This document shows, one piece after another, positions 1 to 37,438 of a DNA stretch of 37,438 bases; the first letter of the stretch is position 1; each line of letters opens with the position of its first letter. The notes under the pieces were generated by a model. That model did not search any database. It saw only the letters and a list, made by a program, of their open reading frames with translations, and was not told the origin of the DNA. Source of the stretch: a virus; the IMG/VR virus record IMGVR_UViG_3300045988_172593, positions 1 to 37,438 of that record. One strand, 5' to 3'. Both the position numbers and the translations under genes were made by a program.

Positions 1-104
1 ACGTAGCTCAAGTTACAATCCCGATAACAGAGTCCACATCAGATGGTACGGCGGGCGATCCTTATTACATTCCTTTTGATTTGGCCGTTATTTGCGTTAA
101 GTAG
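1..104 (+). CDS. 3' fragment of receptor-binding cassette E (duplicate of 37320..37423), truncated at the window edge.
   Basis: The in-frame translation NVAQVTIPITESTSDGTAGDPYYIPFDLAVICVK* is identical to the C-terminus of the ORF ending at 37423. The TAG stop lies at 102..104. Confidence 0.6.
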   Translation, partial: VAQVTIPITESTSDGTAGDPYYIPFDLAVICVK

Positions 105-117
105 CATTCCGTATCCC
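105..117 (+). repeat. Shufflon crossover site (CATTCCGTATCCC), forward orientation.
   Basis: A 12-13 bp core is repeated at 8 loci in both orientations. Every copy reads SVS in the cassette frame. Confidence 0.8.
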
Positions 118-437
118 AGGATACCGGCTGGGTGAACCTGTACAGCGACAGCACGTGGGGAGGCGTGCTATACAGGGCGAAGGCTGGCATCTGCACAATC
201 CAGGTTCAAGTGTACGGCATCAAGGCGAACGACAACTGGAAGGTTCCGATGACGATTCCGGCGCAGTACCTGCCCGACACGTCGCTCTACGCTCCGCTTG
301 CCCACAGGCAAAGCAACAACGTCGCCCAGCTGTGGGTCCCGAACAAGGACCACGAAGACCCCTTCTTGTACATCTATACGCAGGTGGACGCGAACTGGGA
401 GAACTACATCACCGGCATCGTGTCGTATTTCTATTAG
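105..437 (+). CDS. Promoterless C-terminal cassette A of the receptor-binding protein (silent, plus orientation).
   Basis: The frame is open from the site (HSVSQDTGWVNLYSDSTWGG...) to the stop at 437. It shares the SNNVAQ...DPF(L/Y)Y motif with cassette E. No start codon or RBS context. Confidence 0.7.
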   Translation, partial: HSVSQDTGWVNLYSDSTWGGVLYRAKAGICTIQVQVYGIKANDNWKVPMTIPAQYLPDTSLYAPLAHRQSNNVAQLWVPNKDHEDPFLYIYTQVDANWENYITGIVSYFY

Positions 438-745
438 GCCTTGAGATAGACGATTGACCATATCTCGTCGTTCGAGACCACGTCGCTGACCTGCACGATC
501 ATGACGCCGTTCCCGCCAAGCGCGCCGGTTATCGACGGACTTTTCCAAACGGAGTTGCGCCCGTAGGTCACGCCGGTCTCGTGCAGCGGCAACGGGCAGC
601 CGGTCAGCGTCGCGGTTATCCAATTGCACTGACCTGCGTTGATGCGTCCGGCCATATAGACCATGCCCGCGACCTCGACGCAGGTGTCCACGGAGATGCG
701 CTCGTCGGAAGAGCTCACGCTGTAGCTCTTCCGGGATACGGAATC
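434..745 (-). CDS. Promoterless C-terminal cassette B (silent, same orientation as the expressed gene).
   Basis: Minus-strand frame ...LLGDSVSRKSYSVSSSDERISVDT...IVYLKA*. It begins at the reverse-orientation site at 733..745. Confidence 0.65.
   Translation of the reverse strand, partial: DSVSRKSYSVSSSDERISVDTCVEVAGMVYMAGRINAGQCNWITATLTGCPLPLHETGVTYGRNSVWKSPSITGALGGNGVMIVQVSDVVSNDEIWSIVYLKA
733..745 (-). repeat. Shufflon crossover site, reverse orientation (GGGATACGGAATC on plus).
   Basis: It forms a perfect head-to-head inverted repeat with the site at 756..768, separated by a 10 bp spacer. Confidence 0.8.
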
Positions 746-755
746 ACCTAACAGG

Positions 756-768
756 CATTCCGTATCCC
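756..768 (+). repeat. Shufflon crossover site (CATTCCGTATCCC), forward orientation.
   Basis: Exact core copy. It reads HSVSR in the cassette C frame. Confidence 0.8.
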
Positions 769-1025
769 GCGAGTGGCCAATAGGACGCGTCGTATGGCTC
801 GCCGGCTCGGTCACGCCGAAAACCCTCGGGTTGCCCGGCACGTGGAAAAGCTACCGCTGGTCTCTCACGACCAAGGTCGGCTCGGTTCTCGACGTCAAGG
901 GTGGCAGGTACGACGTCGCCGGCGCAGAAGTGCAGATTTACTCGTACAACAATTCCGAAGCGCAAAGATGGCACATCTACGCGGAGGGTCCAGGCGTCGT
1001 CACGCTGTGGGTCAGAACGGCATAG
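756..1025 (+). CDS. Promoterless C-terminal cassette C, carrying a ricin-B-like (QxW) beta-trefoil-type motif.
   Basis: Open frame HSVSREWPIGRVVWLAGSVTPKTLGLPGTWKSYRWSLTTKVGSVLDVKGGRYDVAGAEVQIYSYNNSEAQRWHIYAEG...RTA*. The LDVxG...VQiy..nn..QrW pattern is lectin-like. Confidence 0.65.
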   Translation, partial: HSVSREWPIGRVVWLAGSVTPKTLGLPGTWKSYRWSLTTKVGSVLDVKGGRYDVAGAEVQIYSYNNSEAQRWHIYAEGPGVVTLWVRTA

Positions 1026-1038
1026 CATTCCGTATCCC
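1026..1038 (+). repeat. Shufflon crossover site (CATTCCGTATCCC), forward orientation.
   Basis: Exact core copy immediately after the cassette C TAG stop. Confidence 0.8.
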
Positions 1039-1289
1039 CGATTCAGATTCGCGGATGGAAGGTGCTGGAATCCGTCCAGACGAGCGGGTATCCGGGCGAG
1101 GCCAACCGAAAGATTTATATGAGATACGAGGGAACAGACTCTAGCTGGACGTTCATCCCTATCAGACTGGCGTGGTGCACGGTCGAGGAGATCACCTTCG
1201 ACAGCGGCGGCATAAAGCTGCTCGTCAATCCAACGTACGAGTCGTCGCATATTGGGGTGACTTTGCTAGCGCTCAAGCTCAGTAGATGA
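1026..1289 (+). CDS. Promoterless C-terminal cassette D.
   Basis: Open frame HSVSPIQIRGWKVLESVQTSGYPGEANRKIYMRYEGTDSSWTFIPIRLAWCTVEEITFDSGGIKLLVNPTYESSHIGVTLLALKLSR*. Confidence 0.65.
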   Translation, partial: HSVSPIQIRGWKVLESVQTSGYPGEANRKIYMRYEGTDSSWTFIPIRLAWCTVEEITFDSGGIKLLVNPTYESSHIGVTLLALKLSR

Positions 1290-1328
1290 TTCCCTTGAGC
1301 GCTAATAGGGATACGGCGCTACGGAGTG

Positions 1329-2162
1329 CTACGAGCGCGTCACCGGGAAGACCAACTGTCCGTAATAGTAGGCGTAGCTACTCCCTCCGTGGCTTACGTA
1401 GACGCTAATTTTCCCGGAGTTCTTGACCATGAGCTGCCCGCATATGGAGCTATCGCCCCTGTATCTGAGCGGCGCGATGTATGCGACTTCGTCGCTGCCC
1501 GTTTGGTCGGCGGCCGTGCTCCCTAGCGGTTTCATGCCGTTCGGGAGGGTTCCGATTTTACGATCAGAGTTTGCGACTGGCACGCTCAGGAAGTCGACGG
1601 AGACGATGCAGACGCCGCCCTCGACGCAGCACATGAGGCTGTTGCCGAGGCGGACCTGCTTTCGGGATACGGAAGCTTTAAGCTGGGATACGGAATCCCC
1701 GAGCGTGGCCAAAGGGGTGACGGGATTGAAAAGCTTGACGGGCGTGCCGACGGTGATGCCGTTGAGCGGCACGCGCCACAGCTTCAGGTCGTTGGTCGTT
1801 ACGGCGGGGTCCGCCGCCGTGCCGGTGGTCGGCGTGCCCTTGATGACCATCGGCTCGATGCTCTCGATGCCCTCGTTCGTCTTTGAGTAGCGCGCGACAA
1901 CCAGGTCGTTGCGCTTCTGGCCCTGCGTGCCAGATTGGATGGTGAGCGATGTGGCCGCCTGGTTCCAGAAGCGCTTGCCCCCCACCATGCCGACGCCGGT
2001 TCCGAGGGTGGCGCTGTTGGCGCTGGCCATCGTCAGCGCGAAGTCGTTGCCGTACTTGAGCACGCAGTCCGCCTTGCCGACGGTCGCCGTGTTGAGCGCG
2101 GCAAGGTCGTCGGAGCTGATGTGCTTGGTGCCGGTCATGCCGTCCACTATCTCGAATGCCAT
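1329..2162 (-). CDS. Receptor-binding / tail fibre protein with a shufflon-switchable C-terminus. The constant N-terminal part is about 1698..2162. The currently fused variable part is 1329..1684.
   Basis: A 277 aa ORF at the distal end of the tail module. Two reverse-orientation sites lie inside the CDS and encode ...LGDSVSQLKASVSRKQ... Confidence 0.8.
   Translation of the reverse strand: MAFEIVDGMTGTKHISSDDLAALNTATVGKADCVLKYGNDFALTMASANSATLGTGVGMVGGKRFWNQAATSLTIQSGTQGQKRNDLVVARYSKTNEGIESIEPMVIKGTPTTGTAADPAVTTNDLKLWRVPLNGITVGTPVKLFNPVTPLATLGDSVSQLKASVSRKQVRLGNSLMCCVEGGVCIVSVDFLSVPVANSDRKIGTLPNGMKPLGSTAADQTGSDEVAYIAPLRYRGDSSICGQLMVKNSGKISVYVSHGGSSYAYYYGQLVFPVTRS
1665..1676 (-). repeat. Shufflon crossover site, reverse orientation, one mismatch (GGGATACGGAAG).
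   Basis: A second in-frame site 9 nt from the site at 1685..1697. It encodes ASVS. Confidence 0.6.
1685..1697 (-). repeat. Shufflon crossover site, reverse orientation (GGGATACGGAATC). This is the junction between the constant region and the variable cassette.
   Basis: It encodes GDSVSQ within the expressed ORF. Confidence 0.8.
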
Positions 2163-2396
2163 TTACTGCTCCTTCGCGTTGGTCATGAACTGCTGGAACG
2201 CCGCATCGTGCTGCGCCGCGAGCTTCTTGTACTCGTCCGTGCATCCCTTGCACAAAAGCCTGCTCGCCTTGCTGCCGTACTGGTCGAACCGCTCGACCTC
2301 GCGCCAGTCTCCGGCGGCCGCGGCCCCCTGCTGCAGGTACGCGCTCTCGCCGCAGCGGTCGCACGTGTAGCGCGTGATGTTGTCGGTCTTTGCCAT
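2163..2396 (-). CDS. Small zinc-ribbon protein (CxxC...CxxC) in the tail-fibre cluster. It may act as a fibre assembly factor.
   Basis: 77 aa ORF MAKTDNITRYTCDRCGES...CKGCTDEY, immediately upstream of the RBP gene. Confidence 0.55.
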   Translation of the reverse strand: MAKTDNITRYTCDRCGESAYLQQGAAAAGDWREVERFDQYGSKASRLLCKGCTDEYKKLAAQHDAAFQQFMTNAKEQ

Positions 2397-2405
2397 ATCC
2401 TCTCC

Positions 2406-3089
2406 TTACTTCGTCCTCAGCCACGTGTACGGGCCTACGCTCGGCACCTGCTTCCACGTGCCGCCGACGCTGTTCGGGTTGAACGAGCCGTCGGTCTCCA
2501 CATACTCGCCGACCCGGTGCGCCATGAGCCACGTCGCGTTCGGGTCGGCGGTGTCGAGGATGTGCTGCCAGCCGCCCCATGCTGAAGCGGACGTGCCGCG
2601 GCGCCAGTACATGTCCGCCCCGACCACCGCCACCTGCTTCGGCAGCCCTCCGGAATCATCGTTCCATGGGGTCAGGGTCACGAGCACGGCGAACGTGTCT
2701 CCGGACAGCCCGATCGCGCTCGCGGTCTTGAACTCCGCGTATATGGACTTGGCGTGGCCGCTCATGTACCACGCCGGCGAGCTGTTCGCGTTTCTCGTGT
2801 CGGCTATGCTGCCGCCGCTCGGACCCTGCGGGCCGGTCGGGCCCTGCGGGCCGGTGGCCCCCTTGGGGCCCTGGATTCCCTGCGGGCCCTGAGCACCCGC
2901 CGGGCCGACGGGACCGGTGGGGCCCTGCTTGCCCGTGGGACCCTGCGGCCCCGTCGCGCCCGTCTCGCCCTTCGGCCCCTGCGGGCCGGTGGCGCCGGTC
3001 GCGCCCCTCGCGCCGGTCGCGCCCTGCGGGCCCGTCGCGCCCTTGTCGCCCTTAGGGCCCTTGATGTTGCCGACCAGGAACTTCGCCAT
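2406..3089 (-). CDS. Collagen-like repeat tail fibre protein.
   Basis: [26 protein letters not shown]... long GXY repeats followed by a globular C-terminal domain. Start ATG at 3089. Confidence 0.7.
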
Positions 3090-3091
3090 CG

Positions 3092-5227
3092 TCACCCACC
3101 TATCTCGTAGTAAAGCTCGCCTGTGGACGGGTCGTATGAGAGCGGCGGCGCGGCGCCGCCGTCGGCGACGTGCGACCAGAGGTTCCCGTCCGCGTCCACG
3201 GTGAGCGAGAAGAAGCCCGACAGGGGCGCGGTCACGCCCGAATCGCCGCGGTCGCCCTTCTCGCCCTTGGGGCCTTGGATGCCCTGCGGGCCGCGCTCGC
3301 CCTGCTCGCCCTTGACGCCCTGCGGCCCCGTCGCCCCGGTCGCGCCCTTCGCGCCAGTGGCTCCGGTCGCGCCGGCCGGGCCTTGCGGCCCTTGCGGGCC
3401 TGTCGCCCCCGTCGCTCCCTTCGGGCCTTGCGGGCCGGCGGCGCCGGCCGCGCCCGTCGCGCCGGCCGGGCCTTGCGCTCCGACCGGGCCTTGCTCGCCC
3501 CTCACGCCCGTGGCGCCGCTCATGTCCGCGATGAGCGAGTAGCCGCTCGCTCCCTTCACGTAAAGCTCTGCGTTGTGCGGGTCCTCCACGTCCGAGCCGA
3601 TGACTGCGAAGCCGCCGGCCTTCACGCCGTCGCTCTTCCACCCCGCCTGCATCGCCTCGTAGCTGGAGTAAACCTTCGAGATGGAGAAGCCCTCGCCCGT
3701 GTCGCCCTTGGGGCCTTGGATGCCCTGCAATCCCTGCGGGCCGCGCGGCCCCGTCTCGCCCTGGACGCCCTGTGGCCCCTGCTTTCCCTGGATGCCCTGG
3801 GGGCCCTGCTCGCCGGCGTCGCCCTTGGGTCCTTGCGCGCCCGTCGCGCCCTTCGGGCCTTGCGGGCCGATCTCGCCCTGCGGGCCGGCGTCGCCTTGCG
3901 GGCCTCGCAATCCCTGCGGGCCGCGCTCGCCCGTGGCGCCGGTCTCCCCCTTGGGGCCTTGGATGCCCGTCGCGCCCCGCGGGATGCCCAACGAGAGCGT
4001 CTTCTTCAGGCCTTCGCCGGAAAGCGACGCGGTGGCCTTCGCGCCCTCCGCGAGCGTGGAGACCTCGCCCATCGCGATGCCGGCCTGCGCCCATGTCTGG
4101 AGCGAGTTCGAAGCGTCGGTCGCGGCCTTTTCGGCCTTGGCCTCCACCGCCGCCAAAGCCTCGGAATCGACTTCCGCGCTGAAGGTGTAGTTGGCGAGCT
4201 TCAGGCCCTTGCCGGCCAGGTACGCGTGCCCGCCGCCGCCTTCGGCGGTCCCGCTGCTCGTCGTCTTGGTCGTGGTCTCGGAGCCGACCTCGTATGAGTA
4301 CGTGGCCACGCCGCGGCTGACCTTGACGACCTTCTTGGCCACCGTCGCCGCGACGGTGCGCCCGTGCGCGTTGTCGCGCGCCGAGATCACGTCGCCGACG
4401 TCCACGTCTATGTCGTCGTGGGCGTCCACCTCGACGCTTCCGGTGGTCTGGTACTCCGCGAGCTTCTTGCGGCCGTCCTCCTCCAGCTTGGCCTCGTCGG
4501 CGTTGCTGTAGTCGTACAGCGCCGCTATCTCGTCGACCCCGAACAGCGTCTGCTTGTGGGAGACGTTGCCCTTGGCGTCGGCGTAGAAGTGGACGACCGC
4601 GCGGTTCTCCAGCTCGCCCGTGCCGGCGCAGACCAGGTGGTTCACGCAGCGGTGAACCGAGGTCAGCGTGAAGTCCAGCAGGTCGGAGTCCACCTTGTTC
4701 GCATAGTCCGCCACGGGCGGCAGCGAAAGCTCGACCTTGCTCCCCTTGCGCCGCATCGCCAGCTTGCGGCCGTTGGCCTTGGCAAGCGCCTTGAGGCCGC
4801 TGTAGCCGTCGGTGAAGCGGTCGAAGGCGTAGCTCACCGATGCATCATCGGAAGCGGCCGAGAAGACGGCCGACAGCCCCATGCGGGAGATGAGCGAGGC
4901 GACGACGGCGCCAGCTTTGCCGCTCACGGACAGATAGCCGCTGCCGGAGTTCGGCAGCAGGCGCTTGCCCGCCAGGATGCCGTGCCAGGTTCGTCCCTTG
5001 CACGTGACGGCGCCCGCCGCATCGCGGCCTGCGTCGTAGCTCGACTCGTCGACGACGCCGCCGTACTCGCCGCCGTCGATGAACGCGAACTGCCCCTCCG
5101 CCGGGGCGGCATCGGCGGCGCACGTCAGCTCGAATGAGTTCTCGTCGCTGCCGAACGCCAGGTCCAGCTCGAAGTCCTGCAGCTCCCGGACGTTGCCGAG
5201 CTTGGAGTCGTAGACGACTAGGACCAT
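3092..5227 (-). CDS. Tail-associated protein (Tal-like) with two collagen-like (GXY)n segments.
   Basis: About 711 aa. The N-terminus is typical of siphovirus Tal proteins and lies downstream of Dit. Two long GPQGPKG... repeat blocks. Confidence 0.7.
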
Positions 5228-6048
5228 GGCGGCTCCCCCTCCTCCTCGTACCATGTGAGGTCGAACCCGAACGAGCGGTCCCACTCGACCTCGTGCACGC
5301 CCGGCGAAGCGGGCTGGAAGATGTACTCGCCGCTTCCCGATCCGTTTCCGCGGCGCGCCTTGGCGAACGCGTCGGTGGTCGAGCCGTCAGGCCCGACGAC
5401 GGTCACCGAGCGCGGCGTTGCCAGAGGGTCGACCACCATGTATCCGCCGTCGGGGACGGTCACGTCGACGCGGAACCAGTTCCCGTCGATGCGGATTGCC
5501 GGGTTGACGCACGGCCCGTAGACGATGAACCGAAGCGGAGCCGCGCCCCACCCCGCTATGTCGACGTATTTCCTTGTAGACGGAACGCCGAGGTCGTACG
5601 GCAGGTCGTACGGCAGGTCCAGGAACTCGCCGTCTCCCGAGGTCGCGGTAAGCTGCTCGAACGGGACCGTGTGGCCCTTGCGCCACACGCCGTCGAGCAG
5701 CACCACGGTAAGGTCGGCGGTGAAGAAGCCCTCTGAGACCGTATCGGCCTCCGACTCCATCACCATGCACCGCTGCGACCATCCGTCGACGCTCAACGTG
5801 CCGGCGACGCCTCTTGACACGTCGCGGTCGCACGCCCGGCGGAAAGCATCGGCCTTCGCGACGTCGGCGAAGAACGCCTTGAGCTTCGCCTTGCGCGCCT
5901 TCCTCGTCACGGAAGAGACCGACGCGTAGCCGATCGAGTACGACCATTCGCGGCTGAACAGGTCGCTCGGCCTGCCTACGTAGATGCCGTCGTTAAGGCG
6001 GTACGCATCGCCGCCGACGCCGGAGACGTACACGATGTCGCTACGCAT
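5218..6048 (-). CDS. Distal tail protein (Dit).
   Basis: 276 aa, located between the tape measure protein and Tal. Confidence 0.65.
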
Positions 6049-8302
6049 ACGCCACCGCCTTCCTGACCTTTCGGCCGAAGTCCTTGTCTCCCATCACCGG
6101 CGTGTAATCGGCGATGATTGCCGGCAGGTTCGCCGCCAGCCACGCGATGACCGATTCGCCGGACGCGCCGACGGAGACGGAGCCGCCGATGCCTGCCCCG
6201 CCATCGCCGATCGCGGAGCGCACGCGGCCCATGACGCCTTCCATCGCCTCGGTCGGGGTGTCGCCGGCCGCCTCGATGCCCTCTGCCAGGCCCTGCACGA
6301 TGGCCTTGCCGCTGTACGGCGTCCATCCTTTGCCGCTGAACGGGCCTCGCTTCGCAGGGGAGTGCGGCAGGTAGCTCGCGATGGTATCGACGACGGAGCC
6401 GATGGCCGCGCCTGCAGAGCCTATCATCCCCATGATGCCGTCGATGACGCCTTGGACGATGGCCTGGCCGGCGCTCATGGCCGAGCCTACGATGCCGTAG
6501 AGGCCGTCGATAAGGCTTGAGCCGAAGCTCGACGCGGCCTGCGCCGCCTGGGAGGCCATCTGGCCGGCCCATCCCGCGACGGCACCGATGACGGAAGACA
6601 GGAACCCGGACACGTTGCCGGGAAGCTGCGAGAGGAAGCCGACCACGGACGAGATGAAGCCCGAGCCGGCCGAAGCGGCGCTCGAAACCATCGAGCCTAC
6701 CCATCCGGCTACGGTCCCGATGACCGATGCCAGGAAGCCGCCCACGATGCCGGGCAGCTGCGAGAAGAAGCCGGCGACCGACGTCACGAACGCCTGGATG
6801 CTCGCCGGCGCCGCCATGAAGAACTCGACCACGGCTGTGACCGTCTCTATGAGGCCCGTGAAGACCGCCACGACGGCCGACACCGCGTCCACCAGCGTCA
6901 CCAGGACGGCCACGAGCACCTCGCCCAGGAACGACGCTATAGGCTCAAGCCATACCTGGGCCTCGCCGACCGCCGCGAACAGCTCGCCGAACCGCTCTCC
7001 GAGGAACTCCAATGCCGGCAACAGGTATTCGCTGGCCGTGTCGGCGATGCTGCCAAGAAGCGCGCCGACCGTGTCGAGCACGGCCGCCTGCGCCTCCATG
7101 GCCCCCATCTCGTCGAACTTCGATTCCAGCTGGCCTATGCCTTCCGCCGCCCGGGCACCGAAATCCGCTATGGCCCCGAGGAACCCCGACAGCGACTCCG
7201 CCAGGCCGCTCGCCTGGAACGACTGCGCTATCTCGTCGACCTTCTGCTGCGCCTCGGCCGGCAGCGCGTCGTAGATTCCCCTCAGCGCCTCCGCGAAGAT
7301 GTCGCCGACCGCCTGCGCCGCCACCGGCCCAAGCTGCGAGACCAACCCGGGAACCTGGCCTATCAGCGTGCCGATGATGACCGCCATGCGCGGCACCACG
7401 TTGCCCGCCGCCGTCTCGAAGCTCTGCACCAGGTTCTCGGTCAGCTGCTGCATATCGGCGGAGTCGTCGCCCAGGCCGGTCAGCCAGTTCTCCCACGCCG
7501 CCTTCATCGAGTTCACGCTGCCCTCGATGGTGGTGGAGGCCTCGCGCGCCGTCGTTCCGGCGATATTCATCTGCTCCTGGATGATGTGGATTGCCTCGGT
7601 GACGTCGGCGAACGAGTCGATGGACAGGTCGGCCATCTCGCCGTTGGCCTCCTTGACGCGGTTGGCGTCGGAGATGAGGCGCTCCATCTCCTCCTTGGTG
7701 CCGCCGTAGCCGAGCTTGAGGTTATCCAGCATCGTGTAGTTCTGCTTCGCGAAGCCCTGGTACGCCCATTGCAGCGACTGCATGTCCGTGCCGAAGGTGT
7801 TCGCGTTGTCGCTCATGTCGACCATCGCCATGTTGGCGTAGTCGGCTGCGGCGTTCGTGTCGTTGCCCAGCGACTTGATGAGCGCGGCGGAGAAGCCGGT
7901 GACCTGCTCCATGTACTGGTTCGCGCTCATGCCGGCCGTCTGCCAGGCGTTGCCGGCGTTGGACAGCGCCGTCGTCTGCGCCTGTTCGAGCTGCTGCCAC
8001 TTCCCGGCGCACTCGTCGGTGGACTGCCCGGTCAGGGCGGCGTACTCTTCGAGCGACTTGCCCATGTTGCCGAACAGCTTCTGGATGCCGCCGACGTTCT
8101 GCTCGTAGCTCGCGTACATGCCGAGCGCCTGGCTGCCGAGCGCGCCGACCGCCGTGGCCGCCGCCGCGACGCCCGCCGCAGCCGTTCGGCCGATTGCCCC
8201 GAACGCGCCCTTGACCTTCGACGCCACCTTCTCGACGCCGCTCGTGGCCTTGTCGTCGATTCCGATCTTGACCATCAGGTCCAGCAGGTTAATCTCCATC
8301 AC
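6041..8302 (-). CDS. Tape measure protein.
   Basis: 753 aa, Ala/Gly-rich, with hydrophobic GxxxG-rich segments. It lies downstream of the G/GT chaperone. Confidence 0.85.
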   Translation of the reverse strand: MMEINLLDLMVKIGIDDKATSGVEKVASKVKGAFGAIGRTAAAGVAAAATAVGALGSQALGMYASYEQNVGGIQKLFGNMGKSLEEYAALTGQSTDECAGKWQQLEQAQTTALSNAGNAWQTAGMSANQYMEQVTGFSAALIKSLGNDTNAAADYANMAMVDMSDNANTFGTDMQSLQWAYQGFAKQNYTMLDNLKLGYGGTKEEMERLISDANRVKEANGEMADLSIDSFADVTEAIHIIQEQMNIAGTTAREASTTIEGSVNSMKAAWENWLTGLGDDSADMQQLTENLVQSFETAAGNVVPRMAVIIGTLIGQVPGLVSQLGPVAAQAVGDIFAEALRGIYDALPAEAQQKVDEIAQSFQASGLAESLSGFLGAIADFGARAAEGIGQLESKFDEMGAMEAQAAVLDTVGALLGSIADTASEYLLPALEFLGERFGELFAAVGEAQVWLEPIASFLGEVLVAVLVTLVDAVSAVVAVFTGLIETVTAVVEFFMAAPASIQAFVTSVAGFFSQLPGIVGGFLASVIGTVAGWVGSMVSSAASAGSGFISSVVGFLSQLPGNVSGFLSSVIGAVAGWAGQMASQAAQAASSFGSSLIDGLYGIVGSAMSAGQAIVQGVIDGIMGMIGSAGAAIGSVVDTIASYLPHSPAKRGPFSGKGWTPYSGKAIVQGLAEGIEAAGDTPTEAMEGVMGRVRSAIGDGGAGIGGSVSVGASGESVIAWLAANLPAIIADYTPVMGDKDFGRKVRKAVAYA

Positions 8303-8944
8303 CTCCCAGATTCGCCAATCGCTCCAACACGCTGTCAGCCAGCTGCCGCCCGGTCATGCGCTCGGCCGGCCTGCTCGGGCGGACCAGCTCCGCCCAGCTC
8401 GGCAGCTCGCCGCCGCCCAGCAGCCCCCGAATCCCCTCGGTCACGTACGTCCTGTACGCGGCCTCGTCGGAGTCGCGCCTGTAGCGCGCGACCGCGTACG
8501 CCATGAACGGGCGGAGCCGGCGTGGGCCGGCGTACTCGCCCAGGTAAAGCCAGAGCGGCCGGCCGTCATCGGCGGCTATCCGAAAAAAGGCGCCGCCAGC
8601 TCCTTCAAGGCGCCGCCATCGCCGAGCGCGGCCTTCAATGCCGCGACGTCGGCCATGAGCTTCTTCGGGGTGAAGCACGCCTTGTACTCCTCGACGGTCT
8701 GCCCGTCGCAAGCCGCCAGGACGGCGTACAGGTCGCCAACGTTGCCCTTGAGCAGCGCCGGGATGTACTTGGCCAGCATGTCGACGGCCCAGCCCTCAGC
8801 GTTCGACCGGTCTCCGGCGCGGAACGCCTTGACGTCGTTCTTGAACGTCTCCGCGAGGTCGCTGTTGGCCAGCCCCTCGATTGCCTCGCCGAGCGAGGCC
8901 ATGGCCGACATGAACTCGTCGGCGCTCAGCTCGTCGATGCGCAT
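8289..8944 (-). CDS. Tail assembly chaperone GT fusion, made by a programmed -1 frameshift at about 8583..8590.
   Basis: Minus-strand heptamer T TTT TTC sits 2 codons before the G stop. The -1 frame stays open for about 100 aa (GAFFRIAADDGRPLW...) and ends at 8289, overlapping the TMP start. Confidence 0.6.
8576..8944 (-). CDS. Tail assembly chaperone (G-like).
   Basis: 122 aa ORF between the major tail protein and the tape measure. It ends ...APFFG* at the slippery site. Confidence 0.7.
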   Translation of the reverse strand: MRIDELSADEFMSAMASLGEAIEGLANSDLAETFKNDVKAFRAGDRSNAEGWAVDMLAKYIPALLKGNVGDLYAVLAACDGQTVEEYKACFTPKKLMADVAALKAALGDGGALKELAAPFFG

Positions 8945-9555
8945 CAGGCCACCGCCTCGCCTTCGGCGGCGCCCTCGTCTGCCGCCTTGGCCACCGCGGT
9001 GGAGGTCTTCACGATGTACAGCTCGAACGGCGGCGTGTCCTGGCTGTCGATGCTGTAGTGGCCGGTGAACGCGAACGGGAACTGGCCCTTCGCCTTGTCC
9101 CCGGTCTGCAGGCTGAAGCCGTCCGTGGACAGCGCGTTGATGAGGTGGACCGCCGCGCAGCCGTCCTCGCCGTAGTTGCCGACCCACCACACGTCGGCGA
9201 AGTCGGTCAGCTTCACGTCGTTGCGCGGCGTGACCTTGTTCCCCGAGGCGTCGGCGGCTCCCGTCACCTGCGTGGCGGAGGCCGTGTCGATGGTAAGCGC
9301 GGTGCCGGAGAGCGTCGCCTCCCAGCTGTCGAGGCGCTTAAGCTCCTTCATGTTCTTCGGGCAGTTGTCGATGTCCTCGCCGTAGTCGGTGTAGGTCGGC
9401 TTCGCTTCGAACTTGATGCCGCCCGACGTGGCGAACAGGATGCTCTCATCGGCGACCGCCGCAGGCTTCGCCGGGTCGAACGCCTTGCAGACGATGCCCG
9501 CGCCGAACTGCAGCTTCTCGAACGCATCGGCGGTGATCTTGTTGAATCCGCTCAC
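8944..9555 (-). CDS. Major tail protein.
   Basis: 203 aa at the canonical position before the chaperone and TMP. Confidence 0.7.
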   Translation of the reverse strand: MSGFNKITADAFEKLQFGAGIVCKAFDPAKPAAVADESILFATSGGIKFEAKPTYTDYGEDIDNCPKNMKELKRLDSWEATLSGTALTIDTASATQVTGAADASGNKVTPRNDVKLTDFADVWWVGNYGEDGCAAVHLINALSTDGFSLQTGDKAKGQFPFAFTGHYSIDSQDTPPFELYIVKTSTAVAKAADEGAAEGEAVA

Positions 9556-9568
9556 GGGACCCCTCTCT

Positions 9569-9943
9569 CTAATCGTTGGTGTAGAACTCGATTTCCAGGT
9601 TGATGAACCGGCGCATCACGGCCGGGTCCTCGTCGCGGAGGGCCTGCCAGAACGGCGAGCCGCGCAGCACGCGCATGGCCCCGCCGTCGCAGCGCAGCAC
9701 GCTGCCGCAGTCGCCCAACGCCGCGCCTATCTCCTCGGCCTTGGCGTTGGGCGCGGCCTCGCCGGATTCGGCCGGGTACCACAGGTCGGCCTCGGCCGCG
9801 AATGGCTCCTCGCCCCAGGCTGCGGAACCGAACGAGTACGTCAGGTACGGCATACGCGCTCCCTTGGGCACGCTTGCCGCCGGATACGCCGGGATGCCGA
9901 ACCTGGACGCCCACGCGTGGAACGCCGCCGCCTTGCTAGCCAT
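9569..9943 (-). CDS. Tail completion / neck protein (putative).
   Basis: 124 aa ORF between the head-tail proteins and the major tail protein. Confidence 0.5.
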   Translation of the reverse strand: MASKAAAFHAWASRFGIPAYPAASVPKGARMPYLTYSFGSAAWGEEPFAAEADLWYPAESGEAAPNAKAEEIGAALGDCGSVLRCDGGAMRVLRGSPFWQALRDEDPAVMRRFINLEIEFYTND

Positions 9944-10265
9944 CGAACGACACCGCCTTGCACTGGCGGAACGCGAACGACGCCATGACCGGAGCGACTA
10001 CCTGCCCGCTCACGACGCGCAGGCGCGAGCCGTCGGCGCGCTCGATGACGTCGCCGTAGACCAGCGGCCGCGTCCCCGTGACCGTCCACGCGGCCTCCTC
10101 GCCGCGCTTCTCGGCCTGCGACCCGTCGGCGGAGGAGTCCTTGACGACGACGGCGGCGAAGCTCGCGTCCGCCACGTACTCGACGGCCACGCCGCCCTCG
10201 CCGTCGGCGGCCTCGGAGCGGCGCAGCAGGCGGCACGGCTCGGCCATGCGCTCGTAGAGCCTCAT
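9936..10265 (-). CDS. Head closure / head-tail joining protein (putative).
   Basis: 109 aa. Its ATG overlaps the stop of the upstream gene (ATGA). Confidence 0.5.
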   Translation of the reverse strand: MRLYERMAEPCRLLRRSEAADGEGGVAVEYVADASFAAVVVKDSSADGSQAEKRGEEAAWTVTGTRPLVYGDVIERADGSRLRVVSGQVVAPVMASFAFRQCKAVSFDG

Positions 10266-10675
10266 AGCTTGCGCCACCTCCCCAGCTCGCCGCGGAACGC
10301 CTCGCGCCACGACGGGCACTCGGACGAGGAGCCGCCCTTGCTGTACGAGTAGCCGCCGAAGCTCTCGGACTGCATGGGGCTGCGCGCCGCCTCGCCGTTG
10401 GCCTGCTCCCACGCGGCCACGTCCTCGGACAGCTCCACGACCGCCTTCGGGACCGCCAGCGCCCACACCTGGCCGTCGAACTCCTCGTCGGCCAGGTCTG
10501 TCGCGGGCCACGTGTGCAGGCCGTCGTTGAACACGCTCCCGACGATGCGGAATCGCTGGCCGTCCATCAGGAAGCCCTCGGGCAGCGCGATGGCCCCGCC
10601 CTCGATGCGGAACTCGCCGCGCAGCCCGTCGCACTCGAACCAGTTGTTCAGCGCCCGCAGAACGGCCTCCAGCAT
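10262..10675 (-). CDS. Head-tail adaptor protein (putative).
   Basis: 137 aa ORF immediately downstream of the major capsid gene. Confidence 0.5.
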   Translation of the reverse strand: MLEAVLRALNNWFECDGLRGEFRIEGGAIALPEGFLMDGQRFRIVGSVFNDGLHTWPATDLADEEFDGQVWALAVPKAVVELSEDVAAWEQANGEAARSPMQSESFGGYSYSKGGSSSECPSWREAFRGELGRWRKL

Positions 10676-10677
10676 GG

Positions 10678-11673
10678 CTAGGCCAGCTTCGGGGCTGTGG
10701 CGATGCCCTTGAGCACGCCGGCCTTGAGGGTGTTCTTGAGCACGACGCCGGCCACCAGCTCGACCTCGCCGGACTTGACCGCGCCGGGCTGCGACAGGTC
10801 GGGCATGAAGGACTGGATGAGGCCGGTGCCCACGGGGCTGATGCCGTGGAAGCCGTCGAGGCCCAGGGACGCGGCGTAGATGTCGGACGTGCCGAACGTG
10901 CCGGAAGCGGCAGCGACGTCGGCGATGGCATCGACGGAGGTCGTGCCGTTGAAGTACTTGCCGAGGTTGACGATGGGCACGCCGTTGTACGTCTCGATGA
11001 AACGGCCGGCGTCGTCCTTGGTGCGCTCGTAGTAGCCGGCACGGCGGGCGATGCCGCGGAACTTCGTCAGCATCTTGCCGTTCATCATCAGGATGTTGGC
11101 GCCGTCCACGAACGACAGCAGGTTGTCGATCTCGTCCAGGAACGCCTGGGCGTTGGCCGACATCTTGTCGGCGTCGGACACGTCGACGGAGGACTCCAGC
11201 TCGTTCGAGGTGCCGCTGAGCAGCTTCGCCAGGCCGTCGAACGTGCCGTCGGGCTTGCCGGTTGCGGCGGTTCCCGCCGCCTTGCCGTTGATGGCGAGGT
11301 AGTGGAACTCGTTGGAGGTCGCCTTGACCTTCTGCTCAAGCTGGAAGGCCAGCTCGTCGACGGCGCCGGAGGTGTTCTGCAGCACGCGGTCGACCTGGAA
11401 CAAGCCGCCCATGATGACGGCGCTCGCGGTCTTCTTCTCGCGCTTCGCCTCGTTCGCCTTGTACTCGGAGTTGATGGCGCGGACGCCGGCGGTCGCCGGG
11501 GTCTTGAGCTGGGTGTAGCCGTACGCCAGCGTGGAGCCGCCGGTGCCAGGGGAGATGGCGTTGTCGAACGTCATGCGGTCGAGCAGCAGGGACGAACGCT
11601 GGAACGTGTCGATGACCTGCTGGTCTACGTGGTCGGCCATGCCGACCTTTGCCTCTTCGAGGGTGATAGCCAT
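10678..11673 (-). CDS. Major capsid protein (HK97-fold).
   Basis: 331 aa, lying after the scaffolding gene. Confidence 0.8.
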   Translation of the reverse strand: MAITLEEAKVGMADHVDQQVIDTFQRSSLLLDRMTFDNAISPGTGGSTLAYGYTQLKTPATAGVRAINSEYKANEAKREKKTASAVIMGGLFQVDRVLQNTSGAVDELAFQLEQKVKATSNEFHYLAINGKAAGTAATGKPDGTFDGLAKLLSGTSNELESSVDVSDADKMSANAQAFLDEIDNLLSFVDGANILMMNGKMLTKFRGIARRAGYYERTKDDAGRFIETYNGVPIVNLGKYFNGTTSVDAIADVAAASGTFGTSDIYAASLGLDGFHGISPVGTGLIQSFMPDLSQPGAVKSGEVELVAGVVLKNTLKAGVLKGIATAPKLA

Positions 11674-11676
11674 GGG

Positions 11677-12246
11677 CTAGCCTTTCTGCTCGTATCTCTC
11701 GTGCAGCGCGTCGCGCAGCGTCTTCGGGGCGGCCTTGCCGCCGCCGCCCGCCGGGGGCTTCGCCACGCTCGCGCCCTTCGTCTCGGTGACCGGGATGAAA
11801 TCTGCCCAGTCGCTCTTGATGCCGTTCACCAGGTCCTCGGCCCCTTCGATGGCGCCGTCCTTCACCGTTACCTTGGAGAGGTCGGACACCTTGAGCACGG
11901 AGTCGATGCGCTTCTGGTCGACGCCGGCCTCGGCCAGCAGCTTGCGGTAGAGCACGCGCTTCTGCTCCTCGGCCTTCTCCTCCTCGACATGCGCCTTGTA
12001 CTCCGCGAAGGCCTTCTTCTCGGCCTCCAGCTGCTCCTTGTAGGGGTTCTCGCCCGGTTCGCTGGGCTTCGGGTCGGCCTGCTTGGCCTTGGGCTTGGGC
12101 GCCTGCTTGGCAGCCTCCAGCTGCTCCTGCAGATCGTCGCGCTCGCCCTTGAGGCCGTTCACGGTCTCGACGTGCGCCGAGATGATTTCCTCGGCCTTCT
12201 CGTCCTCGATGCCCATAGCCTTGAGGAACTTCCTGGTCAACGCCAT
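11677..12246 (-). CDS. Scaffolding protein.
   Basis: 189 aa, charged and coiled-coil-rich, with a KPKAK/EEEK low-complexity stretch. It lies upstream of the MCP. Confidence 0.75.
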   Translation of the reverse strand: MALTRKFLKAMGIEDEKAEEIISAHVETVNGLKGERDDLQEQLEAAKQAPKPKAKQADPKPSEPGENPYKEQLEAEKKAFAEYKAHVEEEKAEEQKRVLYRKLLAEAGVDQKRIDSVLKVSDLSKVTVKDGAIEGAEDLVNGIKSDWADFIPVTETKGASVAKPPAGGGGKAAPKTLRDALHERYEQKG

Positions 12247-12370
12247 GTTTCGCTCCGTTTCCTTGGATTCGGCGCGCTTCTTCGCGCCTGCTGCCTTCCC
12301 GGCCTTGCCTCGCCGGGGCCGTTTTCCATCATCCGCCCCGCGTCACGGCCCGATGAACAGCCCCGGAACG

Positions 12371-12396
12371 CGAAAAGGCCCCGCGCAGGCGGGGCC
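12371..12396 (-). terminator. Rho-independent terminator-like hairpin inside the late operon.
   Basis: GGCCCCGCGCAGGCGGGGCC hairpin followed by TTTTCG on the minus strand. Confidence 0.45.
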
Positions 12397-12401
12397 TCGT
12401 C

Positions 12402-12731
12402 TCAGCCGTTTCTCAGCTCGTTCTCTATGATCGCCCGGTACTGTCCGATGTGGTTCTGCGCCGCCGGGCGCAGGTACGGCTGCTCCTTGTGGCGGCTCGT
12501 CCCCATCTCGACGTAGCGCGCATACTCGACGTTGGTCCCGATGTATACCGCCTTCGCGCCGTAGCCCGTCACGTGCGTGATGCTGTTGCGCAGGCGCCCC
12601 GTGTCGACCGGGCACAGCCGCTTGGCGTAGCCCTCAGCAACCAAGCCGACCTCCTCAAGCGCACGCCGGAGCGAGCTTTCGAACAGCTTCCCCCACTCGT
12701 CTGAGTTGTCCTCGTTCACGATGACGGTCAT
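12402..12731 (-). CDS. HK97 gp10-family phage protein.
   Basis: 109 aa with the ...PVDTGRLRNS...YARYVEMGT motif. Confidence 0.6.
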   Translation of the reverse strand: MTVIVNEDNSDEWGKLFESSLRRALEEVGLVAEGYAKRLCPVDTGRLRNSITHVTGYGAKAVYIGTNVEYARYVEMGTSRHKEQPYLRPAAQNHIGQYRAIIENELRNG

Positions 12732-13072
12732 GGGAGCATCCCCGTCATGTATTGGTCAAGCAGCCTGATGGCCGCGTCCGCCCCGTTGCACACGTACGCG
12801 CAGTAGCCGTTCTCGCGCAGCAGGGCCAGCCATCTCTGCTGGTACGCTGAAACCCTGCCGTTCTTCTTCGCCTTCATCTCGATGAACAGCCCGTGATAGC
12901 CGTATCTGGCCACCGGCACGCACAGGTCCGGCACACCGGGCCTGACGCCCTGCGCCTTGAGGTGCGCCGCCTCGGCCTTGTTGCGGTAGCCGCCGTTCGG
13001 GATGTGGAACACGGGGATTCCCTTGAGGTCGCAGTACTCCACAACCGCGCGCTGCTCCAACGCCTCGCTCAT
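12728..13072 (-). CDS. VRR-NUC domain nuclease.
   Basis: 114 aa. The motifs VVEYCDLKGIPVFHIPNGG...PDL...GLFIEMKAKKG...QQRW are VRR-NUC-like. Confidence 0.65.
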   Translation of the reverse strand: MSEALEQRAVVEYCDLKGIPVFHIPNGGYRNKAEAAHLKAQGVRPGVPDLCVPVARYGYHGLFIEMKAKKNGRVSAYQQRWLALLRENGYCAYVCNGADAAIRLLDQYMTGMLP

Positions 13073-13076
13073 GCGA

Positions 13077-13295
13077 TCACCAACCGTCTCCGTTTACAGC
13101 CGCATTCGCGCCGATATCGACCTGGTAGCCGTATGAGGCGATGCCGGGATTTCCAGGCGCGCCGAACGTGCAGCCGTCCTCGTGCGTGACCTCTTGCCCG
13201 GTTATGGTGCAGTACAAGGTTTCGGTGCCGGCAAAGCCGCAACCGATTCGAACGGCCGCCATGGAGCACGATATGCAGCAGATGATTTCCTTCAT
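13077..13295 (-). CDS. Small Cys-rich hypothetical protein.
   Basis: 72 aa ORF. Confidence 0.4.
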   Translation of the reverse strand: MKEIICCISCSMAAVRIGCGFAGTETLYCTITGQEVTHEDGCTFGAPGNPGIASYGYQVDIGANAAVNGDGW

Positions 13296-13335
13296 GGCTG
13301 CAATGATGGGCTATGCGTCACGCGTCGGTTTCAGG

Positions 13336-13370
13336 GCATGAAAAAGCCCCGCCAAAGCAGGGCCATGCTT
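13336..13370. terminator. Imperfect hairpin flanked by T/A runs (possible bidirectional terminator).
   Basis: GCATGAAAAAGCCCCGCCAAAGCAGGGCCATGCTTTT just after the stop of 13371..13598. Confidence 0.3.
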
Positions 13371-13598
13371 TTACTCCGGAAGGGCAAGTATCACGCTCTC
13401 GCAGAGCCTTCCGTAATCGTTCAGGCCGTCATCCGACAGCCCCTTGAGCTGCATTTCCTGCGACATCCTGTCGTCTATTTCGAAATATTGCTCATCGGTC
13501 AGGCGCTCAAAATCGCAAGGAAGCCCAAAGCATGAAAGCAGCTCCTCTTGCCGCTTCGTCAGAAAAACGGTTTCACCGTTCCTATTCGTCCAAGCCAT
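13371..13598 (-). CDS. Small acidic protein, a putative immunity protein for the MuF C-terminal toxin domain.
   Basis: 75 aa, acidic, lower GC than its surroundings. It lies immediately 3' of the MuF gene and overlaps it. Confidence 0.5.
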   Translation of the reverse strand: MAWTNRNGETVFLTKRQEELLSCFGLPCDFERLTDEQYFEIDDRMSQEMQLKGLSDDGLNDYGRLCESVILALPE

Positions 13599-14961
13599 AC
13601 TTCCTCCTTTCGCGCCTGCCGGTCTTGTACATCGTTATTATAACCCCGGTATCGGGGTTGACGACAACGGTGGCCGATGCGCCTACGAGCTTCTGGGCAC
13701 GCCGCCCCTGCAAATCGATCGTAGGCTCGAACGCGTGCAGCGGGTTCGCTATCGCGTCATCGACCTCGTAGCGCGTAAGTCCGCGCTCGGCCATCCTTTC
13801 CTCGGCGTGCTTGCTGACCAAAGCAGCTCGCCACGCTTGCTGCTGCTCGGACTTCTGCATCGTTCTGAACGCGTGGCCGCTGGTTCCGCTTGCCTTCAGA
13901 TGCTCAGAAAGCGCCTTGCGGCCCTGCGCCTCGGTCATGCCGCGCTTTTCAAGGTTCTTTTGCACGCTAGGCTGCTGCATGAACTCGCCCATCATGCGCC
14001 CGCTGCTGTCATGCCGGTAAACCGGCTTACCGGCCTTCCACTGCTCGTAGGTCATGCCCGGCGGGAGCCTGCTCCACCGCTCGGCGTCGTCCTGGTCTAT
14101 GCCGTCGATGGCCGCGACCAGCGTGCACCGGCAGTTGCATATCTCCGAGTACGGCCCCTGCGGGTCGCCGGGGAAGCGGCAGCCGTTCTCGAACGTCCCG
14201 GGGTCGGGCGCCTTGGCCTTGTCAAGCTTGCGGTGCGTGTGGCGCGTGCGCCCGTCGAGCGTGGCCTGCCACTCCTTCTGCATCTTGATGCCCATGGCTC
14301 GGGCCATGCCGTAGCTGTGCACGCGGCCCGCGTTCTCCGCTCCGGTGACCGCCGTGCGAGCCGTGCGCACCGCCGCCGCATAGTTGCTCCCGGTGACGCG
14401 CTGCACGCGCTTCGCAAGCTTGGGGATGGACTCGCCCAGCAGGACGCCCTGCGTCAGCTGCGAGGCCAGCAGCTTGCGGTTCCATGCCAGGTCCTTGGCG
14501 ACGTTCAGCGCCGGGGGCGCTATCAGCGCCTCGCCCGCCGTCAGCATGTGCTGGGCGGTGGAGGCGTCCATGAGCGAGAACGAAACGTCCAGCCCCGACG
14601 CCTCGCACACCTGCCAGCCGCCGTAGTTGGCGTTCTCGGCGTACACGTCGGGCAGCCTGCCGTTCAGCGCCGCCACGGCCACCTCGTTGGCGTTGGAATA
14701 CGCCTCGGCAACCTGGTCGAGCACCTGCTGGTAGCGCATGCCCGTCATCATCTGCGACCTGCGCCAGTCGGCGTACGCGCGTTCGCTTATCTTCCCGGCC
14801 TCAAGCTCCGCGCGCTTCTCGTCGTCGCGCTCCCGGAACTCCTCCAGGAACGCGTCCAGGTCCTTGCGCGCCTGCTGCTCGGCCTGCCCGTAGACGTCCG
14901 CGACCTCGGCCTCGAAGGCCGCGAGCTGGCCGTCGGCGTAGTCGTGCCCGTGGTCGCTCAT
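13582..14961 (-). CDS. Minor head protein of the MuF / SPP1 gp7 family, with a C-terminal toxin-like extension.
   Basis: 459 aa downstream of the portal gene. The C-terminal ~80 aa resemble DUF4258/RelE-like toxin modules of MuF polymorphic toxins: ...HAEERMAERGLTRYEVDDAIANP...VVVNPDTGVIITMYKT. Confidence 0.7.
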   Translation of the reverse strand: MSDHGHDYADGQLAAFEAEVADVYGQAEQQARKDLDAFLEEFRERDDEKRAELEAGKISERAYADWRRSQMMTGMRYQQVLDQVAEAYSNANEVAVAALNGRLPDVYAENANYGGWQVCEASGLDVSFSLMDASTAQHMLTAGEALIAPPALNVAKDLAWNRKLLASQLTQGVLLGESIPKLAKRVQRVTGSNYAAAVRTARTAVTGAENAGRVHSYGMARAMGIKMQKEWQATLDGRTRHTHRKLDKAKAPDPGTFENGCRFPGDPQGPYSEICNCRCTLVAAIDGIDQDDAERWSRLPPGMTYEQWKAGKPVYRHDSSGRMMGEFMQQPSVQKNLEKRGMTEAQGRKALSEHLKASGTSGHAFRTMQKSEQQQAWRAALVSKHAEERMAERGLTRYEVDDAIANPLHAFEPTIDLQGRRAQKLVGASATVVVNPDTGVIITMYKTGRRERRKYGLDE

Positions 14962-14964
14962 GCG

Positions 14965-16386
14965 CTACTCTTCCCCGGCTTCTTCGCCGTCCTCCTCGCC
15001 GACGGCGTTCTGCCGCAGCGCCGGGGGCAGCGCGGCCATCCTCTCGGCGGCCTCGGCGTCCTTCCGGCGCAGAATCTCGGCCACCTCGTCGGGGGTGACG
15101 TTCGGCAGCTTGCGCAGAACGGTCTCGTCGTCCAGGTACGCGGCCTCGGCCATGACGACCTCGACCTGTTCCTTGAGGTTGCTCACGCGGTTGCGCGTGA
15201 ACACCGGCGTGTCGACGATGCCCTGCAGAGCCAGCAGGTCCATGATGCCCTCGCGGATGTGGCGCTCGAACTCGTCGGCCTCCTCGTCCATCGGCTGGTA
15301 GGCCGCGTCTATGTGGTCGTTCGTGGCCCCTGAGGCGACGGTGTGCACGTCCAGCGCGCCGAAGTCCTCGTACATGTCGGCCTTGATGGTGGCCAGGACC
15401 TCCTTGCGCGCCGCGTACGGCACCTCCTGCACGTACGGCTTTATGTCGCCGCCGTCCTCGGTGTTGGCGGAGGCCACGTGCGTCAGCTTCAGGCGGTCGA
15501 TGTAGCGTTGCAGGTCGGCGTCGGTCATGCCGCCCGCGTTCTCGACAATCCAGTAGATCTCGGCGCAGTCCTGCACGTCGTTCGCCAGGCCGCTCTTGAT
15601 GAGGTCGTACGCGTCGATGCACTCGCGCAGCCCCACGAGCGTGCTCTGGTGCGCGTCGCTGCCCCAGATGGGCACGATGGGCAGGCGGCTGTAGTTCTCG
15701 GCGTCCACGGCCAGCTTCAGGCCGTCCGCCGGCACCTCGGAGTAGGTCACCTTGTAGGCGCGCTTCGGCTCGACCAGCGCCATGTCCGAGCCGTCCGCGT
15801 CGCCCGCCTTGTACACCGTGTAGCCGTCCTGCTCGTACAGCACGGCGTTGAGCGGATGGTACTGGTCCAGGCGCCAGAACCGGATGCCCGCCATCAGCGC
15901 GCCGGTCTGCTCGTCCCAGATGGGGGCGAACTCGGCCGCCGTGAACACGTCGATGTGGTCAAGGTTCCAGAACGGGAAGCTCACGCCGTGGATGAGGGCG
16001 TTGATGCCTATCTGCTTCACGTCGTCGTCGAATCGCGGCCCCAGCTTGGCCTTGGTCACGTCCTCGCCGCCCTCGCCGACGTCGACGAACGACACGCCCT
16101 TGCCCAGGCTGTACATGCACCGCTGGACGTTCAGGCGGCGGAAGAAGTTGCTCGCCATGCGCAGGCTGCTCGCCGTGAAGTCGCGCACCTCGACGCCCTG
16201 CGCCGTGAACAGCATCTTCGTGAACGCCGCGATGGTCTCGTTGCGCTGGCGGAAGTAGTTGTCGGCGCTGACCGCGTTGCGGTACATCTCGCTGCGCCGG
16301 TGCCGCTCCACGGCCTCGTCGACCCAGCCGGGCGTGCCGCCGTCGGCCAGCAGCTCGGCGTAGGTGATTATCGTGCTGGCTGTCAA
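14965..16386 (-). CDS. Portal protein.
   Basis: 473 aa with an acidic C-terminus, downstream of TerL. Confidence 0.8.
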   Translation of the reverse strand: MTASTIITYAELLADGGTPGWVDEAVERHRRSEMYRNAVSADNYFRQRNETIAAFTKMLFTAQGVEVRDFTASSLRMASNFFRRLNVQRCMYSLGKGVSFVDVGEGGEDVTKAKLGPRFDDDVKQIGINALIHGVSFPFWNLDHIDVFTAAEFAPIWDEQTGALMAGIRFWRLDQYHPLNAVLYEQDGYTVYKAGDADGSDMALVEPKRAYKVTYSEVPADGLKLAVDAENYSRLPIVPIWGSDAHQSTLVGLRECIDAYDLIKSGLANDVQDCAEIYWIVENAGGMTDADLQRYIDRLKLTHVASANTEDGGDIKPYVQEVPYAARKEVLATIKADMYEDFGALDVHTVASGATNDHIDAAYQPMDEEADEFERHIREGIMDLLALQGIVDTPVFTRNRVSNLKEQVEVVMAEAAYLDDETVLRKLPNVTPDEVAEILRRKDAEAAERMAALPPALRQNAVGEEDGEEAGEE

Positions 16387-16387
16387 C

Positions 16388-17587
16388 CTATCGTCTCCTC
16401 TTCTCGAACGGGCTTACGTACTCCTCGCGGCCCCTCCACATCCTCAGCGTGGCCACGCCGTAGCGCAGCGCGTCCATGAGGTGGTCGTCCTCCTTGACCG
16501 GGGCGTCGCCGCCCTTGCGAGCGTCCCACACGTAGCCCGCGAACTCCTTCGCAAGCTCCGGCAGGCAGTCCGCGATCTCGACCGTCCCGGCCTGCATGCA
16601 CGCGGCGGTCTCGCGGATGCCGTCCTCGACGGCGTTGCGCGCCTTGCGCACCGTCAGCCCGGCGCGGCGCATGGCCGCGTGGAAGCTCGTCGCGCTGGGG
16701 TCGATTATGAAAGGGGTGTCACGCGGCAAATCGCCGAGGAACGCCACCATGTCCGCCACGTAGTCGGCGTCGGTCTTCTGGTGGCCGGTGTCTCGGCCCG
16801 AGTAGCGGTACTCCTTGACAACGTGCCACGAGCGGCCGTCGCACGCCCACAGCAGCGCCGCGAAGGCGTTCTGCGTGCCGTAGTCGCAAGAGACCGCGTA
16901 GCGCGTCGCGGCGCCGTCCCACATCGGCTCGAACGCATCGGCGTAGCAGGGATAGACCAGGCCCTCCGCCTGCGTCCACAGGCCCTTGATGTAGCGGTCG
17001 TAGTACACGCTGCCGGCGTAGTCGGCCTCAAGCTGCGCCACCACCTCGGGCAGCAGAGCGCCGTCCCAGATGGTGTAGTCCTGTCGGTATATGTCGGTCC
17101 CCTCGGAATCGAGGAAGGCCTTGAACCAGTGGTTCGGGCTGTCGGGGTTGCACGTGCCGTCGAAGTGGCTGTGGGGGCAGCGCAGGCGCGATTTGAGCAT
17201 CTGGAAGACCGGCTCGGCCCACGTGGTCACCTCGTCGCCGTACACCCACTCGAACGTCGCGCCCTGAATCTTCGAGACGCTGTTGGACTTGTCCGCGCCC
17301 AGGCAGTAGACCTTCCTGCCGAAGATGTTCGCGGTGTTGTCCATGCGGATGCTGCCGACGACCTCCTCCGAGTAGAGCGCGCGCATCGGCTCCAGGATGT
17401 TGCGCTCCAGGGTCGAGCGCGTGTTGCCGATCATGACCAGCAGGCCCTCGCCTTTGGCCGCCATGATGCGCTGCGGGATGGTCACCGCTATGTCCACGTA
17501 CGATTTGCCGCTGCCCGTCGCGCCGCACTTGACGTTCCAGCGGTGCGTGCAATTCTGCAGGTACTCCTGCTGCATCCTGGTCAGCAT
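16388..17587 (-). CDS. Terminase large subunit.
   Basis: 399 aa with Walker A KCGATGSGKSY and a nuclease-domain C-terminus. Confidence 0.85.
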   Translation of the reverse strand: MLTRMQQEYLQNCTHRWNVKCGATGSGKSYVDIAVTIPQRIMAAKGEGLLVMIGNTRSTLERNILEPMRALYSEEVVGSIRMDNTANIFGRKVYCLGADKSNSVSKIQGATFEWVYGDEVTTWAEPVFQMLKSRLRCPHSHFDGTCNPDSPNHWFKAFLDSEGTDIYRQDYTIWDGALLPEVVAQLEADYAGSVYYDRYIKGLWTQAEGLVYPCYADAFEPMWDGAATRYAVSCDYGTQNAFAALLWACDGRSWHVVKEYRYSGRDTGHQKTDADYVADMVAFLGDLPRDTPFIIDPSATSFHAAMRRAGLTVRKARNAVEDGIRETAACMQAGTVEIADCLPELAKEFAGYVWDARKGGDAPVKEDDHLMDALRYGVATLRMWRGREEYVSPFEKRRR

Positions 17588-17590
17588 GGG

Positions 17591-18073
17591 CTACTCGATC
17601 GCGCTCTGCACGCCGGAGACCAGCTCCTTGGCGGCGGCCAGGACGGTCGTGTCGGCGTCGTCGTGCCTCGGGCGGTCGCGCCACAGCTCGGGCTGGCGGT
17701 TCTTGAGCCAGTAGATCATGGCCGTGGTGTCCGGCGCCAGGGTCTCCTCCACCTTCTCGACGAGCGTGACCTTGCCCTTGTTCGGGTCCAGCACCTCGCG
17801 CTTGCGGACCGTGGTGCGCTTGGCCTTGCCGCACGCCTTCGCGTAGAGGCTCGTCACCACGGCCTCGTCCGCCTGGCTCTTGGATTCCTTGAGGGCGTGA
17901 CAGAATTCCGGGTGCGCCTTCTGCCACCGGTAGATGGTCCGCTCCGAGATTCCGAACGCCTCCGCTATCTCCGCAGATGAGCAGCCCCTCCGCGCAAGCG
18001 AGACGGCCCAGGGCACGTGCACCTCGGCGTTGTAACGGGTCGGCTGGCCCCTATGTTTTCCGTCAGTCGTCAT
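17591..18073 (-). CDS. Terminase small subunit.
   Basis: 160 aa with an HTH (SAEIAEAFGISERTIYRW), immediately upstream of TerL. Confidence 0.75.
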   Translation of the reverse strand: MTTDGKHRGQPTRYNAEVHVPWAVSLARRGCSSAEIAEAFGISERTIYRWQKAHPEFCHALKESKSQADEAVVTSLYAKACGKAKRTTVRKREVLDPNKGKVTLVEKVEETLAPDTTAMIYWLKNRQPELWRDRPRHDDADTTVLAAAKELVSGVQSAIE

Positions 18074-18100
18074 GACACTGATGATGCCCTACCGGTCACG

Positions 18101-18132
18101 GGCAAAGGAAAGGCCCCGCCGAAGCGGGGCCT
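18101..18132 (-). terminator. Rho-independent terminator-like hairpin between the radical-SAM gene and the late operon.
   Basis: GGCCCCGCCGAAGCGGGGCC hairpin with a T-rich tail on the minus strand. Confidence 0.45.
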
Positions 18133-18226
18133 GGGTTTCGCTAGCGGAAGCACCTCGACGGCTCCGCGCCCACAACCCGCACGACCGAGCCTTCCGGCGG
18201 GCGCCTGCGGGCGAGCAGCTCGCGCA

Positions 18227-19340
18227 TCACCTCATGAAGTCCATCATCGCGCGGCAGAACGGGGACTCCCGCAGCAGCGCGCCGTACCGCCCTGCGCACT
18301 GTGGGACCCCGGCGAGCACCGCCCCGGTGCCCTTTCGCCGCATCGCCTCGCGCGGCATCAGAAGGCACCCGCCGCGTCCGTCATAAGCTCGGCAAAGCTC
18401 CTCCGCGCTATAACATCGGCTATCCCGGCCTCCTGGTGGAGCGACTTGAAGCAGCCCGCCGTCCCCGGCCGCCGCATCAGCTCGGACGGACCCCCCCGAG
18501 CCATTGGCGATGCTCACGCAGTTGAAGCGGTTGCCCTCGAAGCCGGGCAGGTCGCCGCACCCGCAGCACGCCGTCGAATCGCCCAGGCTGCGCAGGCGGT
18601 TCTCCGCGCACCAGAACGCCAGGCCCAGCTCGCGGCAGCGCGAGCGTATGGCCAGGTAGTCGCGCTCAAGCTCCTCCTCGGGGTAGGCCCAGTCGCCGCC
18701 GACCTTCACCAGGCCCGGCTTGCGGCGCTTGAACTTCATGCCTTCGAGGGTGATGCCGTGGATGCCGGCGCGCTTCATCTCGGGCAGCGCCTCCATCAGC
18801 GAGGCCTTGCACTGCGGCAGGTACGGCTGCGCGCGGGCTATCACGCGCTTGACGCGCGGGGCGAGCCTGGCGGCCATCTCGATGCGCTCGGCGAACGTCG
18901 GCGCGCCGACCTCCAGCTTGTCGAGCAGCGGGCTGGTCATGCTTATCTGCACCACGGCGTCGCACTCGGAGAGCAGCGTCAGGTACGGCTCCTCCGCGAC
19001 GAGGCGGCCCTTGGTGCTGACGATGAAGGGGTGCTGCGTCTCCTTGAGGACATGGAGGACCTCAAGCGTGCAGCGGTGCTCGAGCTCCGCCGGCTGGAAC
19101 GGGTCGGAAAGCCCTCCCCAGTGCAGCGGGATGCGCCAGTCGCACCAGCTGGTGGTGGAGGTCCTGTTCCCCGCGGCGAAGCGCCTGACCTGCTCGGCGC
19201 AGTGCAGCGGCTTGACGTTGGAGATGTCGCGCTTCATCCGGGCGAAGCAGTAGCGGCAGTCGTGCGAGCAGCCTTCGTAGGTGTCGAGCCTGATGGGGTA
19301 CTCGCAGAGCACCACCTGGCTCCCGCAGTCTATCCCCATG
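18227..19340 (-). CDS. Radical SAM protein (SplB/COG1533-like).
   Basis: About 371 aa. A CxxxCxxC motif (CSHDCRYC) lies near the N-terminus. Confidence 0.6.
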
Positions 19341-19944
19341 CCTGGGCCGCCTTCACGATCATGGCTACGGCCTGCTCCTTGCCGACGTCGTCGAGCCAGG
19401 CCTTGACGGCCCTCTTGGTCTCGGCGGGGAAGGTGAACGTGATGTTGTAGAACTCGGCGTCCGCCTCCTCCTTGAGGGAGACGAAATCGTCTTCGAGCAG
19501 GTCTTGGATGGCGTCGAAGCCGTCCTCGAAGCCGAACTCGCACATGTCGATATCGGCCAGGGAGTCTATCTCGGAGTTGAGCTTGTCGAAGTCCCAGCCC
19601 GTGTTCATCGTGAGCTTGTTGTGCACCAGCGCGTAGAAGCGGCGCTGCTCGTCGCTCAGCCCGTCCAGGTGTATCACCGGCACGCTCTGCAACCCAAGCT
19701 CCAGCGCCGCCATGAGCCGCCCGTGGCCCTCCACGACCTCGCTCTTGCCTTCGGCGTTGGTCCACACCCCGATGGGGTCGCAGAAGCCCACCTGCCGCAT
19801 GCTGGCCTTTATCTGCTCCACCTGCTCGGCGGTGTGTTCCTTTGCGTTGCCCGCGTACTCCTGCAGGCGGCCGACCGGCTCCACCGTCACCGCCAGCGTC
19901 GGCACGAGCTCCTGAATCTCGGCCACGGTCATGCCCTTGCCCAT
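19330..19944 (-). CDS. ParB-like nuclease domain protein.
   Basis: 204 aa with a ParB N-terminal domain motif (GHGRLMAA). Strong RBS GAAAGGAGG before the ATG. Confidence 0.65.
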   Translation of the reverse strand: MGKGMTVAEIQELVPTLAVTVEPVGRLQEYAGNAKEHTAEQVEQIKASMRQVGFCDPIGVWTNAEGKSEVVEGHGRLMAALELGLQSVPVIHLDGLSDEQRRFYALVHNKLTMNTGWDFDKLNSEIDSLADIDMCEFGFEDGFDAIQDLLEDDFVSLKEEADAEFYNITFTFPAETKRAVKAWLDDVGKEQAVAMIVKAAQAWG

Positions 19945-20082
19945 GGTGCCTCCTTTCGTTGTGTCTCCATCATCCCAGGTCCGTCACGGCCCCATAAACG
20001 CCAAGCGGCCCCGGGCCGAGGCCCGAGACCGCTCAGAAGGAGGTGCGCCATGGGGAAGCGCCCTATAATCATCTCGCACGCG

Positions 20083-20346
20083 TCACAGGGCGCCGAACGC
20101 CCCCAGCGCGAGCCGCGCCGCCCACGCGCAGGCGGCCGCCATCAGCAGCACCGGGAACAGCACGACCATGACGCCGCACGCATACCCCAGGCCCCTCATG
20201 GCCTTGTCCCTCAGCCTGGCCGCCACGCACGCCGCGTCGCCTCCTCCGGCCGGCCGGTGCCTCAGCACGCACTCGCCTTCGCCATCGCGGCTCACCGTGC
20301 GGTAGTGCGCGCACTCCTCGCACCGCAGACCCTGTTCGCTGCTCAT
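20083..20346 (-). CDS. Small zinc-ribbon protein with a C-terminal transmembrane segment.
   Basis: MSSEQGLRCEECAHY... followed by a hydrophobic tail. Confidence 0.45.
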   Translation of the reverse strand: MSSEQGLRCEECAHYRTVSRDGEGECVLRHRPAGGGDAACVAARLRDKAMRGLGYACGVMVVLFPVLLMAAACAWAARLALGAFGAL

Positions 20347-20858
20347 TCGCTTTCTCCCTCCTTCCTTTTCACGTAATTGATTGCACAATTTATTGCATTG
20401 AGCAGGGAGTTCTTCCCCTTTTCCAGCAGCACTGACTCCTCGCTAGGCGGTCGCCAGGCGTCAGTGCGACAAGACCCGAAGAGGCGCAGCAAATTCAGCT
20501 CATCATCAAGAATGAAGCGCTTTTCATTCGTTTTGAACTCAACCGCGATTTCGAGCGGAAACGTCTTGCGCATAACCGATATCAGCCCTCGGGCCCTGAT
20601 TGCGGCAATTTCGGTATCCTCGATTTCGGATTTCAAAACAGTAAGATCGTCCGATGACGAGCCCTTGAAGAGTCTGTGCACGATATCGTATTGGCTCACA
20701 GCCGGAACATTGATTAGCTCGAAGTCTTCTCGCACGATACGCACGGAAGCGCTATCAGATACGACGGCTTCCTGCACGGAGTCGAGCTTGGCGCGCAGCA
20801 ACGCGTTATCGTTTTTCAACTTCTCGTATTCGTTGACGAACAACTCTTCAATCGTCAT
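20343..20858 (-). CDS. AT-rich moron-like hypothetical protein (N-terminal coiled coil).
   Basis: About 171 aa at roughly 48% GC against a 64% background. RBS GGAGGTGGTGG. ATGA overlap with the upstream gene. Confidence 0.6.
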   Translation of the reverse strand: MTIEELFVNEYEKLKNDNALLRAKLDSVQEAVVSDSASVRIVREDFELINVPAVSQYDIVHRLFKGSSSDDLTVLKSEIEDTEIAAIRARGLISVMRKTFPLEIAVEFKTNEKRFILDDELNLLRLFGSCRTDAWRPPSEESVLLEKGKNSLLNAINCAINYVKRKEGESE

Positions 20859-21079
20859 TTGTCCACCACCTCCGCTCCACAGTTCGGGCAATATCTCGCG
20901 TGATAATCGTCCGCGCTCTCCATGTACGCGATATCGACGTGCTCGCCGCATCTGCTGCATAGCAGCTCGTCGACCGGCTTCGTCGCGAGGTTTCGGCACG
21001 TCCCCGCATCAGGCACGTACTCGACCGCGCCGCCGCGTCCCTCGACCCTGATACGCTCCGGCGTGTAGCCGATGTGCAT
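20855..21079 (-). CDS. Small zinc-ribbon protein.
   Basis: CSRCGEH...CPNCG motifs. The start is uncertain. Confidence 0.45.
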   Translation of the reverse strand: MHIGYTPERIRVEGRGGAVEYVPDAGTCRNLATKPVDELLCSRCGEHVDIAYMESADDYHARYCPNCGAEVVDK

Positions 21080-21110
21080 GCCGTTGACCCAGTCCCATGA
21101 GTAGTTCGGC

Positions 21111-21278
21111 TTACCATGGCCTGTCAAGCTGCTCCACCTCCTCGCACCATCCTTTGCGTCCGTACACTTTGATATACCAAGGCGCGTTGTCGCTGATTTC
21201 TTCGAACGGGTCCTCCATCGCGTAATACTCATCGTCCGGGATATCGACCTCGTGGACCTCGGTGATTTTGAACCTCAT
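21111..21278 (-). CDS. Small hypothetical protein.
   Basis: MRFKITEVHEVDIPDDEYYAMEDPFEE... ATGA overlap with the upstream gene. Confidence 0.4.
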   Translation of the reverse strand: MRFKITEVHEVDIPDDEYYAMEDPFEEISDNAPWYIKVYGRKGWCEEVEQLDRPW

Positions 21279-21649
21279 TCGTCCACCTCCTCGCGCCACA
21301 CAAGCAATCGCCCGCATTTCGGGCAATGATTAGCAAGCACAACCTCGGAGAAGCATCCGGAAACCTCCACGGACACATCGAACCTAAAGCCGCAATGGCC
21401 GCACACGCTGGTGCCGTCGTTCTCGACAACGCCTTCGGAGGTCGGCACGTCGATAAACTCCGCCAGCTTGCGCACGCCATCCGCCTGATACCATGCGCCG
21501 TCATCGCTAACCAGGCCAAGCACACCCTCTACCTCCGCGCAGTCGCACAGCTCCTCGCCGTCCATCTCGCATGATTCGATGCCGCGCAGCTTTGTCGCGA
21601 CTTTACGGCGCTCATCGTCGCTGATCACAGTTCCCACTCCCTTCCGCAA
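21275..21649 (-). CDS. Zinc-ribbon protein, paralogue of 21625..21966.
   Basis: ISDDERRKVATKLRG... with CGHCG...CPKCG motifs. Confidence 0.55.
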   Translation of the reverse strand: MRKGVGTVISDDERRKVATKLRGIESCEMDGEELCDCAEVEGVLGLVSDDGAWYQADGVRKLAEFIDVPTSEGVVENDGTSVCGHCGFRFDVSVEVSGCFSEVVLANHCPKCGRLLVWREEVDE

Positions 21650-21966
21650 TTCCCGCAGCGGTGTGCAGGCATAAAGCCGATACGGTCAGCGAGCGCATCC
21701 TTGCGCGTAAAGGCACCGCAATGCGTGCATCGCCAGTAATCTCCGGCATCCTCGCGCTTCGCCATCGGCCTATCGATGAGGTCGGCGAGATAGTTCACAA
21801 TCGCATCCCACGTCTCGGTCGCTTTATCTTTTCGAGACCAGCAGATGTTCGTCCGGTACAGACCCAGCGTCTCGCTGAACATCAGCTGCATGCTCTTGCC
21901 GAGCTTGCGCTTGGTGCGCTCGCGCAGCTTCGCGGCAACCTCTCGGCGCTCCTCGTCGCTAATCAT
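21625..21966 (-). CDS. Zinc-ribbon protein, paralogue of 21275..21649.
   Basis: MISDEERREVAAKLRER... with CTHCG...CGNCG motifs. Confidence 0.55.
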   Translation of the reverse strand: MISDEERREVAAKLRERTKRKLGKSMQLMFSETLGLYRTNICWSRKDKATETWDAIVNYLADLIDRPMAKREDAGDYWRCTHCGAFTRKDALADRIGFMPAHRCGNCGREWEL

Positions 21967-22210
21967 CTGCGTCCTCCTCAATCGGCTCGAAGTCGCACCA
22001 GCGCGTGCCGCGCACGAGGCCGATTTCCGACCACCTGTACCTTCCACCCTCTAGCCTGTTGGCGTGCTCAAGGTATTTCTCGCACGTGCACCTGTCTTTC
22101 GAGAGCGCGATTCCGCACACGAAATGTTTGCATTTGTCGCACGTCGGCGTGGTAACCAGCCGCAGATACTTGATGGGGTGCTTCCAGGCTTTAATCGTCA
22201 TCGTCATCAA
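21959..22210 (-). CDS. Small Cys-rich hypothetical protein.
   Basis: 83 aa with CDKCKHFVC...CTCEKY. Confidence 0.45.
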   Translation of the reverse strand: MMTMTIKAWKHPIKYLRLVTTPTCDKCKHFVCGIALSKDRCTCEKYLEHANRLEGGRYRWSEIGLVRGTRWCDFEPIEEDADD

Positions 22211-22391
22211 CTCCCGGCTCGATCAAGTCCGCCAGCGCGTTGAACGTATCCTGCGGATTGGGAAAATCGACCTCGCCGGTCACCAGCTCATGCAACCGGC
22301 ACCACCACTCGGAGAGGTAGGCGCCGGAATGATACGCGGCATAGCGGCGCAGCTCGTCGGCGATATCACGCTTTTCTTCGTTGCTAGCCAT
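22191..22391 (-). CDS. Small acidic hypothetical protein.
   Basis: 66 aa. Confidence 0.4.
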   Translation of the reverse strand: MASNEEKRDIADELRRYAAYHSGAYLSEWWCRLHELVTGEVDFPNPQDTFNALADLIEPGVDDDDD

Positions 22392-22881
22392 CGAAACGCC
22401 CCCTCTCCTCGTTGCGCGTCCGGCACATGGCTACGTACGGAATGAAATCGGCAACGCCCATCCCCGCGATAAGGTTGCACGTGGCCTGGATTACGTCGGC
22501 GCATTCGGCCAGAACCAGCCACCTCGAAAGGGCGGGGCTCTCGCCGTCGTCGAACTGCTGCCACGCGCCGAACACCTCGGCGGCTTCCTCTAGGACCTTC
22601 AGCGCCTGGGCCTTGTCGGCCTTCACGCCTGGGAAGGTCGCGACCTCGCCGATGTTGACCGAGCCGCCTGCGCCGTCTCCGTGCTCGCTGCCGGTATCGG
22701 CTGCAACGCATACGCATCTGCGCACGAGGTCGCTGCGCATCTTCTCGTCACACGACCCGGGGCCTGCGAACATGCAACCGAGGCACCTGATACTATCGTC
22801 AGGTCCTGACCCGCAAGTGCGCGCGTAACCGCACGGGCCAAGCCATGCGTCCTCGATAATCTTCTCGAAGCTATCGCTCAC
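22384..22881 (-). CDS. Hypothetical protein with a possible MazG-like NTP-pyrophosphohydrolase C-terminal domain.
   Basis: 165 aa with EEAAEVFGAWQ...LAECADVIQATCNLI. Confidence 0.45.
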   Translation of the reverse strand: MSDSFEKIIEDAWLGPCGYARTCGSGPDDSIRCLGCMFAGPGSCDEKMRSDLVRRCVCVAADTGSEHGDGAGGSVNIGEVATFPGVKADKAQALKVLEEAAEVFGAWQQFDDGESPALSRWLVLAECADVIQATCNLIAGMGVADFIPYVAMCRTRNEERGRFDG

Positions 22882-23107
22882 AGTTGATCCTTTCCGCCAA
22901 CAGGCTCCCGCACATGGGGCAATAGTTAATCGGCAACGTCATCGCATAGCCTTCCGGCAGCTCCACGTTGATGCGAAACTCGGTGCCGACCAGCCTGCCC
23001 CCGCTAAAGCTGGCAAGGTTCTCAATGCTGATTTCCTCGACCTCGCATCCCGCGCCACAAGCCGCTCCCCTCATGTCGCGGTTGACCTCGCAGTATCTAC
23101 AGCTCAC
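22871..23107 (-). CDS. Small zinc-ribbon protein.
   Basis: 78 aa with CRYCE...CPMCG. Confidence 0.45.
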   Translation of the reverse strand: MSCRYCEVNRDMRGAACGAGCEVEEISIENLASFSGGRLVGTEFRINVELPEGYAMTLPINYCPMCGSLLAERINCER

Positions 23108-23373
23108 AGCCCCACCGCCTTACGGATTCGCTCGGCCCAATCGCCCGTGCCGTCAACGTCCGCTTCCTCGATCTCGGCGACGACCTCGCGAAGCGCCCCC
23201 GTGTCGGCGAACTTGAGCATCTTGAGCCACCTGCGCAAATCATCGGCGCAGTCGGGGCAAAGATGCTGCTTCTTTCCGAAGCGGTACACGCCGCGCGATG
23301 GCTTGCGGATGAAGCTCCTGCAGCTGGACGTCACCAGCTCGCCGCATCTGTCGCACCTATACATCCTCATGGC
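23104..23373 (-). CDS. Small zinc-ribbon protein.
   Basis: MRMYRCDRCGE...CPDC. Strong RBS AACGGAGGTTTTAGCC before the ATG at 23373. Confidence 0.55.
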   Translation of the reverse strand, partial: AMRMYRCDRCGELVTSSCRSFIRKPSRGVYRFGKKQHLCPDCADDLRRWLKMLKFADTGALREVVAEIEEADVDGTGDWAERIRKAVGL

Positions 23374-23699
23374 TAAAACCTCCGTTTGTTGAATCTCTGG
23401 TTGGCCGGGGGCGCTAACGCTTGATTCACGGTCTCGATAACCTTCGCGCCCCCGATGTTGCTTGGGTCTTACGCGGGCGGCTCGCTTGCCGTCACCGCCC
23501 GCTGCCCTGGTCGCAGGCCCGGCCCCTCCGCCATCCTGCATGCCCGCGTCCGGGCTCCCGGCGCACGCCTCCTTGGAGTCCGCGTGCGGCGCCGTTGAAT
23601 CCCTCTCGCGCCGTCTAAGGCCGCGTCGTGCTTCGCCCCCATGGTTTCCCGCCCTGCTCTGGTTCGGGCCTTGCAGGGGCATCTCGTAGCGTCTGAGCG

Positions 23700-24041
23700 C
23701 TATCCGAAGCTCACGCAGCGCTTGCCGATGCGCGTCCAGCCCATCTTCCGGGCCATCCTGAGCGTGTGCGGGCTGACGCGCTCGCGCCTCGCCGCCTCGG
23801 CTATCGATTCGTAGGCCGTGCCGTCCACGGTCACCGCCACGGCGCACGGAGGCACGCTGCCCGGCTCGAACGAGAGCGGCTTGTCGCGGCGCTTCCCGCG
23901 CCGGCCCTTCGGCCTCTCGGCCAGCGGCTCCCCCGTGGCAGGGTCGAAGTACCTGACGCGCACGGGGCCGGATTTCGCGCAGCTGCCGTTGTCGCAGAAC
24001 GCCCTGCCCCCGCCGTAGCGCAGGCTGCTGTGGTGCGTCAT
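23700..24041 (-). CDS. Putative DNA-binding protein (C-terminal HTH).
   Basis: 113 aa with ...ESIAEAARRERVSPHTLRMARKMGWTRIGK. ATGA overlap with the upstream gene. Confidence 0.5.
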   Translation of the reverse strand: MTHHSSLRYGGGRAFCDNGSCAKSGPVRVRYFDPATGEPLAERPKGRRGKRRDKPLSFEPGSVPPCAVAVTVDGTAYESIAEAARRERVSPHTLRMARKMGWTRIGKRCVSFG

Positions 24042-24238
24042 TCGTCGTCCTCCTCGTCTATCGAGATATCCACGCCGCCGCCGAACACGCAGTGCCCGAC
24101 CTCGCGGCAGTTCGTCCATACGGGCCTGCCGGCCCATCCGCACTCGGTCTTGGTGCCGTAGCGGCCCGTCTCGTGCGGGCAGCATCCCGGCTCGGGGTCG
24201 GCGAACAGCCCGAGCTGGCCGGGAAGCTCCGGCCTCAT
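24038..24238 (-). CDS. Small Cys-rich hypothetical protein.
   Basis: 66 aa. ATGA overlap with the HNH gene. Confidence 0.4.
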   Translation of the reverse strand: MRPELPGQLGLFADPEPGCCPHETGRYGTKTECGWAGRPVWTNCREVGHCVFGGGVDISIDEEDDE

Positions 24239-24540
24239 GGCCACACCACCGGCTCCCAGCCCGGCAGCGCCAGCGCCGCCTCGTGCTTGCACGGCGCGTC
24301 GGTGCGCAGCCACTCCCACCATCCCCGGCCGTCTGGCCGCAGGTGCAGGACGTGGGAGTGCAGCAGCCCGTGGCACCCGGCCGCGTTGCCGAAGCCGCAC
24401 ACCGTCACGGTCGGACCGTCCTTGCCGCCCTGGCTCCTCGGCACGATGTGGTGCCGGTTCGACGCCGGGCGGCCGCAGAACGGGCAGACGGCGGACTCGA
24501 TGCTCGGCAGGGCCATCATGGCCTCCTGGTAGCGGTTCAC
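24235..24540 (-). CDS. HNH endonuclease.
   Basis: CPFCG...HHIVPRSQGG...CGFGNAAGCH. Confidence 0.75.
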   Translation of the reverse strand: MNRYQEAMMALPSIESAVCPFCGRPASNRHHIVPRSQGGKDGPTVTVCGFGNAAGCHGLLHSHVLHLRPDGRGWWEWLRTDAPCKHEAALALPGWEPVVWP

Positions 24541-24686
24541 GGCCTCGCCCCTCCCTGGACGGGAGGCAGCTCCACGGACACGTAGCGGCCGTGGATGCCC
24601 GCCTCGCTGTCGGCCAGCTTCGGCGGCATGTGCACCACCCAGGCGTCGGCCTTCCAGGCCGCGTAGCGCAAATCGTCCGCCGTCAT
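24537..24686 (-). CDS. Small hypothetical protein.
   Basis: 49 aa with ATGA overlaps on both sides. Confidence 0.3.
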   Translation of the reverse strand: MTADDLRYAAWKADAWVVHMPPKLADSEAGIHGRYVSVELPPVQGGARP

Positions 24687-25345
24687 CGCGCCAGCCTCCT
24701 GTCCGCGCCGCCGATGCGCACCTGCCGGGCGTCCGCCAGGCGGCTGACGATGGACTTGGCCGTGGCCTCGTCCCCGCCCGCCGAGAGCTTGGCGAACAGG
24801 CTGGCGGAGTCGTCGTTGGTCGTGTAGACCGTCGGGCGCATCGCCTGGTAGCGGCCGTCGATGACGGCGTACATCATGGCCAGCGCGAACGGCGTGACGT
24901 TCTCCTTGCCCAGGTCGTCGACCACGAGCAGCGGAACGTTGCGCCACCGCGCCACGGCCTGCCGCTCGCTGCCCGGCCCGGAGTACGTGGCCTTGACCTC
25001 GGCCAGGATGCCCGTCATCGTTGCGAACTCGCCGCGCATGGAGCCTGCCAGCGCCATGAGCGCGGCGCACGCCTGGGTGGTCTTGCCGGTGCCGTTCGGC
25101 CCCTTGAGCATCAGGCTGTCGGTAGAGCCTGCGGCCACGTCGGCGGCCCAGCGGCGCACCGGCTCGCAGGCGTCGGCGATGCGCGCCTCCCGGTACCGGG
25201 CCGGGATTCCCGCCTGCCGGATTCGCCGCTCGGCGGCGTAGCGCCGCTCGGCGGCCTCGATCTCTCGGGCCTTCGCGTCGGCCTTGGCCCTCACCTCGGC
25301 CGAGGGAAGCTCAAAACGCGGAAGCATAGACGCCAGCGTCTGCAT
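24683..25345 (-). CDS. DnaC-like helicase loader (IstB-like AAA+ ATPase).
   Basis: Walker A GPNGTGKT and Walker B LLVVDDLG. Confidence 0.75.
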   Translation of the reverse strand: MQTLASMLPRFELPSAEVRAKADAKAREIEAAERRYAAERRIRQAGIPARYREARIADACEPVRRWAADVAAGSTDSLMLKGPNGTGKTTQACAALMALAGSMRGEFATMTGILAEVKATYSGPGSERQAVARWRNVPLLVVDDLGKENVTPFALAMMYAVIDGRYQAMRPTVYTTNDDSASLFAKLSAGGDEATAKSIVSRLADARQVRIGGADRRLAR

Positions 25346-26099
25346 GGTCGGCCCCCTTCTCGTTCAGGTAGCTCTCGAACTTCTCGCCGAACAGCGTCTC
25401 CGGCCGGATGTGCTGCGCCATGCGCTTCGAGCCGCGCCACTCGTCGCGCTTTCGGCGCACGACGGCCCTCGCGTCGTCCACGGTGCGGCCCGCGTCGAAC
25501 ATGCGCCGGAGGTCGAGCGCCAGCCTCCCGCCGCCGCCCCAGCGGTAGTCGCTGCCCGTCTCGGCGTTGAACGCGTCGATGCATCCGGCGGCGAACTCCG
25601 CGAAGGCGTTGGCCTCCGGGTCGTCCTCCGGAAAGAGCGCATCGCCGCTTGGCTTGGCTTGGCTTTCTCTGGTTTGGCTTGTATTGGCTTGTACTGTATT
25701 GGATTGGTTTATATAAGCACTGGTTTCCGGTTGCTCGAAACCACCTTGCGAAACTGGTTTCGCGTTGGTTTCCGAAACCTCGAAACCAGTTTCCGTTTTC
25801 GGTTTAGCCTTGGTTTCCGGTTTCGCGAAACCAGTTTCGGCTGTTTCGGCTTTGCTGGTTTTGACCTGCTGTTTCGCCGGCCTGCCGCCCTTCGACGCGC
25901 TCGCCCTCTTGGTCAGCGAGTTGTCCACGTCCTCGCGGATTGCCGTGAACAGCGCGGCCATGAGCGGCGAATCGAACTCCGGCTCCTCGCCGAGCGAGCC
26001 GTAGCGGACGATCGCCAGCGCGAACTCGGCCTGGTTCTCGTCCGGCAAGGCCTCCAAGACCTCGCCGAACTTCTCGAACCACGTGAACGACCTCGCCAT
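25311..26099 (-). CDS. Replication initiation / replisome organiser protein (DnaD-like, with the phage conserved C-terminal domain).
   Basis: C-terminus RWGGGGRLALDLRRMF...RPETLFGEKFESYL. The central low-complexity region coincides with iteron-like DNA repeats. Confidence 0.65.
   Translation of the reverse strand: MARSFTWFEKFGEVLEALPDENQAEFALAIVRYGSLGEEPEFDSPLMAALFTAIREDVDNSLTKRASASKGGRPAKQQVKTSKAETAETGFAKPETKAKPKTETGFEVSETNAKPVSQGGFEQPETSAYINQSNTVQANTSQTRESQAKPSGDALFPEDDPEANAFAEFAAGCIDAFNAETGSDYRWGGGGRLALDLRRMFDAGRTVDDARAVVRRKRDEWRGSKRMAQHIRPETLFGEKFESYLNEKGADHADAGVYASAF
25640..25870. promoter_or_regulatory. Putative origin of replication: iteron-like GAAACC(A/T)GTTTC repeats plus an AT-rich stretch inside the replication gene.
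   Basis: At least 5 copies of cgaaacc..ggtttcg palindromic units, TGGCTTGG tandem repeats, and ggtttatataagc. Confidence 0.5.
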
Positions 26100-26111
26100 T
26101 CCGCACCTCCT

Positions 26112-26522
26112 TTAGAACGGGATATCCTCGTCGTAGACCTGCTCTGCCGCATCGAGCGCCGGCCCGGTGTGCAGGTCCTGCACAGCTCCGGCCTGCCTGG
26201 AGGACATGAACTCCAGCTCATCGACGACGACCTCCAGCTTGCTGCGGCGCTGGCCGTCCCTCTCCCAGGAGCTGTAGCGCAGCTTGCCCTCGATGGCCAC
26301 CTTCGTGCCCTTCGCGAGGTAGGGCTGCAGCTTCTCGGCGCGGGTGCCGAACATGGTGCAGTCGACGAAGTTCGGGTAGTCCTCCCATTCGCCGGTCTTC
26401 TGGTTCTTGCGGCGGTCGTTGACCGCGATGCCCATGCCAAGCATGGACGTTCCGCTCTGCGTGCTGCGCAGCTCGGCGTCGCGCGTCAGGTTGCCGCTAA
26501 TCATCACCCTGTTGATGCTCAT
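26112..26522 (-). CDS. ssb: Single-stranded DNA-binding protein.
   Basis: OB-fold N-terminus and the conserved acidic tail ...DEDIPF. Confidence 0.85.
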   Translation of the reverse strand: MSINRVMISGNLTRDAELRSTQSGTSMLGMGIAVNDRRKNQKTGEWEDYPNFVDCTMFGTRAEKLQPYLAKGTKVAIEGKLRYSSWERDGQRRSKLEVVVDELEFMSSRQAGAVQDLHTGPALDAAEQVYDEDIPF

Positions 26523-26525
26523 GTA

Positions 26526-26981
26526 TCATCCTTCCGCCCATTGAAGGGCCGCTATCTCGGACGGGGTCATGACGTCGATGCCCTGGGCTTCGCACTCGTC
26601 CCTCATGCCGTTGACGAGCCGCGAGAACTCCGCGGAATCCATCTTCGACGACCCCTTGTAGACCTTGACCATCCGCATGGGCCTGCCGCCCACCTGGCGC
26701 GCAGGCCCCGCGTCGTAGTATTCGAAGTAATCGCCGAGCGGCACGCGGGCGTCCACCTCGAACGCCTCGCACGAGCCGTAGTCGCGCAGCATCCCCAGAT
26801 GCACCTCGGAATCGGCCATGCCCAGCTTCGCCGCCAGGCGGTTGAGCATGGCCCAGTAGTAGGCGTTCTGGGTCAGCGTGCGGCGCCTGCGCACGTCGCT
26901 GACGACGTACTCCCGCGAGCCGTCGGCCCGCATCAGCGCCGCTATGCACCGGGCCTTGTCCCCGCGCGCCAGCTCGGCCAT
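26526..26981 (-). CDS. NinB/Orf-family recombination mediator.
   Basis: LTQNAYYWAMLNRLA resembles the lambda NinB LDQNRKLWACLGDVS motif. About 150 aa. Confidence 0.55.
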   Translation of the reverse strand: MAELARGDKARCIAALMRADGSREYVVSDVRRRRTLTQNAYYWAMLNRLAAKLGMADSEVHLGMLRDYGSCEAFEVDARVPLGDYFEYYDAGPARQVGGRPMRMVKVYKGSSKMDSAEFSRLVNGMRDECEAQGIDVMTPSEIAALQWAEG

Positions 26982-26982
26982 G

Positions 26983-27867
26983 CTAGGCCGCCTCTGCGGC
27001 GTGCTCGCCGTAGCTTCGAGCCAGCTCCTCGAACCACTGCGCCGTGTAGCCCAGCTCCGTCAGGCGCGCCTCGTCGCGGTCCATCGGTATCTGCTGGGCC
27101 TGCCACTCGGCCTGCGCGCGGGCGTCCAGCTCCTCGCCTTCCAGGCCGGTCGTGGCGGCGCACCATGCGCGCATCGCCTTCCACAGGTCGTTGCGCGCCT
27201 CCATCAGGCTCGGAGGCTCGATGACCTCGGCCTCGACCTCGATGGGCTGCTCGGCCTGCTCTGGCTGCTCGGGCCGCTCGGGCCGCTCCTCCTGCCCGTC
27301 GACGCCCATCTCCGCCGCGTCGTAGAGGCCCTGGAACTCGTCCGGGAACGCCTCGCGCAGCGCGTGGACCATGGCCACCTTGCGAATCATCGTGCCGGGC
27401 ATCTTCGCCCAGCTGCCGCCCAGCTTGCCGTCCTTGCGGCGGTTGGCGTACTCCTCGAAGGCCACGCTGTCGTAGATGGGCACGTCGTAGCCCTCCACGA
27501 ACACCTTGCACCAGCCGCCGATGACAGTCTCCCCGGGCAGGACCATGGAGCCTTCGCGCTCCTTGCCCTTGCCGTCGCGGGTGACGAAGATGCCCGCCTG
27601 CATGCCCTTGAAGCGCGGGTTCGCCTGCGCGCGCTTCGTGTACACGTCCTTGCCCACGACCAGCGACGCGGGCTTGTCCCCGTACTTCACCAGATACGCC
27701 TCGCGGATGAAGGGGTTGAGGCGCTGCGCCTTGCACAGCTCCACGAACAGCTTCACCTCGCGTTGCGTTACCGCCGGGTTGTCGCAGAACACCCTCACCA
27801 CGTCCACGTCGGTGATCGTTATCTCCTGCCCCGACGCGTCCTTGTACTTAGCCAGCTCCTTGGCCAT
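26983..27867 (-). CDS. RecT-family single-strand annealing protein.
   Basis: 294 aa RecT-like core with an acidic C-terminus, next to SSB and NinB. Confidence 0.7.
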   Translation of the reverse strand: MAKELAKYKDASGQEITITDVDVVRVFCDNPAVTQREVKLFVELCKAQRLNPFIREAYLVKYGDKPASLVVGKDVYTKRAQANPRFKGMQAGIFVTRDGKGKEREGSMVLPGETVIGGWCKVFVEGYDVPIYDSVAFEEYANRRKDGKLGGSWAKMPGTMIRKVAMVHALREAFPDEFQGLYDAAEMGVDGQEERPERPEQPEQAEQPIEVEAEVIEPPSLMEARNDLWKAMRAWCAATTGLEGEELDARAQAEWQAQQIPMDRDEARLTELGYTAQWFEELARSYGEHAAEAA

Positions 27868-27870
27868 CTC

Positions 27871-28023
27871 TCATGCCTCCTGAATCCTGCACATGCGGTC
27901 GGCCTCGTGGCCCCGCATCCATTCCTCGACCATCGCCCGGGCCGTCTTGAGCGGCCCGGCGTACGCCTCGTGGTCTATCTCCCACTCGCCCTCGGCGTCC
28001 AGGGCGTAGAACGTCACGTCCAT
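27871..28023 (-). CDS. Small hypothetical protein.
   Basis: MDVTFYALDAEGEWEIDHEAY... Confidence 0.35.
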   Translation of the reverse strand: MDVTFYALDAEGEWEIDHEAYAGPLKTARAMVEEWMRGHEADRMCRIQEA

Positions 28024-28196
28024 TCGCGCTCCTCCGTCACCTCGATGCGCCACCAGCGGGCGGGGAGCCCGCCGTCGCCCACGAACTCGACCTGCTCGCG
28101 GCACGCCTCGGCGAAGCTCCCGCGCTCGCCCCGGTGGACCAGCGTCTCCACGCCGTCCTCGTCGACGGCGTACAGGCTCAATCGCCAGGAGCTCAT
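28014..28196 (-). CDS. Small hypothetical protein.
   Basis: MSSWRLSLYAVDEDGVETLVHRGERGSF... ATGA overlap with the upstream gene. Confidence 0.35.
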   Translation of the reverse strand: MSSWRLSLYAVDEDGVETLVHRGERGSFAEACREQVEFVGDGGLPARWWRIEVTEEREWT

Positions 28197-28672
28197 GCCC
28201 CTGCTTCCAGCAGCTTCAGCGCGCCGCCGCCGTCGGCGATGCGAGTGCCGAACGCGTCGAGCACCGCCTGCGAATCGGGGATGCGGACCGCCGCGCCCTT
28301 GACGCGCTTCGGGTCCCACTCGGCCCACTCGACCAGTTCCGCGGTGTCCTTGTCCGCCACCAGGCCGGCAACCGCCGTGAAGTGCTCCTCCCAGCCCTTC
28401 GCCGGGACCTCGACCGTCAGGCCCTTGGCCCTCAGCGCCTCGATGGCCTTGCCCATGTCGGTGATGACCGGCCCGGGCTTGCTGTAGCTCGCGCCGACCT
28501 CCCCGACCTTCGCGCCGCCCACCAGGATGGGCCGGCGGTCGCTCTCGCCGTCCATGGCCTGCGCGACCATCGCGGCGCAGGCGGCGCCCTTGGCCTCCTT
28601 TGCCTTCGCGGCCACGGTCTTGTCGACCGCCACCACCAGCGCCAGATACTCGTCGTTCGTCAGCTTCTCCAT
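28193..28672 (-). CDS. Hypothetical early protein.
   Basis: 159 aa ORF with good codon bias. Confidence 0.55.
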   Translation of the reverse strand: MEKLTNDEYLALVVAVDKTVAAKAKEAKGAACAAMVAQAMDGESDRRPILVGGAKVGEVGASYSKPGPVITDMGKAIEALRAKGLTVEVPAKGWEEHFTAVAGLVADKDTAELVEWAEWDPKRVKGAAVRIPDSQAVLDAFGTRIADGGGALKLLEAGA

Positions 28673-29265
28673 GCTGAAACCTCCTCGTGTGACGCCACCT
28701 TTACCATCGGTGACGATGAATCAACTGGTAGACATTCCGGCAACGCCTTCCGCCTCCCTGCGCAAGCTGCGCGAGGGCCTCTCGGAGTGCGGCCTGTTCG
28801 TCTTCTCCGCCCCGTGCAAGGGGCTTTGCCTCGCGCTCGGCGCGGCGCGCCTATCGGCGTCGCTCGCAAGAGCAGGCCTCATGCGCGCGCTCCCCAGGGG
28901 AAGCCGGCGCGAAGCCGTTGTGCTCGGCCTGCTCGTCAACCTTCTTTTCGATATCGCCAAGGCGCTTGTCGACGGCTGACCAGAACAGCAGCAGAACGAC
29001 CAGCGTCGCCGCCTGCGCCGAGACGCTGGCGATGAAACCTTCAAGAACAGACATGGCCGCGCCTAACCGATGCACGCGAACGCGGCCATGACCGTGATCC
29101 ACGCGGACATGCCCAGAAACAGGGCGATATCCTCGCGGTTGTCTGCTAAACTGTTCGCGGCTTTGCCCAAAGCCATGCGCGCCCTGCCTCGAAAACTCGG
29201 CGCGCAATTTTTTTTCGAAAAAAACGCCCCGCCTGACCTGGCGGTTAACATCGTCTTTAACATCG

Positions 29266-29664
29266 TCACAACTCCTTCACATTGTCCCGGTGCGCCTTCT
29301 GGCGCCTCGCGGCGTTGGCCTTCCTGGCCTCCGCGACCTCCCGGCCGAACTCCTCCGGGTCGGGCATGGCCGCCCGTATCTCCGCGCCGGTGCGCTGCTG
29401 CGGGTAGTACGACAGCGCGCTGCACTTGAGGCACAGCCCGCGCTGCTTGTTGTAGCTGCGCCGGGGGAACACCCCGCCGCACCGCGAGCACGTGTAGTGC
29501 TCGACCAGCGTCACGCCCATGCGGCTCGCCTGCATCTGCACGGCCGCCGTCGTGCGCCTCGTCCCGCAAAGCGAGCGCAGCTTGCGGACGACGGCCTTCG
29601 CGCCGCAGTCCGCGAACTCGCGCAGCACCTTGCGCTCCGCGACCGTCCACGCCCTTCCCGCCAC
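29266..29664 (-). CDS. Hypothetical zinc-finger protein.
   Basis: CSRCGG...CLKC. GTG start overlaps the upstream TAG. Confidence 0.45.
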   Translation of the reverse strand: MAGRAWTVAERKVLREFADCGAKAVVRKLRSLCGTRRTTAAVQMQASRMGVTLVEHYTCSRCGGVFPRRSYNKQRGLCLKCSALSYYPQQRTGAEIRAAMPDPEEFGREVAEARKANAARRQKAHRDNVKEL

Positions 29665-29843
29665 TACGCGCACACCCCCAGCGCCTCGGCCGTGCGGATG
29701 CGCCACTCCTTGGCGCCCGGGTGCTTGAACGCTCCCGGGATGATGCCAAGGCGGCAGTGCTTGCGCACCGTCCACTCGGACATGCCCATGACCGCCGCGT
29801 ACTGCGCCGTCGTCATAATGGGCGGCAAATCGTTCACTCCCAT
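29664..29843 (-). CDS. Excisionase/AlpA-like HTH DNA-binding protein.
   Basis: MGVNDLPPIMTTAQYAAVMGMSEWTVRKHCRLGIIPGAFK...WRI. RBS AAAGGAGAAACC. Confidence 0.6.
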   Translation of the reverse strand: MGVNDLPPIMTTAQYAAVMGMSEWTVRKHCRLGIIPGAFKHPGAKEWRIRTAEALGVCA

Positions 29844-30042
29844 GGTTTCTCCTTTCGAATCAGGCTCCGTGACGTGCCGGGTAGCATGCACGGCATGAAC
29901 AACTCCCGTGGACAACAACCGAAACACCGCGCGCGCCCCGCCGCATCGCTCGGCAACCTCAAGGCCGGGCTGCTCGACTTCTGGGCGTTCGCCAAACGCG
30001 CGGGCTTCTGCGAGGTCGCAAGGGACCTGCTGCTCGCCGCGC

Positions 30043-30312
30043 TCATCGCCGGCATCGGTCTGTAGACCTGAGCAGCTCCTTGATTTCCGCTACATCGCGG
30101 CGGATCTTAATCACCCGGTAGTACGTGACCACCAAGGCCACCGCGCAGAACGCGGCGCAGAAGTTCGCAATCGAACTCAACCTTCCCTCCTTGCTCTCGA
30201 ACGTGACCAGCGGGCTAACATGCCCGGCATGACGAAACCCGCCCACATACACGCGCCCGGCACCGCCGACCGCTTCTCGCGCTACGGGGAGCGCTATCGG
30301 CAGATGACGCAA
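30043..30312 (-). CDS. Hypothetical small membrane protein.
   Basis: 89 aa ORF with one hydrophobic helix. Confidence 0.3.
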   Translation of the reverse strand: MRHLPIALPVAREAVGGAGRVYVGGFRHAGHVSPLVTFESKEGRLSSIANFCAAFCAVALVVTYYRVIKIRRDVAEIKELLRSTDRCRR

Positions 30313-30360
30313 TCGCGGCGCGCCGCCGCGAAGGCCAGCGCCAGAATCGTCAAAACGGCG

Positions 30361-30525
30361 CTATCGGCTGCGATTGCCGCGCCAGAGGTCATCGACGCGG
30401 TTTTCCAGCTGCTCGCCCTTTTTTCGTAGACGGTCGATGCTGCGGAACAGCGCGGATACCTGGAAGACCAGGAGCAGGACAACCAACGCCTGGCAAAGGT
30501 CCGCGATTTTCCCGAACAGCTCCAT
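30361..30525 (-). CDS. Small membrane protein.
   Basis: MELFGKIADLCQALVVLLLVFQVSALF... ATGA overlap with the upstream gene. Confidence 0.35.
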   Translation of the reverse strand: MELFGKIADLCQALVVLLLVFQVSALFRSIDRLRKKGEQLENRVDDLWRGNRSR

Positions 30526-30770
30526 CAGTCCTCCTCGCGCTCTCGCGCTTCAAGCTCTCGCGCTTCGCGCTCGCTGTCGTCGAGCGCCTGCGACGTCGTG
30601 ACGCCGAACAGCTCGGCGATGAGCGTCGCGTCCTGAATCGCCTCGGACGCCCGCCTGTCCGAGCTGGCGCCGCCGATGTCGTACTTGTCCCTCTCCCGCC
30701 TCTCCGCGATGCGGCGGCCCGCGATGGACACCGCCTCCTCGTAGGTCGGCTGGAAACACGCCTTTCCCAT
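30525..30770 (-). CDS. Hypothetical protein.
   Basis: 81 aa, first gene downstream of the cro-like gene. Confidence 0.45.
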   Translation of the reverse strand: MGKACFQPTYEEAVSIAGRRIAERRERDKYDIGGASSDRRASEAIQDATLIAELFGVTTSQALDDSEREARELEAREREED

Positions 30771-30813
30771 TCGTCCTCCTTATGATGATTTAGATGCACG
30801 TTTCAACCGTACA

Positions 30814-31029
30814 TTATGCCGCAAAAAAAGAGGCAGCGTACTGCTTGAGCAGCCGCTTGCCGTCTTGCCCGACGTTGTCATAGTAGATTCGAAGCCGCTC
30901 AGGCGTCATCCACTTGTCGGGGTTCTGCTCGTACTTGCAGAGGGTGACGACGCTCACGCCAAGCAGCGGAGCGAAGTCCTCCTGGCTCTTGAGCGCGGTC
31001 ATGCGCGCCTTCGCAACCAAGCTCGCCAC
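30814..31029 (-). CDS. Cro/XRE-like HTH regulator.
   Basis: 71 aa HTH (DFAPLLGVSVVTLCKYEQN), divergent from the repressor gene. Confidence 0.65.
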   Translation of the reverse strand: MASLVAKARMTALKSQEDFAPLLGVSVVTLCKYEQNPDKWMTPERLRIYYDNVGQDGKRLLKQYAASFFAA

Positions 31030-31267
31030 AAGCTATCACCTCCAGTTTTGTCTCGATTAGTCGTTGTTTTTAGTTACTCGCACGGCTCACGCCCAGGATT
31101 TGCTGGGTCGCTACCCCGTGCCTCTATCTTCGGTTCTCAAGGTGCGCCGCCTAACTTCTTGCGGTAGCTATATCTTAAACCGTACATTTCAATTTGTAAA
31201 TAGAACGGTTTAAAATATATTTAACTTTATAGCGGCGTCTTGTTTAATGTAGCAAAGGAGGTTTTCT
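31030..31267. promoter_or_regulatory. Divergent promoter/operator region of the lysogeny switch.
   Basis: AT-rich. AAACCGT...ACGGTTT inverted repeat at 31177..31211 and a further AACCGTACA copy at 30805..30815. SD GCAAAGGAGG before the repressor ATG. Confidence 0.6.
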
Positions 31268-31945
31268 ATGGCAGGGTCACCATTTGCTAGAAACATAAGG
31301 GCGATTCGCGAGAATGCCGAGCTAACGCAAGAGCAATTCGCCGATGCTATCGGAGTTAATCGCCAAGCTGTTTATACATGGGAGGCAGGGCGCGTACAGA
31401 AGCCCCGGCAGAAATCTGTCGTTGATGGGATTTGCTCAGCATTCTCCGTTACTGAGCAAGACTTGTTCGGCTATGCCGACGGTTTCTACGCCAAGCTGCA
31501 CGGCCTTACCGACGCCCCGGCCGGCGCCATCGCCGCCAAGCCCTCCTCCGCGCTCGTTCCGCTGCTGGGCACGACGCACATGGGAGAGTTCGAGGACGAG
31601 GGCGAGTGCGACCGCATGGTCGAGGTCCCCGCCAGCGTCGCCGAGGCCCACCCCGGCGGGTTCTGCGTCCGCGCGGACGGCGAGTGCATGAACAACCGCT
31701 ACCCCTCGGACTCCGTGCTGTTCGTCGACCCGCACATGCAGCCGTTCGACGGCTGCGCCGTGCTGGCGGAGACCCAAGACTATCAGAGCATAGTCCGCAA
31801 GTATTCGCGCGGCGCGTCCGCGCTGATGCTCTCCCCGGATTCGCACGACTATGAGTTCGAGGACATCATAGTAAGGGCCGACGATGCCCCCATCATGCTC
31901 AAGGGCGTGGTCGTGTGGTATCAGGCCGAGAAGGACGTGAGGTAG
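31268..31945 (+). CDS. CI-like repressor (XRE HTH plus S24 LexA-like peptidase domain).
   Basis: N-terminal HTH (LTQEQFADAIGVNRQAVYTWE) and C-terminal S24 peptidase fold. Confidence 0.75.
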   Translation: MAGSPFARNIRAIRENAELTQEQFADAIGVNRQAVYTWEAGRVQKPRQKSVVDGICSAFSVTEQDLFGYADGFYAKLHGLTDAPAGAIAAKPSSALVPLLGTTHMGEFEDEGECDRMVEVPASVAEAHPGGFCVRADGECMNNRYPSDSVLFVDPHMQPFDGCAVLAETQDYQSIVRKYSRGASALMLSPDSHDYEFEDIIVRADDAPIMLKGVVVWYQAEKDVR

Positions 31946-31948
31946 CCC

Positions 31949-32800
31949 ATGGGCGACGAGGCCAACGAGAAAATCAACGCCCTGGGCGTGCAGATAGGCG
32001 TGTCCTCGACCGGCACGCGCGACGACTATATATCGCTCACCGACATAGCGCGGTACAAGAGCGAAGAGCCGAAGATGGTCATCCAGAACTGGATGCGCAA
32101 CCGCAACACCATCGAGTTCCTAGGCGTCTGGGAGGGGCTTCATAACCCCGATTTCAAAGGCATCGAATTCGATGCCTTTAGAAAAGAAGCGGGCTTGAAC
32201 TCGTTCACCATGACGCCCACGAAATGGATATCCGCGACGAACGCCAAAGGCGTCAAGGTCAAACGCGGCCACGGCGGCGGCACGTACGCCCACGTTGACA
32301 TCGCCTTCGAGTTCGCGTCCTGGATATCGCCGGAGTTCAAGCTGTACATCATCAAGGACTATCAGCGCCTGAAGTCCGACGAGAACAGCAGGCTGTCGCT
32401 CGAATGGAACGAGAAGCGCCTGTTCACGAAGATAAACTACCGCATCCACACGGATGCGGTGAAGGAGAATCTGGCGCCGAACATCAAGGGCAAGGGCGGT
32501 AAGTTCGTCTACGCCACCGAGGCGGACGTCCTCAACGTCGCGCTGTTCGGCAGGACCGCGAAGCAGTGGCGCGACGAGAACCCCGACAAGCCCGGCAACC
32601 TTCGAGACGGTGCAACGCTGCACCAGCTGATAGTGCTGGCGAACCTTGAAAGCATGAACGCCCAGCTTATAAAGGAGGGTCGCAGCAGGCAGGAGCGCGC
32701 CGAGTACCTGAACGCGATGGCCCGCGAGCAGCTGTCGGCGCTTGCGGACAACCCGACCGTGAAGGCCCTAGAAGGCGGAGAGGAGGGCGGCGCTGCATGA
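31949..32800 (+). CDS. KilA-N domain protein.
   Basis: GTYAHVDIAFEFASWISPEFKLYII KilA-N/APSES motif. Confidence 0.7.
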   Translation: MGDEANEKINALGVQIGVSSTGTRDDYISLTDIARYKSEEPKMVIQNWMRNRNTIEFLGVWEGLHNPDFKGIEFDAFRKEAGLNSFTMTPTKWISATNAKGVKVKRGHGGGTYAHVDIAFEFASWISPEFKLYIIKDYQRLKSDENSRLSLEWNEKRLFTKINYRIHTDAVKENLAPNIKGKGGKFVYATEADVLNVALFGRTAKQWRDENPDKPGNLRDGATLHQLIVLANLESMNAQLIKEGRSRQERAEYLNAMAREQLSALADNPTVKALEGGEEGGAA

Positions 32801-33006
32801 AGGTAGGTTTCCGCAAACCGAGCGTCAAGCGCATGGTGAAGGCCCGTACCACGGGCCGCGCAAAACGCGCCGTGAAGCGCTCGTTAAACCCGCTGTACGG
32901 CAAGAGGGGAATGGGGCTTGCCCACCCCAAGAAGGCGGCAAGGGGATACGTGTACCGCCGCACCACGTTCGGGCTCAGGGATGTGCTGCGCTGGATAAAG
33001 AAGTAG
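32797..33006 (+). CDS. Small basic protein.
   Basis: 69 aa, Lys/Arg-rich. Confidence 0.4.
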   Translation: MKVGFRKPSVKRMVKARTTGRAKRAVKRSLNPLYGKRGMGLAHPKKAARGYVYRRTTFGLRDVLRWIKK

Positions 33007-33016
33007 GAGGCGTCGT

Positions 33017-34162
33017 ATGGGAGCGAAGCTGACGCTAACGGTGTCGCGCATGGAGGGCGCCAGCAACGCCAAGTGCCGCCTGTGGCGCCTGCGCCTGTTC
33101 GTCGACGGCAAGCCCGCCAAGTCCAAGCGGTTCCACGGCACCTACGGCCAGGCCAAGGCCGCCGGGGACGACTTCAAGGCCGCCTACGCCGAGACCATGC
33201 GGCTGAGCGGCTACGACCCGGGCATGACGTTCGCCGAGTACGCCGAGCGGTGGCTGCAGAGGCGCAGGGACTCCGGGAGCTTCGAGAACCAGACCATCAG
33301 GGCCAACGCCGCGAAGGTCGACGGCCTGCGCCGCGTGATAGGCGACCTCAAGCTGAGCGAGATGAAGCGAACCGACGTCATAGACGCCCTCCTCAGCATA
33401 AAAGGAGGCGCCATCGGCGGAGGCGAGCTTATGAACTCGACCGTGCGAGGCTACCACACCGTGCTGAAGCAGATCATGGACGAGGCGGTACGCGACGAGC
33501 TGATACCCAAGAGCCCGGTCGACAACGTCAAGCCTCCGAAGTCCGACGCCCGCGAGAAGCACGCGCTGCCCTTCGACCGATACACGAAGCTCATAGGCGA
33601 CCTCACGAGCATGCGCGGAGACGCCCACGTCGTCGGCATCCTCCTCATTGCGCTGAACGGCCTGCGCCGCTCCGAGGCGGTGGCCCTCGAATGGGATGAC
33701 GACCTTGGAGACGGCCTTGCGGTGTTCGATTCCATCGAGGACATGTCCGGCGAGAAGAAGAAGACCAAATCCCCCAGCGGCAAGCGCATAGTCCCCATGA
33801 CCGCGGAGACGCGGAAGCTGCTCGACGAGTGGAAGCCCATGCAGGCGCTCATGCTGAGGTCGCGCGGAATCGAGCAGACCCCGCAGACCCCGTTGATAAC
33901 GAACGTCAAGGGCAGGAGGATGGCTGCGGACACGCTGTATCGCTGGTGGCGGAAGTTCGGGCCGACGATGTTCGGCGTCGACTGCACGCTGCATGAGCTT
34001 CGGCACACGTTCCTGACCTACCTCGCCAAAGACGGAGACGCCTTCGCGCTCAAGCGCATAGCCGGATGGTCGAAGATATCCATGGCGGACACGTACGTGC
34101 ACGCCGACGACGAGGCCGACCGCGCGGCCATGCGAGCGTTCGAGGATCGAATCGGCCGATAG
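33017..34162 (+). CDS. int: Tyrosine integrase (phage Int).
   Basis: 381 aa with an arm-binding N-terminus and catalytic motifs ...HELRHTF...Y. Confidence 0.85.
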   Translation: MGAKLTLTVSRMEGASNAKCRLWRLRLFVDGKPAKSKRFHGTYGQAKAAGDDFKAAYAETMRLSGYDPGMTFAEYAERWLQRRRDSGSFENQTIRANAAKVDGLRRVIGDLKLSEMKRTDVIDALLSIKGGAIGGGELMNSTVRGYHTVLKQIMDEAVRDELIPKSPVDNVKPPKSDAREKHALPFDRYTKLIGDLTSMRGDAHVVGILLIALNGLRRSEAVALEWDDDLGDGLAVFDSIEDMSGEKKKTKSPSGKRIVPMTAETRKLLDEWKPMQALMLRSRGIEQTPQTPLITNVKGRRMAADTLYRWWRKFGPTMFGVDCTLHELRHTFLTYLAKDGDAFALKRIAGWSKISMADTYVHADDEADRAAMRAFEDRIGR

Positions 34163-34440
34163 CGGTACATCGGCCGATTCGGCGCGGTACAATCGCGGTA
34201 CATAATCGCCGCAACGCAGTGTGTCGCAAGGAAACACATCGGCGCACTAAGGTAATCTGTTTCACCTGGGGTTATAACGAATCGCAACGAACCGCAACCA
34301 CGGGCAACGATGCCTCACGAGTTCCTGCTCAGTTACGACTCAACTAACGATTCTACCCTTACCGCAACTGTTTTGCCTGGTGATGACTTCGTTTGCGAAA
34401 TCCGTCGCAGTTGCCGGTACATTTATCGGTACAAAACCAG
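34163..34440. other. attP-like region: five CGGTACA direct repeats (putative arm-type Int sites) flanking a core of about 210 bp.
   Basis: CGGTACA at 34173, 34185, 34197, 34415 and 34427. The region is non-coding and immediately 3' of int. Confidence 0.5.
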
Positions 34441-34453
34441 CTCGAAAGACAGT

Positions 34454-34480
34454 AAAAAAGCCCCCGCCGAAGCGGGGGCG
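34454..34480 (-). terminator. Rho-independent terminator of the lysis operon.
   Basis: GCCCCCGCCGAAGCGGGGGC hairpin plus a T6 tail on the minus strand. Confidence 0.6.
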
Positions 34481-34485
34481 CGAGG

Positions 34486-35541
34486 TTAAGCGGCTTGCAG
34501 GCTAAAGGTGGTGACGCGCGAGCCGTTGCCCGCGTAGTCGTCCCAGCTGCCGCCGGTGTCGGTCAGGTCGTGCATATTTGGCAGGCCGTTGACGTTGTAC
34601 TCCGCGACCAGCCAACCCGTCTTGTTAGGATTAGCCGTCTCGTAGTAGCAGCGCACCGCCGTGATGGGCGAGCCGTCGCCGGCGCAGCCGTACATCAGGT
34701 CACCCTTGTTGTAGCTATACACGGGGTCAAGCCAGCCGTTGGCTTCGGTGCACACCTGGTACCATCCAGGCATATCCACCGCCAGCCAGCGAATGGGATC
34801 GTAGCCGTTACCGGCAAACGTGTCGCCGAAGCCGCCCGTGTCGGTGTGGTCCACCATCTCCGGCATCCACCAGCCGCCGGAGGGGTCCGTGGACGCTGCG
34901 TAGGTGATGGCAACCTCGGACTGCGAGTAGTCCGGGTGCCAGCTTGTGCCGGACGTGTCACCGGAACCGGACGGGACATAGGTGCCGCCGATGTAGGCGT
35001 TGACCGCCGCCTTGAACTCGTCCCAGGAGCGGCCATACTCGGCGAAGTAACCGGTCGGGTCTGTGTGGTCGGTTCCGCCCCAAATCCACGCGCAGTCGTT
35101 GTGGCTGAGCAGGCGGTCGATGCCCCAGCCGCGAGAGTTGAGGTAGTCACCGGCCCAGGCCACGGCGTTGTCCCACTGGGCGCTGAAGTCCTCCCAGTTG
35201 GTCGCATGCGCCAGCTCGATGCCGACGGTGGCATAGTTGCCACCGCCGACGTGCCAGCACAGCGCCCAATCGGGCACCGTATGATAGACAACGGAGCCGT
35301 CCAACTCCATCACATAATGCACCGCGTAGGTGTCGTCGCGGCTCCAAAGCAGCGTGTGGTTGTAGGCACTCGCGCCCGGATTCGCGGTCTCGTGGATTAC
35401 CAGATAGCCCGCATCGTTGTATCCGTGGCCGTACGAGACCACATCCTCGACCTGCTCATACGCGAAGGCCGGCACGGACAGGCTCGCGGCCAGGGCCACG
35501 GACGCGATGACGGCCGTGAGCTTCGCCTTGATGCTAGTCAT
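34486..35541 (-). CDS. Endolysin: N-acetylmuramoyl-L-alanine amidase (amidase_2/PGRP) with an N-terminal signal peptide.
   Basis: Hydrophobic leader (LTAVIASVALAASLSVPAFA) and amidase_2 motifs. Confidence 0.75.
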   Translation of the reverse strand: MTSIKAKLTAVIASVALAASLSVPAFAYEQVEDVVSYGHGYNDAGYLVIHETANPGASAYNHTLLWSRDDTYAVHYVMELDGSVVYHTVPDWALCWHVGGGNYATVGIELAHATNWEDFSAQWDNAVAWAGDYLNSRGWGIDRLLSHNDCAWIWGGTDHTDPTGYFAEYGRSWDEFKAAVNAYIGGTYVPSGSGDTSGTSWHPDYSQSEVAITYAASTDPSGGWWMPEMVDHTDTGGFGDTFAGNGYDPIRWLAVDMPGWYQVCTEANGWLDPVYSYNKGDLMYGCAGDGSPITAVRCYYETANPNKTGWLVAEYNVNGLPNMHDLTDTGGSWDDYAGNGSRVTTFSLQAA

Positions 35542-35767
35542 CCGCTCCCCCCTTCCATGCGCTGATAGCGCTGGCGCCGATGACGGCGCCGGTTGCCGTG
35601 CCGGCGGCGTTCAGCGTCAGCACGACGGCGTCCACGTTCTCCCATCCCCAGGCCGGGCCTACGGTGCCGAACAGCCAAGCGCAGGTCGGCAGCACGAGCA
35701 GGCCGACCCATTTCAAAACATCGTAAACGCGGCCGGGAATGAGCCACTTGGGTACGTTCTCGTTCAT
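35534..35767 (-). CDS. Holin (Dp-1-like family).
   Basis: 77 aa with one or two TM helices. Confidence 0.6.
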   Translation of the reverse strand: MNENVPKWLIPGRVYDVLKWVGLLVLPTCAWLFGTVGPAWGWENVDAVVLTLNAAGTATGAVIGASAISAWKGGADD

Positions 35768-35779
35768 TTCTCCCCCTTT

Positions 35780-36079
35780 CTAGAGGCCGATGTTGGATGC
35801 CATGAAGCCGATGGCGATGCCGAGCACGCACGTGAGCGCGTAGTCGACGACCTTGTTCCAGCGGTCCGCCGGGACGTTCTCCAACGCGTCGATGCGCTCG
35901 CCCATCGCGTCGATTAGCTCCTGATTCTGTCGCTCGATCTCGCGCAGCGCCGCGAGCGTCTCGTTTATCGAGTTGAGCTGCTCGCCCGTCGCAGCGAAAT
36001 GCCTGTCAGTCTCCTCGAACTGCTTGTCATGGTCCCTAATCGCCCTGTCGTGCGCCGAATGCTCGGGGCAGTGCTCCAT
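35780..36079 (-). CDS. Holin-like / lysis-associated membrane protein.
   Basis: 99 aa with a coiled-coil N-terminus and a C-terminal TM helix. Confidence 0.45.
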   Translation of the reverse strand: MEHCPEHSAHDRAIRDHDKQFEETDRHFAATGEQLNSINETLAALREIERQNQELIDAMGERIDALENVPADRWNKVVDYALTCVLGIAIGFMASNIGL

Positions 36080-36237
36080 ATGTCACCTCCTTTCGCTCGA
36101 AAAAGATGATGATGTAGGCGTCACGCCTCGCTTTCCCATGGGCGCGAGGGCGCGTTCGCGCCGGGAAAATCCCAGACTCCCGGGCCGCGTATCCGCTGCA
36201 AAGGGTCTGGGATTTTCTCGAAGCGAAAGAGGTCAAG

Positions 36238-37104
36238 ATGCTGTTTAGCGAAGCCGCGAAGATGTACATGGACGACAAGCAAAAGCGCCTGCGGGCAACG
36301 ACACTCGAAGGCTACGAGAGCGCGTTGAGATGCCACGTGCTGCCCGCCTGGGGAGCGCGCGAGATCGAGGGCATCACCTTCGAGGAGCTGCAGAAGTGGG
36401 TTGATGGCTTTGAGTTACCGGGAGCGGCGGAGAAGGCGTACAAGACGTTCCGGCAGGTGTACCGCTGGACAATCCGCCGCAGGCAGATACGCATCTGGGA
36501 TGCCACGCAAGGCGTGGAGCTACCCCAGAAGCCGACCGTGCGTCGTCCCACGCTAACGGCCAGCGAAGAGCGCGAGACGCTTCGCGGCATCGTGGGCCAG
36601 CCCTTCGAATCCGCCGTGCTCCTGGGCGCGGCCCTGGGGCTGCGGAGGTGCGAAGCGTGCGCCGTGCGCATCGAGGACGTGGACTGGCGCGGCGGTTGGG
36701 TGCATGTGCGGCGCGGCCTGCACGTGGTGCGCGGCGCGGAGGTCGAGACGGGCTGCAAGACGCGGCTGTCGGACAGGCGGCTCAAGCTGCCGCGCTTCGC
36801 CCTTGAGCGCCTGCGTGCCATCAGGGGCAACCGCCGGGCGGGTAGGCTGTGCGAATTGGATCCCAACGCCGTCGCCAGGCGGTTCCGCGCGTTTTGCCGC
36901 CGCCATGAGCTGCCGCACGTGCCTATGACGTGCCTGCGCCATTCGTGGGCAACTATATCGCTGGAGCACGGCGCGAGCATCGAGGACATAGCCGTGGCGC
37001 TGGGGCATACGACTGTGAACACCGCGATGGCGCATTACCTGCAGAGTTTTAGGTCAGTGGTTGCGCGCGCTAGCGACAGCTACGCAGCGGCGATGGCCGG
37101 GTGA
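36238..37104 (+). CDS. Small tyrosine recombinase, the candidate shufflon-specific invertase (Rci/FimB-like).
   Basis: 288 aa with R...H..R...Y motifs (LRHSWAT...GH...Y) and no arm-binding domain. Its stop codon overlaps the shufflon site at 37103. Confidence 0.75.
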   Translation: MLFSEAAKMYMDDKQKRLRATTLEGYESALRCHVLPAWGAREIEGITFEELQKWVDGFELPGAAEKAYKTFRQVYRWTIRRRQIRIWDATQGVELPQKPTVRRPTLTASEERETLRGIVGQPFESAVLLGAALGLRRCEACAVRIEDVDWRGGWVHVRRGLHVVRGAEVETGCKTRLSDRRLKLPRFALERLRAIRGNRRAGRLCELDPNAVARRFRAFCRRHELPHVPMTCLRHSWATISLEHGASIEDIAVALGHTTVNTAMAHYLQSFRSVVARASDSYAAAMAG

Positions 37105-37115
37105 TTCCGTATCCC
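37103..37115 (+). repeat. Shufflon crossover site (GATTCCGTATCCC), forward orientation.
   Basis: Core copy overlapping the recombinase stop codon. It reads DSVSR in the cassette E frame. Confidence 0.8.
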
Positions 37116-37423
37116 GCAATGGAAGTTGGTACATAGCCAGTGTCGGTAACGGAGCCACTATATTATTTTTCCATATGAATATAGCCGTAACGAATTTTGA
37201 AAAGCGCGAGTATACCTACAAGTACAACCTCCCCAAAAATTGTGGAACTCCGATTTCTGGCTTCGTCAATGCAATCCAATGGAGAGCGTCTAATTCGCGA
37301 GTGACTTTCCCGTCAAATAACGTAGCTCAAGTTACAATCCCGATAACAGAGTCCACATCAGATGGTACGGCGGGCGATCCTTATTACATTCCTTTTGATT
37401 TGGCCGTTATTTGCGTTAAGTAG
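37103..37423 (+). CDS. Promoterless C-terminal cassette E (AT-rich).
   Basis: Open frame DSVSRNGSWYIASVGNGATILFF...SNNVAQVTIPITESTSDGTAGDPYYIPFDLAVICVK*. It is paralogous to cassette A. Confidence 0.65.
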   Translation, partial: DSVSRNGSWYIASVGNGATILFFHMNIAVTNFEKREYTYKYNLPKNCGTPISGFVNAIQWRASNSRVTFPSNNVAQVTIPITESTSDGTAGDPYYIPFDLAVICVK

Positions 37424-37436
37424 CATTCCGTATCCC
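37424..37436 (+). repeat. Shufflon crossover site (CATTCCGTATCCC). Same copy as 105..117 if the contig is circular.
   Basis: Exact core inside the terminal repeat. Confidence 0.7.
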
Positions 37437-37438
37437 AG

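Follow-up and report, generated by a model that had tools for sequence, protein, structure and literature searches.

A probable Rin-type shufflon at the receptor-binding protein gene of a temperate phage of Eggerthella or related Coriobacteriia

Described invertible loci and their relationship to the present one

Invertible arrays denoted Rin shufflons have been published for the Bifidobacterium prophages Bb423phi1, Bl157phi1 and Bl30698phi1 (Mavrich et al. 2018, PMC6109161) and for the clade 1 prophages of Eggerthella lenta, in which the repeat is ttccgtat (Buttimer et al. 2022, PMC8778435). Both descriptions label the system as putative (PMC6109161, PMC8778435), and the evidence for the E. 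lenta system is comparative only (PMC8778435). The locus analyzed here adds one more phage lineage to the known Rin shufflon rather than representing a new system; the preliminary description of this DNA had treated the combination of a tyrosine recombinase with a shufflon on a phage receptor-binding protein (RBP) as novel, but it was already in print in 2018 and 2022 (PMC6109161, PMC8778435).

The Bifidobacterium system comprises a constant part of the RBP (Rc), a recombination site within the gene (rix), an array of variable cassettes (Rv) and an armless tyrosine recombinase (PMC6109161), and the same components are found here. The Bifidobacterium rix, TTCCCTAACCC, is 11 bp long and asymmetric, and matches the site of the present locus, TTCCGTATCCC, at 9 of the 11 bases; the Bifidobacterium Rc and Rv span 168 aa and 95-100 aa, respectively, compared to 155 and 87-115 aa here, and the Rv cassettes are dissimilar to one another and look like the head of the TP901-1 RBP (PMC6109161). 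The present cassettes are dissimilar as well, and cassette F likewise has such a predicted head. The present locus differs in that it belongs to a phage of Coriobacteriia rather than Bifidobacteriales, in two bases of the core, in the greater number of cassettes (six) and in the presence of a mini-unit bounded by tandem sites. The expressed gene of the Bifidobacterium system is followed, past its 3' end, by another functional rix (PMC6109161), whereas here this position is occupied by a degenerate site only.

The E. lenta clade 1 phages share with the present one the Eggerthella host, a repeat (5'-ttccgtat-3') that equals the first 8 nt of the core, and the layout of the locus, namely Rin, small Rv genes and an Rc with an inverted copy of the site inside the gene (PMC8778435). 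In clade 1, Rin is distinct from the integrase, whose gene lies on the opposite side of the genome (PMC8778435). Likewise, the phage analyzed here encodes its own integrase (381 aa, 33017..34162, plus strand), outside the shufflon, and there is no significant similarity between this protein and Rin. The window, that is, the whole analyzed stretch of 37,438 nt, starts and ends with the same 119 nt (bases 1-119 are identical to 37320..37438, a terminal duplicate that stops 2 nt past a rix core), and is therefore a circular contig of 37,319 nt, with a GC content of 65.3%. Clade 1 phages, in contrast, have genomes of ~41 kb with 67% GC and integrate at tRNA-Leu, compared to 37.3 kb and 65% GC here, and carry H-type lectins (PMC8778435), which were not detected among the present cassettes, a ricin-B lectin being found instead. 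Given that the published clade 1 attP core, with its tRNA-Leu homology, is absent from the window at up to 3 mismatches, and given the differences in size and base composition, membership in clade 1 was rejected; the window probably represents a Rin-bearing phage of the Eggerthella type outside this clade. No BLASTN match to bases 1-2400 was found among the 50,697 phage records of INPHARED, and a scan of the window for tRNA and Rfam elements was negative. In all likelihood, this is a temperate siphophage of Eggerthella or related Coriobacteriia.

More distant parallels exist. In the R64/IncI shufflon (Rci, sfx, PilV), multiple inversion is likewise catalyzed by a tyrosine recombinase at short asymmetric sites with partly conserved flanks, and likewise gives a surface recognition protein, the PilV tip adhesin, alternative C-termini. 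The R64 target is, however, a conjugative pilus adhesin and not a phage RBP, and the site sequences differ. Membership of the present enzyme in the Rci group was rejected because it shows no Rci-specific similarity, with matches to generic Xer-type models only, and because its target is a phage tail protein. The Gin, Cin and Min systems of Mu, P1 and p15B resemble the present locus in that an invertase encoded by the phage exchanges the C-terminal portion of a tail fibre and thereby alters the host range, and Min, in addition, is a multi-segment shufflon. These three systems depend on an enhancer and Fis; their enzymes are serine recombinases, in contrast to the tyrosine recombinase found here, so assignment to this group was rejected as well.

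Sites, cassettes and the receptor-binding protein

The core of the site is A-TTCCGTATCCC (12 bp), and its 11-nt part, TTCCGTATCCC, is perfect in all seven distinct sites. A motif scan of the window detected ATTCCGTATCCC at positions 106, 757, 1027, 37104 and 37425 on the plus strand and at 733-744 and 1685-1696 on the minus strand, along with a copy with one mismatch, CTTCCGTATCCC, at 1664-1675 on the minus strand. Circularity of the contig makes a single site of the copies at 106 and 37425, and the initial count of at least eight thereby becomes seven. None of 100 shuffled sequences reached nine motif matches at up to 2 mismatches (shuffle mean, 1.9); all seven copies of TTCCGTATCCC are confined to the shufflon, and the sole other near-match in the window has 2 mismatches. 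Translation of all sites bore out the earlier statement that each copy encodes Ser-Val-Ser in frame: x-Ser-Val-Ser is read at every site, in frame with an open reading frame of 87-115 codons to the stop. For a tyrosine recombinase site, which consists of two arms and an overlap region, a conserved core of 12 bp is short, and the flanks are non-conserved.

The expressed gene (1329..2162, minus strand) is the last of the tail module, whose tape measure and collagen-like fibre genes precede it, and carries the in-gene rix after 155 constant codons (...TLGDSVSQ...). These codons (1697..2162, minus strand) were delineated as Rc from homologs, PHROG matches and the Bifidobacterium-type Rc. They are followed by a tandem direct pair of sites (1664..1696, minus strand), of which the copy at 1685-1696 is perfect and the copy at 1664-1675 has C at position -1, and by cassette F (1329..1663, minus strand), the expressed C-terminal head domain with its stop codon. 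Just past this stop lies the degenerate, fossil site CGCCGTATCCC (1307..1317, minus strand), which is conserved in relatives and always accompanies the pair of cassettes F and D (L085, L086, L087, L089 and L090).

Five silent cassettes, each in frame from its site, make up the remainder of the array, and the boundaries assigned to them previously proved correct. Cassette D (1026..1289, plus strand; 87 codons and a stop; rix at 1027..1038) is convergent with F; cassette C (756..1025, plus strand; 89 codons and a stop; rix at 757..768) encodes a ricin-B-like lectin; cassette B (434..745, minus strand; 103 codons and a stop; rix at 733..744) is convergent with cassette A (105..437, plus strand; 110 codons and a stop; rix at 106..117, equivalent to 37425-37436); and cassette E (37103..37423, plus strand; 106 codons and a stop; 43% GC) is headed by the outermost rix (37104..37115), which adjoins rin. 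A stop codon immediately precedes the site in cassettes A and D. A scan of positions 1-2500 for promoters and terminators, a crude one tuned to the sigma-70 consensus, remained at background level, and thus gave no sign of independent cassette promoters. A state search confirmed that A, C, D and E would each become expressible after a single inversion, with two required for B.

The cassettes sort into separate, mutually dissimilar families. Structure prediction and profile searches, which had been proposed as a check, were informative for two of the six. Given that a PDB sequence search with Rc-Rv yielded chance matches only, the fold was predicted instead: the model of cassette F (pLDDT ~84) has its best Foldseek matches in the RBPs of the lactococcal phages p2, TP901-1 and bIL170, and the predicted fold of cassette F is accordingly that of the receptor-binding heads of lactococcal phages. 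Cassette C matches the Pfam family RicinB_lectin_2 (E 1.3e-5); a Pfam search with A, B, D and E produced no match. The Rc part has 2360 homologs, many of which span this part only; the PHROG matches of the RBP are restricted to residues 1-170, and Rc is 44-47% identical over 159 aa to the Rc of loci with TTCCCTAACCC or TTCGCTAACCC sites. Rc has been reported to resemble the RBP of phage 1358, but its AlphaFold model here is poor (pLDDT <50), so the assignment of the target as a phage RBP, which agrees with the original proposal, rests on the head-domain fold, the gene position and the relationship of Rc to its published counterpart. No record was returned by an exact look-up of the present Rc-F fusion protein, which is compatible with the presence of different fusions or truncated genes in the other assemblies.

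The Rin recombinase and the evidence for inversion

The rin gene (36238..37104, plus strand) flanks the array opposite Rc, its TGA stop overlapping the outermost rix site, and encodes a 288-aa armless tyrosine recombinase which, judging from Pfam, PHROG and homology, is the putative invertase of the RBP locus. The protein has no domains besides a SAM-like core-binding domain and a catalytic domain (Pfam Phage_int_SAM_3 and Phage_integrase), its PHROG match is an integrase, and it is Xer-like in NCBIfam and PDB; in NCBIfam, it is matched only by generic XerA/C/D and integron-integrase models, all far below the cut-offs. These three family collections (Pfam, PHROG and NCBIfam) agree on the class of enzyme originally assigned. 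Rin shares 98% identity with a gene product of Eggerthella sp. AM16-19 and 39% identity over ~270 aa (E 1e-40) with the recombinases that adjoin TTCCCTAACCC shufflons (L055, L062 and L066, which were taken as loci of the published type by their rix sequence and not by organism label). The catalytic residues are intact and align with those of the recombinases of the TTCCCTAACCC loci. Across 60 loci of the Rc family, 21 possess both Rin and an inverted copy of the site, 34 possess neither, and five are discordant (Fisher p = 5e-11, for loci that are phylogenetically non-independent).

The locus is very probably a Rin-type shufflon acting on a phage receptor-binding protein. The 155-aa Rc would be followed by the in-frame 12-bp rix, read as Asp-Ser-Val-Ser, and then by one of the alternative C-terminal head domains (Rv), with five more head cassettes, devoid of starts and promoters, stored between the RBP gene and the divergent rin. 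Rin would recombine the in-gene site with any oppositely oriented site such that the intervening DNA inverts and the expressed head is replaced, and inversion between other pairs of sites would reorder the silent cassettes, for instance, bringing B into play. Because the head domains, which include a predicted lactococcal RBP head fold and a ricin-type lectin, are mutually unrelated, a phage population would carry several adsorption specificities at once, and head switching would be expected to change the host range.

Inversion could, in principle, be real but catalyzed by the phage integrase, by a host recombinase in trans or by recombination over short homology, and a second inversion locus of bifidophages indeed has no adjacent recombinase (PMC6109161). 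However, Rin adjoins the outermost site of all the shufflons examined and is missing where the sites have decayed; the rix variants shift together with the Rin clade; sister prophages that have Rin and rix in common differ in their integration modules, as their different flanking host genes show; and exchange takes place only within the core. Furthermore, 12 bp is below the length required for RecA-type recombination. A catalyst other than Rin thus appears very unlikely, and Rin most likely catalyzes the inversion.

Comparison of related prophages and assemblies provides the evidence that inversion exchanges the C-terminal cassettes on a constant N-terminus of ~155 aa, as had been predicted from the arrangement of the sites. 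Each of the six cassettes occurs elsewhere fused in frame to Rc, the five that are silent here at 92-98% identity and F at 90-94%: A in L082, L083, L084, L089, L091, L106 and P0028 (97%), B in P0026 (92%), C in P0022 (96%), D in L086, L103-L105, L107, L108 and P0053 (98%), and E in L085, L088, L090 and P0081 (95%). In ten prophages with an identical upstream gene, the Rc fusions span 242-286 aa and the same cassette families occur in varied order and orientation, the first codon of the junction always encoding Asp when the cassette is fused to Rc and His, Asn or Leu when it is silent. The sister prophages L085 and L087 share 99.2-100% sequence identity across 12.2 kb, with seven internal blocks permuted, and each of the block boundaries overlaps rix by 11-17 nt. 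Finally, scaffold_80 of the ENA assembly ERZ28650966, which is 100% identical to the window, reads Rc-rix-A at one end and E-rix-A at the other, that is, the parental E|A and the predicted recombinant Rc|A junctions coexist in one assembly of this genotype; further contigs end 0, 2 and 19 nt beyond the Rc site. Taken together, the comparative and assembly-level evidence for inversion is strong.

These observations also bear on whether the array might be an evolutionary fossil that records past recombination, with no present inversion in this phage. Many close relatives of Rc have decayed sites and lack Rin, which indicates that the system does get fixed and lost, and a degenerate site follows cassette F here; nevertheless, the 11-nt core is perfect in all seven sites, rin is intact with its catalytic residues, the identical scaffold shows two alternative junctions on cassette A, and multiple inversions distinguish L085 from L087 despite an identity of 99-100%, all of which renders a fossil array slightly less probable even than a different catalyst. 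Misassembly at the repeated 12-mer, to which the frequent breaks of contigs at the sites might point, has a negligible probability, given that the repeat is much shorter than the overlaps and k-mers with which these assemblies were evidently built (terminal overlaps of 119 nt and 55 nt; contig names beginning with k141) and therefore cannot by itself make a join or a break, and that the same fusions recur across independent samples and different assemblers.

Variation of the module and its spread in Coriobacteriia

The recombinant junctions at 100% identity, the recovery of six fusions and the tracking of sites by Rin add weight to a system so far labeled putative, although its category remains unchanged. 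A gut phage genome is commonly assigned one fixed host range, whereas with a shufflon of this type a single prophage genotype would release particles of mixed adsorption specificity. This would affect the prediction of hosts from metagenomes, the inference of phage-bacterium networks, and the use and engineering of phages of Eggerthella, Collinsella and Bifidobacterium, and the shufflon would also account for the frequent breaks in the assemblies of these phages at this locus.

The additions to the known system are small, namely the 12-bp core, a mobile 21-nt mini-unit, the fossil sites and the spread across Coriobacteriia. The mini-unit, enclosed by the tandem sites within 1664..1696 (minus strand), consists of rix and a 10-nt spacer and encodes SVSQLKA here and, more generally, SVSQ[L/V]K[A/D/N]. 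In homologous fusions, 0, 1 or 2 copies are present at the Rc-Rv joint, and comparison of these fusions indicates that the mini-unit moves between cassettes. It is conceivable, albeit rather doubtful, that Rin and rix form a portable, horizontally exchanged module that varies at two previously undescribed levels: the mini-unit might vary the length of the linker independently of the head, and the same Rin and 12-bp core might serve unrelated constant regions across Coriobacteriia, with new RBP scaffolds captured via the ...TLGDSVS joint. In some Collinsella and Olsenella loci, Rc is only ~40% identical to that described here, and in a C. aerofaciens locus, the constant region is a 41-aa N-terminus that is accompanied by an array of 11 sites.

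Recombination sites and reading frames

The short recombination site (rix) of the array, the 12-mer ATTCCGTATCCC, is present in the window at 106, 757, 1027, 37104 and 37425 on the plus strand and at 733-744 and 1685-1696 on the minus strand, with a one-mismatch copy at 1664-1675 (-); the observed number of sites was matched by none of 100 dinucleotide-preserving shuffles. All motif positions reported in the preliminary description were recovered, but its count of at least eight copies has to be reduced. Bases 1-119 are identical to bases 37320-37438, and this direct terminal overlap indicates that the window is a circular contig of 37,319 nt, so that the copies at 106 and 37425 are the same site and there are seven distinct sites. 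Circularity also places the silent cassette E (37103-37423) directly upstream of cassette A (105-437). When translated in the frame of the expressed gene, each site yields x-Ser-Val-Ser followed by 87-115 open codons, as originally proposed. The codon just before the site is a stop codon in cassettes A and D (1026-1289), and the recombinase gene's stop codon is where cassette E begins. Cassette E (37104-37423) has a GC content of 43%, compared with 65% for the genome and 54-61% for the other cassettes, which suggests either that it was acquired recently from a source of lower GC or that it is under unusual constraints.

The conserved rix DNA spans only 12 bp and is asymmetric, with non-conserved flanks. 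The sites at 733-768, between cassettes B (434-745, minus strand) and C (756-1025), form a back-to-back inverted pair with a 12-nt spacer, CACCTAACAGGC, that is also kept in two related loci (L089 and L090). At the head of cassette A (108-127), the core is prolonged into the palindrome GTATCC-CA-GGATAC (CCGTATCC-CA-GGATACGG in the cassette A heads of the relatives L106 and L090); part of the site is thereby repeated right next to it in inverted orientation, which may be relevant to recombination or may only reflect the SQDTG codons.

The tandem direct sites at 1664-1696 (-), 21 nt apart inside the expressed gene, enclose a 21-nt mini-unit that consists of rix and a 10-nt spacer, AG[CG]TTAAA[GA]N, and whose translation is SVSQ[L/V]K[A/D/N]. 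In different assemblies, zero, one or two copies are found at the joint between the constant and variable parts of the gene, ahead of cassettes C, D, E and F, resulting in cassette F fusions of 270, 277 and 284 aa. In addition, a degenerate site, TAG-CGCCGTATCCC, lies at 1307-1317 (-), 13 nt past the stop codon of the expressed cassette F (1329-1663, minus strand), where an intergenic gap separates the convergent cassettes F and D. The degenerate site is kept in L085, L086, L087, L089 and L090, where it always moves with the F/D pair, the two cassettes never being found apart; this is probably a fossil rix.

Inversion across assemblies

The 77-aa gene located upstream of Rc, the constant N-terminal 155 codons of the receptor-binding protein (RBP) gene, has an identical product in hundreds of assemblies, and we used it to retrieve ten integrated prophages, cut their loci at the sites and cluster the cassettes. 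In these prophages the Rc fusion is 242-286 aa long; after it come one to six small ORFs of mixed orientation and the gene for the 288-aa tyrosine recombinase Rin. The six cassette families of the window recur among them in varying order and orientation, and cassettes that are silent in the window are fused to Rc in prophage loci (A in five, E in three and D in a single locus). At the junction, the first codon specifies Asp in every cassette fused to Rc and His, Asn or Leu in the silent ones, a switch that places the exchange point inside the core. Two of the related loci, L085 and L087, share 99.2-100% identity over 12.2 kb; they are colinear outside the shufflon but, inside it, seven blocks are permuted or inverted, each boundary overlapping its neighbor by 11-17 nt exactly at a site. 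The 21-nt length difference between the two reflects the presence of two mini-unit copies in L085 (7023-7054 and 7951-7982) and one in L087 (7587-7618). Among the best 120 of 2360 protein homologs, there are full-length Rc fusions for all six window cassettes, with the SVS codons as the joint: A (P0028, 97%), B (P0026, 92%), C (P0022, 96%), D (P0053, 98%), E (P0081, 95%), and also F.

A further comparison is with scaffold_80 of ENA assembly ERZ28650966 (35,838 nt), in which the 12.6 kb compared matches the window at 100% identity. One end of this scaffold reads Rc-rix-cassette A, as predicted if the 1685 and 106 sites recombine by inversion, and the other reads E-rix-cassette A, as in the window; the same 55-nt stretch is thus joined to two partners in one assembly, indicating that both isoforms are present in the sample. 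Other contigs end 0, 2 and 19 nt past the Rc site, and about 10 of 80 IMG/VR contigs terminate within 165 nt of it. The window itself ends 2 nt past the rix core (...CCCAG), on the last base common to two alternative continuations, where the overlap between the cassette A head (AGGATACC) and the mini-unit (AGCTTAAAGC) ends; at this base, parental and recombinant junctions would part in an assembly graph. In Logan, contig L111 likewise breaks off at CCCAG following Rc. The position of the window's end is a hint that its source sample is heterogeneous too.

Exploring inversions between sites of opposite orientation by breadth-first search gave 1920 reachable arrangements; cassettes A, C, D and E need one step for expression and B needs two, in agreement with the preliminary description. 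The interpretation put forward in the preliminary description, in-frame fusion of Rc to new C-terminal cassettes by inversion, is supported by the L085/L087 permutation, the homolog fusions and the scaffold_80 junctions, cross-assembly evidence that is unusually good. Separately, L088 (7020-7034) and L090 (7034-7951) differ by a 916-nt indel that contains three cassettes and is bounded exactly by two direct rix sites, which fits site-specific deletion (or insertion) at direct repeats; such events apparently occur on evolutionary time scales.

Relationship to known shufflons and the probable role of Rin

The combination of a tyrosine recombinase with a shufflon on a phage RBP, with which the preliminary description was unacquainted, has already been published. 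The Rin shufflon of Bifidobacterium prophages (Mavrich et al. 2018, PMC6109161) includes an Rc of 168 aa, variable cassettes (Rv) of 95-100 aa that resemble the C-terminus of the TP901-1 RBP, an asymmetric 11-bp rix (TTCCCTAACCC), and an armless tyrosine invertase that is not the integrase; inversion variants were detected at the read level in prophage and virion DNA. The same system was described in Eggerthella lenta clade 1 prophages (Buttimer et al. 2022, PMC8778435), with the repeat 5'-ttccgtat-3', which corresponds to the first 8 nt of the window core; the conserved core is 12 bp, not 8. All tested defining features of Rin shufflons are present in the window, which is 44-47% identical in Rc and about 39% in Rin to loci with the published Bifidobacterium rix. 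The probable fossil site at 1307-1317 occupies the place of a functional second site in the Bifidobacterium system.

The window is probably not one of the published clade 1 prophages: their attP was not found in it, and it is 37.3 kb long with 65% GC, whereas those prophages are about 41 kb with 67% GC, which argues for a further Rin-bearing lineage. The likeness to the R64 PilV and Mu, P1 and p15B systems noted earlier holds for the manner of working, in which the window shufflon resembles both R64 Rci/sfx and Gin/Cin/Min, but not for family membership. The similarity of Rin to the R64 family is only of a generic Xer type, and membership in the serine-invertase Gin/Cin/Min family was likewise rejected.

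Related loci further delineate the module. In L001, L005, L008, L010 and L025-L040 from IMG/VR, Rc homologs 83-90% identical to the window Rc contain a decayed site at the same codons (TTCTGTATCCA, TTTTGTATTCC, ATCAGTATTTC), and these loci showed no repeated site copies and no Rin; these many close relatives look like RBPs frozen in one configuration. A Collinsella aerofaciens locus (L099 5001-8849; NZ_JAQLEM010000033.1) encodes a Rin 80% identical to that of the window and contains 11 rix sites with the same core, but the constant N-terminus of the target gene is only 41 aa long (MAGIFSYAKTLWQDGVTAITAARLNHIEQGISDAADSIKTLG), with the same ...TLGDSVS joint; the same Rin/core module thus serves another scaffold here. 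The window Rin is 98% identical to a gene product of Eggerthella sp. AM16-19 and 80-87% identical to those of Slackia, Collinsella and Olsenella genomes with the same core. The additions to the published systems (the 12-bp core, mini-unit, degenerate site, frozen relatives and 41-aa scaffold) are incremental. A specialist would recognize the system at once, and the observation itself is confirmed; the system is mainly of value as a well-documented example that offers a ready design for biochemical proof of Rin, the putative invertase.

The ORF at 36238-37104 (+) consists solely of the SAM-like core-binding and catalytic domains of tyrosine recombinases, in accord with the initial assignment. 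We infer that Rin is the catalyst of inversion. In all shufflons examined, Rin lies immediately next to the outermost site, and among 60 loci encoding an Rc homolog with at least 2.5 kb of downstream sequence, 21 have both Rin and an inverted copy of the Rc-junction site, 34 have neither and 5 are discordant (Fisher p = 5e-11, which is not a true probability because the loci are related). Moreover, site variants (TTCCGTATCCC, ATCCGTATCCC, TTCGCTAACCC, TTCCCTAACCC, TTCGGTAGCCC, TTCCCTGACCC) vary in step with the Rin clade. Rin has no significant similarity to the 381-aa integrase that the phage also encodes. Across Rin clades, the positions typical of tyrosine recombinases (Arg, Lys, Arg-His, Gly-His and a C-terminal Tyr) are kept. 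The canonical H-x-x-R box (window Rin residues ~228-236) is missing its first His in every clade; three residues before the Arg there is T, Q, K, Y or R, other catalytic positions being kept (homologs compared: L002, L051, L052, L055, L058, L062, L070 and L077). In the divergent intergenic region between rin and the first lysis-cassette gene, a 23-nt inverted repeat (36155-36227; 87% complementary, 27 nt between the arms) could be an operator, attenuator or terminator.

The receptor-binding protein gene

The gene at 1329-2162 (-) is the last of the tail module, following the tape measure gene (6041-8302) and genes for a 276-aa protein, a 730-aa collagen-repeat minor tail protein, a 227-aa collagen-like fibre and the 77-aa protein. 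Its PHROG matches are limited to the first ~170 residues, and many of the 2360 database homologs align over only the first 57-65% of the query and diverge thereafter. In a structure model derived from 44 homologs, the N-terminal part is of low quality, but residues ~168-276, the expressed cassette F, are modelled confidently (pLDDT ~84). The top Foldseek matches in the PDB are all lactococcal phage RBPs, namely those of phage p2 (2wzp, 1zru, 2bsd), the TP901-1 ORF49 head (4ios, 3ejc, 4v96) and the bIL170 head (2fsd), with head-domain alignments of ~111-129 columns and rmsd mostly of 2.8-4.5 Å; matches in a viral structure library are annotated as receptor-binding and minor tail proteins. For cassette C, the match is to a lectin domain of the ricin-B type. 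The predicted head fold, the lectin match and the gene position together support a receptor-binding role, for the variable part by modelled fold and for the gene by its place at the end of the tail module, in line with the earlier reading of the C-terminus. Directly upstream of the RBP gene, the 730-aa and 227-aa tail proteins (2406-5284, minus strand) contain long collagen-like Gly-X-Y repeats, and the 227-aa protein is identical in sequence in 42 blocks of the assembly collection.

Follow-up and report, generated by a model that had tools for sequence, protein, structure and literature searches.

Among its head-morphogenesis genes, a temperate Coriobacteriia phage probably (we put it at about 80%) encodes a MuF polymorphic toxin together with its cognate immunity protein. 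The window, i.e. the whole stretch of viral DNA that was analysed (37,438 nt), contains both genes on the minus strand, as ORFs of 459 aa (13582..14961) and 75 aa (13371..13598). MuF toxins were predicted between 2012 and 2017, and few of them have been tested. In a survey of such toxins, Jamet 2017 (PMC5576092) found MuF polymorphic toxins of temperate phages, mostly in Firmicutes. Domains of the BECR fold on MuF have likewise been described already, and the present locus is a further example of both. It is a compact pair of the predicted RNase type (78 + 75 aa) and comes from a Coriobacteriia phage, a group that is under-represented among the MuF toxins surveyed. What is new beyond the initial annotation of this DNA, which had proposed a toxin/immunity pair, is the existence of orphan immunity copies and a codon-constrained TATAAT box in the 3' end of the toxin gene. 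The features of the locus are collected in Table 1.

Table 1. Features of the MuF toxin-immunity locus (window positions)
Feature	Position	Strand	Remarks
Terminase gene	16388..17587	-	upstream of portal
SPP1-type portal gene	14965..16386	-	directly upstream of MuF gene
MuF-family minor head protein gene, toxin carrier	13582..14961	-	459 aa; Pfam and PHROG matches
Pfam Phage_Mu_F core domain (aa 166-281)	14119..14466	-	55.3 bits against a cut-off of 29.6
Whole exchangeable cassette (linker, toxin domain and immunity gene)	13364..14029	-	replaced in L002 and L003; foreign composition
Linker/pre-toxin region (aa 311-381)	13819..14031	-	between two recombination junctions, ~aa 310 and aa 381
C-terminal toxin domain (aa 382-459)	13585..13818	-	DUF4258; colicin-E5-like BECR fold; predicted metal-independent RNase
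Candidate catalytic residues	H385 (13807..13809), R393, T447 (13621..13623)	-	conservation and analogy
Sigma-70-like promoter candidate, TCGTCA-16 nt-TATAAT	13637..13664	-	in the last codons of the toxin
Shine-Dalgarno AGGAGG for the immunity gene	13603..13608	-	within toxin CDS, 4 nt before small-ORF ATG
Putative cognate immunity gene	13371..13598	-	75 aa, pI 4.25; overlaps toxin 3' end by 17 nt
Terminator-like hairpin and T-run	13345..13364	-	downstream cassette boundary

The toxin carrier is a MuF minor head protein of a temperate phage

In a Pfam search the 459-aa protein matches Phage_Mu_F (PF04233) with E = 1.3e-14, and it also matches PHROG minor head protein and head morphogenesis families, with E-values down to 1e-27. 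Genes on the minus strand run in the order terminase, portal, MuF, which places the MuF gene immediately after the portal gene in the head/packaging module. SPP1 gp7 is present in few copies in the capsid and is located at the portal. The window also contains lysogeny genes (a CI-like repressor with HTH and Peptidase_S24 domains, KilA-N and two tyrosine integrases) as well as an amidase. The element is a temperate, siphophage-like virus from gut Coriobacteriia (Eggerthellaceae-like), and the conserved N-terminal ~310-380 aa of the carrier constitute its MuF minor head protein.

This arrangement resembles that of the MuF toxins of Jamet 2017, in which a temperate phage encodes, directly after the portal, a protein with MuF at its N-terminus and a variable toxin domain at its C-terminus, immediately followed by an ORF of <150 aa. 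Unlike those mostly Firmicutes toxins, the carrier here is of the MuF1 type (PF04233) and belongs to a high-GC phage of Actinomycetota (Coriobacteriia). The toxin-bearing protein would be packaged in virions and ejected into the recipient cell, by analogy with the MuF family (PMC5576092, PMC5512222).

The C-terminal tail is predicted to be an RNase of the BECR fold

The initial annotation gave the MuF protein an extension of about 90 aa. There is indeed a tail beyond the MuF domain, but the toxin proper comprises only ~78 aa (382-459) and is preceded by a linker of ~70 aa, which is common to some relatives bearing other tails. The proposed identity of the tail, a toxin-like DUF4258 domain, held up, with both the Phage_Mu_F and DUF4258 matches above their Pfam cut-offs. 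DUF4258 (PF14076) is found at aa 383-445, with scores of 25.7 bits (whole protein) and 28.4 bits (tail alone) that lie just above the cut-off of 25; the match is full-length (profile positions 2-70 of 71). Similarity to Colicin_E5 in Pfam is sub-threshold (E = 0.1). Searches of NCBIfam and PADLOC gave no match for the tail, and a PDB sequence search with toxin profiles (A1, A3) returned chance matches only and detected no relative.

When an alignment was supplied to structure prediction, the 78-aa tail was modelled confidently as a BECR RNase fold like that of colicin E5 and CdiA-CT, a compact alpha/beta structure in which N-terminal helices precede an antiparallel sheet. A single-sequence AF2 model of the last 101 aa had a pLDDT of 51 and was discarded. 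The best structural neighbour is PDB 7VD7, which is known by its deposition title and for which a literature search yielded nothing relevant. Other neighbours include colicin E5 and the CdiA-CT of E. coli NC101, both of them tRNA-specific nucleases; an activity like that of colicin E5 would cleave tRNA Tyr, His, Asn and Asp at the anticodon. These matches agree with a preprint (bioRxiv 10.64898/2026.08.28.747851) that places DUF4258 within the colicin-like BECR group. Sequence similarity of the tail to the toxins of the colicin E5/ImmE5 and CdiA-CT/CdiI (NC101) pairs is marginal, and the vehicles differ: a phage capsid protein here, as opposed to the translocation domain of colicin E5 or the type V secretion filament of CdiA.

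Every homolog possessing the N-terminal helix retains H385, and T447 does not vary; as a set of conserved residues, His385, Arg393 and Thr447 resemble the BECR active-site pattern given in Iyer 2017 (PMC5512222). On grounds of conservation and analogy, we regard these three as candidate catalytic residues. The last 78 aa would then act as a colicin-E5/CdiA-CT-like RNase (DUF4258), with activity and target as predicted from the fold, and toxicity of the tail would be expected from what is described for the MuF family (PMC5576092, PMC5512222).

Relatives of this tail occur on other MuF proteins. The MuF2 protein of Streptococcus pyogenes prophage 315.4 ends in a homolog with 42% identity; this prophage is listed as 'Cter-Tox' in Table S1 of Jamet 2017 (PMC5576092), and SF370.1 is another MuF2 example. 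DUF4258 is not named in the text of that study or in the supplements searched. According to Iyer 2017 (PMC5512222), PBECR domains form six clades, occur fused to MuF or portal proteins as well as in solo versions in phages, and are predicted to be packaged and injected. The experimentally tested MuF toxins that our literature search found are (p)ppApp synthetases (PMC12226406, PMC10083569); it found no pair like the present one, with an RNase on MuF and its immunity protein, that had been tested experimentally.

Linker, toxin and immunity gene form an exchangeable cassette

In protein comparisons, similarity to MuF proteins with other tails extends as far as aa 309-311 or aa 381. The former junction is also evident at the nucleotide level, where identity to L002, a near-identical phage, ends at window position 14030. 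In L002 and in a second relative, L003, the segment 13364..14029 is exchanged for an ADP-ribosyltransferase tail and a 54-aa ORF, while the flanks are 97% and 95% identical, respectively. The 120 closest MuF proteins end in tails of at least 13 unrelated classes, with ADP-ribosyltransferase (PF03496), PF15542 and PF15644 among the alternatives. Relatives that are 87-94% identical in the N-terminal part bear different tails, some of them short; the tail is therefore not an integral part of MuF. No homolog of the 75-aa ORF is present where the tail differs.

The cassette also differs from its surroundings in composition. Its GC content is 0.58, compared to 0.70 in the N-terminal part of the MuF gene, and its GC3 is 0.64-0.77, compared to 0.95. 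By these measures the cassette is foreign to the backbone of the phage. Recombination between MuF genes exchanges linker, toxin and immunity gene as a unit.

C-terminal extensions to which no function has been assigned are common among MuF proteins (Jamet 2017, PMC5576092), and the 75-aa ORF belongs to no database family. Both facts would suit another account, in which the tail extends MuF as an ordinary structural part and the ORF is an unrelated moron or a spurious prediction. This account is contradicted by the block replacement in a near-identical phage, by strict co-occurrence of tail and ORF across unrelated carriers, by dN/dS values far below 1 and by the existence of fusions and a toxin fold, and we regard it as very improbable.

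Tail and small ORF are strictly linked

Single-sequence scans of IMG/VR with the tail or the small protein had returned nothing, and the database was scanned with alignments. A homolog of the small ORF lies directly downstream in all of the tail-retrieved loci that have room for one (55/55), and no further homologs of it were found among 5,616 ORFs. The collection amounts to roughly 30 distinct toxin-immunity pairs. The carriers of the tail, classified by Pfam (a narrow HMM of the MuF N-terminus had missed those of the MuF2 type), are diverse. They include MuF1 and MuF2 proteins, a 1162-aa protein and solo proteins of 148-179 aa, which are encoded between terminase and portal. Between loci L014 and L088, identity is 49% in the N-terminal part, 89% in the tail and 96% in the immunity protein, showing that tail and immunity gene travel together across MuF backbones. 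In two proteins, P0145 and P0183, toxin and immunity protein are fused in frame. The block swap, the diversity of tails, the strict linkage, the fusions and the foreign composition together argue that tail and small ORF constitute a toxin/immunity cassette. With dN/dS of 0.05-0.17 for the small ORF added to this list, the pairing put forward in the initial annotation is well borne out. The outcomes that it had listed as refuting it were all checked, and each turned out otherwise.

Toxins with a DUF4258 (PF14076) domain, also named Ntox49, are known from type II toxin-antitoxin systems (Gerdes 2025, PMC11980606; bioRxiv 10.64898/2026.08.28.747851), which raises the alternative that such a toxin, of the RelE/ParE superfamily, was fused to MuF by chance and acts within the lysogen, serving to maintain the prophage or to abort infection, rather than being delivered. 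According to Gerdes 2025 (PMC11980606), DUF4258 modules are small two-gene operons in which the antitoxin comes first, sometimes fused to MqsA-type antitoxins. Here, in contrast, the toxin does not stand alone but is covalently fused, as the tail of a 459-aa protein, to a virion morphogenesis protein within the late head module, and the inhibitor gene follows it instead of preceding it. Pfam and NCBIfam searches detected no HTH, RHH or other DNA-binding domain in the 75-aa protein. The ADP-ribosyltransferase and other polymorphic-toxin tails that close MuF relatives carry at the same junction are the behaviour of a polymorphic toxin rather than of a toxin-antitoxin system. The solo versions, too, are located between terminase and portal. 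We consider this alternative improbable.

The small ORF is a conserved gene and defines a putative immunity family

With a pI of 4.25 and a net charge of -9, the 75-aa protein is acidic; its gene has a GC content of 0.52, compared to 0.65 for the window, with a GC3 of 0.64, compared to 0.95 for backbone genes. Its acidity, its lower GC and the overlap with the MuF gene are as the initial annotation had them. It has 19 close homologs and a dN/dS of 0.05-0.17, and given this and its strict linkage to the tail, the ORF is a real gene under purifying selection. Its family comprises 69 clusters at 50% identity, nearly all of them 54-94 aa in length. One member, P0192, is a eukaryote-like EGF-repeat protein of 752 aa with nine matched stretches; this match is spurious, and the count is 68 once it is excluded.

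No family for the 75-aa protein was found in Pfam (E<=1), NCBIfam, PHROG or PADLOC, even at permissive E-values, nor any match to described immunity families (Pfam Imm*, colicin immunity or CdiI), and a PDB sequence search with the immunity profile (A2) gave chance matches only. We define it here as a putative, previously unnamed immunity family. By analogy with the MuF family (PMC5576092, PMC5512222), its members would confer immunity, and while virions are being assembled the 75-aa protein probably keeps the RNase of the producing cell inactive by binding to it. A primary role as a chaperone or assembly factor was rejected, as intact copies under selection persist without the toxin or head genes. 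In the available part of Iyer 2017 (PMC5512222), counter-defence effectors are the focus and a dedicated downstream immunity gene is not emphasised, whereas here the immunity partner is the best-supported feature.

Expression signals around the small ORF

All paired loci retain the AGGAGG sequence ahead of the small ORF, and the 75-aa protein would be translated from this ribosome-binding site of its own. About 39 nt upstream of its ATG lies the promoter candidate, which matches the consensus at 10/12 positions. Its TATAAT hexamer is one of two in the 37.4-kb window and is encoded by a rare codon choice (GTT-ATA-ATA). The hexamer is kept in 8/8 paired loci, although neighbouring synonymous sites vary. 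Judged from its sequence, the box may act as a promoter; the host belongs to Actinomycetota, in which promoter rules differ somewhat from those of E. coli. Such an embedded element would enable expression of the immunity gene without late transcription, e.g. in lysogens.

A hairpin with a T-run follows the small ORF (13364..13345), as had been noted initially. Its predicted stability is -18.9 kcal/mol and exceeds that of shuffled controls to a modest degree only (z-score -1.97). The hairpin is part of a 63-bp island (13301..13363), which is 86% identical to L002 6400..6462 despite the different cassette.

Being terminator-like and adjoining the end of the immunity gene, this hairpin would sit inside the expected late operon, an observation that counts against the best explanation.

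Host chromosomes and other mobile elements carry orphan immunity genes

Copies of the immunity gene lacking the toxin are found, under purifying selection, in host chromosomes and in other mobile elements. Senegalimassilia and Coriobacteriaceae MAGs carry a copy adjoining recQ and a decayed VRR-NUC stub, and further copies reside in a satellite-like element with a VapE primase and in an HTH_17/AAA_14 island. That such genes are kept under purifying selection suggests that the domain is harmful to recipients, and hence that its toxicity is real, although this fits a weapon and a host-takeover function alike.

In the latter case the RNase would be injected as a host-takeover or counter-defence effector that might attack specific host tRNAs, mRNAs or CRISPR RNAs just as infection begins, and the small protein would be no more than a safety catch for the producer cell. 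Iyer 2017 (PMC5512222) proposes such a role where BECR domains are fused to MuF or portal proteins, structural neighbours such as colicin E5 and the CdiA-CT of NC101 cleave tRNA specifically, and the cassette is housed in a protein thought to accompany the DNA. As an account in its own right this is unlikely; it is compatible with the polymorphic toxin-immunity reading, from which it differs in the biological pay-off alone.

Taking the locus as a polymorphic toxin with its immunity gene, we suggest, tentatively and with the odds somewhat against it, that the latter is an independently expressed, circulating antidote to a virion-delivered RNase, maybe with a promoter of its own. Lysogens would then be immune to the toxin of sibling virions, and bacteria and mobile elements would retain the antidote alone. 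If this is true, comparative genomics would for the first time have furnished evidence that MuF toxins work in trans, on recipient cells, and that bacteria and rival mobile elements counter them with orphan immunity genes. Orphan copies and the embedded promoter candidate make delivery in trans directly testable, and nature supplies controls in the near-identical phage with an ADP-ribosyltransferase cassette, the orphan immunity genes and the natural fusions.

One homolog of the small ORF, P0138, had appeared to follow an Ntox50-type MuF protein, P0050. This pairing was rejected as a coincidence, P0138 being an unrelated orphan locus.

The MuF tail as an exchangeable module

The initial annotation had described a MuF protein with a C-terminal toxin-like domain, a downstream acidic immunity-like gene and a hairpin after it, and both ORFs lie where it had placed them, with the same sizes and overlap and followed by the terminator-like hairpin (see table). 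Searches against Pfam place Phage_Mu_F at MuF aa 166–281 (55 bits) and DUF4258, the family suggested for the tail, at aa 383–445, with scores of 25.7 bits for the whole protein and 28.4 bits for the isolated tail (gathering score 25). A sub-threshold Colicin_E5 match covers the same residues as DUF4258, and PHROGs labels the 459-aa protein a minor head / head morphogenesis protein. The small protein is indeed acidic (pI 4.25, net charge −9) and its gene lower in GC (0.52 vs 0.65 for the window); AGGAGG lies 4 nt before its ATG, and no Pfam domain was found in it.

Coordinates of features in the window and in retrieved comparison loci (L handles)
Feature	Locus	Position	Strand	Remark
MuF gene	window	13582..14961	-	459-aa ORF
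Small ORF	window	13371..13598	-	75 aa; 17-nt overlap with MuF ORF
Promoter candidate, TCGTCA-16 nt-TATAAT	window	13664..13637	-	consensus scan; within toxin's last codons
Terminator-like hairpin	window	13364..13345		with T-run; -18.9 kcal/mol, modestly better than shuffled sequence (z -1.97)
63-bp island	window	13301..13363	-	86% conserved between phages with different toxin-immunity cassettes
Cys-rich ORF (MKEIICCISCSMAAVRIGCGF...)	window	13077..13295	-	72 aa; between terminator and VRR-NUC
VRR-NUC nuclease and HK97 gp10-like tail-completion/neck protein genes	window	12402..12731, 12728..13072	-	between MuF and scaffold/major capsid
Tyrosine integrase genes (two)	window	33017..34162, 36238..37104	+	near one end of window
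Amidase gene	window	34486..35541	-	between the integrase genes
Displaced small-ORF/MuF-fragment arrays	L009; L010; L015	5001..6361; 2073..3433; 4001..5970		
Homolog of Cys-rich ORF	L004	9625..9822		65-aa gene
BppU_N-like and 75-aa acidic ORF insertion	L082; L088	710..2631; 706..2631		
Solo toxin and immunity homolog (example)	L044	3764..4454		

The tail is a separate module. Among the 120 best MuF homologs, relatives 87–94% identical over the first 68–78% of the protein have other C-termini, including an ADP-ribosyltransferase (PF03496), PF15542 and PF15644. A BLAST search with the last 110 aa recovers the DUF4258 tail in just 11 of these 120. In ∼27 others, BLAST similarity ends abruptly at ∼aa 381, two residues ahead of the start of the DUF4258 match. 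Clustering of the sequence beyond the end of N-terminal similarity gave at least 13 unrelated tail classes among these 120, with junctions concentrated at ∼aa 309–311 and aa 381; some relatives have little or no tail. A tail conserved as an integral part of MuF, which the initial annotation had named as refuting, is not what these relatives show.

A near-identical phage with an ADP-ribosyltransferase cassette (L002/L003) has terminase, portal, VRR-NUC, gp10-like, scaffold and capsid genes equal in length to those of the window, with nucleotide identity of 97% down to window position 14030 and 95% from 13072 onward. There, an ADP-ribosyltransferase tail and a 54-aa ORF stand in place of window 13364..14029; hence, the replaced unit comprises linker (aa 311–381), toxin domain (aa 382–459) and small ORF together. 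Between the two flanks, only the hairpin-containing 63-bp island is common to both phages, and it marks the downstream recombination boundary. The cassette is compositionally foreign, with a GC3 of 0.64 in the small ORF and 0.77 in the toxin domain, compared to 0.95 in the MuF N-terminal part, portal and capsid.

Linkage of the small ORF to the toxin domain

Linkage was examined both ways, from the tail alone and from the small ORF. A tail-only, alignment-based scan of IMG/VR retrieved 56 loci, with tails 35–63% identical to that of the window. A narrow small-ORF profile matched the ORF directly downstream (offset −46 to +6 nt) in 45 of the 56. A broader profile added L029, plus L032, L033, L041, L042, L071, L072 and L078 (E 1.7e-5 to 3.7e-7); it was built without the test cases, and the downstream ORFs of the latter seven loci served as independent tests. 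This profile had no further match among 5,616 ORFs, and one leftover tail locus stops at a contig edge. Tail carriers in these loci are MuF1, MuF2 (Phage_min_cap2), a 1162-aa protein, and solo proteins of 148–179 aa that have an N-terminal DUF7211 motif and are encoded between terminase and portal. The carrier thus varies, whereas the pair is conserved.

Viewed from the small ORF, the gene directly follows MuF-DUF4258 in eight contexts (the window, L001, L014, L079–81, L082–84, L085–87, L088–89, and the protein pair P0134 + P0046, a context inferred only, as both come from 1,611-bp contigs), and it is missing from the near-identical phage with a different tail (L002/L003). Tail and small ORF diverge together, independently of the backbone; between L014 and L088, identity is 49% in the N-terminal part, 89% in the tail and 96% in the small ORF. 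Toxin domain and small protein are also naturally fused in frame in two proteins, P0145 from a high-GC and P0183 from a low-GC lineage. Deposited phages with the same tail (Flavonifractor phage Chenonceau; Streptococcus pyogenes prophages 315.4, phiNIH1.1 and Javan488) have an annotated hypothetical ORF that overlaps the MuF stop and aligns full-length with the window's small protein.

Homologs of the small ORF form 19 clusters (71–91% identity). Pairwise dN/dS among seven paired copies is 0.05–0.17 (dS 0.35–2.6), indicating that the ORF is protein-coding and under strong constraint. Linkage, constraint and fusions form the pattern that a toxin with a cognate immunity protein would be predicted to show, and the proposal that this gene is a plausible immunity partner gains from its conservation directly downstream of the tail across changing carriers.

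The immunity family is small and unnamed: 1.84 billion representatives contain 69 clusters (50% identity), nearly all of 54–94 aa; one of these, P0192, is a spurious EGF-repeat match. Genome matches to the small ORF occur solely in Coriobacteriia MAGs (Eggerthellaceae, Ellagibacter, Senegalimassilia and Coriobacteriaceae) from human gut samples, several from Hadza data sets, which fits the window's 65% GC. In P0185 (208 aa) and P0202 (243 aa), an immunity-like domain lies C-terminal to an unrelated N-terminal region of ∼130–160 aa that matches nothing in Pfam. Each may represent a fusion with a further immunity domain or with an adaptor domain. In low-GC IMG/VR phages (L034–L070), the solo toxin is followed by a 67-aa immunity homolog, the pair being inserted between large terminase and portal rather than on MuF. 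DUF7211 is a 25-aa Pfam family, and the short motif on solo toxins could be a capsid-targeting signal.

Orphan copies of the putative immunity gene and a promoter-like element

Several small-ORF homologs, 62–81% identical, have no adjoining toxin. Those at L004–L008 (P0136, >44 contigs) share an island near leuA with an HTH_17 protein and an AAA_14/DUF4143 ATPase. At L011–L013 (P0129, at least 28 contigs), the neighbours are a VapE-like primase and an RHH protein, a satellite-like setting. In L016–L019 (Senegalimassilia and Coriobacteriaceae MAGs), the orphan follows a RecQ-like helicase gene, a call inferred from helicase-motif sequence rather than a profile; L016 and L019 retain nearby a truncated VRR-NUC stub of only the first 32–33 aa. 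No toxin-tail coding sequence was detectable at any of these loci. A recognizable remnant of the toxin's last codons (CAGGCGCGAAAG...) persists upstream of the small gene in L004–L008 and L016–L019, which makes these orphans, at least, derivatives of toxin-immunity cassettes. Orphan copies are under purifying selection, with dN/dS of 0.11–0.20 among four Senegalimassilia copies and 0.11 between the other two groups.

L009, L010 and L015 are arranged differently: downstream of the small ORF come a truncated MuF remnant covering only aa ∼214–381, joined to an unrelated tail, and then a further small ORF. This layout resembles the displaced 'orphan' CT/immunity arrays of CDI and Rhs loci. The unrelated tail has no Pfam match, the next ORF is 67–79 aa, and the arrays sit in decayed prophage, where genes for a DEAD helicase, an HMA protein and CRISPR-Cas are neighbours. 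Orphan immunity genes typify polymorphic toxin systems. Their presence here implies that the predicted RNase is hazardous to cells not encoding the toxin, which lends indirect support to toxin delivery in trans.

The promoter candidate lies ∼39 nt upstream of the immunity ATG. Its TATAAT, one of just two in the 37.4-kb window, arises from Val-Ile-Ile written GTT-ATA-ATA, a choice with probability ∼0.002 given the phage's codon usage (GTT, 10/158 Val codons; ATA, 16/87 Ile codons). The hexamer is kept in all eight paired loci examined (seven distinct; MuF N-terminal parts 48–94% identical), with adjacent synonymous positions varying; L085 and L086 have ATC as the second Ile codon, a change at the single position outside the hexamer. 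In the Senegalimassilia orphans, the equivalent site reads TACAAT, and the box is absent from the more distant pairs L020–L022. Independent transcription of the immunity gene is considered plausible, though unproven.

Relation to known MuF toxins

In the definition of Jamet et al. 2017 (PMC5576092), a MuF polymorphic toxin combines a MuF domain encoded after the portal with a variable C-terminal toxin; 89% have a small downstream ORF, and the carriers are temperate phages, chiefly from Firmicutes. The window locus shows all testable defining features of this family and neither feature of a classical type II TA module (stand-alone toxin, upstream DNA-binding antitoxin), and hence belongs to this already known class. 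The MuF2 tail of S. pyogenes prophage 315.4, flagged 'Cter-Tox' in Table S1 of that study, is 42% identical to the window's tail; DUF4258 is not mentioned in its text or in the supplements searched. Iyer et al. 2017 (PMC5512222) reported MuF and portal proteins that carry BECR ('PBECR') RNase domains and predicted that these are injected. The experimentally characterized MuF toxins found in the literature are (p)ppApp synthetases (PMC12226406, PMC10083569).

We put at roughly 80% the probability that the locus encodes a MuF-borne BECR RNase toxin with its cognate immunity gene; domains, cassette swap and toxin–small-ORF linkage all sustain the initial reading as a polymorphic toxin/immunity pair. 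Virion delivery, an RNA target and promoter activity are predicted for the cassette. The toxin class itself is known, and this well-supported member of it comes from an under-sampled host clade and has an immunity family without a name. For experiments on what MuF toxins do, the locus is a good starting point, given its natural cassette swap, strict linkage across carriers, orphan immunity genes and codon-constrained promoter box.

Gene neighbourhood

The minus-strand gene order is small terminase-like HTH, large terminase, SPP1-type portal, MuF, 75-aa ORF, 72-aa Cys-rich ORF, VRR-NUC, HK97 gp10-like, scaffold and major capsid. The window also codes for a CI-like repressor (HTH + Peptidase_S24), KilA-N, two tyrosine integrases and an amidase, indicating a temperate phage or prophage; the two integrases near one end may point to a pair of integrative elements, either side by side or one inside the other. 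A terminator placed amid late head genes, as the hairpin would be, is hard to explain. VRR-NUC and gp10-like genes ahead of the capsid genes, not after, are an unusual order, kept in all relatives examined (L001, L002, L079).

The slot between immunity gene and VRR-NUC appears variable. The Cys-rich ORF had no match in any profile library searched and is lacking in two near-identical phages, L002 and L079, whose VRR-NUC gene comes straight after the hairpin; L001 has YjcQ and tiny ORFs in this slot. L004 and L008 carry a 47%-identical homolog of the Cys-rich ORF in the island that also holds their orphan immunity gene. L082 and L088 have an insertion between portal and MuF-DUF4258, consisting of a gene for a BppU_N-like 561-aa protein and a 75-aa acidic ORF that has no relation to the immunity family.

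What the first reader, a model, noticed from the sequence alone, without database searches (positions are those of the whole stretch)
36238..37115. Second, smaller tyrosine recombinase whose stop codon overlaps a shufflon site. Candidate shufflon invertase, distinct from the phage integrase.
The genome has a canonical integrase (33017..34162, 381 aa, arm-binding N-terminus, attP-like repeats downstream). It also has this 288 aa tyrosine recombinase, which lacks an arm-binding domain and lies directly against the cassette array. Its TGA at 37102..37104 overlaps the site at 37103..37115. Rci (R64) and FimB/FimE are tyrosine recombinases dedicated to inversion. Placement and size suggest this is the cognate shufflon recombinase.
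Basis: partly seen in the sequence, partly recalled or inferred. Interest (0 to 1): 0.8.

Follow-up and report, generated by a model that had tools for sequence, protein, structure and literature searches.

The report
Rin-type tail-protein shufflon invertase
This gene encodes a small tyrosine recombinase that sits beside six swappable end-pieces of a phage receptor-binding protein and very probably flips them into use, a system already described in 2018 and 2022 as the "Rin shufflon".

Summary
ORF 36238..37104 (+) encodes a 288-aa tyrosine recombinase with only a core-binding and a catalytic domain. The A of its TGA stop is the first base of an invariant 12-mer, ATTCCGTATCCC. Seven real copies of that 12-mer, on both strands, bound six in-frame C-terminal cassettes of a tail receptor-binding gene (Rc, 1329..2162, minus strand). 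An eighth copy is an artefact of a 119-nt terminal repeat.

In all 44 related loci that could be scored, a rin homologue ends 0-4 nt from such a site. Relatives carry the same cassettes in other orders and orientations, always broken at the sites. Two prophages 99.6% identical in their flanks differ only by rearranged segments. One relative has a serine integrase and still carries rin and the sites.

This is not new. It matches the Rin shufflon of Bifidobacterium prophages (Mavrich 2018) and Eggerthella lenta prophages (Buttimer 2022), whose reported repeat, ttccgtat, is the core of this 12-mer. Catalysis by Rin has still not been shown biochemically, here or in any paper I could find. Minor extras are a Thr replacing the first active-site His across the family and a conserved inverted repeat upstream of rin. 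Verdict: new member of a known kind, with modest interest.

The parts
36238..37104 (+). rin: 288-aa tyrosine recombinase with core-binding and catalytic domains and no arm-binding domain. Active-site residues are R136, K174, T230 (in place of the first His), R234, H257 and Y267.
36162..36220 (+). Conserved inverted repeat or hairpin (AAAATCCCAGAC ... GTCTGGGATTTT) just upstream of the rin Shine-Dalgarno sequence and ATG. Possible regulatory element; function unknown.
37104..37115 (+). rix site 1 (ATTCCGTATCCC). It overlaps the last base of the rin stop codon and is the fixed end of the invertible region.
37116..37423 (+). Cassette c1 (silent Rv), open in the rix frame. It is 43% GC against 65% for the genome.
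   Evidence: seen fused to Rc in L028, L031, L049, L052 and L054
106..117 (+). rix site 2. It is the same site as 37425..37436, which is duplicated by the 119-nt terminal repeat of the assembly.
118..437 (+). Cassette c2 (silent Rv), convergent with c3. Together they form one invertible segment.
434..732 (-). Cassette c3 (silent Rv).
   Evidence: fused to Rc in L022
733..744 (-). rix site 3.
757..768 (+). rix site 4, head-to-head with site 3 and 12 nt away from it.
769..1025 (+). Cassette c4 (silent Rv) with a ricin-type beta-trefoil lectin repeat.
   Evidence: fused to Rc in L025 and L032
1027..1038 (+). rix site 5.
1039..1289 (+). Cassette c5 (silent Rv), convergent with c6.
   Evidence: fused to Rc in L024, L027 and L050
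1329..1663 (-). Cassette c6, the C-terminus currently expressed. The model has the fold of a lactococcal-phage RBP head domain.
1664..1675 (-). rix site 6 (CTTCCGTATCCC, one mismatch). It is the second copy of a 21-nt tandem unit.
1685..1696 (-). rix site 7, inside the RBP gene, encoding D-S-V-S. This is the point where the constant and variable parts join.
1697..2162 (-). Rc: the constant N-terminal part of the receptor-binding/tail protein. The whole gene 1329..2162 encodes 277 aa.
33017..34162 (+). int: a 381-aa tyrosine integrase, the separate integration module. It is not part of the shufflon.
34161..34447 (.). Probable attP region, with CGCGGTACA-type direct repeats. Homology to an Eggerthella prophage begins at 34447.

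Best explanation
The ORF is rin, the dedicated tyrosine-family DNA invertase of a Rin-type multiple-inversion system (shufflon) in a temperate siphophage of Coriobacteriia (Eggerthella-like host).

The proposed mechanism is as follows. Rin recognises the asymmetric site rix, whose invariant core is ATTCCGTATCCC. It pairs two sites that lie in opposite orientation on the same DNA. It then exchanges strands by the usual tyrosine-recombinase route (Y267 nucleophile, Holliday-junction intermediate), which inverts the DNA between the two sites.

One rix lies inside the receptor-binding-protein gene, at the codons for D-S-V-S. The others precede six promoterless C-terminal cassettes that are all open in the same frame. 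Each inversion involving the in-gene site therefore puts a different head domain onto the constant N-terminal part. Further inversions reshuffle the silent cassettes. rin and the constant part lie outside the invertible DNA, and the last base of the rin stop codon is part of the terminal site. The expected outcome is a phage population with several receptor specificities.

Shown here:
- the gene, its domains and its catalytic residues;
- the sites, their orientation and their reading frame;
- that relatives exist as inversion isomers with breakpoints exactly at the sites;
- that rin and a site always travel together.

Inferred:
- that Rin, rather than another enzyme, does the chemistry;
- where inside the 12-mer the strands are cut;
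- that the cassettes change host range.
For: Gene and domains:
- The ORF and its Pfam domains are as described.
- The AlphaFold model (pLDDT 86.5) is a two-domain tyrosine-recombinase core. Its best PDB matches are the armless cores of Tn1549 Int, XerA, IntI4 and lambda Int 75-356.
- R136, K174, R234, H257 and Y267 are conserved. R136, K174, R234, H257 and Y267 are invariant in a 30-sequence family alignment. Motif counts over 113 full-length relatives agree.

Sites and cassettes:
- The sites are clustered and far above chance.
- A logo from 115 distinct sites shows an invariant ATTCCGTATCCC with no second arm.
- All six cassettes are open in the rix frame, at 87-122 aa.

Inversion in nature:
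- 13 metagenome contigs share the exact Rc-rix junction. After the site they continue into homologues of c1, c3, c4, c5 or c6, or into other cassettes.
- Maps of 40+ loci show every segment in both orientations, always bounded by rix.
- L049 and L051 have flanks 99.6% identical. Six internal segments are 99.1-100% identical but permuted or inverted, with every breakpoint at a rix. The two arrangements are connected by 5 inversions between inverted sites.

Rin-rix linkage:
- The stop codon lies 0-4 nt from a rix or rix-like site in all 44 loci scored. These include Bifidobacterium phage PMBT6 and Siphoviridae ctl617 (Rin about 36% identical), whose repeat is TTCCGTAACCC.
- The L041 phage has a large serine integrase and still has rin plus two inverted rix around a two-cassette segment.

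Target protein:
- The c6 domain model matches the TP901-1, p2 and PSA RBP heads.
- c4 has a ricin-type lectin repeat.
- Rc homologues share about the first 160 aa and then diverge.

Literature: the same architecture is named the Rin shufflon in PMC6109161, and in PMC8778435 with the repeat ttccgtat.
Against: - There is no biochemical or genetic proof that Rin catalyses the inversions, either here or in any paper I could find.
- No reads were available, so isomers of this exact phage in its own sample could not be shown. The one other assembly with the identical Rin (L020) has the same arrangement and simply ends inside cassette c2.
- The first active-site His (HxxR) is Thr in this family (TCLRH in 104 of 113 full-length relatives scanned), so catalytic competence is assumed rather than demonstrated.
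- Only 12-16 nt are conserved and no second binding arm is visible. How a full recombination site is formed is therefore unknown, as is how deletion between directly repeated sites is avoided.
- Cassette numbers differ among relatives (2-11 sites), and L051 lacks one 21-nt unit that L049 has. Events other than inversion therefore also occur.
Confidence: 0.85

Rival explanations
1. The inversions are catalysed by another recombinase: the phage's 381-aa tyrosine integrase or a host Xer-type enzyme. Rin would then have a different job, for example a second integrase for another attachment site.
For: Int is also a tyrosine recombinase with a full RHRY-type box II (HELRH). No experiment assigns the activity to Rin.
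Against: The repeats next to int (CGCGGTACA type) are unrelated to rix. rin and rix remain together across Eggerthella, Collinsella, Slackia, Olsenella and Bifidobacterium phages. No homologue of the window's Int lies within the flanks fetched for any locus except L020, although in a prophage Int would sit at the far end, so this weighs little. A relative has a serine integrase in the Int position and still carries rin plus inverted rix. Published trees also separate Rin from Int (PMC6109161, PMC8778435).
Confidence: 0.05
2. Rin is mainly a dimer-resolution or maintenance recombinase, like Cre/loxP or XerS/difSL, acting on the single site next to its gene. The other copies would be incidental.
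For: A site that abuts the recombinase gene is also typical of XerS/difSL and XerH/difH (general knowledge). The best NCBIfam and PDB sequence matches are Xer-like.
Against: All Xer model scores are far below their cut-offs (43 bits against 220-335). The other copies are not incidental. Each one precedes an open cassette in the frame of the RBP gene, one copy lies inside that gene, and natural isomers break exactly at them. The rin-proximal site itself takes part in exchanges, because the segment next to rin differs between L049 and L051.
Confidence: 0.04
3. The cassette diversity comes from ordinary homologous recombination or module exchange between phages, not from programmed site-specific inversion. 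rin would be a decayed or inactive integrase remnant, consistent with the loss of the first catalytic His.
For: Thr replaces His in box II. Cassette content and number vary between relatives. The cassettes have lower GC than the genome, which suggests horizontal acquisition.
Against: The breakpoints coincide with a 12-nt motif that is too short for homologous recombination. The rearrangements are inversions and permutations of otherwise 99-100% identical segments inside 99.6% identical prophages. rin is intact in the relatives examined, and R136, K174, R234, H257 and Y267 are invariant in the 30-sequence alignment, with matching motif counts over 113 full-length relatives. That pattern indicates purifying selection on an active enzyme. 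Mavrich et al. saw isomers within single cultures and virion preparations of the Bifidobacterium system (PMC6109161).
Confidence: 0.03

Closest known systems
Rin shufflon of Eggerthella lenta clade-1 prophages (Buttimer et al. 2022, PMC8778435)
   Same: Both have an armless tyrosine recombinase next to small tandem Rv genes, a larger Rc gene at the far end, and a repeat 5'-ttccgtat-3' flanking each Rv and lying inside Rc. That repeat is the core of the 12-mer found here. The host class is Coriobacteriia, and the closest genomic relative here is an Eggerthella sp. prophage with 98% Rin identity. A distinct Int is encoded elsewhere in the genome.
   Different: This genome is 37.3 kb, against about 41 kb for clade 1. 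It lacks the published clade-1 tRNA-Leu attP sequences, so it is probably a different phage lineage carrying the same tail module. I found one ricin-type lectin cassette, not the H-type lectin domains the paper mentions.
Rin shufflon of Bifidobacterium prophages Bb423phi1, Bl157phi1 and Bl30698phi1 (Mavrich et al. 2018, PMC6109161)
   Same: The architecture is the same (rin, Rv cassettes, rix, Rc). rin lacks the arm-binding domain. The Rv cassettes resemble the TP901-1 RBP head, as c6 does here. The repeat is short and asymmetric, and the published TTCCCTAACCC is close to ATTCCGTATCCC. Inversions were observed at rix.
   Different: The Bifidobacterium-type Rin that I could reach (phage PMBT6 and ctl617) is only about 36% identical. 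It has Arg, not Thr, at the first-His position, and its repeat is TTCCGTAACCC.
R64 / IncI1 plasmid shufflon (Rci and sfx sites, pilV)
   Same: Both are tyrosine-recombinase multiple-inversion systems. Segments carry one ORF or two convergent ORFs, and these swap the C-terminus of a single adhesin-type gene. The sites are asymmetric and only partly conserved. The recombinase gene lies at one end of the array (for the R64 layout; the rest is general knowledge).
   Different: Rin is not an Rci orthologue: identity is 27% over 178 aa at 34 bits, and Rin lacks the roughly 100-aa C-terminal extension of Rci. The site sequence is different. The target is a phage RBP rather than a pilus tip adhesin, and the hosts are Actinobacteria.
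Gin/Cin/Pin/Min tail-fibre inversion systems of Mu, P1, e14 and p15B
   Same: The biological logic is the same: a phage-encoded invertase next to invertible segments that exchange the C-terminal part of a tail fibre or receptor-binding protein. Min is also a multi-segment shufflon.
   Different: Those invertases are serine recombinases, which have an enhancer and Fis-dependent directionality (general knowledge). Rin is a tyrosine recombinase.
Bacteroides Tsr-type and FimB/FimE tyrosine invertases
   Same: These are tyrosine recombinases dedicated to inversion of nearby DNA.
   Different: They flip promoters or act on short single switches. FimB and FimE are about 200 aa and lack the core-binding domain. 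There is no specific sequence relationship: 24-29 bits.

Membership tests
Rin shufflon (RBP-locus tyrosine invertase system) | Tyrosine recombinase with core-binding and catalytic domains but no arm-binding domain, distinct from the phage integrase | tested here: met
   Pfam domains start at residue 3. The model is a two-domain core matching armless integrase cores. Rin scores only 22 bits against the window's Int.
Rin shufflon (RBP-locus tyrosine invertase system) | rin at one end, the constant RBP part (Rc) at the other, and small promoterless Rv cassettes in between | tested here: met
   The order is rin, six cassettes, then Rc. The same order is seen in every mapped locus that holds both rin and Rc.
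Rin shufflon (RBP-locus tyrosine invertase system) | Short asymmetric repeat (rix) before each Rv and inside Rc, rare elsewhere in the genome | tested here: met
   There are seven real sites, all within about 2.1 kb and none elsewhere at 0-1 mismatch. The logo shows a single conserved block. The site contains the published ttccgtat.
Rin shufflon (RBP-locus tyrosine invertase system) | Inversions occur at rix | tested here: met
   This was shown for close relatives, not for this exact phage: the L049/L051 isomers and permuted or inverted cassettes in 20+ loci.
Rin shufflon (RBP-locus tyrosine invertase system) | Sequence homology of the recombinase to Bifidobacterium-phage Rin | tested here: met
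   Rin is 36.6% identical over 276 aa to the rin-position gene of Bifidobacterium phage PMBT6 (tblastn E 6e-32), which has the same locus layout and a TTCCGTAA-type repeat. The original B. breve proteins were not available for comparison.
Rin shufflon (RBP-locus tyrosine invertase system) | Rv cassettes encode receptor-binding head domains | tested here: met
   The c6 model (pLDDT about 80) matches the TP901-1, p2 and PSA RBP heads (E 9e-4, TMt 0.63). c4 has a ricin-type lectin repeat. c1, c2, c3 and c5 have no Pfam hit, and their structures were not modelled.
Rin shufflon (RBP-locus tyrosine invertase system) | Rin itself catalyses the inversion | not testable with these tools
   This needs a reporter assay or a mutant. 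No published test was found.
R64-type shufflon (Rci/sfx) | Recombinase orthologous to Rci, including its C-terminal extension | tested here: not met
   Identity is 27% over 178 aa at 34 bits. Rin ends about 20 aa after the catalytic Tyr, while Rci continues for about 100 aa.
R64-type shufflon (Rci/sfx) | Multiple inversion of segments that swap the C-terminus of one gene | tested here: met
   The system works like an R64 shufflon without belonging to that family.
Serine invertase tail-fibre switches (Gin/Cin/Pin/Min) | Serine recombinase (resolvase/invertase) catalytic domain | tested here: not met
   Only tyrosine-recombinase domains are found in Rin.
Xer chromosome-dimer resolvases (XerC/D/A/S/H) | Score above the curated Xer family cut-offs | tested here: not met
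   The best score is 43.5 bits against a cut-off of 220 (XerA). XerC and XerD score 31 and 30 bits against cut-offs of 335 and 330.
Canonical phage integrase (lambda Int type) | N-terminal arm-binding domain and an attP with arm sites | tested here: not met
   Rin starts directly with the SAM-like core-binding domain. Its sites are 12-nt repeats inside a coding array, not an attP.

The most novel reading that the evidence does not exclude
The Rin family may be a mechanistically distinct branch of tyrosine invertases. It has Thr (or Arg in the Bifidobacterium type) in place of the first catalytic His. Its site has only one recognisable arm. A conserved inverted repeat lies upstream of rin (AAAATCCCAGAC ... 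GTCTGGGATTTT). That repeat shares ATCCCAG with the 3' half of rix plus its frequent AG flank, so Rin might bind it and autoregulate, setting the inversion frequency. The 21-nt rix-plus-9-nt mini-units, which vary in copy number, would be a by-product of this unusual site use.
Probability: 0.12. Interest if true: 0.5.

Novelty: new member of a known kind. Interest (0 to 1): 0.3.

Why it matters
Rin shufflons let temperate phages of abundant gut Actinobacteria (Eggerthella, Collinsella, Slackia, Olsenella, Bifidobacterium) carry several receptor-binding heads and switch between them. This affects host-range prediction, phage-host network inference from metagenomes, and assembly quality, because contigs break or differ inside the shufflon. 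This window adds a clean six-cassette example. Together with the related loci gathered here, it gives natural isomer evidence and a wide host distribution. The concept and even the repeat sequence are already in the literature, so the value is confirmatory. The open question is biochemical: proof that Rin is the invertase, where it cuts, and how deletion between direct repeats is avoided. That question is directly testable with the parts listed here.

Tried and rejected
- I searched IMG/VR for the exact Rc-rix junction and found no hits.
- I looked up the identical Rin protein to find isomers of this very phage. The one place shown (L020, 4 similar places not shown) has the same arrangement, and its contig ends inside c2. 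This is suggestive of an assembly break but proves nothing.
- L041, L042 and L043 carry the same 65%-identical Rin and show no isomers.
- I tested whether the window is an E. lenta clade-1 prophage by searching for the published attP sequences. They are absent.
- tblastn of the window's Int against the related loci was uninformative, because in prophages Int lies at the far end, outside the fetched flanks.
- A phylogeny against Rci, FimB/E, XerD and lambda Int was replaced by pairwise scores. All are 22-34 bits, and at 16-22% identity a tree would be a star.
- The R64 accession AP005147 is not in the collection, so NC_005014 was used instead.
- The N-terminal (Rc) part of the RBP model was too poor to interpret (pLDDT 30-45).
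- No sigma-70-like promoter was found upstream of rin by the simple scan.
- No tRNA gene is present in the window or at the L001 prophage boundary.
- Literature searches for an experimental test of Rin activity found none, and PMBT6 papers do not discuss the locus.

Full report
**Observation**

The ORF 36238..37104 (+) exists as described. It runs from ATG (preceded by AAGAGG) to TGA and encodes 288 aa. Pfam places a SAM-like core-binding domain at residues 3-56 and the Phage_integrase catalytic domain at 127-270. The protein therefore starts directly with the core-binding domain and has no arm-binding domain. PHROGs files it under the general integrase family phrog_1.

The stop codon is at 37102..37104, and the 12-mer ATTCCGTATCCC starts at 37104, so the two share one base. 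Exact copies of the 12-mer lie at 37104+, 37425+, 106+, 733-, 757+, 1027+ and 1685-, and a one-mismatch copy lies at 1664-. At up to 2 mismatches, 9 hits were found against 1.9 expected, and no shuffle out of 100 reached 9.

One correction is needed. The first 119 nt of the window repeat its last 119 nt. The window is therefore a circular assembly of about 37,319 bp, and sites 37425 and 106 are one site. The array runs across the window ends.

**Anatomy**

On the minus strand a 277-aa gene (1329..2162) sits at the end of the tail module. Upstream of it lie a Sipho_Gp37-like protein with collagen repeats, a collagen-repeat fibre and a 77-aa protein. The rix copy at 1685..1696 lies inside this gene and encodes D-S-V-S.

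After every other rix copy, read in the orientation of the site, an ORF of 87-122 aa is open in the same frame. Each ends just before the next site or converges on a partner cassette. The layout is:

rin> rix> c1> rix> c2> c3< rix< rix> c4> rix> c5> c6< rix< rix< Rc<

This gives two single-cassette segments and two segments with convergent cassette pairs. A model of the expressed protein is poor in the constant part. The c6 cassette domain is modelled at pLDDT about 80 and matches the receptor-binding head domains of lactococcal phages TP901-1 and p2 and of Listeria phage PSA. Cassette c4 carries a ricin-type lectin repeat. Database homologues of the whole protein share roughly the first 160 residues and then diverge, with total lengths of 194-285 aa. 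That pattern fits a modular C-terminus joined at the rix.

**Are the sites real crossover points?**

Yes, in close relatives. A metagenome scan with the exact 25-nt Rc-rix junction returned 13 contigs. Directly after the site these continue into homologues of c6, c3, c5, c4 or c1 (88-97% identical), or into other cassettes.

Maps of these loci, and of ten further loci found through the identical 77-aa neighbour protein, show every segment in both orientations and in many orders. Every segment is bounded by rix, the rin-proximal site always points one way and the Rc site the other.

The clearest case is L049 against L051, which are contigs from two samples of one study. Their flanks are 99.6% identical over 1.9 kb and 5.2 kb. 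Six internal segments are 99.1-100% identical but permuted or inverted, and every block boundary overlaps a rix by 11-17 nt. A search over allowed moves (inversion between oppositely oriented sites) connects the two arrangements in five steps. It also connects the window's arrangement to those of L054 and L023 in three steps each. In this model all six cassettes can reach Rc. The segment next to rin differs between L049 and L051, so the site overlapping the rin stop codon is itself used.

**Is Rin the enzyme?**

This remains an inference, but a strong one.

- Rin homologues with 80-98% identity occur in Eggerthella, Collinsella, Slackia and Olsenella genomes and in eight IMG/VR contigs. About 500 database clusters match at E below 1e-10.
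- In all 44 loci with a complete rin 3' end, the stop codon lies 0-4 nt from a rix or a near-variant of it.
- At 62-65% identity the site is still TTCCGTATCCC.
- At about 36% identity, in Bifidobacterium phage PMBT6 and Siphoviridae ctl617, the synteny is the same (lysin, rin, cassettes, Rc) and the repeat is TTCCGTAACCC, again abutting the rin stop codon.
- In L041 the integration module is a 521-aa large serine recombinase. A rin gene and two inverted rix sites still flank a two-cassette segment. A lambda-type Int is therefore not needed for the system.
- The repeats beside the window's own int (CGCGGTACA type, 34161..34433) are unrelated to rix. Homology to an Eggerthella prophage starts at 34447, which places attP there.

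**What kind of recombinase is Rin?**

Pairwise scores to Rci (R64), XerD, FimB, FimE, lambda Int and the window's Int are all 22-34 bits. The score to the PMBT6-type protein is 175 bits. Xer family models score far below their cut-offs. The AlphaFold model (pLDDT 86.5) is a generic two-domain core. Its best structural matches are the armless cores of Tn1549 Int, XerA, IntI4 and lambda Int 75-356. Context defines this family.

The catalytic residues R136, K174, R234, H257 and Y267 are conserved. The first His of the HxxR box is Thr: TCLRH in 104 of 113 full-length relatives scanned. The Bifidobacterium-type proteins have Arg at that position.

A logo from 115 distinct sites shows an invariant ATTCCGTATCCC with weak preferences at positions -5 to -2 and no recognisable second arm. 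As I recall from the R64 literature, the sfx sites of R64 are likewise conserved on one side only. Where the strands are cut, and how deletion between direct repeats is limited, is unknown. Relatives differ in cassette number (2-11 sites), and L051 lacks one 21-nt unit that L049 has.

**Comparison with the literature**

Mavrich et al. 2018 (PMC6109161) described this architecture in Bifidobacterium prophages and named it the Rin shufflon. Its parts are rin (an armless tyrosine invertase), Rv cassettes, 11-nt rix sites (TTCCCTAACCC) and Rc. They observed isomers in sequencing reads. Buttimer et al. 2022 (PMC8778435) reported a Rin shufflon in Eggerthella lenta clade-1 prophages with the 8-nt repeat ttccgtat, which is the core of the 12-mer here.

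The window lacks the published clade-1 attP sequences and is smaller than those prophages. It is probably a different phage carrying the same tail module. I found no paper that tests Rin activity biochemically.

**Verdict**

The element is a new member of an already described kind. It works like the R64 Rci shufflon and like the Min system of p15B, but it belongs to neither family.

Confidence that the locus is a site-specific multiple-inversion system is very high. Confidence that Rin is its invertase is about 0.85. Interest is modest at 0.3. The points that go beyond the published descriptions are:
- the spread across Coriobacteriia genera;
- the near-identical natural isomers;
- the Thr-for-His active site;
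- the conserved inverted repeat upstream of rin;
- the mobile 21-nt mini-units.

Noticed in passing
window 1..119 and 37320..37438: The two ends are an identical 119-nt direct repeat. The window is a circular (or terminally redundant) assembly of about 37,319 bp, and the shufflon spans the window ends. The rix at 37425 is a duplicate of the one at 106.
   Followed up: yes
window 36162..36220: An inverted repeat, AAAATCCCAGAC ... (27-31 nt) ... GTCTGGGATTTT, lies 15-25 nt upstream of the rin start. Folding gives z = -4.0. It is conserved upstream of rin in all relatives examined, including the 36%-identical Bifidobacterium-type loci, and 5 pairs show compensatory changes. It shares ATCCCAG with the 3' half of rix plus its frequent AG flank. 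It could be an operator, a 5'-UTR hairpin or a bidirectional terminator; its function is unknown.
   Followed up: partly
window 36925..36939 (Rin residues 230-234, TCLRH): The first catalytic His of the tyrosine-recombinase HxxR box is Thr. The motif is TCLRH in 104 of 113 full-length relatives. The PMBT6/ctl617-type Rin has Arg there. Rci, FimB/E, XerD, lambda Int and the window's own Int all have His.
   Followed up: partly
window 1664..1696; also L025, L023, L027, L028, L049, L051: There is a tandem 21-nt unit made of rix plus 9 nt (AGCTTAAAG), which is in frame and adds 7 aa. Its copy number is 1-3, and it sits in front of different cassettes in different relatives. L051 has one unit fewer than its near-identical isomer L049. 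This implies slippage or recombination between closely spaced direct sites.
   Followed up: partly
L041 1116..2681 and 5001..6571: A related phage (Rin 65% identical) has a large serine recombinase as its integrase. It carries a minimal Rin system: two inverted rix sites around two convergent cassettes, resembling the Mu G segment.
   Followed up: partly
window 37116..37423 (c1) and the other cassettes: All cassettes have lower GC than the genome: c1 43%, c5 55%, c2 57%, and c6, c3 and c4 60-61%, against 65% overall. This suggests acquisition from other lineages.
   Followed up: no
window 1308..1319: A degenerate rix-like sequence, GGGATACGGCGC (9 of 12 matches), lies in the 39-nt spacer between the convergent cassettes c5 and c6. 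It may be a decayed site (read).
   Followed up: no
L015, L019, L021; L004, L011, L012, L016: In some relatives the rin-proximal site is altered (ATTCCGTATCAC in L015 and L019, ATTCTGTATCCC in L021), which might lock the terminal cassette. The Slackia-type loci (L004, L011, L012, L016) have AATCCGTATCCC at that position.
   Followed up: no
window 34161..34447: The int-lysin intergenic region contains CGCGGTACA-type direct repeats (four or five copies) and CGCAAC repeats. Homology to the Eggerthella sp. AM16-19 prophage starts at 34447, just before a terminator-like hairpin. This is the probable attP. No tRNA-like sequence was found.
   Followed up: partly
window 2163..2396 (-): A 77-aa protein with CxxC ... 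CxxC (weak zinc-ribbon hits) lies between the collagen-like fibre gene and Rc. The identical sequence is indexed in 562 blocks of the public assembly collection, so this tail module is very widespread in gut metagenomes.
   Followed up: no
window 2406..5284 (-): Two tail genes have long collagen-like Gly-X-Y repeats. One of them also has a Sipho_Gp37-like domain. They produce many spurious overlapping ORFs on both strands.
   Followed up: no
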